DNA of 64,000 nt from Octopus vulgaris. Lineage: Eukaryota. The notes under the pieces are model-generated. The model was not told the origin of the DNA. It was given only the letters and a program-made list of their open reading frames with translations, and ran no database searches. Positions 1 through 64,000 of this stretch are shown here, piece by piece. Where the stretch lies: contig OX597821.1 in the NCBI GenBank assembly GCA_951406725.2, positions 96,720,001 to 96,784,000 of the forward strand, written 5' to 3'. Every line of letters starts with the position of its first letter. Position 1 is the first letter of the stretch. Made by a program: the position numbers and the translations under genes.

Positions 1-336
1 TCTCACCGGTTCATTCAACTATAAACGTTTCTGAGATAATCTCGTGACGTACTATTCGATAAATGCGTTCAACCGTTTATTGACCACATAGAGAGAAAGA
101 GACTGAGAGAATGAGTGAATGAGAGAGAGAGAATGAGGGAGAGGGAAGGAGAGAGAGTCGGCCTTTGGCAAACTGGAATTATTTGAGTCATAAATATATC
201 TCACTATTTCGTCTCACTGCTTATTTAAAGCACAGGTTGACCGCTTATCTGGACTTGGCATACACACTCACACGTGCGTGTTAGTGTGAATGTCCAGGCC
301 ACTCTCTATATGTGTGTGTTTGTGTGTATGCGTATG

Positions 337-367
<31 letters not shown>

Positions 368-649
368 GCATGTACGTATAACTACATTCATAAGCACACA
401 CCCATACATATACATTGCATGTTCCACATGCATGCATACATATATATGCATGCGTGCATATAATATATATATAAATATATACACGTGCACATACATGAGT
501 GTCTGTGCGTGCGTGTGTGTGTGCGTCGCACGTGCGTGTGTATGCATACACCAAACATATAGACCTGCCACACAGCCGGTCACAAATAGGTACAAGGTGC
601 ATTCAACCTGTTTTAGATAATGCAGTTATAAATGCTCTAGTTTTTTTTC

Positions 650-876
650 TTTATTGTCTACAAGGGGCTAAACATAGAGGGGACAAAGAAGGACAGACAA
701 TGGGATTAAGTCAATTACATCGACCCCAGTGCGTAACTGGTACTTATCTAATCGATCCCGAAAGGATGAAAGGCAAAGTCGACCTCGGTGGAATTTGAAC
801 TCAGAACGTAGCGGCACTCTAAATACCGCTAAGCATTTCTGCCGGCGTGCTAACGGTTCTGTCAGCTCGCCGCCTT
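650..876 (-). mobile_element. tRNA-derived SINE, family A
   Basis: A-box-like gagctg.cagaa, B-box gagttcaaattcc, core gtcgactttgcctttcatcctttcggg. Other copies ~23000-23195, 26105-26330, 26360-26520, 40470-40650, 44770-44960, 49230-49440, 49900-50105. Confidence 0.85.
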
Positions 877-989
877 TAGATTACTGTGATTTTAGTACAT
901 CATTATTATATATCTAATAAGCTGTCCCTACAAACATTTGTTATTCCGGATCGAAGGTGATAGCTGTAACAATACTTAGAATACATTCT

Positions 990-1686
990 GCTAAACACTG
1001 CTTCTCATAGTAGACTCGTTTTCAGAAGGCAACTGGGACGTGAAGACAGTTTGGGTGCACGCTATGCAATAAGGTTTTGCATTAACTGGACGAAAACGTT
1101 GCAGAAACTTATGAGGTGCTCTAGACGGCTTAAGGGTTTACTTATATGAGCTGAGCATCTGTTTTTTGCTGATACAAGAGGCTAGGCAAAGCAAGTCCAC
1201 AGGAAAGCTCACAATGATCCTATTTTTCTATAACAGGGCATCATATACATCCATTTGGTTCCCTCTGACTAGATGATAAACAAAGTGTACTTTGTGGAAG
1301 TTTTGAGGGAGTTCAGGAAAAGATTTCGTCGCAAAAAATCATAGTACCATCACTGGACAATGCTCTGGTCCACAATTTCATCATGGCAACCAACTATTTG
1401 ACATTGGTGGGTATCAGAACCGTCCATCAACCTCCCTGCCGCCCAAGGCCCTGCTCTGTGTGACTTTTTGATTCTTTCCCAAGGTGAAGGAGGCCGTGAC
1501 AAGGATCCAAGATGTCTTCACTTTGGAGGAATTCTATTGGGCCTTCACGAAGTGGCTGGAGTGCTACAGCAGGTACACTAAAGTCAGAGGGTCCTATTTT
1601 GAAGGAGATTAGATTTTTGTTTTTCTTTGATATTAATTAATGTAACTCCTGAAAAAGTCTCAGAGCTCTTGGAATGCACCTTGTAA
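990..1686 (+). mobile_element. Decayed mariner remnant
   Basis: Recognisable traces KLTMILFF, DNALVH, PP..P..ALCDF..FPK, GSYFEGD* and terminal ggaatgcaccttgTA. Confidence 0.6.
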
Positions 1687-2341
1687 TTGCCTCCCCACCT
1701 CACAAAAATGGTAATTCAACTCATAGTCATTATGATGATCTGATACGTCTTTAAGATACTTCAATGCATTTCTTTCTAGCATATCAAATCAACTATGTAC
1801 AAACGGCTGTTACTGGAGCAAATTAACCTCTAACACTTTATTGATCCACTAATTAAAGATGCTAAATATACACAACACAGTGTTTTATGGATCCTATACA
1901 AAAGTATACAATTACACAAATAAAACATGTGTATAAAAGGAAATCTATGTCATTATGTGTAACTGTGTGTGCAAGAACATGTAAAGAAATATGTAGGTGC
2001 TTGTACGCGTGCATAAATGTATATGTAGAATGCATTTATCCATATATATATATACGTACATTTATAAACACACACACACATATACATATACATATATACA
2101 TGTAATTCTCGATATATGTGTATCTGTGTGAGTTTGTTTGTGTGCTTGTGTGTGTGAAGCAATTGAAGTTGACACGTGGTGTGCATGGATATATTGTGAA
2201 TAAGTTCACATAACGTTTGATATGCGTTTGTTCAAGGTCGATGTGCAAATAGACCCTGTGGCTTAGCCACTGTGACTTCCGTTCTCTTTCTCTTCCTTTC
2301 TCTGTCTCTCACTCTCTCTCTCTCTCTCTCCTTGTAATACA

Positions 2342-3031
2342 AAGAAGAAGAGGAAGGGGAAGAAGAAGAAGAAGAAGAAGAAGAAGAAGGTGGGGAGGAG
2401 GAGGAGGAGGAGGATAAGAAGGAGGAGGAGGAGGAGAAGAATGAGGGGGAGAAGGAGGAGGAGGAGGAGGAGGAGAAGAAGAAGAAGGAGGAGGAGAAGA
2501 AGAAGAAGAAGAAGAAGAAGAAGGTGGAGGAGGAGGAGGAGGATGAGAAGGAGAAGAAGAAGGAGGAGGAGGAGAAGGAGGAGAAGGAGGAGAAGGAGGA
2601 GAAGGAGGAGAAGGAGGAGGAGGAGAAGGAGAAGCAGAAGGAGGATGAGGAGGATGAGGAGGATGAGGAGGATGAGGAGAAGAAGAAGAAGAAGGAGGAG
2701 GAGGAGAAGAAGAAGAAGAACAACAACAACAACAAGGAGGAGGAGGAGAAGAAGAAGAAGAAGGAGGAGGAGGAGGAGAAGAACAAGAACAAGAACAAGA
2801 AGAATAACAAGAAGGAGGAAGAGGAGAAGAAGAAGAAGAAGAAGAAGAGGAGGAGGAGGAGGAGGAGAAGAAGAAGAAGAAGAAGAAGAAGAAGAGGAGG
2901 AGGAGGAGGAGAAGAAGAAGAAGAAGAAGAAGAAGGAGGAGGAGGAGGAGGAGAAGAAGAAGAAGAAGGAGGAGAGGAGGAGGAGGAGGAGAAGAAGAAG
3001 AAGAAGAAGAAGAAGAAGAAGAAGAAGAAAG
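2342..3031. repeat. ~690-bp compound (GAG/AAG)n polypurine microsatellite
   Basis: Seen directly; explains the poly-E/K/R ORFs. Confidence 0.97.
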
Positions 3032-3342
3032 TTTAACTGGAAGCTTTAACTACCATTCCTCGTCTGACCTAACGGCCCTCCGTGTTTGTTTTCGTTTGGT
3101 TTGTCGTATGTCTCCACTGTCCTGCTTTTGTTACCAAATTTGACCTTCCGCAAGTTCAGGAAGCAACTGCCTTTCGAAGCCTCATATTGTCGTTAAATAC
3201 TCGAAATGAGGAGTAGATGGAAAGCCGACAACTGATGAAGGGTCGTTCTTTATGTTACTTGTCTTGTTTTCCATTTGTTTCTCTCGTTGTTTTCGTTCGC
3301 ATTTCATGTTGTTTACGTTTTGTGACGTCCTGTACACATATA

Positions 3343-3399
<57 letters not shown>

Positions 3400-3439
3400 G
3401 TATATGTATATGTATATATATATGCATATATATATATAC

Positions 3440-3652
3440 TCTTTTACTTGTTTCAGTCATTTGACTGCGGCCATGCTAGAGCACTGCCTTTAATCGAGCA
3501 ACACGACCCCGGGACTTATTCTTTTGTAAGCCCAGTACTTATTCTATCGGTCTCTTTTGCCGAACCGCTAAGTAACGGGGACATAAACACACGAGCATCG
3601 GTTGTCAAGCAATGCTAGGGGGACAAACACAGACACACAAACACAAACACGC

Positions 3653-3683
<31 letters not shown>

Positions 3684-3840
3684 TACGACAGGATCTTTCA
3701 GTTTCCGTCTACCAAGTCCACCCACAAGGCTTTGGTCGGCCCGAGGCTATAGTAGAAGACATTTGCCCAAGGTGCCACGCAGTGGGACTGAACCCGGAAC
3801 CATGTGGTTGGTAAACAAGCTACTTACCACACAGCCACTA
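3440..3840 (-). mobile_element. tRNA-derived SINE, family B, with internal (TA/TG)n
   Basis: gtggctgtgtggtaag...gggttcagtccc B-box. Copies at 30172-30645(+), 32505-32860(-), 33554-34050(+), 53920-54345(-), 54925-55275(-). Confidence 0.85.
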
Positions 3841-3961
3841 TTATTATATGATTGTGCGCTATGCATCCATTTCCAAGTAAGTTTATCAATTCTAGAGGTG
3901 ATAAGAAGCCAAAAGGGTATGCTCCCACTTTCAGTGTTCCCAAATCCGAATCAAGGAGTTC

Positions 3962-4013
3962 TGAGCTGACGAAAGAAATGTCGATTTGACTAATCTAGAA
4001 ACGTACGTTCTCA
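3962..4013 (+). ncRNA. Type I hammerhead ribozyme motif
   Basis: UGAG-CUGACGA-AAGA..UCUA-GAAA-CGUACG-UU-CUCA. Intact core, stem I UGAG/CUCA, palindromic stem III ACGUACGU; within a short element ending at (TA)n at 4190. Confidence 0.7.
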
Positions 4014-4187
4014 AATAACCTTTGCACTTGATTTTTTAATGTTTTTCCCCCATACCTTTGTGAGTTGGTTTGAGCAAACACTATCTGAGAGAGATCTTCT
4101 TTAAGTATTAGAAATAGCTAAAGAAATTTCTTTAGCTGCTATTTCTAATGAGTTCAGTATGTGGCAAAGTAATTTATTTTACTTAGC

Positions 4188-4325
<138 letters not shown>

Positions 4326-4488
4326 TCAATATAAAGTAGTGTACGTTTAAACACAAGAGAAAACTATCCTTTAACAGATAATTTAATTTTTACACGCTAG
4401 AAGTAACAGTCAAAACGACCAAAAGCACATTTTATAGCATTTATCGAAGGAAATGAAAAACAAAAACTTTTACCGTGTTATTTTTTGC

Positions 4489-4557
4489 GGTTATACCGAG
4501 GTTTCAAATTTCTTTAGCAAATAAGATAATTTGCTAGGCGAATTCTCATCAATAAGC
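4489..4557 (-). ncRNA. Degenerate hammerhead motif (C3U) in a (TA)n-flanked element with a 475-nt-spaced direct repeat
   Basis: Minus strand GCUUA-UUGAUGA-GAAUUC..UAGCAAAU/AUUUGCUA..GAAAUUU-GAAA-CCUCGG-UA-UAACC. Direct repeat ctcaatataaa.tagtgtac.tttaaac at 4325 and 4800. Confidence 0.5.
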
Positions 4558-4981
4558 AGCCTTAACCACTAACTTATAATTCAGAGACAAATAACACGTG
4601 TCTCATCACTATATGTTATAATTTTTCAAAATTCAGCGCGCAAGCGCAGTTTCAGTCGACAGTATATAGATAATGCCAAGCTGATTCCTCGAGAATGCTA
4701 AGATCATATTCGTAAGATACATATATAGGGTAGCTAATATTCTTTGAAATATCACCACCAGTGGCCTAGCATGTATAAATAGTCAATAGACAACATATTC
4801 TCAATATAAAATAGTGTACATTTAAACTCCTACTGTAATCTCCAACTGGACAGACAAACGAACATCTCAAGAAAACCTAAAAACTTTAATATATTACCCA
4901 AATACGTAAACACAAGTTTATTGCAACAACACAATTTAATTCCAAAATTCAATGACGTGAATATCAGTATATATGTGTGTG

Positions 4982-5024
<43 letters not shown>

Positions 5025-5474
5025 TATTGCTTTTTTCTACCAGTAATTACAAATAGAACAGGTTTATTTGCCCCTCTTCAAGGCAGCGCTCCCAGCGGCC
5101 ACTGGAAGTAGTAAACACATTTGACTTCTGCTGACCCAAAGATTGCGAAGATTCTTTTGTTTTTATGGCTGACCTCCCCATCATCTGCCGAATCTATTTA
5201 TAGACCTGTAGAATATGATCTATTTCACCAAACTGCTGCCCAACTATTTCCTCTAACAATGGTAGTGGTGGTGATGGTGATAACGAAAAAAATTAAAATG
5301 ATAATAATATACTGCAGCTACTGATACTAAATACTACAAATACTACAATGATACAACTACTACTATTATGATAGCACAGGAATCTGAAGCCCAACTACCA
5401 CCCTTACCACTACCGCAAACACTGCAGCTACTACACAAAAAATTAATAATATCAGAGATATCAGTGATTATAGA

Positions 5475-5535
<61 letters not shown>

Positions 5536-5538
<3 letters not shown>

Positions 5539-7315
5539 TTCCAGGGAGACACGCTCTCTCCACTCCTTTTCTGCTTGGCACTGTCACCTCTATCTGATAT
5601 GCTAAATAGAACTGGATGCGGATATAAATGTTACGGCAAAACGATCAGCCACCTTTTATATATGGATGACCTAAAACTATACGCTGCAAATGACAAACAG
5701 CTGGAAACACTATTAAAGACAGTTCTTGGATTTACCAAAGAAATAGATATGAAATTTGGATTAGAAAAATGCGCCAAAGTAACCCTGAAAAGAGGAAAAC
5801 TAGTTAAGAGTAACAACATTACACTAGATAAAACCAATGAAATAAAAGAATTAGACCAAAGCCAAACTTACAAATACTTAGGAATCCATGAACTAGATAA
5901 GACACAACACACACAAATGAAAGAGAAAAAAAAAAAGAATATTATAGACGAGTTAGATCAATACTAAACACAGAGCTCAATGCTAAAAACGAGATAATAG
6001 GTATCAACACTTTAGCTGTCCCAGTTATAAGTTACAGCTACAATATCCTTAACTGGACACGAAATGAACTGACCAAAATAGATAGGAAAACAAGAAAAAT
6101 AATGACAGGATCTAGGATGCATCACCCAAAATCTGACATAGAAAGACTATATATACAACGTATAGAAGGTGGTAGAGGCCTTATACAGCTGGAAAACTAC
6201 TATAAAATAACCACCATAGGACTGCAAAGATATCTACTTCAGAAGGAAGGAAAACTGATCCAGATAGCGGCAAAACACGAGCAAAACAAAAAACTGTTCT
6301 CAGTATTTAAGGAAGCTGACAAATACAAACAAGAAATCATACCACCTAATAAACATGAAGAAGAAGAAGAAGATGAAGAAACAACAAAAGCTATAAAACA
6401 AATGAAATCCAAACTAAAAATAGAACAGCAACGAACCATGATAAAACGATGGCAAGAAAAGCCCCTTCATGGTAAATACTGGACTAAACTAAACGCAAAA
6501 GAAATAGACAAAGAAAAATTCCCAGCAATGGTTGAGAAGCTCAGGACTCAAAGCAGAAACAGAGGGATTTTTAATTGCAGCACAAGACCAAAGCCTCCCC
6601 ACCAGAAATTACCAAAAACATGTAATGAAAAGAAATATTACAAGTAACTGCAGAATATGTGGAGATGGACAAGAAACAATAAATCATATTATCTCTAGCT
6701 GCCCAGTCTTGGCTAAGAAGGAATATATTCACAGACATGACAGAGTTGGAACCTACATACATTGGAAGCTATGCCAACATTATGGAATAACAACAGAAAA
6801 AAGATGGTATAGGCACACACCAGAAAAGGTCACAGAAAACGAGAAAGCAACCATACTCTGGGATATGCCGATACACACAGATAGAGAAATTAAGGCCAAC
6901 AGACCAGATATAGTTGTCAGAGATCATGAAGAAAAAAAATGCTTTCTAATTGATGTATCAATACCGGCTGATGACAACGTGTCTCTAAAAGAAATGGAGA
7001 AACTCTCAAAATACAAAGACCTGGAAATAGAGGTAACTAGAATGTGGAATCTGAAAACAGAAACAATTCCTATCATAGTAGGTGCATTAGGCATGATAAA
7101 AAAATATTCAGACAAATACATAACAAAAACACCAGGACTTACAAACACATATAACATACAGAAAATTGCACTACTAGGCACTGCACACATCCTACGCAGA
7201 ACACTTTCCATACAATAACCATCAGAGCATCACAACAAATCACAGCACATACCCAAAGCACACAGAGCTGTGCTCGGTAGTGAGGTGAAAGCACGCTATA
7301 AAAATAAAACTACTG
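5536..7315 (+). mobile_element. 5'-truncated R4/Dong-type non-LTR retrotransposon (RT + CCHC + REL endonuclease) inserted in (TAA)n
   Basis: IFQGDTLSPLLF, YMDD, YKYLG, CRICGDGQETINHIISSC, RHD, RPD..IDVSIP, K..KY motifs across ORFs 5368-5967, 6102-6647 and 6532-7218; (TAA)n on both sides; two frameshifts. Confidence 0.92.
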
Positions 7316-7479
7316 AATAATAATAATAATAATGAAAGGAAACGGGTAGAGCCTCCTTATGGGCTGATTAATGATACATCTAGTGATGGTATCACAATAA
7401 AAACACTGGTAATTGCACAACCTGATAAATACTACCTCATATGAGTGACAATGAAACAACAAAATATTGTGAATAACGA

Positions 7480-10972
<3,493 letters not shown>

Positions 10973-10980
10973 CACCACTA

Positions 10981-11013
<33 letters not shown>

Positions 11014-12023
11014 CCAATGCTAGCACTACTGCTTTTACTGCTGCTTTTCTTCATTCTACTTTTGATGCTATTGCTGCTGTTGTTGATGTTGCTGTTGTAG
11101 CAGCTACTAATGTTACTGCTACTAGTGCTACTAATATTGCTACTGTTGCTGCCACTACTACTATTTTTACTTCTGATTATACTATAGCTACTGCGATATG
11201 TTCTACTAATGATAGTTCTGTTCTTCCTTATGGTGATGCATTACATCATTCAGAAATATCTACATAGAGTTAGCCGGAATCTTTACGTGACCAAAAGAAC
11301 CTGCAAAAATATCAACTAAATACCTGTGAAATGTACCATTATCGGCTTAAAAACAGAATATCTAGACAATATTGGGTATTGCTTTTTGAACAATGTCGAG
11401 AGAAGACTGCATAATGCTGAGTATCTAGAGAACATTGGCTAAGCCAGTCCTTGTCATACTATGTTTAAAAGAAGATAGGGTGGTCATAGATGGACTGCCT
11501 TTGATCATAGATGTGCAAAAGACGTACGGATATGAGGCTTAAAAAAAAACATAAATCGATCCGCTGAAAGGACTGGTTATAAATGTCAGCAATTTCTTCT
11601 TCCAGTAACATAAGAACTTGAACAATGTTTTAAACGGAACCAAAACAAATTCTTATCGCAGACTACCACTGCTTTTTATTGGATTCTGGCATTTCATTAC
11701 TCACAATTATTCTGGATCGGTCATTGACTGACAGGAGTCTTCTGCGCAGATACAGTCCAATAACGTAGACTATCTGAACAATATCGATTATCTGCTGCAC
11801 GAGCGTTCGCACCCTGATAAACGTAGCACGTGCATAAATGTATCAAATCTCCGGATAGATAGAAGTTATGCCTCGACTGGGAGGTTTCAATGAAGCATAG
11901 ACGACAATCAAGAATTCCAATGAACTAAGCCTTTTGTTTACTTACGAAATAGACAAACACATTGAGTTGCCGTTTATTGGTGACATTTAAAAACAATAAC
12001 CTCATTCAGACTATGCTATCGGT

Positions 12024-12083
<60 letters not shown>

Positions 12084-12480
12084 TCATTAACCCTGCCTCT
12101 CCCGGAATACACTTATACCTACCTACATGTGTGTCTGTTCGTGTGTGTGTGTGTGTGTGTCTGTCTGTTCGTGCGTGCATACGTGCGTGTGTATGAGGTG
12201 TCCTTGTATGAGTGTTTGTATGTTCTTTGAGTGCGCGTCGGCACGTGTGTGTTCGAACTAATTTCTAATTTTCTTAATAAAGCATGTTTAATAATTGATG
12301 GCTATGTCTGTTTTTATAGAGTTCAAAAGAGCAACAGATTAAATTATTGTCATGCATGCATACATGTACGTGTATGTATGCGCGTGCGTATTTGTGCGTG
12401 TATGTGTGAGTATATATATGCTTGTGTGTGAGTGATTAGTGTATAGCTAGTGCATGACCATATTTCATCATCATCATCAT

Positions 12481-12522
<42 letters not shown>

Positions 12523-12591
12523 TTGCAAACAGACATAGATGTATATGTGTGAAAGTATGTATGTATATGTGTGTATATGTGTATGTATATA

Positions 12592-13146
12592 TATAATCAA
12601 AATAAGCAACAAGGATATCCAAACTAGTGTAGTACAATCGTTTCATGCTACTTCATTTTATTAAACACTGTAAGTATTACATTAGTTTTAAAATGTCGAG
12701 CAATCTTCAGCCACATATAGATTTTTTTAATTAAACGGACAATGCACATTTTTATACTTATTTCATTTGCCAACAATTACTAAGAGGGTAGATCTATAGA
12801 CAGAGAGATTAATTTCATCATTAAGAACATACTACCACCATCTTAATGATGAAATTAACCCCTCTGTCTATATGTCTACCCGCTTTGTAATTGTTGGCAA
12901 ATGAAATAAGTATAAAAATGTGCATTGTCCGTTTAATTAAAAAATTCTATATGTGGCTGAAGATTGCTCGACATTTTAAAACTGATGAAATACTTACGTA
13001 GCATGAAACGACTGTACTACACTAGTTTGGATATCCTTGTTGCTTATTTTGATTATAATCACCCCATTTGATTTATATGGATAATACCATACAAAATTCT
13101 GGTGCCTCTAACTTAAGTACCATATTCATCTGAATCTAAATTTTGC

Positions 13147-13150
<4 letters not shown>
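12592..13150. mobile_element. Fold-back (inverted pLTR-like) element between (TA)n tracts, with a hammerhead motif on each strand
   Basis: Inverted arms 12592-12826 and 12841-13057 around a 14-nt spacer. Plus-strand HHR 12952-13021 (UGUGG-CUGAAGA-UUGCU..AGCAU-GAAA-CGACUG-UA-CUACA) and its mirror at 12628-12715. Confidence 0.8.
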
Positions 13151-13230
<80 letters not shown>

Positions 13231-13383
13231 GGGCTTAGTAAAATAAATTACTTTGCCACATACTGAACTTTATTTTACTAAGCCCTAATTATATAATATA
13301 ATATTTTGAATTCGCCTTAAATGGTCCTTTTACATACTGAACACTACTTGGTGAAATTGATTAATAACTAATTAATTTTACCC

Positions 13384-13442
<59 letters not shown>

Positions 13443-13500
13443 CTAATGGTAAAACAACAAAAGAATAAATGAAACCACGATATAATGTAATTTTGCCTCG

Positions 13501-13559
13501 ATAACTGACGAGATGTCGGAGCAGTTTTATGCCACGACATCCGAAACGCGGAGTCTTAT
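13501..13559 (+). ncRNA. Type I hammerhead ribozyme motif with GUC site
   Basis: AUAA-CUGACGA-GAUGUCG(loop)CGACAUC-C-GAAA-C(gcgga)G-UC-UUAU, ~60 nt downstream of a (TA)n tract. Confidence 0.72.
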
Positions 13560-14186
13560 TATAGGAACCGAATAATTGTCACATATTATATTATACATAC
13601 ATACACACATACATACACATTCATACACACATACATACATAATACATACACACATACACACATATACAAACAAAGACATACATACATACATACATACATA
13701 CATACATACATACATACATACATACATACATACATACATACATACATACATACATACATACATACATACATACATACATACATACAGGTGTGCGTGTGTA
13801 AAGTCACTAGACACCGGTCCAGTGTTGTTTCCAAAGACATGGCCTTAAAATTTAATATTTCCGAATCCAATACACCTACCTATAAATAGTTACCATGGTT
13901 AAGAAGTGTCCATCTGTTTATATAAAAATATCATGTGAATGTCCAATCTAACTATCTTCAAATACGTATCATTTACAAAGCTATGGTGTATGTATGCGTT
14001 ATGGAAATAGTCATTAACTTCTTTTTGTACAGTCCACTTTGCGGTAATTACATTTCGTGTGCATATACATAGTGACTTTGGTGTAAATATGTTCCCCATA
14101 CAGTTCAGATTCTTCTAAATAAATCTCCTGCTTAAGTACTGTCTATCAAGATATCTGTGCAAGTTGAAGGAAAAGAGTTCAAGCAG

Positions 14187-14261
<75 letters not shown>

Positions 14262-14396
14262 TGTATCTATATATATATTGCCTCCCCTTTGCAAATATGT
14301 CAAAGCCAACAGGAGACGTCGATGTTTCCTAGAGCTAAATGGCGGTGGTGTAATTCCCTCACGGGACTGTCACATTGAGTTGACAGTATACGACCA

Positions 14397-14457
<61 letters not shown>

Positions 14458-15271
14458 GTATATGTATGTATGTATATCTATATGTATGTATATATGTATA
14501 TATCTATATCATGGTGATATTAGAAGCCAGCTAAGAGTAAATAAATACATTTCGTAGAGGAATATAATAAGTACTGGTGAAGGAGAAACACAGAGTAGTC
14601 GTTATGAAGCGTCATCAATACACTCGATTAAGATGTATATATAGTTATGATGAAATAGTGGAACTGTTCGATAATACGCAGACGTTATTAGGCACAGTGT
14701 GTTTTGCTATAAGTTAGCATCATTGAAAAATTGCAGTTCACCTAGTTGTCATTAGATGCAATAAAGAGGATACAGTCAGCCTGTCTGCAAATATTTTATA
14801 CGCGTCCATTTCTGTTGGTTCCCAGTATCTTTCACTAGAATACTAGATTTTAACACACTTAACAGAATTAGAGTCTCTATGACGAGAAATTACGCAATGT
14901 GAATACAGGGTATAATATAAACTGAGAACCTCTCTATTTAACTCTACAAGAACTAGAAATTCAATGAAGGAAAACTTAGAAGCCCGAAGACACAATATAT
15001 GAAAACAATTCAGTCAATACGCAAACTTGTAAGAAGCGACTACTGCGGAAGTACAGTCCATCTAGCTGTAATAGGTGACAAGGCGGGTACACCTTAATTA
15101 CATACTCAACGCAATATAGTTACCCGGCTACCCATCTTTCAATGAACAATGACAATCATTACATAAAGAATATATCTCTAACTATACAAATTGTAACAAC
15201 AGAATATAACACATAACTATACAACATATATGGAACTATAAATGTATTACTAAACAATGTATGTATGCGTA

Positions 15272-15310
<39 letters not shown>

Positions 15311-15764
15311 TATTGTTAGTCATAAGTTTATATTTATATCTAAATATATGTCATAGATGTATAGTTAACCACCTTAAGGGACAGAAAAAAATCCAATGAA
15401 TTACTGGTTTGTTACCTATCATTTTGTTGTGAATAGTAACATTTCTAAAATAATAGGTGTAAATATAAATCGTGGTTTATGAATATTCAAATTAAGATTT
15501 AGAAAATGGAGAACTAGCGTTAATATAATTTATTAACTGCAAAATTTCAACATGTTCTCTTACAGCTGTTTCGATTTTGCCCAAAAGAATTAAATTCCAG
15601 TAATAATAACATTTTACTGGGCAAAATCTCGTCAGAGGAGTACAAACGATATATCGATAGATTATTACATGTTATTCTTCCAGAACATCTCATTTTTGTA
15701 GTTAAATAATATTTTGGGATTTTTATATTAATGGATTTTAATTTGTACACACACACACATATAT

Positions 15765-15866
15765 ACCGTTGGCGATTTTTTTTCTTCTGTCTTCCCTTCT
15801 CTGGATCTTTCCTTCTCCTATGTTTCCGACGAAGAGCTCCGCTCGAAAGTGCTTTCTAGTTTGGAT

Positions 15867-15871
<5 letters not shown>
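15765..15871 (+). mobile_element. Internally deleted copy of the ~210-bp hammerhead unit
   Basis: gtttccgacgaagagctccgctcgaaa joined directly to the terminal tttggattaac-(TA)n. Confidence 0.7.
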
Positions 15872-15927
<56 letters not shown>

Positions 15928-15931
<4 letters not shown>

Positions 15932-16110
15932 GCAAAAAGAAAAAAAATTATTTACCAATATGCAGAAAAATAGACTCTAAATCGTCTACCCACATAAGAT
16001 ATTCTCACTTGTATTATTAATAATACAAGTAAAATATCTTATGTAGTTAGACGATTTAGCGTCGGTTTTTCAGCATATTGGCAAAGAATTTTTTTTTCTT
16101 TTGCTTTTAT
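15928..16110. repeat. ~180-bp imperfect spacer-less palindrome next to (TA)n
   Basis: Centre acttgtattatt|aataatacaagt; arms pair out to gcaaaaagaaaaaaaatt / aatttttttttcttttgc. Confidence 0.85.
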
Positions 16111-16209
16111 TCATAATTGTATAATTTTCACCTTAAACGATATTTTTCATATGCTGGTCACTATTAAAGTTTTTAATAAAATTTTATCCTTATATTAGAA
16201 GTATATATC

Positions 16210-16298
<89 letters not shown>

Positions 16299-16303
16299 GT
16301 CTG

Positions 16304-16462
<159 letters not shown>

Positions 16463-16545
16463 CTCCTTCTATAAAATAAATTAATTTACTCTGCTATGTA
16501 TTGAGTACCTTATTTACTGGGGTTAACCCCGACTCAACCCGGGAC

Positions 16546-16576
<31 letters not shown>

Positions 16577-16688
16577 ACTTGCATAGTTTAAATTATAGCT
16601 ATACTATACACGTATAAGTTAACACAAAACATACTAAACTTTACAACACAGCTCCAACTGCACGACATCGCTTTCTCTCCCTCTCTCC

Positions 16689-16746
<58 letters not shown>

Positions 16747-17379
16747 CTATATAACATAGCTGTAAATATTCTGCATATTACTAACTTAAATACACATATA
16801 ACTACACCACTTAATACTAACTATACAATATGTCACTAACTTTATAACCACTCAAACTACACAAATTACACACATTCTATACGATCTATATAAGCATCCA
16901 CTATACATCTAACTATATTAAAATATCTTCAGTTACGAAAATCATAACCAACTATACAATTCATAACTAACTAGTTGTTTAAACAACTCCGTGAACAGTG
17001 TAGCGTCACATAGTAACTTTCAATAAAATCACTTACAGATTGACTATGCAGGACATGATATTAATAATTAACGTGGATAGTCACTAGAATTGGTATACTT
17101 GTCTAATGATGCTTTGTGACGCCAACAGTTGTATTGGAAATAAATATTGAGCTGAAGCGTGGTGTGTATATTGGTTGTGAGATAAGATATAGTGAAGAAT
17201 ATAACATTCTAGGCAGCACTCTTCATTGATGAGGGTAGGTCTGATAATATTTCTACGTACAGAAATTTCTCTTTCACTATCTCCTTTCTCTCTCTCTCTT
17301 TCTCAGACTTTGTGGATATGCGTGTGTGTGTGTGTATGTCTATGTATATGTATATTTATATGTGTGTATATATATATAT

Positions 17380-17778
17380 ATCACGTGACCGACCAGACTA
17401 TCAGATGTTGCTACACATCGCTGGTCACAATGCGTTCGCATTGTTTTAGCCTTCGCATAACGCCATCCCGCTTGGCACCAGTGACATCGCAGCTCATTTA
17501 TTAACGCGCAAGTGGCTGAGCACTTCACAAACACGCGTACCCTTAACGTAGTTCTCGGGGAGATTCAGCGTGACACAGAAACAGGAAGAAAGAGTGAGAG
17601 AAACAGTGGTGAAAGAGTGCAGCAGGGATCACCACCCATCACCACCCCCTGCCGGAGCCTCGTGGAGCTTTTTAGGTGTTTTCGCTCAATAAACACTCAC
17701 AACGCCCGGTCTGGGAATCGAAACCGCGATCCTACGACCGCGAGTCCGCTGCTCTAACCACTGGGCCATTGCGCCTCC
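17380..17778 (-). mobile_element. tRNA-derived SINE, family C
   Basis: Head ggaggcgcaatggcccagtggttagagcagcggactcgcggtc...ggtttcgattcccag with A and B boxes; second copy 22170-22683. Confidence 0.85.
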
Positions 17779-17853
<75 letters not shown>

Positions 17854-18037
17854 AATATGTATATATATATATATATATGCGTGTGTGTATATGTATGTGC
17901 ATATGTATGTGCTTATGTTTATATATATATATATAATATAGATAGATGTGTGCAAATATGAACGTGAGTATGTCTATAATTATGTGTATACTTTCATATA
18001 CACCTATATGTGTATGTATGTATGTATGTATGTATGT

Positions 18038-18236
18038 AGAAAGTTCCTGGCTTTGGGTAAAAGAAAATACAGAAGGATCAGTTAATCATTATTTTATTCC
18101 CCTTTCAGATTCACACACATATTGCAGCGGTCCTTTAATTTTTCTAAGCCCTGTAAAAGAGGTCGGAAAATCAGGCCTCAAACCAGATCTTTCGCGATAC
18201 CTAAAATTCCAGGAACTTTTCAGCACCCCCTCTTAT
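18038..18236. mobile_element. Mariner-like MITE
   Basis: Inverted termini aaagttcctgg / ccaggaacttttcagcaccccctc-tta. Confidence 0.5.
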
Positions 18237-18499
18237 GTACACAAGACGAATTGGCACAGTTATTATAGCGTCTGATAGAATATACCGATGTGTTTGTTCC
18301 AGTTCTCTGCACGTTGAGCTCAAATCTTTCCGAGATCAACATAGCTATTCATCATTTCGTAGCTGATTAAAAAAGTACGAATCGAGAGCAGTGGATTGCC
18401 GAAGCTGTTAGATCATCGGACAGGATATTTAGCGACATCTGTTCCGTTTCTTTACGTTCTGATAGTAACGCTTGTGACGACACAGAGTAAAAAAAAGTA

Positions 18500-21480
18500 A
18501 CATGGCGTCCCACTGTTCGATACACACATAGTCATCTACAACAGATGACTTCCTTGAAAAGTAAAACAAGTGACCTTACTTCCAACCAGACACGATCTAC
18601 GTGCAGTTACGCAACTAACTTTCAATACCATCATATTGGATGGGGGAAAAGCTGAAGAGGTCAGTCTCCTGAGTATGAAAGAAAGAAAAGGTTTTGGATA
18701 GAACTTTGGAACAGGTCAGTGAGTCATAACGAAAATACAGAGTTAACACAGCTGGAGAGTCAGTGTGCTAATGTGCTGAAACTAGAGCGACAGAATTGAT
18801 CTGAAACTATCAGATTGCATGAAAGGACCATTTGCATGCCTGCAGCAGAGACACGTAAGGTGTGAACGAACGATGTGTTTTAAAAATCCCATGACAGTTA
18901 AACTGGATTCGACCAACGACATGTTTGACTTATATGGAAGCTTACGCGTTCAATAAGTTCTGACCCACCAGTTGAGAAGCTGAAAAGAATTACAGCTCTG
19001 AATTAATTGTGGTTTCTGATTTACAGGTGTTTGAACCGTCAAGTGTGAAATGGAGCCTGAAAGGACGCACACCACGGGAGACTTTGATGAAATGAAAGTA
19101 ACTTATGGTGATGATGCCCCATCATATGACCTTGTAAAACGCTGGCATCGTGAATTCAAACATGGTCGGAACTCTGTGGAAACAGCTCCCAGATCTGGTC
19201 GCCCCTTCTGCCATTGATGAGGCATCTGAGTTGAGGCTGCCGTTTTGGAAGATCGACGTGCCAAATAGCCCATGAGGAAGATGTACCGGGTCTGTGGAAA
19301 CTATCAATGACCATTTTTGCAAAGAGACAGGTTGATTCCAGAAGCAAGAACGCGTCGAGTGCTCGAGGGTGAATTTGGAGACAAGAAGATGAGTCAAAAT
19401 TTTTCAAAAGACTGATTACACAGGATGAAACCTGGGTCCATCACGATGATCCAGAGACCAAAGCCCAGTCAATGCAGTGGAAGCACCGTGACTCACCCCC
19501 TCCAAAGAAGGCAAGGGTGCAGCCCTCCGCTGGCAAGGTCATGCTCACAGTCTTCTGGGACCAGGACGGAGTAGTAATGACGGATTTTCTGGCAAAGGGT
19601 ACCACAATTGCAGGAGCCTATTATGCTTCACTTTTGAGGAAATTAAGAGAAGTTATCAAAATCAAGAGGCGGGGCAAGATCAGCAAAGGCATCCTCCTCC
19701 TGCCGGACAACGCTCGCATGTCGCCAGATCAGACGCACAGGCGTATGGCTATGAACTCCTCCCCATCCCCATACTTTCCTGACCTTGCACCCTCTGATTT
19801 TCACCTCTTCCCAATCATGAAGTTGTTTTTGAAAGGAAAGCGTTTCCCAGATGATGCAGCCTTGATTTCTGAAGTCACGTTGAGGTTGGAGAACCAAGCT
19901 GGGTTCTTCTACAAAAACGGTCTCCAGAGCCGCATCAAACAATGGGAGAAATGCGTAACTCTGGGTGGTTCCTATGTAGAAAAAGACTAATAACTGTGCC
20001 AAGTTTCGTTGCTCTACTGCTATGGGAAGTGGGTCAAGGGCATTACTTATTGAACGCCCCTCGTATGACCAGTGTCTTGGTGGAAAAGTTATACCATCAT
20101 CTGGAAAGTGTTAATTTACTTCCAGCAGAACAGGTAGTGTGCAGAAGGTAAGGTAGAGCAACAGAAGTCCAACTGTATGCTGATAAAATTGTAATCAGAA
20201 ATTGCACCGCAAAATGTTGGGATTGGATGTGGCATGGTTCGTATTATAACAAAATCATATGACATGATGCCGCACAATTGGATAAATAAAACATATTTGA
20301 AATGGCAGAAAATATGATGACACTGGTCCTTAGTAACAGGAAGCCTACAGACTTGATTGAAGGAAATCAAAGACTTGAGAAGCTGAACATCAGACGTGGT
20401 ATATTCGAAGGTGATGTTTGCTCTTCATTAGTATATGTATTGGTCATGATACTACGAAAGGTCAAAATAGCTTACGATTTGGGAAAAGGCTATGATCAGA
20501 TAAATCATCTCCTATTCATAGATGATTTAAAGTTTTATGTGATAAACTAGAAGCAGCTGCGAAGTCTTGTACATACATACTGTTCGCATTTTCTCATATG
20601 ACGTACGACGAGAAATGGAAATTCCGGTTTTAAAAGTACATTATCTTGATAATGAAACGAAGGAGATTTGAAAGAAGCCAGAGAATTGGAATGTCAAATG
20701 AGCAAACTGTGAATTCGATTGAGAAAGGCCAACAGCATATATATTTGTGGCTACTGGAGGCGGTTGAAATAAAGCATGAAGAGATGAAGCAGAATGTAAG
20801 GAGGGAATATACAAGGAGAGTGAGGAATATATTGCAGTCAAGATTGAATTCAAGAAATGTTATTGAAGCAGCTAATTCAAGAGCTGTGCTATTTATCAGA
20901 TGTAGCGTTCGAATTGCGGATTAGACAGCAAGTGAAATGCAGAAACTAATGAGAAGTAGAGTGTTGTTCAATATATATATTGAGCTCACCACCTGAAATC
21001 TGATATTAACTGGTTGTGCTTTGAAGAGAGATCAAGGTGGAAGAAGCTTAATTTGTGTGGAAGAGTGTGAGATGATGAAACGAAGCAGCTTATTTGATCA
21101 TTTGCAAAACACAGAGTAATTAGAAAAGGCAATGAGTAAGAACATGTGGTCAAGATTGGAAAGGGTGAAAAGAATAGAAATGAAATTGAAAGAGAGCACG
21201 AGGAACAGATTGAAGATTAACTTTTTCATGGTCAGTTTTGGAAAGCTTCTGGTGTCAGTAAAATATAGAGCATGTGGAATTTGAGATGAAATAATGTCAC
21301 ACGTTGTTGCAAAGACATGGATACATGGTCAAGTTGTGAAGGTTTTAGTCTAGAAGTTTCGTGAGAAATATGGTTTTGAAGCAGGAAGTACGTGGTACAA
21401 TCATCGAGCAATTGAATCGGAAACATGCACTTGGCAAGAAATGGAAGCCAAATTGAAAGAAGAGAGTAAGGATAATGATA
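18500..21480 (+). pseudogene. Heavily decayed R4/Dong-like LINE interrupted by a mariner
   Basis: ..WKL|MTSVLVEKLYHHLE..LLPAEQ, RRGIFEGD, INHLLFIDDLK, EYTRRVRNILQSRLN motifs. Confidence 0.7.
18943..20065 (+). mobile_element. Mariner (DD34D) transposon, degenerate, with TIRs and TA target duplication
   Basis: TIR cgttcaataagt / acttattgaacgcccctcg-TA; transposase motifs ITQDETWVHH, PDNAR, PYFPDLAPSDFHLFP (ORF 19472-19990). Confidence 0.9.
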
Positions 21481-22169
21481 ATAATCCCTTATATAGGCAC
21501 AAGTTCGGAAATTTGATGGAGGGGGAATTATTGATTCTGTCATCTCCTCTACCACAAGGAAACAACGATATATGAAACAATAACCACCGCTACTACTACC
21601 ATCGCCATAACTACCATCACCACCAAAAACAACAACCCCGTGAGCACATGTGTAATCAATCATAACCACTACAACAGCAATAATAACATCTCTCTCCAAA
21701 TGGTTTATTTATTACTTACTTTTTAATAACTGATATTAAATATATGTCATTTTAAGCTAAATTTTTTCAATATTACAGTACAACAAAAACAGATAATTAT
21801 ATATATATATATATATATATATCACTTTTTATCTGCAATTCACATCCTAAATATATATTATACCACATTGTCACTATAGTAAACGATAAGCAATCACATC
21901 ACACACTACATCTTATCTACAGCACACACAATATCCACATCACATCATAACTACGCTGCATATCATATAACTACTGCACATCTCACATCATACAACAGAC
22001 CGCATTATAACTGTAGCACAGACTGCATCAGACCTACTACAGTACAGTTCACATTACATCGACAACAGCATTGCATCATATTTAAAAAATATCACGTCAT
22101 AACTCCTGCAGACGTCACATATTACAACCATATCATACATCACAGCATATTATAACTATATCCTACTTT

Positions 22170-22683
22170 TTGTGACCCCCCCTCGGTCATGAATGACCAT
22201 GGGATTGCACCTAGAAAGTTACTCTCCGAGGCACAAATCTGAGTAAGGTTGTTTATGGAAGACCAGCAGTCGCCTACGCATACCAGCCTCCCCTCTCCAC
22301 ACCACCGATGTTATCCAAGGGAAAAGCAAAGGCCGATACAGCTTGGCACCAGTGACATCGCAGCTCATTTATTAACACGCAAGTGGCTGAGCACTCCACA
22401 GACACGTGTACCCTTAACGTAGTTCTCGGGGAGATTCAGCGTGACACAGAGTGTGACAAGGCTGGCTCCTTGAAATACAAATACAACAGAAACAGGAAGA
22501 AAGAGTGAGAGAAAGTTGTGGTGAAAGAGTACAGCAGGGTTCACCACTACGACCCTGCCAGAGCCTCGTGGAGCTTTAGGTGTTTTCGCTCAATAAGCAC
22601 ACACAATGCCCGATCTGGGAATCGAAACCGCGATCCTACGACCTCGAGTCCGCTACCCTAACCACTGGGCCATTGCGCCTCCA
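22170..22683 (-). mobile_element. SINE family C
   Basis: Homologous to 17380-17778. Confidence 0.85.
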
Positions 22684-23194
22684 CAACTATATCCTACATC
22701 ACAACATAATTGTCGCACACAGTGTAACTACAATATAACTACAATTCACATTGTCTCATAGTTAAAGAATATATCACATATGATGTACATCATATAATAA
22801 CTGCAAACGTTATGCATTACATCATAACTATAGAAAATATCATTCATAACTACAATACGCATGATATTTTAGCTACAACACACTCCATGAATATAACATA
22901 TGCAACTACATCACAAATCACATATGCAGAAGTCATCGTATCTGTAACACATATTATTGCAGCACTCGCCATAAGTACAACGAAAAAATTTCAAGTCGCT
23001 AAGCCGCTGCACAAAAATGCTTACAGGTGTTCCTTCTGGTTCTTTACTTTCTGAGTTCAAATTCCGCCGACGTTGACTTTGCCTTTCATCCTTTTGGAGT
23101 CGATAAAATAAGTACCAGTGAAACACTGGACTAGATGTGATCCACTAGTCCCCCCTCCCCACAAATTTCAGGCCTTGTACCTTTAGTAGAAAGG

Positions 23195-23284
<90 letters not shown>

Positions 23285-23287
<3 letters not shown>

Positions 23288-24736
23288 TAGCTTTATTTTT
23301 ATAGCGTGCTTTCACTTCACTACCGAGCGCAGCTCTGTATGCCTTGGGTATGTGCTGTGATTTGTTGTGATACTCTGATGGTTATTGTATGGAAAGTGTT
23401 CTGCGTAGGATGTGTGCAGTGCCTAGTAGTGCAATTTTCTGTATGTTATATGTGTTTGTAAGTCCTGGTGTTTTTGTTATGTATTTGTCTGAATATTTTT
23501 TTATCATGCCTAATGCACCTACTATGATAGGAATTGTTTCTGTTTTCAGATTCCACATTCTAGTTACCTCTATTTCCAGGTCTTTGTATTTTGAGAGTTT
23601 CTCCATTTCTTTTAGAGACACGTTGTCATCAGCCGGTATTGATACATCAATTAGAAAGCATTTTTTTCTTCATGATCTCTGACAACTATATCTGGTCTGT
23701 TGGCCTTAATTTCTCTATCTGTGTGTATCGGCATATCCCAGAGTATGGTTGCTTTCTCGTTTTCTGTGACCTTTTCTGGTGTGTGCCTATACCATCTTTT
23801 TTCTGTTGTTATTCCATACTGTTGGCATAGCTTCCAATGTATGTAGGTTCCAACTCTGTCATGTCTGTGAATATATTCCTTCTTAGCCAGGACTGGGCAG
23901 CTAGAGATAATATGATTTATTGTTTCTTGTCCATCTCCACATATTCTGCAGTTGCTTGTAATATTTCTTTTCATTACATGTTTTTGGTAATTTCTGGTGG
24001 GGAGGCTTTGGTCTTGTGCTGCAATTAAAAATCCCTCTGTTTCTGCTTTGAGTCCTGAGCTTCTCAACCATTGCTGGGATTTTTCTTTGTCTATTTCTTT
24101 TGCGTTTAGTTTAGTCCAGTATTTACCATGAAGGGGCTTTTCTTGCCATCGTTTTATCATGGTTCGTTGCTGTTCTATTTTTAGTTTGGATTTCATTTGT
24201 TTTATAACTTTTGTTGTTTCTTCATCTTCTTCTTCTTCTTCTTCATGTTTATTAGGTGGTATGATTTCTTGTTTGTATTTGTCAGCTTCCTTAAATACTG
24301 AGAACAGTTTTTTGTTTTGCTCGTGTTTTGCCGCTATCTGGATCAGTTTTCCTTCCTTCTGAAGTAGATATTTTTGCAGTCCTATGGTGGTTATTTTATA
24401 GTAGTTTTCCAGCTGTATAAGGCCTCTACCACCTTCTATACGTTGTATATATAGTCTTTCTATGTCAGATTTTGGGTGATGCATCCTAGATCCTGTCATT
24501 ATTTTTCTTGTTTTCCTATCTATTTTGGTCAGTTCATTTCGTGTCCAGTTAAGGATATTGTAGCTGTAACTTATAACTGGGACAGCTAAAGTGTTGATAC
24601 CTATTATCTTGTTTTTTAGCATTGAGATCTGTGTTTAGTATTGATCTAACTCGTCTATAATATTCTTTTTTTATTTTCTCTTTCATTTGTGTGTGTTGTG
24701 TCTTATCTAGTTCATGGATTCCTAAGTATTTGTAAG

Positions 24737-24739
<3 letters not shown>
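23285..24739 (-). mobile_element. Second, near-identical 5'-truncated R4/Dong-type copy in (TAA)n
   Basis: ORFs 23651-24622 and 23382-23621 are almost identical to the 5.9-7.2 kb proteins; same 3' UTR; (TAA)n on both sides. Confidence 0.92.
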
Positions 24740-24818
<79 letters not shown>

Positions 24819-25022
24819 TATGTTTGACTTTTGCTTTATATTTGTACAAGTTGGCTCCAAGTCTCACCCAGAGACCTCAAGAGACAACCGGTTGGAAGTT
24901 CAAGTTGTTGTTATGCCTAGTGTGCCATATATTTGGGGGTTTTTTGGTGTTGTACTAGTGGATGTCTAAAAAAATGTTTGTTTTAAACCTTGAGGTTACA
25001 TAGAAAGTATTATTATAATTAC

Positions 25023-25133
<111 letters not shown>

Positions 25134-25379
25134 CCTCATTATTATTATTATTTTATTATTTTCCTCCTTTCTCCAAACTTTCTTCCGTTTCTCGCCGAGT
25201 GTTTTCCGTACACCAAGAGCAGAGAAGCTCATTGTATGCATTCCCAGATTACACACGCAAATTCACAGGTAAAATATGTATTTAAAAAATTAATAAATAA
25301 ATAAATTCATGAATGGATGTTGTTTTCACAGCGATAATGCTCTTCTCAGTACATGAGTCGTTCCAGTTAACACGATTTA

Positions 25380-26103
<724 letters not shown>

Positions 26104-27510
26104 GTTGGCGGAATCGTTTGAGCAACGCGGCGAGTGAGGGAAACATCCTTAGTGGCATTTCTTCCAACTCATTACGTTCTGAGTTCAAATTCCGCCGAAG
26201 TCGATTTTGCTCTTTCATCCGTTCGGAATCGATAAAATAAGTATCAGTTGTGCACTGGGATCGATGCTATCGACTTAATCCCCCACCCTACCCCGCCCCC
26301 GCCCCCGAAATTGCTGCCAAAATTTGAAACCAATACTGGATAGCCTGAGAAAAGCTGTGAATTGGCAGAATCGTTAACACGCTGGGCAAAATTTTTAGCG
26401 CTTTTCGTCCGGCTTTACGTCCTGAATTCAAAATTCTGCCGAGGTTGGCCTTAGCTTTCATCCTTCGGAGTCGATGAAATAAGTACCATGTAATAGACTG
26501 GCCTCTCCCTCAAAATTTCTTGTCACCTTTGTTATTATAACGGGTGACAAGCACGCAGTTATTGAATGGATTTACTCTGAATATGCGTCCGTGGGGCGGA
26601 GAAGGCACGGAGAAAGCATCGACTTTCACTTCATGTTGAACATAATTCTGGGTTTGTACGGTCTGTTTCCTTGATTATACCGTAATAAGATTACTTGCTT
26701 TCTGTTGTTTTCCCAAATTTTATGAAATATTAAGTAAAAAATTTCACTATGCATCCCTCGCACTTGTATAATTAAATCCTTATAGATCAACTTAATTTTT
26801 CATTCTCTCGGAGCTGACAAAATGAAATATTACTTAAGTGCTGACAAATTATGCAGTAACCCACAAATATGCGACCTGCGATCAAATAACTCACAGATAT
26901 AATCGCATCTGATGCCGACATAATTTTATTCGCCCAGTTTGGGTAGTCTTTAGTCGATGGCGAAAGACATTCAAAATAGTGAATCGTTGATTCGAAATCG
27001 TGACACCCAAGATTGTGAAGCGATCTTCTGAAAACATCTGAACAGAACTGTACGCGCACACATTCAGGTGTAAAACATTAATGAATACTAATTACACAGT
27101 TGTATTATCAGTCTGACGGAGGTGGTGGAATAATATAACACTTTGTTTCATTCTACTTCTTTCAATCATTTCAAAATGGCAATTAAAACAGAAACCAGCA
27201 ATTTTATCTAAATTCACACATGGAGAACAAACTGGATTAATCTTATACCGAGAGAATATTTTAGAAACAGCCTCTTAATTATAACAGCTGGTATTAATCA
27301 CGACCTCTACTAACCAGACGACGACAATACGAATGGTCCGATATTAGTATGGTTCACTTATACAACAGGAAATGCCGAAATAATGTTTCAGGTTACTACA
27401 TAAATACTCAAATTCAAATCTTCTCTTCCATCATCTCTCGTTCTTTCAGACATGTAAAACATAATTGCTGTAAAACGTAACTAGGCACTAACTCACATTC
27501 TATACTTAAT

Positions 27511-27555
<45 letters not shown>

Positions 27556-27569
27556 TCACCAAACGTGTA

Positions 27570-27642
<73 letters not shown>

Positions 27643-27997
27643 GTAAATATCGATTAAATAAGACTGAGGGCTTAGTACTTTATTTATATTTTAAGGCTAC
27701 CATTGGTTTCATGTTAAGAAAATATCTCAACTCGCTATTAAACTGTTATTTGCACTGTGAACAAGGAGATCTGAAATGATGACTTGCATATTTATTTTTC
27801 ATACGTTCCAGAAGATTAGAACGCATATATGCTAATGGCAGCAATGAAGCGAGTGTGTTATGAGCACAATAATCATCGTAAAAAAAACAAGTTCTCCTCC
27901 TGTGACGTACAGGATAGCGATTAGCATATTTGCTTTTAACTCTGTCGGAAAGTATTAAAAGTAAATATGAAAGTCATCATTTACACACACACACACA

Positions 27998-28061
<64 letters not shown>

Positions 28062-28065
<4 letters not shown>

Positions 28066-28270
28066 TAATCCAAACAAGAAAACAAAAACAAAAAAACAAC
28101 AACGCAAGGACGTGGAACAAATAAAGTATTATTGGACGCTCAGGAAAGAAGGGAAGAAGGGGGTTTGACGTTTCGAGCGGAGCTCTTCGTCGGAAACATA
28201 GGAGAAGGAAAGATCCCGAGAAGGGAAGACAGGGGAAAAAATCGCTAGTGATACAGACGAGGTCACATAC
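28062..28270 (-). mobile_element. Dispersed copy of the ~210-bp hammerhead unit
   Basis: Reverse complement of the 55557-55765 unit. HHR 28163-28197 GUUU-CCGACGA-A-GAGC(ucc)GCUC-GAAA-CG-UC-AAAC; adjacent to (TA)n. Confidence 0.78.
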
Positions 28271-29231
28271 TAAAAGACTATATATACATACACAGCTAGA
28301 TATCTAGATATGCGTATGTGAACGTAGCTTCAATGAAATTTTTAAATTCCTTAAGAAAACATTTTAATACATGATGTTTTCTTTATTTCACTACTGATTC
28401 TATCTGTGTTAATGTTGCTCTTAACAACAGCTTTATTGTAATAGAATCAATTTCGATTATCAAATTGGGAAATTCTGGGGAAAACTAATAAATAAAGTAA
28501 ACATGTTGTGTTAATTTTTTTTATAAATATGTCAAATTGAATTTTCAAATACTGGTTTTATTTATTTATTTTTTCATACGATTCAAAATCTTATGTATTT
28601 TTCTGATATTTTTCTATTCATTTTTTATTTTTCTTCTTTGTGGGGTGGTTAAAGTTCTAAGAAATTCAAGCAAAGAGTACATTACTGTGTTAATTGCAGG
28701 GGTGGCAGACTATGAAAGAAATAAAAGAAATAATAAGTGAAAAAAAGAAAGATTACGAAAATTAGTTGAGGCAAAGAAAAAGCAAATGAAGAGACAAATA
28801 GACAAAAAAAATTGTGTTTTATTTTTTGAATATTTTCTATAATTTTTTTTTTCAATTTATATATTTGTTTATTTATTAATATATTTATTTGTTCGTTTTT
28901 CTTTGTTGTCTTTTTCTTTCAATTCAAACTTGTGAAATTGAATTTTAATGTTTTTGAAACATACTACAATAAACAAAAGTAAAACAAGTCTCCTCCCACT
29001 TGTGCTCCACAAAATGAAATTAGTACGGTAACCAAAAACAATGAAAGAAAAATACAATTAAGCAGTTAATAATTGTGTATGCCACAAGTTGGTCTTATAG
29101 TGGTAGTAAAATGTCGACCAGGAGGATAACTCACTGCACATAAAAGTATCTTCTGTTCAGTTATTGAGAGGCGTAGGAAATCTTACATTTCGGGCTATTG
29201 CACTTTGTCATATTGCAAAACAAGAGAGAGT

Positions 29232-29290
<59 letters not shown>

Positions 29291-30171
29291 TGTATATGAG
29301 AGAAAATGCTGTATGATTTGGATTGAGGACAATTAAAATGCTCATATGCTATGTTGTGCGTTTAAACATGTTGCAAGTGATTCGTTCATTTTCTCGAATA
29401 AAACCTTATTTCATCTAGCTGTTAGCAGTAATAGACATTTTATTGGATACGGAACATTGCGATAAATGATAGATTGTTGTAAAACCTAGGATATGAGCTA
29501 TGGGAATTGTTATTATGAATTGTTGCATTGTGATTGCACAGATGTTTTTTATAACAATGTTCGATCAATTAGGTTTGCTTTATTTCAAAGATACAAATTC
29601 TAATAACCTTTGATTTCAGCGTCTTAGATCTCGTTCCCAGACTATTCCACGTCACGTTCATTCAGCATATTTTTTTACGTTTCAAGGCAGTCTCTGTTAT
29701 TTTTCAAGGCTGCCTCTGATATTATAGCTTAATATCTTCTTCTACGCTCGAGTGGTCTAAATGATATTTTCTGTGGAAATATGTCTATTTTAGATAGCGA
29801 GTTTTATTATGCATTTCAGTTTTGCAAAATGGCGAACATTTTCAAGAATCAGACTAGATTTACGACAAGTAACTTGGTTTGATTCATGCACGCACGCACA
29901 CATAGTGACTTTACTCGGTAAGACGAACAAACGAATTATATGAATATGCACACCTGCGCCAGTGTCTGGTTCATGGGATCGTTATTCTGTTTAGTATAGA
30001 AACAATTAATTTCTTTGACTTAATTCGGTCTCATATAATACGCAGATCCATCACAAAGAATAGACACCTGACGACGATCAGGTATGAAACCAACTGAAAC
30101 GTATGTCAAAATATGTCCTTTCTACAATTGAGGTAAATAATTCGTAAAAATAATAATTACATATATAATAT

Positions 30172-30645
<474 letters not shown>

Positions 30646-31854
30646 GAATATGTAATTACGTGTGTTTCTGTACATGCGGGGGTTGCTATGTTAGCGTCAG
30701 TGTATACGAATGTATTTTTATGAACATCCATGTGCACAGTATTCGTATTAATATTCTTTCTGTTCCTCTATTCGTTTATACGTCTCAGCCCAAAGGTTGT
30801 GAAAAAGCTGTGGCTCTATCAGTATCATCGCCTTTTCAATGGCCATTCTCATGTAATTTGGCTTTTGATGAATGAGGAAGCTTGATACTACTGCACTCGG
30901 TTAAGTTTCTTGCCATGCTGTATATATGTGTATGTGTGTGTGTATATTATACATAAATATATATGCTTATGTGCGCGCATGTATGTGTGCGTGTGTGTGA
31001 CTGAATATGAACATATGTGTTTGTGACCGATATCAAAATGTTTTCTGCCTTTCATGCAAAAATCAATGTACGTAGTATTTTTAAATGCACAAAAAGTCTG
31101 TAATTTCATACTATTCCATTCCTATTTTATTTTTAATATTTAATATTCGAATTGTTTATAATTATATAATTTTTTAAAAATATAATTTGAAAATAGTACG
31201 AATAATAACAACAACAAAAATCAGAAGAGTAATTCACTTTATTAGCTACCGTCATTGAAAAGTTCTTTTTTTATCCAATCTATCGAGAAATTATTTCAAA
31301 TTATATGAAAGAGACTGTCGGAGAGAATTACTAATACCGAAGTAGAGACCGTGTCTTCAACTAACTCGAATTAATACAACGGTGACACAGCCATTAATCA
31401 ATTCAAATTGGTATTTAGAAGGTGATGGTGGTGATGGCGGCAACGGTGAAGGTGGTACTGGTGAAGAATAAGAAAAAAATGAAGCAAAAAGAAATTAATA
31501 AAGAAAGAAGATAACGTACAGATGTAGAAGACAAGAAGAAATATGGTTATAGAAGTCGAATTAAATAGAATTAATTCTAATTATTATCCCTGCAGCTTCG
31601 AATTATCATTAAAATTCTTATAAATTTAAGAAGAAAGAAATTCTTTTGGACACACCCAGAAACTAGATTTAGTCGTCAGGAGTCCTAGTAAGTTCTTGGC
31701 AAGCTTAATCAGCCATGGAGTGTTCGATACTTATTGAGACTCGTCTTTCACTTACACTGTGAACGTGAGAGATTGCTTTCCTAGTAAATATATTGGTTAA
31801 TTATGTTTCTTATGGTGTTGTTGGTTGGCGTACGGTAATACACCGCTTGGTACT

Positions 31855-32055
31855 ACTCTGGCAATTTCAACTCTTCTCCTCTGGAAGCCATCTACTCGCA
31901 ATACCAGAGGGCGCACACTCTCCTACCCCGATGTAATCTCCAGGGATACAGGCATCCAGCAACAGGACCTCCGTAATGCCATGATGGACTGTGAAGTCTG
32001 GCGTAGCATGGTAAATTCCATTGTCTCAACCACGGTCGAACAATGATGATGATGA
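31855..32055 (+). mobile_element. RTE-like LINE 3' end with (TGA)n tail
   Basis: LLLWKP...RGRTLSY.DVI.RDTG...LRNAMMD..VWRSMV followed by tgatgatgatga. Confidence 0.65.
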
Positions 32056-33553
32056 CTACTCTGTTTAGTGCTGAATAGCTATAGCATTCTTTATGTTGGA
32101 GACAATATTTCTAGTAGAATAATACCACATTATTTTAACACTTCCACTGCGAAATTAAAGATCAAAGTTATTCCAATAATAACGCTAAATATCTATCAAA
32201 AGGAGAAAAAATGGAAGATAGAATTGTTTTATTCTGAAAGTTACGCTACCTCAATAAACTTGACATGTCTCAACAGCAAATAGTTTTAAATATAACATTC
32301 CTCAACAAATGATAGATTGATATATTGACAGCAATCCGCAGTTAAGGATAATTAAATTTTAAATGGATATATCTTCTTCTCGAGTAAAAGGACTAATACC
32401 TAGCGGGATCCGCAAAAATTCTACCTTTTATAAATTCTCTTACTCTTAGTTGTTGCATTAAGTTATGTTTTCATTACATCATTTCGTTCTCTTTTACTCT
32501 TTTCTCTTTTACCTGTTTCAGTCATTTGACTGCGGCCATGCTGGAGCACCGTCTGTAGTCGAACAAATCGACCCCATGACTTATTCTTTGAAAGCCTAGT
32601 ACTTATTCTATCAGTCTCTTTTGCCGAACCTCTAAGTTACGGAGGATGTAAACACACCAGCATCGGTTGTCAAGTGATGTTGGGGGGGGGACAAACACAC
32701 AAACATAAGTATATATACATATATACAACGGGCTTCTTTCAGTTTCTCTCTACCAAATTCACTCACGAGGCTTTGGTCAGCCCGAGGCTATAGTAGAAGA
32801 CACTTGCCCAAGGTGCCACGCAAGGGTTCGTAATCAAGCTACTTACCACACAGACACTCGATAATCAGCTTGACAACGGATTAAGATTATGAGGCACAAT
32901 CCTGTTCAATGTGAAATCGAATCATAGGAGCACCAAATCTCCTTTGGCGTTGCCTTCTTATTTGAGTATTTCTCAAGTTGAGTAACTATTCGTCGATCAC
33001 GCTTTCTCATTACCTTTTGTTCTTTCTTGAAGTTTCTCCTGTTATCCTACCTGATGTTCTTCGTTCATATTATTTTGTTCTGTTGTTCTTCTCTCTCTCT
33101 TGATGTTGTCACATACAGTCATTTCTCTATTCATTATGTTTTCTCTTCGTATCTGATGATTTTCTTTTTAATAACACAGGCTTCCTACACGTTTCGTGCT
33201 AAGTGATCTTTTCCGTTGATTTTACTTTAAACTTTCTCTTATTTTCAATATTGTGCTCTCATCCTTTGTTTGAATCGTCTCTTCCTCTTTTGTGTTGCTT
33301 CAAGACTTTGATTTCCTTTCATAGTAAAAGTTATTAAAATAAAATAAATTTTTTTATTGCAATAAATACACAAAAGTGTAATTAATAGTTTCAAGAAATT
33401 TTTAGGGATTTATTCGATTTTAGGCAGTGATTCGATTATGTCGAACCTACTATTTGACTGGTGCTTCATTTTACCGACCCTGAAAGGATGAATTTGAAGT
33501 TGACCTCGACAGTATTTCGACTCAGACTGTAAGAAGGTGGAAAAATACTGCAT

Positions 33554-33815
33554 AGGCGCAGGCGTGGTTCTGTGGAAAGAAGCTTGCTTCCCAACTACAT
33601 GGTTCTGGGTTCAGTCCCACTACTGATACCTTCGGCAAGTGTCTTCTACTGTAGCCTCGGGCTGAACAAAACTTTGTGAGTGGGTTTAGTAGGCGGAAAC
33701 TGAAAGAAGCCTGTTATGTGTGTGTGTGTGTGTGCGTATGTGTGTGTGTGTGTGCGTATGTGTGCGTGTTTTGGTGTGTTTTCGCGTATGTGTGTGTGCG
33801 TGCGTGTGTGTTTGC

Positions 33816-33847
<32 letters not shown>

Positions 33848-34050
33848 CTTTGCGTCTGTGTTCTTCCATCACCGCTTGACAACCGGTGTTGGTGCGTTTA
33901 AGTCCCCGTAACTTAGAGGTTCGGCAAAAAGAACCCGATAGAATAACTTCTACTTGGCTTAAATAATAAATCTTGACGTCGATTTCTTCGACTAAGACCC
34001 TTCAAGGTGGGTGCTCCAGCATGGTTGCAGTCAAACGGATGCAACAAATA
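33554..34050 (+). mobile_element. SINE family B, full length
   Basis: ggcgcaggcgtggttctgtgg head, B-box, internal (TG)n, 3' body shared with 30450-30645. Confidence 0.85.
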
Positions 34051-34299
34051 AAATAATAAAAGTGAAAATAATCATTTGACAGATGCGCTGGCGAATGTGC
34101 TTGCTCAACGCCTCACTAAAAGTTAAATGATTATAAAAGATAATAAAAGGTAACGAGGAACGGGAATCTTTACTTTGTCGTCTTAAAGTATTATGCGACG
34201 TGAAAGTAGAAGGGAACATAACTTTTTTTTTATCCTTTGCAAAAATGCGAAATAAAATTATGATGGAAAAAACTATGATTTCCTATTATGCATATTTAA

Positions 34300-36310
34300 A
34301 TATACAAACACATTTTTCAAACAATCTGTTACCCATGATGTGTAAAAAACAGCCTTCAAATCCAAAAGATGAAGATTTATATAAGTATCTGCAAAAAAGC
34401 GTTGCATCGGGTGTAAATTAGCAAATGTTGATACGATTGTAAGTTAGCGAATATCAAGCGTGTATGAGTAAGTCTTTAACCCTTGCTGCATCAACACTGA
34501 GAACCGTCATGAAAAATGCAAACAAAATAAAGGTTTCTGCCAGGACAGTTTCATTGTGATCAGTAAAAAAAGTGGATCATTTACCAAGTAAGTTTTTTTT
34601 GTTGGGGGTGGGTGATGTTTATCTATACAGGTGGACTAGTACACGCAGTGCAACATGACATCAAGCTAATTTAACAAAATGGAAAAGCAAGGAGCATCGT
34701 CAATAACTTATGAATAAAAGACAAAGATAATTCAGAAGCTTTCAGAATTGGTAATGGCTGGTTTAATGGATTGAAACAGAGTATCCAAATCTTTAACGAA
34801 GTCACAAAGATAGACATTTAGACAATCAAAGAATTTCCTCAAGTTCTTCAGGTTATCCTCGCGCTTCCTTCCCAACTTGTATTCAATGTTGATGAAACAA
34901 CCCAGCTTTGGACTGTTTCACACTAATATTTGTTAGTTAGTTAGTTAGTTAATTTTTTGGCTCAAAAAGCAAAAAGCAAGGCCATATAGGGGGACATGGA
35001 GTTATGTAAAGAGTTCAGGCCACTTCTGGTCAAGGGAGACTTTGAACCGAGCGGTCGTCGGCATCTTCACCATCTCGTCTGGCAGCTTATTCCACGGATC
35101 CGCAACCCGGACGGAGAAAGCCCCTCTCCTTCGATTGAGATGAAATCGTCGCAGATACAGCTTTTCGGAGTGACCCCGCAGCCGACGCTCTGGAGCAGGA
35201 GTGAAGAACAGCTCTTTCAAGAGTTTACACTTTCCGCTTATGATGTTGTGAGCGAGAATGAGATCACCACGGCGGCGGCGTTTTTCTAGAGAATTTGGAG
35301 TTAATTCTCCAAGTGATTTTATATTGAAGGCCAATACTCGTTTATTACTAAGAAGCATAAGAAGGATTTCAAAAATGCGACCAAAGAACATGATTGTTTA
35401 TGTTGCTCTTTTTTTTTTTTTTGCAACATAAAAATGCCTGTGATTTGGAAACCAAATAAGGAAGTCTGGGAGATATTAAAACAGTTCACATTGTGGGTTA
35501 GGGTATGCTTTGACTAACAGTGAAAGCATTATAACTTCAAGCCGAAAGAATTACTGGTGCTTGATAAAACTACAGGTCATGCTACAGAATCTTGCAACCT
35601 TTCGTGCTGCGTTCTTGTCGAAAAAGTTTGCCTACACCCACTCAAATATATTTCCTTAATGCAGCACATGTATCAAGGTATGATTTCTAATATGAAAGCC
35701 TATTATCTGTCGCAATTTCATATATACATATGGCCTCAAACTTGTTGACCAAAGAACCTGTTGATTATTTATGTTGCTTTTTTTTTTGCAACATAAACAA
35801 TCAATCAGGGACTTCTAGATAAACTACCATAACATGAAATCCGAAAATAACATCATGGATAATATCAAAGCAGTCTGTGAGGAAGTAACCGAAAACTACA
35901 TGAACAGAATTTGGAAGAAATTGTGTTCAGAAGCACGCGATTACTTCCTCGGGTTTTACAAAGAAGATGTGGCAGAAATCATCAGTGATATTGTTGAGCA
36001 GGTTATTTAAGATAAAATGCAAATGGGCGATATGAAAGATTTCAAATTATTAATAGAGCCTCTGCGTGTCTATTGATTAATTTAATGCTATTATAAACTT
36101 ATCTATTGAAGGTCCTCTAGCGTTAGCACAGCAACGCTTCTAATTGAGGTTGAAGACACCTACGGTACAGTCAGTAATTCCAGAAAGAATTCTTATTTGT
36201 GAATACCTCGGTAATAGCATCACCAACGTTATGGAAATTATGGACCATCTTGACTGGAAACTTAGCAACAAAACAGATGTTCTAGAGAGGCTATTCTGCT
36301 TCGTATGAAA
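34300..36310 (+). mobile_element. Decayed pogo/Tigger-like transposase remnant
   Basis: Traces NGWFNG, VFNVDET (34860-34880), MQHMYQGMISNMKAYY (LQPMDQG-like, 35658-35706). Confidence 0.5.
34932..35290 (-). mobile_element. CR1-clade LINE 3' end with (TAAC)n tail, nested in the Tigger remnant
   Basis: LEKRRRRGDLI...LRGHSEKL...FSVRVADPWNKLP C-terminal signature; gttagttagttag tail. Confidence 0.82.
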
Positions 36311-36321
36311 TGATTCAAGGA

Positions 36322-36740
36322 AGGCGGCAATCTGGCAGAAATGTTAGCACGCTGGGCGAAATGCTTAGTGGTATTTCGTCTGCCGTTACGTTCTGAGTTC
36401 AAATTCCGCCGAGGTCGATTTTGTCTTTCATCCTTTCGGGGTCGATAAATAAAGTACCAGTTACAAACTGGGTCGATATAATCGACTTAATCCGTTTGTC
36501 TGTCCTTGTTTGTCCCCTTTGTGTTTAGCCCCTTGTGGGTAGTAAAGAAATAGGTATTTCGTCTGTCTTTACGTTCTAAGTTCAAATTCTGCCGAGGTCG
36601 ACTTTGCCTTTTTATCTTTTCGGAGTCGATTAAATAAGTACCAGTTACACCGGGATCGATATAATCGACTTAATCCGTTTGTCTGTGCTTTTTGTCCCCT
36701 CTGTGTGTAGCCCCTTGTTTGGCAGTAGAGAAATAAGAAA
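36322..36740 (+). mobile_element. SINE family A with internal tandem duplication
   Basis: The unit ggtatttcgtctg...agcccctt occurs twice (36370-36550 and 36552-36735). Confidence 0.85.
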
Positions 36741-38613
36741 GTAAGAAATGATTCAAGGAAACGCACACATTGCATGCATTCTTTGAATATCATTGAAAAT
36801 CGTATATCTGTGGTGAGCTTCTACAGCCTTAATCCTCATCTCAGAAACAATATCATCTGTTATAGTACTGATACTTTTCAACTGAATTAACAGCGGGTAA
36901 GCCTCTGTGTGCTTATTGATTAATTCAATGCTATTATAACAGAATTAGATCCTGATTAATTAAACATAATTTCCAATTTCTTCATAACTTTAGATCACAA
37001 TATGTAACGTTACATTGTGTACAGTTATCTAAAGTTCTTAAAAGCAAATACATCATATATTTGCATTTCGGTCATTTAGCGATTTTTATTCGTGATCGTA
37101 ATGCCATTAAAGGTAGCTCGTATTTCTATTTGTTATGTTACAAACGATTCCCTACGTAGCACTGTTGCGTTTAGCGCTCCATTTTTAGAAACGTTTGTAA
37201 AGTACTAACTGAAGATTTATAGTATATAAGTGTATGCATACGTGTGCGTGTATACGCTCATTTCACAAATATATAAAACAAAAAGGAATGACAAGAAGAG
37301 AATTACAGTCTACAAACACTGGTTTAACAAAATACTTGGTGTCTCTTTCTATGTCCTTCCTTCTCTTAGATAAAAATTAATAGAAACACCTTCTGAAGGA
37401 AATGATGGCTTGTTAATACGTTTCGTCAAAAGAATGACGTTGTAACCGATGAAATCTTCATCATCGGATTTTAAATAATTCAATAATTAATTTTTGGTAA
37501 TTCACAGAGCTTATTTAACCTTAAGTGTATAAGTGCGTTGATATCTATTTTGCATTTTGTATTTTCAATTAATTGAACTATGCTTCTCTACATGTCCAGC
37601 TACACGCGATTTTAACGTCAAGCAGAAATACACAGAGCTATCCAGGTCGAATATTATCATAGGCACAAATTGAAATGATATCTGTTGTAAACTTTCCCAA
37701 TAGTTTAAATTATGTTACTAAGTATTTCCTTATACTCTTCGGTATGCACCTCTCTGCCTCATACGGATATCAAAAATGTTCAATAGCAATCCTATTCAGA
37801 TTAGCAGTAGTTGTATGGTTAGCACAGAATATGAAATCATTGATCACATCTTAAAAAATCGTTAACCAAAGAAACCTTCCCGAATACAACTCCATGACTC
37901 GAAGTCCTGTAAATAAAAACTATGCATGTCGAAAGAAATAGTATACGGAGTAGTTGCACAATCAGTAGACCACAAAATAAGGCCTACATAAGCTTCACCG
38001 TATATATGTTTAAAGCTTGATACAAACAACACATCAGTTTGTTTAGGTCCACAAATAAGTGTAATGCAACTTAAATTTCCATATACATTTGGACTTTAAA
38101 AGACTAGGGTGAAAGCCACCCACGATAAAATTGTGTATTATTGCAAAGGAAACACATATAGCAATGTCAACTAAATCTCAATCAGAAAGGCTCATGACTT
38201 GATTCTAACCGATCATATTTTTAGCATGAAAGAAACAGTCTCGCTGTATATATACATATGCATATGTGTGTATTTATGAATATACGTATGTGTTGGTGTG
38301 TGTATGTGTGTGTGTACATACTTTATGTGGATGTGATTGCATGCGTACGTATTAACTTATATTTATATTTATAAATTTGAACTCGCACCAATGTTTTCAC
38401 ATGAAATGATTAAGGAATTAAACAATTCATGGTGAACGCAAATTTTTACAAAGATCCTGGGGTTGATGCAACGGAAACAACAATTAGGATTTTCTTATAA
38501 ATTACCTCATAAGATATGTGCTTTTATTTATTTATTCTCAAATCACGTACAGTCTCGTGAGGTTTCGTGTATTTTCATCAAAGGGGGAAACGAGTACTAA
38601 CGTCACATGTAAC

Positions 38614-38665
38614 AGGCTTGATAATTGTCGAGAGATTTGTATCAGCATGAAACCAATGGTAGCCT
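38614..38665 (+). ncRNA. Degenerate hammerhead motif in a (TA)n-terminated element
   Basis: AGGC-UUGAUAA-UUG..CAU-GAAA-CCAAUGG-UA-GCCU. The 3' half recurs reverse-complemented at 27693-27713 next to another TA tract. Confidence 0.45.
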
Positions 38666-38823
38666 TATTAACCCACAAAAAGAAAAGAATATTTTACCAT
38701 CAATGCGGTGTTGAGCACTCAGTCATACTATTCGATATTAGCCTATATATATATATATATATATATATATAATGAAGATTGAGAGAGAGAGAGAAATAAA
38801 TTGTTAGACAGACAGACAGACAG

Positions 38824-38934
<111 letters not shown>

Positions 38935-41900
38935 CTTGTATTTTACGTTCTGACTTCAAATACTTGCGTGATCGACTGTCAAGTATGGGACCTTCTGAAT
39001 GAATGTATCTTATCTCCAGATGTCTTGATCTGATGGTTATGTTAGGAATTCTATTAAAATAGTATTTAATAGGGGAGAGGAATTGTAGATATAGTAGAGC
39101 TCCGAATGAGAATACCACGATATATCCAAATGAATTTCTTGAGTTGAACTTCAGCTGGAGTCAATAGTTCTGTTGTTTTCATTGCTCCAGGAGTGTGTAT
39201 TGGTTGAAACAGGGCAAGATCTGTTCTTTGATCAATTCAGTTTACCGTAATCCGTCCTTGTTTTTAAACGTATGCTAAAAATAAAAGTGGGAGGTTTAGA
39301 AGAACACCAGAAGAAAAAGTAAAACAAAGAAAAACCAATTATTGTCATCATATTTCATATTTTGGATTTAAATTTTGCGACATCGAAACTATTTGAATAA
39401 TATACAGCAGACAGATAATAATATAGCCAGTGAGGTCAAGCTGTGTCTTGAGGGATCATAGATCTACAAAATGAAAATTTGTCTCATAGATGCAGGCCTA
39501 AAAAGGCTTTCTTTTTCTGAAAGAGCAGCAGTTATCCATGCATGGAAGTATCTTATCTCCACACCAATAAGAAAGAAAAGAGATGGGCTAATACAAATTC
39601 GCACCAGTTTTGCCACAGACATTGCTGTCATGAACGCAAGAAGCTGGAACAGATATTACCATGCATCCCGTTCGATGTTCTAACAGTTTCGCTAAATCAT
39701 CACCCTGGAAAGATACTTTACTTAGAGATCCAGAAATAATGAATTGTAAATTTGATCTTGCAGGATCTCAGTTTATCGAGAAGGCTGGAAGAAGAATACC
39801 ACAAAACATTTCATCTCACGCTCTCATGACTCTGCCATTTAACCACATTAATGATAGCATTTAATCGTACGGTATACTAACTATTTGTTGGGGTATTGTT
39901 ATGCTTCATAAATTACATAAGAGACTGCTAACTGCAATTTATCACGCTTTTAAACAACTACTTGTTTTCAGTAAAATAGAGTGACATATGGTTTAGTTGT
40001 ATTATAGAAAGATAAGATGTTTAGGCGTTCATAATCATCCAAAACTCCGCGCAGTTCGCTTTAGTTTTAGAATAATTTTCATAAGATTATATGAGATATT
40101 ATTTTTATGATTAGAAAACACGTTACTGTTAGTAAATCAAGAAAACATTGTTGTTATCAGTTGTTCTATCTAAAACATTAATAATGCCAGAACATTTATT
40201 ACTAGATTCATTAAAGCGTGCAGACGTCCGATATTTGAAATTGAAGGACTTCAGATGTTATCTTCGAAAATAATGTCCTCTAAATAACAGACGTCGTTGG
40301 ATAAATATTTTTATGTTAAACTCGCCCAAACTGAATCATGGACAGTCGCGTGGTTGTTCACTTTTTAATGTTATTTTCTGACTTAAACATGAACCCAATT
40401 TATTTTCTGGAATAAGAATTTCTCGTTTGTATGGACCATCTCCACTACAAGCAATATCATCACCAATCAAAATAGCAGAATCAGTAGATCGTCGGATAAA
40501 ATGCCCTGTGATATTCGGTTACAGACGTTACTGTTATGATTCCGCTGAAGTCGATTTATGCCCTTCAGGATCGATAAAATAAAGTACCAGTTAATTACTT
40601 AAATTGATTAATTCGACATTAATACATGACTAATACTTGCGGTCGCGTACCTGCATTAGAAATAGGGCCTTTGCTGTATGTGGAGCAAGAGGGACAAAGT
40701 ACGGAGCAGTGGTGACAATTTACCACTGTGAAAAGGGGACACGCTGAGTCTTCATCGCCTCCACAGTTTCCAGAGTGGAGAATCTACGCATCTCAATACA
40801 GTGATATCTCCACTTTATGTCAGGAATACCTTTGAACTTTGAACGAAACCTGAGTGTTAACTATAGTCGAAGAAAACGGGTGGGTCACAGGACCAAAACC
40901 CACCACACTGTAAAATCGGATGGGAGGAGATGTCTTTGGAGTTCCAGGTGTTAGTTGTGCCTGAAGATGTTGGCGACTTTTGTTATAAAGTAAAGCGAAT
41001 AATGATATTGTGCTCAGGTAACAACTTTATAAACGAACGAAGAAAATATTGTAACAATTCCAAACCGAAGGGCAGAATGGCGAACTCTAACTTAAATTGT
41101 CTAAGATGAAAATGAACCAGAGTAAGTGCGCTAAGGCGAAAAGAGTAACTCCACAACAATGAGTCGATGTATATCTATCGTCACCTGGTTGAATCCAAAG
41201 TGCCCCTTCGGACGAATCGACGTAAGCTTAAATAATAAACGATGTGGAAGTGAAAAACATCACATGTTAGAATCGTGTCCATTGATTGGATGACACTTAA
41301 TAAACAATGTTTTGTGTCGAGACAACTGGAGTTGTCTCAACTTTCACGAATGGCCCTGCTTTTATGAGTAGGAGGGAATGCGGAGCTAGTCGAATTTGGG
41401 AAGTCCGAATGCACCATGAGATTAGAACTTACAGTCCTCTGTCTCACAAAGAAGAAAAGTAAGTTAAAAGACGCTTCCCGCTGCATCTGTCTTCTCAATC
41501 ACTTTTACCTGATATCCATAGCAGCGAGAACATTGGTAACAACGTTTTGAGAAAGTTAGAAATTACAACGACAACCGTTCATAAAATGACCAAAACAAAA
41601 CAACATGCATAAAACCTTGAACACAAACGGCCAAGCGCAGTCATACACAGATATCACCTTAACACCTTCCAATTCTTCGAATGAAGAAGACAGAAGCTCA
41701 GAGTTAGAAGAAAAGTAGAAACTAAAGAGAGATCATCATAACAGAAGAGGAGGTGGCAGGAGAAACACAATCATGACTTCTAGACTTCATGTATAGAAGC
41801 TGGCAATCTCACCAAAAAGATAAACAAAATAACAAAGCGAAAGAAACGAATCAGCCGACTAGCCACGAATAGCAACAACATCAGCAGCAGCAGTATCAAA

Positions 41901-41989
41901 AGAAGCAATAATAAAAACAACAATAATTACAACTATCACAGCAGCATAAGATACAAAAACAAAAGGCTCAGTTGCAGCACTAGCACTAG

Positions 41990-42960
41990 CGAAAATTAAA
42001 GACGAAACAAAACAAGACTTAACTCTCCATAAATCTGCTGTTGTTGGAAAGGACATCAGAGATTTAATAAAGTTTGTACAGAAGTATAATGGCAACAACC
42101 GACAGGGCGGAAATAAAGGAATTTCTATCAAAGACAAAAACAAGTTGTTGATGCAGATGGCACCAGGAGTCTTCCGGGATTTCAGGAAAAATTGCAAGAC
42201 TAAAGAGACAAACAAAAACCAAGGTTTCTGAGACAAGCTCATTCGCTCTACTTCTCGATGACTACGAGGTCAACGCCTCTTTCGAGCCGAATAGAATGAC
42301 AGAAGTGTTTCGGAAATGCATGAATCTAGATATAAATACAGTTTCATAAATCCAGAGGTTAGGTCTGTGGCCATAGAGCTGAGGAGAAATGGAGGCGATA
42401 GTACTTTCAGTTTGGGAGCCATTTATGTTCCGACGAGTGCTGAAAAGCCGAATTTTTTCAGATGTTTCGAGTATTTTCTTGGAGCCTCACACGAGATGGT
42501 AGTTGTAGACGACAGGAATGAGTTTTTTTAGACGTATGCAAGATTTGTATGGAAGTAGTCGATAGGTATGTGGAGAATAAACATCTCGCAGTCTGTACAG
42601 GTGTTTTCAACTGCCTAATAAGTATTTCCTGGACTTCCAGAAAGCACTAATTTCGACTTCAAGACAAACAGCGGTGAATCATCCATATCATACATAGACC
42701 GAGTTTTCATTGAGTCACTGGATAAAGATAACGTAACTATGTAACTCGTTCATATTTCCGGATAGTTCGCTACAGAGACCAAACATTTGTGATGTGTGCA
42801 GTCAACTTAGATAAGACTTTAAAAAGAACCAGGAAAATTTAATCCTGAATCCTGGAGTCTCAATGTAGCATTCCCGGCATAGATTTCAGGGATAATTAAA
42901 GAATTAATAAAAAGAGAATTGATGGGTGCATTTATTAATAACAAGTGGTAAGTTTCAGTA
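41990..42960 (+). pseudogene. Decayed L1/Tx1-like AP-endonuclease region
   Basis: AIYVPTSAEKPNFF, MVVVDDRN (GDFN-like), SYIDRVF and WSLN traces in the expected order. Confidence 0.55.
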
Positions 42961-43448
42961 AAGAGAGAAAAGAAAATTAAAGTAAAATCTGTCAATTACG
43001 GGAAAGATGTAGCGACAGGAAAATTTTCCTGTCGCTACAGGAAAATTTAATATCCTCTGTGTTACAGTAATTGCCAGCAATTGATATACAACGGGAAAGA
43101 ATGTGAGAGCACACGCCTAGACCACCAACAATCTCGTTGGAGATTGGTGGTCTTCTAGGCATGTGCTCACACGTTTTGTCTGATATACAATGTGTGAATG
43201 TGTGCGCGCATGTGTGTTTCTTTGGGTGTATATATCTATGTATCACTATGTATGTATATGTTTATATATGTGTGTATATATGCATGAGAGTATCCTACGT
43301 AGGTCTATATGTGTATTTACTGGAAGGTTCGGTCATCAATATAATGTGTTGAGTCATATATTCATATATATTCTCAAGACAGGATATATGTACATGTGTG
43401 TACAATATATATATATATACGTGTATATATATGTGTGTGCGTGTATGA

Positions 43449-43489
<41 letters not shown>

Positions 43490-43515
43490 CATATATACAT
43501 ACATATATACATACA

Positions 43516-43560
<45 letters not shown>

Positions 43561-46034
43561 CTCGAAAAATCGACCGCTATGAACAACTCTCCTCGAGGTT
43601 TGTGAAAACAGGCAACACCGAACATTATCCAGTCGAAACTGGAAGTAGAAGTTTCATTGGAAACAGAAGGTGAAGGTTGTTGTTGCTAGGCCTAACAAAA
43701 CGTAAACTAAATTCCGTCTTGAGCAATAGCCACGCTTCAGTAGAGAAGACAAACCACTGAATTTGGTTGAAAAGAAACTATGAGTAATGGCTAAAAAAAA
43801 TATTGAGTGAAGCCTAGTAACCAGATGATCTAGCAAGTAGGGTCTCATCTTAGTGAAGCAGGGGGATGGCCCCGAAACAGCGCGCATTCTCTCCTGATGA
43901 CTCCATAAGATTGCTAGTGTCCGGCATGAAGAACTTTCAATTGGTAGCGATTGTATCTGCAAGTTGTTTGAAAATAATCTAAGAAATCTCGGTAACGGGT
44001 CATCCGCAGATGTTTATAATGCTCGTGACAGACTAGACCAATACAAGAGAATATTAATCTTTCGTCAGCTTAATACCTTGAAACCAACGCTAAGCACCGA
44101 CACTTAATTGTCAATGGATGGATGGATGGATGGATTTCACTATCTCAAAAACTGTTAAATACGCTTCTATATTTAACATTAATTCATTAAGATTTAGTTA
44201 TCTCCCCTGTTATTTTTGATCAGAATATATCATTTAGAAAACTATTGTTCACTTCTGGTGGTAATTTTATTAATTAGAATTTTTTTGCCTTACTATATCA
44301 AATGTGTTCGGACCAACTTGATTATTAAACTTTCATGCTGCAGGTATCCTTGGATATTTTCCCAAGACACTCTGTGTGCACGTACGTCTGTATGTGTGTC
44401 TTTGGGCGTGTGTCTATATATATATATAAGTGTGTAATTGAAATTGTTTATTATGTGTCTATGTGCCTGTAACTGTGTATGCGCTTGAGTGTCTGCGTTT
44501 ATGTGTGTCTATGTATGTTTGTGACTATGTTTCACTGTGTGTAATGTTATCTGTGTTATTAACTCATTCCATATTTATTACTCGGTAAATACTGCGTAAT
44601 AAATAAACCTCGATGATAAAATTCATTAGAAGCAATAAAATACTTAAACCTATGTCTGGATCGGAAGCGACATCAAACTATACATAATGCATCGTTTGTA
44701 TCCTCGGGTGGGTCACAGAATTCGTGCTTATTCTTAGTGTTTCTATGCAGGAAAATCGAATGCAGATTCGGAAGAATGCCAGACTTAAAAGACACATGTA
44801 GCGATGGACCTTTAAGTTCCGAGTTCAAATCTTGATGAAGTCTACGTTGCATTTTAGCTTTCTGGGATCGATAAAATAAAGTACAAGTTAGGTACTGTTC
44901 GGTCTAACTGACTTCCCTTCCCTCAAAACATTGTGTGGTCTTGTGTCTATATCTGAAATCATTATCATTTAAAAAAATTTTTCACACCAAATCGTCATCG
45001 TTCGACTGGGAGCCAATACACAGTCACTAAACTTGCTAGAAATACTAGCCAAATTTTCCTCAGACTTCTTTGTAACGATGTTGATGGGAAAGTAATGCCA
45101 GATTGGGTTTGCTGCCGAACTAAATTCATTTCAGTGCTTAGTATCATCCTTCTATGCATTGAGTTTAAATCGTGCCTGGGCCGTTTTATATCTTATCCCG
45201 TAAGGAAGTCGAGTGTTTGATAAAATATAATTCGGTCACATACTGGGATCGATTCAGGATTCAATACACCAAACACCCAGTGAAGTATTATGATGATAAT
45301 GGTGGTGGTGCTGGGGTTCATAATAATGATGATTTCCAACACTAAGACAGGCCTAGAAATTTGAGAAACGGGTACTGTCGATTAAATCAACCACAGTTCT
45401 TTGTTGGATTGGTACTTACGTCGTAAAACATACAAAGATTTAAAGCAAAGTCGACTGTGATGGGATTTCAGCATACCTAACACATTGCTAGCTGATTTTC
45501 AGGAAGACAGGCGTGGTCGCACGAACGCTGATCACCTCTGTCCGCCGCTGTCATCATCCAGTGTAGCCTACAGATGTATCAGTCACAGCGCATGCTTGTG
45601 CGTAATTAATCATGGAATTTCTCCAAAGGAACAGATAGATTGATCAGGTGACTCGGCTACACGTTGGCAAGAGATTGACAATCTGACGATGGGAACCTGC
45701 TCTACGAGTAACAACCGAGAGGACATACGCTCTTTTCATAATCCATTTCTGAGTGTGAGACTGGCCACTTCTGACAAGGCAGTGTTGAGAGGATGTTCAT
45801 GGAATACCAGTCGGAAGTGACTAACGTCTTACATCGTCTTGCTGGTTTCTGCTGACAGACCGTCGCCTATTTCTTGTTCCCAAGCTCATAGACTTTCACG
45901 TGATTCAAATAAAACTTTGGTCACTATTGGTCAATATTTATCTAATTTTTATAAGAAAGAAAACTTTTCATGTACTTCTCATACCTAAGTTAGTTACTTA
46001 ATTGTTACTATCAAAGGTATTTCACACTGGACCG

Positions 46035-46131
<97 letters not shown>

Positions 46132-47157
46132 TCAGGTAATATTACGTTTGATAATGGTTATGATGACATGTGTGTGTGTGTGTGTACTCATGCATTCATG
46201 CACGCATATACACACACATACACACACACACACATTTATATATGCATATAAGTATGTATATGTGCAGCCGTGAATGCGTGTATATGATCTCAGATATTTC
46301 GTTTCGTCTAACTTTTCACTTTATATTGTGAATTGTTTATTTGCTTGTTTGTTATTATGCTTTATTCTCTCAGTTTCTATTTAACATGTTAATGTACAAT
46401 GTCTCACGTGACTAACCACCCAGAGGTCGATTGAACCACAATTATTCTCACTGAAGTAGATCTACTCGTTTTACTAGCACACTCACTAAGTCAAACAACT
46501 CACTGCATTGCGACTAAAAACTACTCGCAGAGTAGTTGCGTCACCATTCTGCTGTTTAGATCGATCGATGGTCTCTGTTTTTGTTCTGCATTAATAAGAT
46601 TGAATTATGGGAGACCAGAGTTGACCGGTATGTTGAGGCGGTATCGAACTATTCACTAAAGTACAGGCTCGGGGATTGTTAGTTCGAGTTTTCTCATAAG
46701 CACAGTCAACTCCCGTTACCGCTCTGTTTAAGGGCAAATTAGGCCTAAATTTATTCTCCCTTGCCGGCCTATACAAGCCCTACATAAAGACTTTTGAGTC
46801 GAGATGGGTATGCAAAGTCTGTATGATTGTAAATAGATACCGTGATGGATTCTTATTAATTAGCAGTTAATCTAGTACTTTGAAGTAGTGACAGCCTGGA
46901 GAAGTGCAGACAACTTCTTTATAAATAGGTATTACGCGGACGTAAAATGCATCTCATAGTAGGTATATGCTATATTATGAACTGTCCACTAAGCTGTAAT
47001 TGCCATAAATATATACATACATATGCACATACATTCATACTTGCATATTATATATGCATATATGTGTGTGCATATGCGTGTATATATTTATGTATGTGTT
47101 TGTGTATGTGTGTGTGTGACAACAGATCAATAAGCAAGCAGACTGATAGATGAGTAC

Positions 47158-47428
<271 letters not shown>

Positions 47429-47573
47429 GACAGAAGATAAAGTACAGAAAAAGCGTGTATTTGTGTGTGTGAGTGTCTGTTTGTGTGCGTGCGAGCGCGT
47501 GCGTATGTGTGAGTGCGTGTGTATGTGTGTGTGTGTGTAAACTGTAGCAAAATTTATATTCTTTTATATTTAA

Positions 47574-47971
47574 CTAGCAGTATCGCCCAGCGTTGCTCGG
47601 GTTTGTAAGGGAAATAACTATATAAGCATTTTTAGAGTTATAGCCAAAAGATAGCAAAAAAAATGCATTAAAAATAGCAAAAAAAATGATGGTAATTTTT
47701 TTTTTAAATTGTTGACTCATCGTAGACATTTTTAGAGAGTTACTTCCCTTATATAATAGCGAAAAAATGCATTAAAATGGAAAAACATGATGGTAATTTT
47801 TTTTTAATCGTAGACTCATCGTAGACGCGCGCTAATACCCAGAAGGGCTCGATATGAATCACGACTATAAGATACCCGCTTTTGGTTAAACTGCACCCCA
47901 AAATGTGGGAGTAGTTAGGAATCTAAATCGTAGGAGACACACACCACACAAATCACTTTTATATATAAAGA
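47574..47971 (-). mobile_element. Non-autonomous Helitron
   Basis: 5' TC start, subterminal hairpin cccgagcaacgc.ggg, 3' CTAG, between A and T; three copies in the window. Confidence 0.85.
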
Positions 47972-48049
47972 TATGCATGCTTTTGGTCTCGTTATATAAT
48001 AAACCCTGAAATTTAGCCACACATATATCTACGCAATATTTTATTTCTT

Positions 48050-48288
48050 TATTGTCCACAAGGGGATAAACATAGAGGGGATAAACATAGAGGGGACAAA
48101 CAAGGATAGACAAAGGGGTTAAGTCGATTACATCGACCCCAGTGCGTAACTGGTACTTAATTTATCGACCCCGAAAGGATGAAAGGCAAAGTCGACCTCA
48201 GCAGAATTTGAACTCAGAACGTATCGGCAGGCGAAATATCTCTAAGCATTTCACTCGGCGTGCTAACGATTCTGCCAGCTCGCCGCCG
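48050..48288 (-). mobile_element. SINE family A
   Basis: Homologous to 650-876. Confidence 0.85.
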
Positions 48289-48434
48289 ATGAATATATCT
48301 GTGTTTGTGTGTATGTATGTATTTATATATGTATGTATGCATGTATGTATTATGTAGGTATGTATGTATGTATGTATGTATGTATGTATGTATGTATGTA
48401 TTTATGTATGTATGTATGTATGTATGTATGTATG

Positions 48435-48468
<34 letters not shown>

Positions 48469-48635
48469 TATATGTATGCATGTATGTATGGATGCATGCA
48501 TGCACTATGTGCGTATATGCGTGTACGTGTACAGACTGCGTACAGAACGAAAGGAAAGAGCTTTCAGTATGTGCTGCATAGGTTAAATATTTGTATTCAC
48601 CAATTGATGCAGATGGCCTCCCTGAGTCAATCTAT

Positions 48636-48641
48636 TAATAC

Positions 48642-48701
<60 letters not shown>

Positions 48702-48758
48702 GTAATAATAACAATAATAATAATAATAATAGTAATAGTAATAATAATAATAATAGTA

Positions 48759-48852
<94 letters not shown>

Positions 48853-48875
48853 TGATGATGATGATGATGATGATG

Positions 48876-48930
<55 letters not shown>

Positions 48931-48971
48931 TGATGATAATAATAATAATAATAATAATGATGATGATGATG

Positions 48972-49034
<63 letters not shown>

Positions 49035-49037
49035 TAA
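48636..49037. repeat. ~400-bp compound (TAA/TGA)n array
   Basis: Seen directly. Confidence 0.97.
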
Positions 49038-49232
49038 TTATCCAGTGCGACCATGAGATAAAGAATAGGAAGCCGGACATAGTCTTAATTGAGAAAGGAA
49101 ACAAACTATGCTGGATCATTGATATAGCATGCCCAGCTGACGACAAGGTATGCGATAAGGCAGAAAGAAAAGTCGAGAGATATGGCAGGTTAGCTTGGGA
49201 AGTTAAGCAGCTGTGGTCGATGAAAAAGGTGA
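49038..49232 (+). mobile_element. Fragment of the second R4/Dong-like family directly after a long (TAA)n
   Basis: Highly similar to 10370-10560 (IQCDH..NRKPDIVLIEK..IIDIACP). Confidence 0.8.
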
Positions 49233-49589
49233 GCTGACAGAATCGTTAGCACGCTGGGCGAAATGCTTAGCTGTATTTCGTCTGCCGCTACGTTCTGAGT
49301 TCAAATTCCGCCGATGTCGACTTTAACTTTCATCCTTTCGGAGTCGATAAATTAAGTACTAGTCAAGTACCGAGATCGATGTGATCAACTTTCCTCTTCC
49401 CCATAAATTCCAGGCCTTGTGCCTATAGTAGAAAGAATTATTATTATTATTATTGTTGTTGTTGTTGTTGTTGTTGTTATTTTCATTTGCATCTTCTTTC
49501 AATTTTGTTTCCATTTCTTGCTGAGTGTCTTCCTGGTACCTAGGGCAGAGAAACGTACTTGTATACATTGGTAGGCTATTAAAACAAAC

Positions 49590-49885
49590 ACATCAGATTT
49601 TGTTCATTTACAGAGTCATGTGACAGATAAAAAGGGGAAGACAGAGAGAAAAAGGAAAAAATAAAGAAAAGAAAAGTAAACAAATAAAATACAGAGTGAA
49701 AAAGGAAAGAAAATTCACAGCGTCAATGCTCTTCTCAATACGTGTGACGTACCCAGTTAAGATAATCTTTTGCCCTTCCTGCATGGATGGTAAGCCAGGG
49801 ATCATTCTTAGATAATTTTCAGTCCCTTCTTTGATTATTTCAAGTGCTCCTATAATCACTGGTATTGTAACCGTCTTGAGATGCC
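49590..49885 (-). mobile_element. 3' stub of another REL-type LINE
   Basis: TIPVIIGALEII...IPGLP..QKIILTG, homologous to the Dong C-terminus. Confidence 0.6.
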
Positions 49886-50303
49886 ATTATTATTATTAGG
49901 CAGGAAGCTGGCAGAATCGTTAGAGTATCGGATACAGTACTTACCGGTATTTCTTCTGGTTCTGAGTTCAAATTCCACAGTGGTCGACTTTGCTTTCATC
50001 TTTTCGGGGTCGATAAATTATGTACCAGTGAAACACTGGGGTCGATGTAATCGACTAGTACCATCCCCACCAATTTCAGGCCTTGTGCCTTTAGTAAAAA
50101 GGATTGTTATTGTTATGTGATAAAAACTCTCAGCAGACTAAGATGACACTTGTTTACTGGTCATGTTTCAAGAACCCCGTGAAGAATTCTTGTAATTCCA
50201 AGCGATGCAGATTTTTGTAGGCGTTCTACCTACACACTTGCACCGATCTTTTTCAACCATGTTGGTAGCTGAGTGCTGATACCTCCAAGTGCGCCAGTGT
50301 GTT

Positions 50304-50336
<33 letters not shown>

Positions 50337-50360
50337 GCTGTTGTTGTTGTTATTATTTTT

Positions 50361-50413
<53 letters not shown>

Positions 50414-51303
50414 TATTATTATTATTATTTTTATTATTATTATTATTATTATAGGGTGTACGTATCAATGTATCTGTTTAATGGACACAGACAGTAATAC
50501 TTCCTCGTTTACAAATAAAGGTTTGTAGTTCGAATCTAGCTTGGGACAAAAGTGCATACCCAGCAACAAGACACCTCGTGACGTTTGCCGACTGCATCGA
50601 TTAAATTTGCATTCAAGATATCAGGTTAGTAGTCGAGATAAATGATTAACTGAATACCAGCAACAACGTACAGGAGTGTGCTAGACGTTTGATTTCAGTA
50701 TGATGTTAGAATGAAGCCTTTATGGGTGAGAAGCAAAATGGATAGAGGAAAAAGTAAAAGAAGGAGGAAGAAACTATGGTGTTAATAATAGAGAAACTGA
50801 GACGGCGGCGGGTTGGAGCGATTATTTCGAATGGATATAAAGACAAAATCAAAAGCGAAACCAAAAAAACAGTATATGAGTATATATTGTTATATTAGAA
50901 ACAGCAGAACATACAAGCAAGTGTACAGTGCGACAAGCCCAGGATTGATGTTGGTGGTGATTGGATACAGGACAGTCATGCAATTTCGTGAGTAGTCTCT
51001 CATAGTGTATGAGAGTGTGCGCGCGCGGGGCGCATGCGACGCGTGTTCAATAGGTGCACCGACACAGATGATATAAACCAGGACGAGAGCAGATAGTAAA
51101 TAGCAGAGTCAAAGATTATTTGGAAAAGTGCCAAATTCAAAAAGCATCATTTCTAATCACTACTGGGACACGAACAGTTCTGTTCAAATGTCATTCTAAA
51201 TAATTAAACACCAACATACATCGGCAACTGTCCACCTTTCTATCTTTCGATAACATCTTTCCTACTTGTCTCTCTCTTCTGTTTGTCTATATGTCTGTCT
51301 GCC

Positions 51304-51338
<35 letters not shown>

Positions 51339-51490
51339 ATGTATGTATGTATGCATGCATTCATGTATTACGTATGTACGCATGTGTGCGCGCATGTATG
51401 AGTGTATGTATGGATATATGTATCTATGTATGTACAAGAGTATGTATTCATATCTGTATATATTTATATCTTTTTCTAATTTGCTCCCTC

Positions 51491-51601
<111 letters not shown>

Positions 51602-51609
51602 GTCTATTG

Positions 51610-51704
<95 letters not shown>

Positions 51705-51708
51705 CATC

Positions 51709-51739
<31 letters not shown>

Positions 51740-51862
51740 TTTTTCTATCGATATTTCAGTTTTTTCGTAACGCTTATTTGAACCACTCAGTCTGTTTTCT
51801 TTTATCAGTCCATTGATCATACAAATTATCTATTAACCAATCGATATATGTATGTATATTTG

Positions 51863-51896
<34 letters not shown>

Positions 51897-52172
51897 TGCA
51901 TGCATGTATGTATGTATGTATGTATGTATGTATGTATGTATGTATGTATGTTTGTTTGCATGTATATATATATATGTATGTATGCGTATGTATGTCTACA
52001 TATATATACACATACACACATATATGTTTGTATTTTCTAAGATATGTGTGTATATATGTATATATATGAATATTTATACATATATACATATACATATATG
52101 TGTGTGTGTATACATATATGTGTGTATATATATATGTATATGTATATGTGTGTGTGTATATATATATGTATA

Positions 52173-52237
<65 letters not shown>

Positions 52238-52258
52238 GTATAGATAGATAGATAGATA

Positions 52259-53482
52259 TATGGATTGGACAAAATAATGGGAACACCTTAAAATTTCAAA
52301 CAAGTTTATTTTAATATGGAGTAGGACCACCTTTGGAAGTAATTACAGCTTGAATTCTACGAGGTATGAACTCATACAGAGTTTCAGTTGTTTCCAAAGA
52401 CATTTTTATCCATTCTTTAGCTAAAACAGTCTCCAGTTCTTGTAGTGATCATGGTAGAGGTTATCGACTCCTTACTTGTTTTTCTAAAATGCACCATAAA
52501 TGTTCAATAATATTGAAATAGGGGGACTTTGGTGGCCAGGTAAGATGTTCAACTTCACAAGAATGTGCCTCGTGCCATTCAGTAACAACTGTGAATTGGT
52601 GCATTATCATCCTGAAAGATTGCGTTTCCCTCCGGAAACAGTTCCGCAACTACAGGATGGATTTGATCAGATAAAATGCTTAAATAGTATTGACTATTAA
52701 TTCTGTCATGAAAGGAAACCATTGGGCCGGCGGATTTCCAAGATATAGCCTCCACCACCTCCACCACCACCACCATATCATCACAGATCCTCCTCCAGGT
52801 TTAACAGTTAAAAGAAGGCAGTCTGGGTCAAATGCTTCTTTTAGCTGTCTCCACACTTATACTCGGCCGGTGGTCGGAAATAAGGTAAAGCATGACTCGT
52901 CCGAGAAAATAACAGTCTTCCACTGCTCTAGGGATCAATTCTGTGGAGTTTTACTCTACTCTAAACGCTTTGCAACGTTTGTTTTTGAAAGATTGGCGAA
53001 CAGATTTTGTGGAAACTGGGTTCTCGGGGTAGTCATTAAGCTCTGCAGTAATTCTGGGAACTGTACTTTTGTGAGCCTTTCTAACAATTCGCGTAAGAGT
53101 CTGACGGTCCGTATCTGAAAGTTTTGTTCTTCTTCCGGAGTTTTGCTTCGACGAGGAGGTTTTTCCCTCTTTCTCAAAGGCTGTCATTACTTTCGATACT
53201 CCAAGCATTTCAGCTGTTTTCGTTACGCTAGCGCCTGCCATACGAGCACCAACAATTTAACCTCTTTGAAAGTGCGATAGATCTGTCATATTAATGAATT
53301 TTGATTACTTTTTTCTGGTGATATCTGAAAAGAAACAGCAATTTTAGCAAAATATATTAAGCAACACTAATAATAAATTTAAAAAAACATAAAAATAAAC
53401 AAACTTTACATAGTTTTATAGATATTTCAAAATTATGATGCTATAATGCTAGGTATTTCCATTATTTTGTCCAACCCCTGTA
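52259..53482 (-). mobile_element. Tc1-family (DD34E) transposon, degenerate
   Basis: TIRs ttggacaaaataatgg.aacacct / aggtatttccattattttgtccaacccctg-TA; motifs IFSDES, FQDDNAPIH, WPPKSPYFNIIEHLW; HTH region in ORF 52951-53241. Confidence 0.9.
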
Positions 53483-55500
53483 TGTATTGTTTTATAAAAT
53501 AGCATTATCAAAGATATATCCACTGTCCTAAGAATGGCACATTATAAGGAATTAATCGTACAAGCCCAATGGATTTTGAAGCAAGAAATAAATCAGGAAT
53601 CAACCTTGATATAGCACTATTCGCAAAACTTACAAACGATTTAAAGCTTGAAGTTCAGTTGAGGACCCGCTGGTTGGAAAGGATAAACAATTACGTGAAC
53701 GCTTGCCTTTTCTGGACTTTCAACTCAAAATCTCATAAGGAAGTAGCATCCAAACCAAATTTACAAAAATACCATTTACTGATATCATCCGCTATGTTAT
53801 AGTCCTATTTCTGTTATGAAAATGGTGTATAGAAACAGACCATGCTAAAGGAACGTTTGACTTTCTGAGTGTATATGTGTGTGAATATGTTTATGTGTGC
53901 GTATATGCATGTACCATTTATCTTTCACTTGTTTCAGTCATTTAACTGCGGCCGTGCTGGGGCACCATCTTGCAGAGTTTTAGTCGAACAAATTGACCCA
54001 AGAGCTTATTTTTCTGCTCATACCAGGTACTTATCCTATCGGTTTCTTTTACCCCGACCGCTAAGTCGCTAAGTTACAGGGACGTAAACACACCAGCACC
54101 GGTTGTCAAGCGATGAGTGGGGTACAAATATACACACCTAAATGCACACATACATACACACGCATGCACACACACACACATACATGCACACACGTATACG
54201 CGACAGGCATATACCGTATTCACTCACAAGGCTTCAGTCGAACCGAAGCTATAGTAGAAGATACTTGCCCAAGGTGCCACGCACTAGGACTGCACCCGGA
54301 ACCATGTGATTGAGAAGCAAGCTTTCTACCACACAGTTACGCCTGTATGTATTCCGAGATTAAGTCTTCATAAGAACATGGCTAGCGCACTTAGAGTTGA
54401 GTAATCAAAGAGTTTGGTCCCTCGACCTATTTGGCTAAAAACGAGTCGAACAAAATATTGCTTCTTTGTTTCACACATTGTGCTAAATAAAAACATGTAC
54501 GTGCATGTCAGTATGTACATGTGTGTAAATGCACGTATACGTGTGTGTAGCTATGAATGTGTTTATTTGTGTTAGCGGTGGTTTTTGTTCAGTCGAATTA
54601 CCGTCCAAACATAGCAAATTTGAAAGTATTAACTCTAGGCAGAGTAAGCTAATCATAAGCTAGTCGCGCGTTCATTTTATTCAAATTGATAAAAATAATG
54701 AACTGATTTTGACATGCTGTTACATGTCCAAATACTTCCTTCGTTCATAAAAGATAACAATAAATGGTTTACACAACTGATATCGCCTAGAGTGATGCTG
54801 TATATTAACTTTCCAAGCGGCTGATGTTTACGGTCGATTGATAAAACAAAATCCTGCTTGGTGTTATGTAATCCCTCTATATTACATGTAAAATAAGATA
54901 TCTATATCTTTCTTTTCTCTTTTATCTTTTACTTGCTTCGATCATTGGAGTGCGGCCGTGCTGGGGCACCGTCTTGACAGCTTTAGACGAACATATCCAC
55001 CACAATACTACATCTATTACTTATTCTACTGGTGTCTTTTATCGAACCGCTAACTTTGGTGGACGTAAACATGCCAACACATGTTGGCAAGCGGTGCGTG
55101 ATAGGGACAAACGAACACACACACATGCACAAACACGCACACATATATATATACATATATACATACATAGATACACTGAGCTTCCATACAGTTTCCTTCT
55201 ACCTACTACACTCACCTGACATTGGTCAGCCCAGGGCTATACTAGCAGATACATGTTCAAGATGCTGCGCAGTGTATGGGTGTGCATATGTAACTATATA
55301 TGTATTAATGTATAGTTGTATATTTAACTATGTATTTTTAAATAAGCGAGTCTGCTTGCATTTATCTTGTTCAATGTATATACGGTCATTTATTTATAAA
55401 ATCTATACATGTTTAAGTGAGTATATATATGTGTGTGTACATATACATATATATGTATATACCTATCTATCTATGAATCTATCTATCTATATACATTGGA

Positions 55501-55554
<54 letters not shown>

Positions 55555-55556
55555 AT

Positions 55557-55760
55557 ACATGTGACCTCATGAGCACCGCTAGCAATTTTTTTTCCTCTAT
55601 CTTCCCTTCTCGGGATCTTTCCTTCTCCTTTGTTTCTGACGAAGAGCTCCGCTCGAAACGTTAAACCCTCCTTCTTCCCTTCTTTCCTGAGCGTCCAATA
55701 ATACTTTATTTGTTCCACGTCCTCGCGTTGCTGTGTTTTTTTGTGTTTTCTTGTTTGGAT

Positions 55761-55798
<38 letters not shown>

Positions 55799-56021
55799 TC
55801 TATCTATCTATATATATTCCAAAATGTAACTACATGAGGATTGTTGGCGATTTTTTCCTCCGTCTATCTTTTCTCTTGGACTTTCCCCTGTCCCTTGTTT
55901 CTGAAGAAGAGTTTTGCTCGAAACGTTGAACACCCTTTCTTTCCTTCCTGGAGCGTCTTTTAATACTTTCCATGTACCACGTCCTCGTGTCATTGTTTTC
56001 TCTTGTGTTTTTTTTTCTGGA

Positions 56022-56030
<9 letters not shown>
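55557..56030 (+). mobile_element. Two tandem ~210-bp hammerhead-containing units separated by (TA)n (retrozyme/solo-pLTR-like)
   Basis: HHR 55632-55666 GUUU-CUGACGA-A-GAGC(ucc)GCUC-GAAA-CG-UU-AAAC and HHR 55897-55931 GUUU-CUGAAGA-A-GAG(uuuug)CUC-GAAA-CG-UU-GAAC. Each unit ends tggattaa.t-(TA)n. Confidence 0.78.
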
Positions 56031-56085
<55 letters not shown>

Positions 56086-56102
56086 TTATATATATATATA
56101 TA

Positions 56103-56498
56103 TCTTTATATATAAAAGTGAGGTTGTGTGCTGTCTGTCTCCTACGATTTAGATTCCTAACTACTCCCACATTTTGCGGTGCAGTTTAACCAAAACCGGG
56201 TATCTTATAGTCGTGATTCATATCGAGCCCTTCTGGGTATTAGCGCGCGTCTACGATAAGTCTACGATTTTAAAAACAATTACCATCAATTTTTCCCATT
56301 TTTAATGCATTTTTGGCATATAGAAAGGAAGTAACTCTCTAAAAATTTATTATTAAATCTCAGAACGTAAAAAGCTACAGTAACACCCCCCCCCTTTGCG
56401 GTTAACCATATTGAGATAGCTATTATACTTTACATCTCTAAAAATGCTTACATAGTTATTTCCCTTACAAACCCGAGCAACGCCGGGCGATACTGCTA

Positions 56499-56499
<1 letters not shown>
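56103..56499 (+). mobile_element. Non-autonomous Helitron
   Basis: a|TCtttatatataaaag ... cccgagcaacgccggg cgatactgCTAG|t. Confidence 0.87.
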
Positions 56500-56529
<30 letters not shown>

Positions 56530-56535
<6 letters not shown>

Positions 56536-56895
56536 TTCAGTAAAAATTTAGATTCAGTTGAATATGGTACTTAAGTTAAAGGCACCAGAATTTGGTATAG
56601 TATCCATATAATTCAAAATGGGGTGATTATAATCAAAATAAGCAGCATTTAAATCATACCTCCGACGGGACTGATTTAAATGTTGCTTATTTTGATTATA
56701 ATCACCGCAGTACGATCGTTTCATGCGACTTCATTTAATTAAACAATCCAAGTATTACATCAGTTTTAAAATGTAGAGCAATCTTAAGCTGCATATGGAA
56801 TTTTTAGTTAAATTGAAAAGATTCATTTTTATACTTATTCCATTTACCAACATCACGAAGAGGCTAAGTAGATAGACAGAGAGACCAGTTTCATC
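56530..56895 (-). mobile_element. Diverged relative of the 12.6-13.1 kb element, with an internal hairpin and a mutated hammerhead
   Basis: Homologous to 12592-13150. Hairpin 56623-56706; HHR 56707-56792 with core CUUAAGA and perfect palindromic stem III ACGAUCGU. Confidence 0.7.
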
Positions 56896-57802
56896 AACAG
56901 AAACATGGTAGTAAATGATATTTATTCATGGATACACTTCTTATCATTGAACTTACTTTGTTATTTAGATTTACTATATATATGAATAAATAAATATATT
57001 CATCATAAGACGACAATATAGATTTTAAGTTAGATTGGTTCATACTGTCTGTATCCTTTCCTTTTGATAAGGGCAGGAGATTTTGTAACATTTGCAACTC
57101 TGAACTCTTCCATATTCTCTTCTCTAACACACTTATAGAGAAATCATACAAATGTAAACACTGGCAGAAACATACATTTTACTCATATAAATGATTTCGA
57201 TAGTCATTATAGTTTTGAACAATTAGTTTAACGTGCACTTCACTTCAACAGAGAAATCCTTTCCTAAGCCTTTGAACATTCTTTTAATCAACGTATCCCT
57301 CCCTCTCTATTTGTTCCCTATTTATTATTCCTTTAACCCTTCTCTTCCTACTATCTAACTTTGACGTCAATTCTACTAACGGTTTTTTTAAACACTTATT
57401 AACGTTTTGTTTATCATGTAGGCAGTCATCGTAATTATTATATTGTCTTGTTGTTGAGAGAGGGTCCCTTTCTTTCCTGATGAGAAGATTGCATCTTACA
57501 CCGTTTATTCCTTTGGAATAAAACCATGTTGTCTTCGAAACATATGTCGAAAGTAAAGGAATTTTATTAACATCTTCGTTCAGCTCCATTTATTTATTTA
57601 TTCATATATAACACACAAATTTCTGCACATGAACCCGGAGTTCTACCTTTGGATAGGTCGCTTCAACCGTGATTCTGGCGTGAATTTGCTACCCTGGTAT
57701 CGGTTCATCGAATTTTCCATGTTGACGGTAAACGTAGGATAATTCATTCACCCATCGAAATATATATATATATATATATATATTAATAAATATATATATA
57801 TA

Positions 57803-57835
<33 letters not shown>

Positions 57836-57882
57836 ATGTATGTATGTATGTATGTATGTATGTATGTATAAATACATGTAGA

Positions 57883-57925
<43 letters not shown>

Positions 57926-58096
57926 TTATATGCATGTGTTTATGTGTATTTATATGTGCGCATACGTGTGTATATAAGCAAGCGCATGCATATATATAGA
58001 CGCACGTTTGTGTGTATGTGTGTGAGTGTATCTATATTGTTTGTGTATGTTTGTGTTTTTATGTATTTATACTTATGTGTATATATGCACACACAT

Positions 58097-58128
<32 letters not shown>

Positions 58129-58260
58129 TAATAAAAAGAATTCCTACCTTGTCTGATTTTCACGTTTTATTTACAATCTTATAATGATATATTATAAGAT
58201 AATATATTATAATTGAATAAAATAAAATGAAATAGTAGAATGTTAAATATTCATTCTGAT

Positions 58261-58305
58261 TGAACTAGTACTTTCATGCATTGAATTCTGCAATCTTCGG
58301 GTTCA
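58261..58305 (-). ncRNA. Minimal type I hammerhead ribozyme in the PLE terminal repeat (U4C core variant)
   Basis: Minus strand UGAAC-CCGAAGA-U-UGCA(gaauucaa)UGCA-U-GAAA-GUAC-UA-GUUCA: stem I UGAAC/GUUCA, stem II UGCA/UGCA, palindromic stem III AGUACU. Confidence 0.72.
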
Positions 58306-58368
58306 TGTAGTAGTGTTGACAGTCATGCTTCACAATTTTTGACTGTAGCAAGATGAGTGATTCTGTGC

Positions 58369-58482
58369 TATAAATACAGCTGGGTAGGCTCCAGAGTGCT
58401 AGGTTTTGCAAACTGTATTCTGACCAATCAGTGTGTAGTATCACTCAATTACTTAAGCTGATTGGTTGGTTGAGCTGATTGG
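58369..58482 (-). promoter_or_regulatory. Putative pLTR promoter: three CCAAT boxes and a TATA-like box upstream of the hammerhead
   Basis: ATTGG at 58461 and 58478, CCAAT at 58424, TATTTATA (minus) at 58376-58369, ~65 nt upstream of the ribozyme in element orientation. Confidence 0.45.
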
Positions 58483-58799
58483 TTTAGGCATCACGCTTTG
58501 TTGGACAGGTCAAGAGTCCTGTATCTTGACCCTGGCCGAAGCAGCAATTGTTGGGTTATTTTTAGAAATGTTGTAAATATCCTTTGTCAGAGATTTTTAT
58601 ATTTTTATATTTCAATTGTCATCATCATCATTGTCAGCACCTTAATTATTGTTGCTAGTGGTGATGGTGGTGGCAATAGAACTTTTAACCCTAAATAAGA
58701 TAATTTTCCTGCTATCTTCGTCTTGATCACCTTTAGTATTGTTGTTGTTGTTAGTGGTCATGGTCGTAGCAGTGGAAGTAATACCTCTAAGTATTATTA

Positions 58800-61127
58800 T
58801 TATTGCTTATTTAGCTTGGGTTCGAATTTATCAATAAAATTCTTTTCTCTGATTTTCCTCTCGATTTCACTTGGGCTGTGTAATTTGTAGAATGGAAATA
58901 TTATATATATTTTCCGACCACATGTTGCTAGGTGGTTACTCAAAGGTATCTGACGGACCTCTGGGTCTCTAATCTGTTGCCGGTGTACACGTGAGCGTTC
59001 TAATAGTGCGTTTCCCGTCTGACCTACATATATTTCTTCACAATTTGGGCATTTGATGCAGTAAATTAAATTTCTGCTTTTGCAGTTCATATTCGCGTTT
59101 GTGAATATTTTCCCGGTTTTTGTGTTTATATATTGACCGGTATGTATGAATTGGCATGTGCCACATCGGCTATCATTGCATTTAGATACCGTGAATGTTT
59201 GGTCTTTGTTGCTGAGGTCAAATTTTGCCTTTGTTAGTAATGTTTTCAAGTTTTTAGGCTGTCTTTTACTAAGCACCATAGCTCGATCCTTGATTATGTC
59301 TTTTAATTCATTACTTTGGGCAATGATTGGTAGGTTTGCTTTGGCAATGTTGAAGATATTCTGGTGACATGGGTTGTGTGTCACTATGAATGGTATGACT
59401 TGTTCTTGTTTTCCTCTTCCTTGGGTTGTCCTAAGTTGTTGTATAGGTATTTTTATAGCCCGCTGTATGCCATTTTCTATAAGTAGAGATGGGTATTTTT
59501 GTTTGAGCAAAAATTCTCTTAGTTCTATTAGGCGTTTGTTCCTGATATTTGCATCTTCTACAATAGTACAAATTCTTCTGGCTAGGCAGTATGGGATGTT
59601 ACGTTTTGTATGTGGTGGATGGCACGACTTAAAATTTAGGTATTGATGTGTGTCTGTGTGTTTATAGTATATATCTGTGGTGATGGTGGTGTCTTTTTTA
59701 ATTACCATTATATCCAGGAATGGTAATTTGGTACTAATCATCTCCTTTGTAAATTTGAGAGATGGGTGTAGGTTGTTCAGGAGGATATTGAACTCTTCCA
59801 GAGTATTTAGAGATTCTGTCCAGATTATGAAACAGTCGTCTAGGTATCTCTTCCATGCCTTTTCAATATACTTTCTAAATCCAGTGCCATAGTTTACCTC
59901 CACCTCTTGGTAGAGTTGTTCTTCTAAGTATCCCATTACAGAGTTGGCGTAAACGGGAGCAAACCTCGTTCCCATCGCCGTGCCTCTAATTTGGATGTAA
60001 TTCTTTCCATTGAAGAAGAATGTGTTATTTTCTAGAATAAGTTTGACTGTGTCTAATATAAATGGCACTGTGAATCTGCTGGGAATCACTTCTCTATGTT
60101 TTTCTAACCAGTATTTAATCGCCTTTATTCCTAAATCGTGTGGAATATTGGTGTAGAGGCTTACCACATCAAAACTTAGTAAAACTGAATTTGTTTCTGT
60201 TGTTTTGGGAAGATGGGACAGGAAGTCGATGTCATCCCTGATGAAACTTGGTATGTAAGTACATAGTGGTTTCAAAACAATGTCAATAAAATTGCTTAGA
60301 CGGTGTGTAGGGCATGCTGGACCAGCTATAATAGGTCTAAGTTTTAGGTCTTTTGGATGTAATAATTTTATGTACTCACTTTCTTGTTCTTTTACTGCCT
60401 GTTGAATGTTCTTTGATTTGTGTATTTTTGGTAAGCCGTAGAAGTTGCTGGGTTTTGGTTCAAAATTGGTGATGTAGTCTTTTTCATTATCCGTAAGTGA
60501 GTTGTGGTGTGTTGAAATCAGGTTGTTGATCTTTTTCATGATGTGGTGGTCTATATTTGCGGGTATTTCACAATAGAAGGTTGTATCCTTCAGTTGGTCT
60601 TCAACCAAATCCTTATAGTATTCGGTATCCATAATAACAATTGCACCACCTTTATCTGCTTGTTTAATTATTATTGTTTGATCGTTTTGTATACGTTTAC
60701 ATGCAGACATCTCTGATTTGCTAATGTTTGGCCTAACATTGGTATTGCGTCTAAGGGGAAATTTAGACAGGATATCAATGTATTGGTCAAGGTAGTTATT
60801 TCTTCCTTTTGGTGGGGTGAAATTTGATTTATTCCTTACTAGGGATTCATCAATCTCATTACTTTTGTTAGCGAAGAATTCTACAAGTCGTAATTTTCGA
60901 CAGAATTTTTGGATATCCTCCTTTAATTCTTGGTGGTTGGCTGTTGGTGTAGGTGTGAATTTCAGTCCTTTTGACAGAAGTTGGATTTCATCATTGTCAA
61001 GATCTCTTTTTGATAAATTAATTATTTTAGGATCTATACGTTCAGTTGTTTGGGGTATGTTTCCTCTTGGATTTTTTCTTTCTCCGGTGTTTGTTGTCCT
61101 GACGTAAAAAAATGGATTTTTTTCTGG
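58800..61127 (-). CDS. PLE reverse transcriptase + GIY-YIG endonuclease (frame open 61127-58800; first ATG only at 60710)
   Basis: Motifs IINLS..KGLKFTPTP (read by hand upstream of the ATG), ADKG, YGLPKIHK, RPIIA, SFDVVSLYTNIP, GTAMG, RYLDD, LPFLD, Cys linker CNDSRCGTC, and GIY-YIG IYCIKCPNCEEIYVGQTG..R...H..RE..N. No internal stops. Confidence 0.93.
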   Translation of the reverse strand, partial: PEKNPFFYVRTTNTGERKNPRGNIPQTTERIDPKIINLSKRDLDNDEIQLLSKGLKFTPTPTANHQELKEDIQKFCRKLRLVEFFANKSNEIDESLVRNKSNFTPPKGRNNYLDQYIDILSKFPLRRNTNVRPNISKSEMSACKRIQNDQTIIIKQADKGGAIVIMDTEYYKDLVEDQLKDTTFYCEIPANIDHHIMKKINNLISTHHNSLTDNEKDYITNFEPKPSNFYGLPKIHKSKNIQQAVKEQESEYIKLLHPKDLKLRPIIAGPACPTHRLSNFIDIVLKPLCTYIPSFIRDDIDFLSHLPKTTETNSVLLSFDVVSLYTNIPHDLGIKAIKYWLEKHREVIPSRFTVPFILDTVKLILENNTFFFNGKNYIQIRGTAMGTRFAPVYANSVMGYLEEQLYQEVEVNYGTGFRKYIEKAWKRYLDDCFIIWTESLNTLEEFNILLNNLHPSLKFTKEMISTKLPFLDIMVIKKDTTITTDIYYKHTDTHQYLNFKSCHPPHTKRNIPYCLARRICTIVEDANIRNKRLIELREFLLKQKYPSLLIENGIQRAIKIPIQQLRTTQGRGKQEQVIPFIVTHNPCHQNIFNIAKANLPIIAQSNELKDIIKDRAMVLSKRQPKNLKTLLTKAKFDLSNKDQTFTVSKCNDSRCGTCQFIHTGQYINTKTGKIFTNANMNCKSRNLIYCIKCPNCEEIYVGQTGNALLERSRVHRQQIRDPEVRQIPLSNHLATCGRKIYIIFPFYKLHSPSEIERKIREKNFIDKFEPKLNKQ

Positions 61128-62326
61128 TTATGATTTATATTCCTGTTGATGTTTGCTTGATGAATTTTGCGTTTTGGTTGTGGTACTTTACTTGGTTTCG
61201 TTATGTTTTCTGTCTTGTTTTTGGTATTATGTATGCTACTTTTCAATTTCTTGTTAGCATTGTTTTTAACCACCTGGAGAAATGATCTGGGTTTACTTCT
61301 AGATCTAGATCGGTTTTTTGTCCAGTTTCTTGTGGGTAATCTCTGTTGAGGTCTTGAAAATGATCTCCTGTTATTTCTACTGCTAATGGTCTGTTCAAAA
61401 CAATATCTATTTTGTTTGTGCTTTTTGTTCATGTTGTGTGCATTAGGGTGTTTGCATACAAAATGGGAAGAGTTCTTACCGTAGTTCGTCTTCGATTCGT
61501 GGTGAAACGGGTATTCATGTTGCCACGTGTTCTGGTGTATGTTGCGTTGGTGAGGTTGTCCACTTTTAATGCTATTTCTCGGAGTTCTGGTGTCTTTACC
61601 GTAATTTGTAGCATATTTGTCGAGAAATAATTGTTTCCGCTGCCAAAACTTTCTTGATCTGCTTTCTTCTTTTGAGATATCTCTGATCCATAGTTCTCGC
61701 ATTTTTTCTGCTATATTGCCGGTCGTTAGTTTGGATATTTCATCTCTGATTTGATCATCGATAGCTTCGTATTTGGCTTTGTAGCGGGATTGTTTAGACA
61801 GGGTAATGGAGATGTCGGTCCTGAATTTTATCAAACTAAGGTCCCATCGAAGTTTAGTTTCTTCCTCTGGTTCTCCTGCAATTTCTTTAATTAGGTACTT
61901 CCGAGGAAGTATGGGTGCCGCTAAAGATATCCATTTCGAATGTATTTCAGCATATTTTTCGCATTTATATGCCTTCCAGAAGTTTTGTTTTCTTATGTTA
62001 AGGAGTTTTTTCCATGTCTTCTGTATCTCTTCTCTTTTTCGGTGTGCCTCTTTTTCCAGATTTCTTTCGTTTATTTCTGACATCCAAGGAGGTTGTGGTA
62101 GGCTTTCTCTTGTAGATTTTATAATTGTTGGTATCATTTCAGCTAAATTCTTAATTTCAGAGTTTATGTGTTCATTTCCAAGTTTTCCGTCTGTAGACTG
62201 TTTTTCTATTTCCTTTAAAATAGAGGATTGTGTGTCAATCATCGTGATGAGTGTTGATAATTTCGATGAAATTTCCATTAGAATTCTTTCGGATTCTGTT
62301 AATTTTGTTTGTTGCTTTCCAGACAT
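61034..62326 (-). CDS. Upstream ORF1 of the PLE (430 aa from ATG 62326): helical/coiled-coil-like N half, basic K/R/N/S-rich C half
   Basis: Long uninterrupted ORF inside the element repeats. The track start at 62419 is a TTG; the first ATG gives MSGKQQ. It overlaps the RT frame by ~94 nt. Confidence 0.75.
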   Translation of the reverse strand: MSGKQQTKLTESERILMEISSKLSTLITMIDTQSSILKEIEKQSTDGKLGNEHINSEIKNLAEMIPTIIKSTRESLPQPPWMSEINERNLEKEAHRKREEIQKTWKKLLNIRKQNFWKAYKCEKYAEIHSKWISLAAPILPRKYLIKEIAGEPEEETKLRWDLSLIKFRTDISITLSKQSRYKAKYEAIDDQIRDEISKLTTGNIAEKMRELWIRDISKEESRSRKFWQRKQLFLDKYATNYGKDTRTPRNSIKSGQPHQRNIHQNTWQHEYPFHHESKTNYGKNSSHFVCKHPNAHNMNKKHKQNRYCFEQTISSRNNRRSFSRPQQRLPTRNWTKNRSRSRSKPRSFLQVVKNNANKKLKSSIHNTKNKTENITKPSKVPQPKRKIHQANINRNINHNQKKIHFFTSGQQTPEKEKIQEETYPKQLNV

Positions 62327-62951
62327 GTTGGCATATACACAATAGGAATATAGATATATATATATATATGGGTGTGTGTGATTGTGTATAGAAGAATATA
62401 TTAATAAAAAGAATTCCAACCTTGTCTGATTTTCACGTTTTATTTACAATCTTATAATGATATATTATAAGATAATGTATATATATATACATATATATAC
62501 ATATATATATATATTTCTTTACTACCCACAAGGGGCTAAATATACATGCATATATATATACATGCATGTTTATTTGTTTGTGTGTATGGCTAATATGTCT
62601 CCATGCGGTCTATATGTATATTAATGGGTATAAGAGCATACAGCTGTGTGAGTGCCCTTGTGTATGTCAATGATTATGTTCATGTGCTTCTATGTAGAAG
62701 TATTGTTTTGATTTCACTACTGCTCATTGGCATAGAAAGTATTTCGAGGAGTGGTCAGAAAATGTAATTAAAATTAAGATACATCAGTTAGTATGTGTGG
62801 TCTTTGACCTTTGAAATCTATTTGAAAATTACTGTTGCTTAGTCCTATCTCTTGGCTTAATCTTCATATCTTCAGCTGTCTGTTTCCTTTAAAATAATTT
62901 CTAATATATTTTATGAATTTTTATATACTTTTCAAAAACTTTTTCTTTATA

Positions 62952-63347
62952 TCTTTATATATAAAAGAGAAGTTGTGTGTCTGTCTCCTACGATTTAGAT
63001 TCCTAACTACTCCCACATTTTGCGGTACAGTTTAACCAAAACCGGGTATCTTATAGTCGTGATTCATATCGAGCCCTTCTGGGTATTAGCGCGCGTCTAC
63101 GATGAGTCTACGATTTTAAAAACATTTACCATCATTTTTTTCCATTTTAATGCATTTTTTCGCTATTATACAAGGGAAGTAACTCTCTAAAAATGTCTAC
63201 GATGAGTCAACGATTTAAAAAAAAATTACCATAATTTTTTTTCCATTTTTAATGCATTTTTTGGCTATTTTTTGGCTATAACTCTCTAAAAATGCTTATA
63301 TAGTTATTTCCCTTACAAACCCGAGCAACGCCGGGCGATACTGCTAG
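62952..63347 (+). mobile_element. Non-autonomous Helitron
   Basis: Same termini and hairpin; internal ~100-bp duplicated unit. Confidence 0.87.
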
Positions 63348-64000
63348 TTTACTATACCTTACTTTACTTCCTCTCTTTATCTCTTCCTGCATTTTGCTCA
63401 CCTTAAGAGTTTTTCCAGCGCGCTAACGGTCCTGTACCTTAATTGATATGAAACAAAATATCTTTATTTTTATTGACCATACCAAACTACTTTTATGTGG
63501 TCTCAGGCTTACATACATTCTAGATATAAAGAGAAAATTTTGTATGTGCACTTACAATTCAATCATTAGTGTGACCATAATGTTCTGATGATATTATGAG
63601 CTAGTTTTCTTTATCTGAATTGATTTGTGGATATGCAATTGTATTGTATAATGCGCAGCATGCCTATTAGCGCAGACACGTAAGCATAATTTTTTATGCA
63701 CAAAATATATTATATGAAAAGGGCTACGAAACGGCCGTGACCTTAAGGATGACAAGTGACTAAATCAATATACTCATCACTCATAACGCCTTATTAAGGT
63801 TTATGTATATATATATAATACACTAATACACACACACAAACACATACGTATGTATGTCTGTACGTATATACATATTGTTGTTGTTGGCATCCTTTTGTCT
63901 CGGGAGAAAATGGAGTTCCGCATAAACTGATCCAGTCTGGTTTTACATTTCATGTCCTCTCCAGTTTTGCGCAGGCCTTGGAAAGGTGTAAGAAAATCCT

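Follow-up and report, generated by a model that had tools for sequence, protein, structure and literature searches.

Two unlike minimal-hammerhead units in one Octopus vulgaris microsatellite, probably separate insertions of a Penelope-type element

Two short repeats on the same strand, each carrying a minimal type I hammerhead motif, lie next to each other in a 64-kb window of Octopus vulgaris DNA (the window being the whole stretch that was analysed). The two units are best explained as separate insertions of a non-autonomous Penelope-type retroelement into one microsatellite, with the pair forming no circular-RNA cassette, a reading to which we give a probability of about 0.6. The window's animal DNA is AT-rich, with a high density of microsatellites and mobile elements.

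Units, flanks, and hammerhead motifs

The pair, its flanks, and the further copies of the family in the window are located as follows.

55559..55764, + strand: unit 1, a pyrimidine-rich (70% C+T) repeat of about 205 nucleotides, common subfamily (sequence comparison)
55765..55794, + strand: tail of unit 1, (TA)15
55824..56026, + strand: unit 2, a more diverged copy of a rarer subfamily (sequence comparison, contig depth)
56027..56114, + strand: tail of unit 2, (TA)n, which merges with the beginning of a Helitron-like repeat
55632..55666, + strand: minimal type I hammerhead of unit 1 (anatomy and strict descriptor)
55897..55931, + strand: minimal type I hammerhead of unit 2, predicted cut after 55927 (anatomy and strict descriptor)
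55472..55557, + strand: left flank of unit 1, possibly the left-hand copy of a target-site duplication (exact matches to the right flank)
55793..55814, + strand: right flank of unit 1, a GA(ATCT)3 block after its tail and before unit 2, possibly the right-hand copy of this duplication
28062..28268, - strand: solo full-length copy with a CCGACGA core, GUC triplet, and (TA)27 tail (sequence comparison)
15765..15870, + strand: solo 5’-truncated copy with an internal deletion after GAAA and a (TA)29 tail (sequence comparison)

The element consists of about 100 nucleotides of pyrimidine-rich sequence on either side of the cut site. Three of the four window copies, from two subfamilies about 25% apart, share the 5’ start ATGT(G/A)AC, and all four end in GGATTAA(C/T) followed by 15 to 29 TA units.

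Both units contain, in order, GUUU, CUGANGA, A, a 4-bp stem II, GAA, ACGU, U, and (A/G)AAC. The hammerhead of unit 1 is composed of helix I (55632-35 paired with 55663-66), the core CUGACGA (55636-42), an extra A at 55643, stem II (55644-54), GAA, and ACGU (55658-61), with the predicted cut after U 55662. Unit 2 has the core CUGAAGA at 55901 and the extra A at 55908. Stem II in this family is 4 bp with a 3-nucleotide loop, helix I is 4 bp, and there is no loop III. An earlier note on this DNA had described two diverged same-strand units with intact CUGANGA/GAAA cores and ACGU, and these were found at 55636 and 55901 with predicted cuts at the positions it had given, 265 nucleotides apart. Its proposal of a double hammerhead formed through the ACGU palindromes fits a minimal type I hammerhead, which could act only as such a dimer, in agreement with PMC4209133.

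A strict descriptor of the minimal hammerhead finds three sites in the 64 kb (55636+, 55901+, and 28193-), all belonging to this family, and none in 200 block shuffles. The marks given for minimal hammerheads of Penelope-like elements (PLEs) in PMC4209133 are a short helix I, an extra base after A9, a G10.1-C11.1 pair, and a palindromic 15.2-16.2. Both units have the core in type I order with U16.1-H17, the extra nucleotide between 9 and 10.1, G10.1-C11.1, and the palindrome (ACGU). No Rfam hammerhead family reaches its gathering score anywhere in the window, and the 60 Rfam matches up to E 10 in 55400-58500 include no hammerhead, all being microsatellite look-alikes. A degenerate hammerhead pattern had no match in metagenome contigs and none in viral contigs.

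The two ribozymes are identical in 30 of 35 columns (86%) and the flanks in 123 of 164 (75%), so the pattern that the earlier note had described, stems kept while flanks diverge, is present, but the difference is not significant (Fisher p = 0.12). Variation within the family was read from three contig sets, X7, X17, and X18, which are RNA only by guess and from which no transcription is claimed. Position 55928 of unit 2 is a wobble beside the cut site in helix I. Relatives read A there in 97-100% of contig depth in the three sets, and GAAC does not hold as a stem I variant shared by the family. Position 55912 is a wobble in stem II of unit 2, and C is found there in 99% (X7), 79% (X17), and 32% (X18) of depth. 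The U4C core accounts for 60%, 71%, and 86% of depth on unit 1 across the three contig runs. This change lowers activity considerably in vitro, yet the remaining activity can suffice in vivo (PMC3088659). The GUU cleavage triplet is permitted, with GUC and GUA being the fastest (PMC3138052).

One further hammerhead-like motif, with a long stem II (CUGACGA ... GAAAC), is present at 13505-13546 (+), about 65 nucleotides after a (TA)25 array. It is single-copy in the window, fails the strict descriptor, and is unrelated to the units. It is likely the remnant of another PLE family.

Evidence for two insertions

The units do not stand head to tail. They are separated by (TA)15 and about 30 nucleotides of ATCT/TA microsatellite, and the tandem arrangement claimed for them is not called by Tandem Repeats Finder. 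Four runs of this program called only microsatellites, and no period of about 265 nucleotides came up under three of three settings, including those of a retrozyme preprint (bioRxiv 10.64898/2026.07.22.740005), whose tandem step is trf 2 7 7 80 10 50 1000 with families at 90%.

Identity between unit 1 and the solo copy 27 kb away is 90-92% (188 of 204 columns), against 74-77% between the two units (153 of 199 columns). Because unit 1 is closer to the distant copy than to its neighbour, the pair is not one template copied twice. Neighbours produced by rolling-circle copying or by local duplication should resemble each other, and the unlike pair therefore favours two insertions. By sequence comparison the units belong to different subfamilies.

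The flanks of unit 1 also point to an insertion of its own. Exact matches of 22 nucleotides (55472-93) and 17 nucleotides (55541-57) join the left flank to the right flank. The 17-nucleotide stretch that abuts unit 1 on the left is found again immediately behind its TA tail, and the 22-nucleotide match lies 24 nucleotides further upstream. The left flank contains GA(ATCT)3 at 55475 and GA(ATCT)13 at 55499, the latter abutting unit 1, and the three occurrences of GA(ATCT)2+ in the window all fall within this locus. When the pair is taken as one block, its flanks share only TA runs of 8 nucleotides. This duplicated flank suggests a target-site duplication of unit 1, although its low complexity and the expansion of the left ATCT copy (13 units against 3) speak against the duplication. 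No target duplication of at least 7 nucleotides was found at either solo copy. The chance of two of four copies sharing one TA array is 0.14 (41 merged arrays in the window, equal weights), so the shared array is in itself unremarkable.

The sequence features are consistent with the following history. A Penelope-like RT/GIY-YIG protein of a (TA)n-targeting clade would nick TA-rich DNA, and uncleaved element RNA would be reverse transcribed from a fixed 3’ start, leaving solo copies with TA tails. Unit 2 would have been inserted first and then have decayed. Unit 1 would have followed about 30 nucleotides upstream of unit 2, duplicating the ATCT block. Unlike copies may stack through repeated use of one microsatellite or through homing beside an older copy. 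PLEs are reported to insert beside earlier copies (PMC6765202), and a preference for (TA)n is described for the Neptune, Naiad, and Hydra types (PMC8557442). The ribozyme would have come down from a parent PLE's terminal repeat and would have weak activity at best, or would depend on protein. PLE hammerheads can be helped by protein: that of the Anolis PLE cleaved only with the PLE protein and was dispensable for insertion in vitro, and the main template was unprocessed RNA (PMC11167929).

Two other repeats lie beside the pair. An old SINE-like repeat at 54916-55285 (+) has at least five further diverged copies in the window (66-75%), and resembles a common octopus repeat. A repeat of about 420 nucleotides with a 3’ hairpin and a CTAG end, putatively Helitron-like by its end features, is present in three copies that are about 82% identical. 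One lies in the TA tail of unit 2 and one beside the PLE described below.

56085-56500, + strand: Helitron-like repeat
62948-63351, + strand: Helitron-like repeat
47974-47573, - strand: Helitron-like repeat

Two truncated non-LTR retrotransposon copies with a zf-RVT domain (5308-7333, +, and 23267-24634, -) are 99% identical and flanked by ATT/AAT microsatellites, and their family was recently active. A Mariner-type transposase fragment is located at 19373-19990 (+; Pfam Transposase_1, E 7e-24).

Family size and the nearby Penelope-like element

The earlier note had placed further copies at 28 kb (-) and 15.8 kb (+). Both are real, but both carry the U4C core CCGACGA in place of CUGANGA, and the 15.8-kb copy has no cut site, about 100 nucleotides being missing straight after GAAA. 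This deletion (15848-15849) begins exactly after GAAA, 4 nucleotides before the predicted cut site, and the sequence resumes about 23 nucleotides from the 3’ end.

The family is large and varied, with thousands of distinct short contigs in X7 and hundreds in X17 and X18. Contigs matching it at 80% or more number 4076 of 6.6 million in X7, 320 in X17, and 222 in X18. The alignment covered 4 of 24 sequencing runs, none of them under labels B, C, or D, and no spread across species is claimed from it; 20 of the 24 contain part of the stretch and one contains half or more, with no run listed as RNA among them. In each of the three contig runs, summed contig depth, which is not copy number, has a peak on unit 1 that exceeds the one on unit 2 by a factor of about 60 to 1000. 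Over 21 high-share rows of the 40 listed, unit 1 departs from the majority letter in X7 at 7 of 156 positions, and unit 2 does so at 13 of 141. In the raw-read DNA run X21, two reads aligned of 12.9 million records, far below the expectation for a high-copy family; filtering, or a different organism under the same label, may be the cause. A literature search found no paper on short-repeat hammerheads in cephalopods, and the family may already be deposited in a curated repeat library under another name.

The units may alternatively be the plain 3’ ends of a longer autonomous PLE family, that is, 5’-shortened pLTR remnants and no short element of their own. This is unlikely, though several observations are in keeping with it. 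Minimal hammerheads are mostly dispersed singles thought to be truncated PLEs (PMC4209133). One window copy is 5’-truncated, and in one X18 contig a TA-rich flank leads straight into the repeat at 55631. Contig depth also declines in the 5’ direction. However, depth falls at the 3’ end as well, so the slope is possibly an edge effect. The 5’ start shared by three of the four window copies, from two subfamilies, also argues against 5’-shortening, as do the loose contig ends in X17 and X18 that reach this start.

An apparently complete PLE lies near the pair.

58125..62485, - strand: apparently intact Penelope-like element, 2 kb from the pair (frames, Pfam, terminal repeats)

This element has a 775-aa frame with RT and GIY-YIG (61127-58800), overlapped by an upstream 469-aa frame that has no Pfam match. 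An 88-nucleotide, near-identical terminal repeat is present at both ends, and both ends are flanked by TA. The linker has CX4CXXC at residue 650, as in Neptune and Nematis (PMC8557442), and fits CX2-5CxxC. A hammerhead-like motif at 58305-58261 (-) contains a 5-bp helix I, a CCGAAGA core, and the palindrome AGUACU, and fails the strict descriptor because of a mismatch at the base of stem II. It lies 135 nucleotides from the TA end, against 98-105 nucleotides in the units. The best database relatives of the protein are 65% identical, and those with a named source are mainly from bivalve molluscs, or from assemblies of symbionts of these animals. Matches P0007, P0009, P0065, and P0094 are filed under bacterial symbiont assemblies of bivalves, and most likely represent host contamination of those assemblies.

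This PLE was considered as the parent of the units and rejected, since the similarity of its termini to theirs is not above that of shuffles (p 0.16-0.78). It illustrates the kind of machinery present here, and a partnership with the units is only putative. None of the four window copies of the unit has an RT frame beside it. Relatives of the PLE with flanks for a comparison of termini are one short contig (84 nucleotides beyond the match) and one distant 29% match. Three short motifs of the units were not found in the PLE supplement of PMC8557442, in which line breaks could hide a match. In the Octopus vulgaris assembly, 190 PLE families together account for 6.83% (PMC13282606).

Circle formation and comparison with known systems

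The earlier note had proposed a retrozyme, in which a read-through transcript folds into a double hammerhead, is cut at 55662 and 55927, and is closed by a host ligase into a 265-nucleotide circle. We regard this as improbable. Both cores are intact with U4, unlike the 60-86% of depth on unit 1 that carries U4C, and 265 nucleotides falls within the 170-400-nucleotide range of animal retrozymes (PMC7229834). The predicted fold of the circle has an energy of −40.7 kcal/mol (z = −3.0 against 60 shuffles). However, this stability is due to the TA/ATCT spacer and vanishes when the spacer is held open: the circle with its spacer unpaired gives −28.0 kcal/mol with 41% of nucleotides paired, the shuffle mean being −28.7. 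Circles of the single units have z values of −0.9 and −0.4. The longest ATG frame in the putative circle is 31 aa, leaving it without coding capacity, and no Pol III A/B box was found in the four window copies with a simple pattern.

The double hammerhead requires three long-range helices of 4 bp each. These are helix I between the 5’ side of unit 1 and the 3’ side of unit 2, ACGU with ACGU, and helix I between the 3’ side of unit 1 and the 5’ side of unit 2, with duplex energies of +0.2, −1.7, and +0.6 kcal/mol, respectively. Forcing the double-hammerhead fold costs 14.4-19.4 kcal/mol over the free ensemble in three transcript windows, and forcing a single active core costs 6.5-12.6 kcal/mol. 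Both ranges are uncalibrated, as no known active dimer was folded and the tertiary contacts of the core, Mg2+, and proteins lie outside the model. These values predict that the active double fold would form very seldom. The pairing probability of ACGU with ACGU reaches 0.148 in the transcript 55600-55960, which would favour the circle, and is 0.014 and 0.001 in the other two. Of the 0.148, however, 0.117 has A14 paired to U17 in an inactive form. Because U is present at both cut sites, the palindrome extends to AACGUU and A14 can pair with U17, although the base at the cut site has to be left unpaired (PMC3138052).

In the axolotl, dimers are much more efficient at cleavage than monomers (PMC7229834), which favours the circle. 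Other published results are less encouraging, a minimal Schistosoma PLE dimer having cleaved weakly in vitro (PMC4209133) and one of nine Xenopus dimers having cleaved (bioRxiv 10.64898/2026.07.22.740005). Two contig joints are listed, neither of them from 55927 to 55663, and contigs cannot show absence. The one go-back joint, from 55943 to 55686, comes from a single contig and is located beyond the cut site; an intermediate subfamily is the better explanation for it. The spacer has zero contig coverage and is masked as repeat, so that neither the coverage nor the joints count against a circle or in favour of transcription. With the units in different subfamilies, a flank duplication at unit 1, a failed tandem step, and a predicted active fold that is very rare, the proposed release of a 265-nucleotide circle is not supported and is improbable. 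Solo pLTR-type debris, which the earlier note had named as the case against its proposal, describes the evidence better than a retrozyme.

A more speculative possibility, which we think very doubtful, is an abundant SINE-like hammerhead family with a circular RNA intermediate that includes a (UA)n tract, in which unlike neighbours, chaperoned by a PLE protein, release chimeric circles. The tract would pair with a nicked (TA)n target and prime reverse transcription, which would end after one round. Such priming would explain the fixed ends, the intact central ribozyme, and the TA on both sides, and chimeric circles joined at the cut site would seed new mosaic subfamilies. Least probable of all is a scenario in which one copy, together with its ATCT leader, was duplicated in place long ago and the first copy was then overwritten by the common subfamily through gene conversion or homing; a GA(ATCT)n leader precedes both units and nothing else in the window, but two events are needed, and the differences between the units are even in both halves (52/70 and 71/94 columns identical), leaving no unconverted part.

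The family was compared with known systems. Judged by its sequence, the family works like a derivative of a PLE terminal repeat and bears the marks of PLE minimal hammerheads. In addition to those listed above, it shares with the latter the absence of loop III, the 4-bp helix I, the mostly dispersed single copies, and several subfamilies per genome (PMC4209133). It differs in that stem II is 7-8 bp in the Schistosoma families, that many relatives here carry U4C, and that the four window copies lack an RT frame. With the (TA)n-targeting Neptune, Naiad, and Hydra elements it shares a 3’ end abutting (TA)n, a sense hammerhead near that end, and target duplications that are hard to see (PMC8557442). 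The same source lists Octopus Naiad and Hydra families with (TA)n preference. The hammerhead of Hydra-1_Obim differs in its stems and has a loop III, and no sequence link from the units to a named family was found.

Like metazoan non-LTR retrozymes (PMC7229834; bioRxiv 10.64898/2026.07.22.740005), the units are non-coding, 200-265 nucleotides long, low in GC, and equipped with a type I hammerhead, with same-strand neighbours and a coexisting PLE. The validated circle-makers in these sources combine a canonical or near-canonical hammerhead with arrays of similar units and with circles that are strongly self-paired. The pair has a minimal ribozyme, neighbours that are 74-77% identical, a microsatellite spacer, and a weak fold outside that spacer. 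The absence of coding capacity and the presence of a PLE in the same genome agree with non-LTR retrozymes. Neither a tandem of like units, each with a complete hammerhead, nor a canonical type I hammerhead (helix I of about 6 bp, looped helix III) was found, and the family thus lacks two of the features by which the non-LTR retrozymes validated in PMC7229834 are defined. The 2026 preprint derives retrozymes from pLTRs and counts solo "monomer" copies (bioRxiv 10.64898/2026.07.22.740005). If retrozymes are understood in this looser way, as PLE derivatives that are non-autonomous and leave many solo copies, the family is a near relative of them.

Two further systems were considered. The Schistosoma SINE-like hammerhead repeats are likewise short, dispersed as well as tandem, non-autonomous, and hammerhead-bearing, but they have a Pol III promoter and active ribozymes (PMC6765202), whereas no A/B box pattern is seen here. 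The plant-type LTR retrozyme has type III hammerheads, LTRs of about 350 bp, a PBS, a PPT, and a 4-bp TSD; the units have the type I order and no LTR pair.

If the release of a circle were true after all, it would bear on the role of minimal hammerheads in PLE biology, which is an open question (PMC7761336), and the heterologous natural dimer would be a neat test substrate. On the best explanation, the units probably add a further family, here in a mollusc, to the thousands of minimal PLE hammerheads known from animal genomes, and they are a useful reminder that a retrozyme takes more than two hammerheads side by side.
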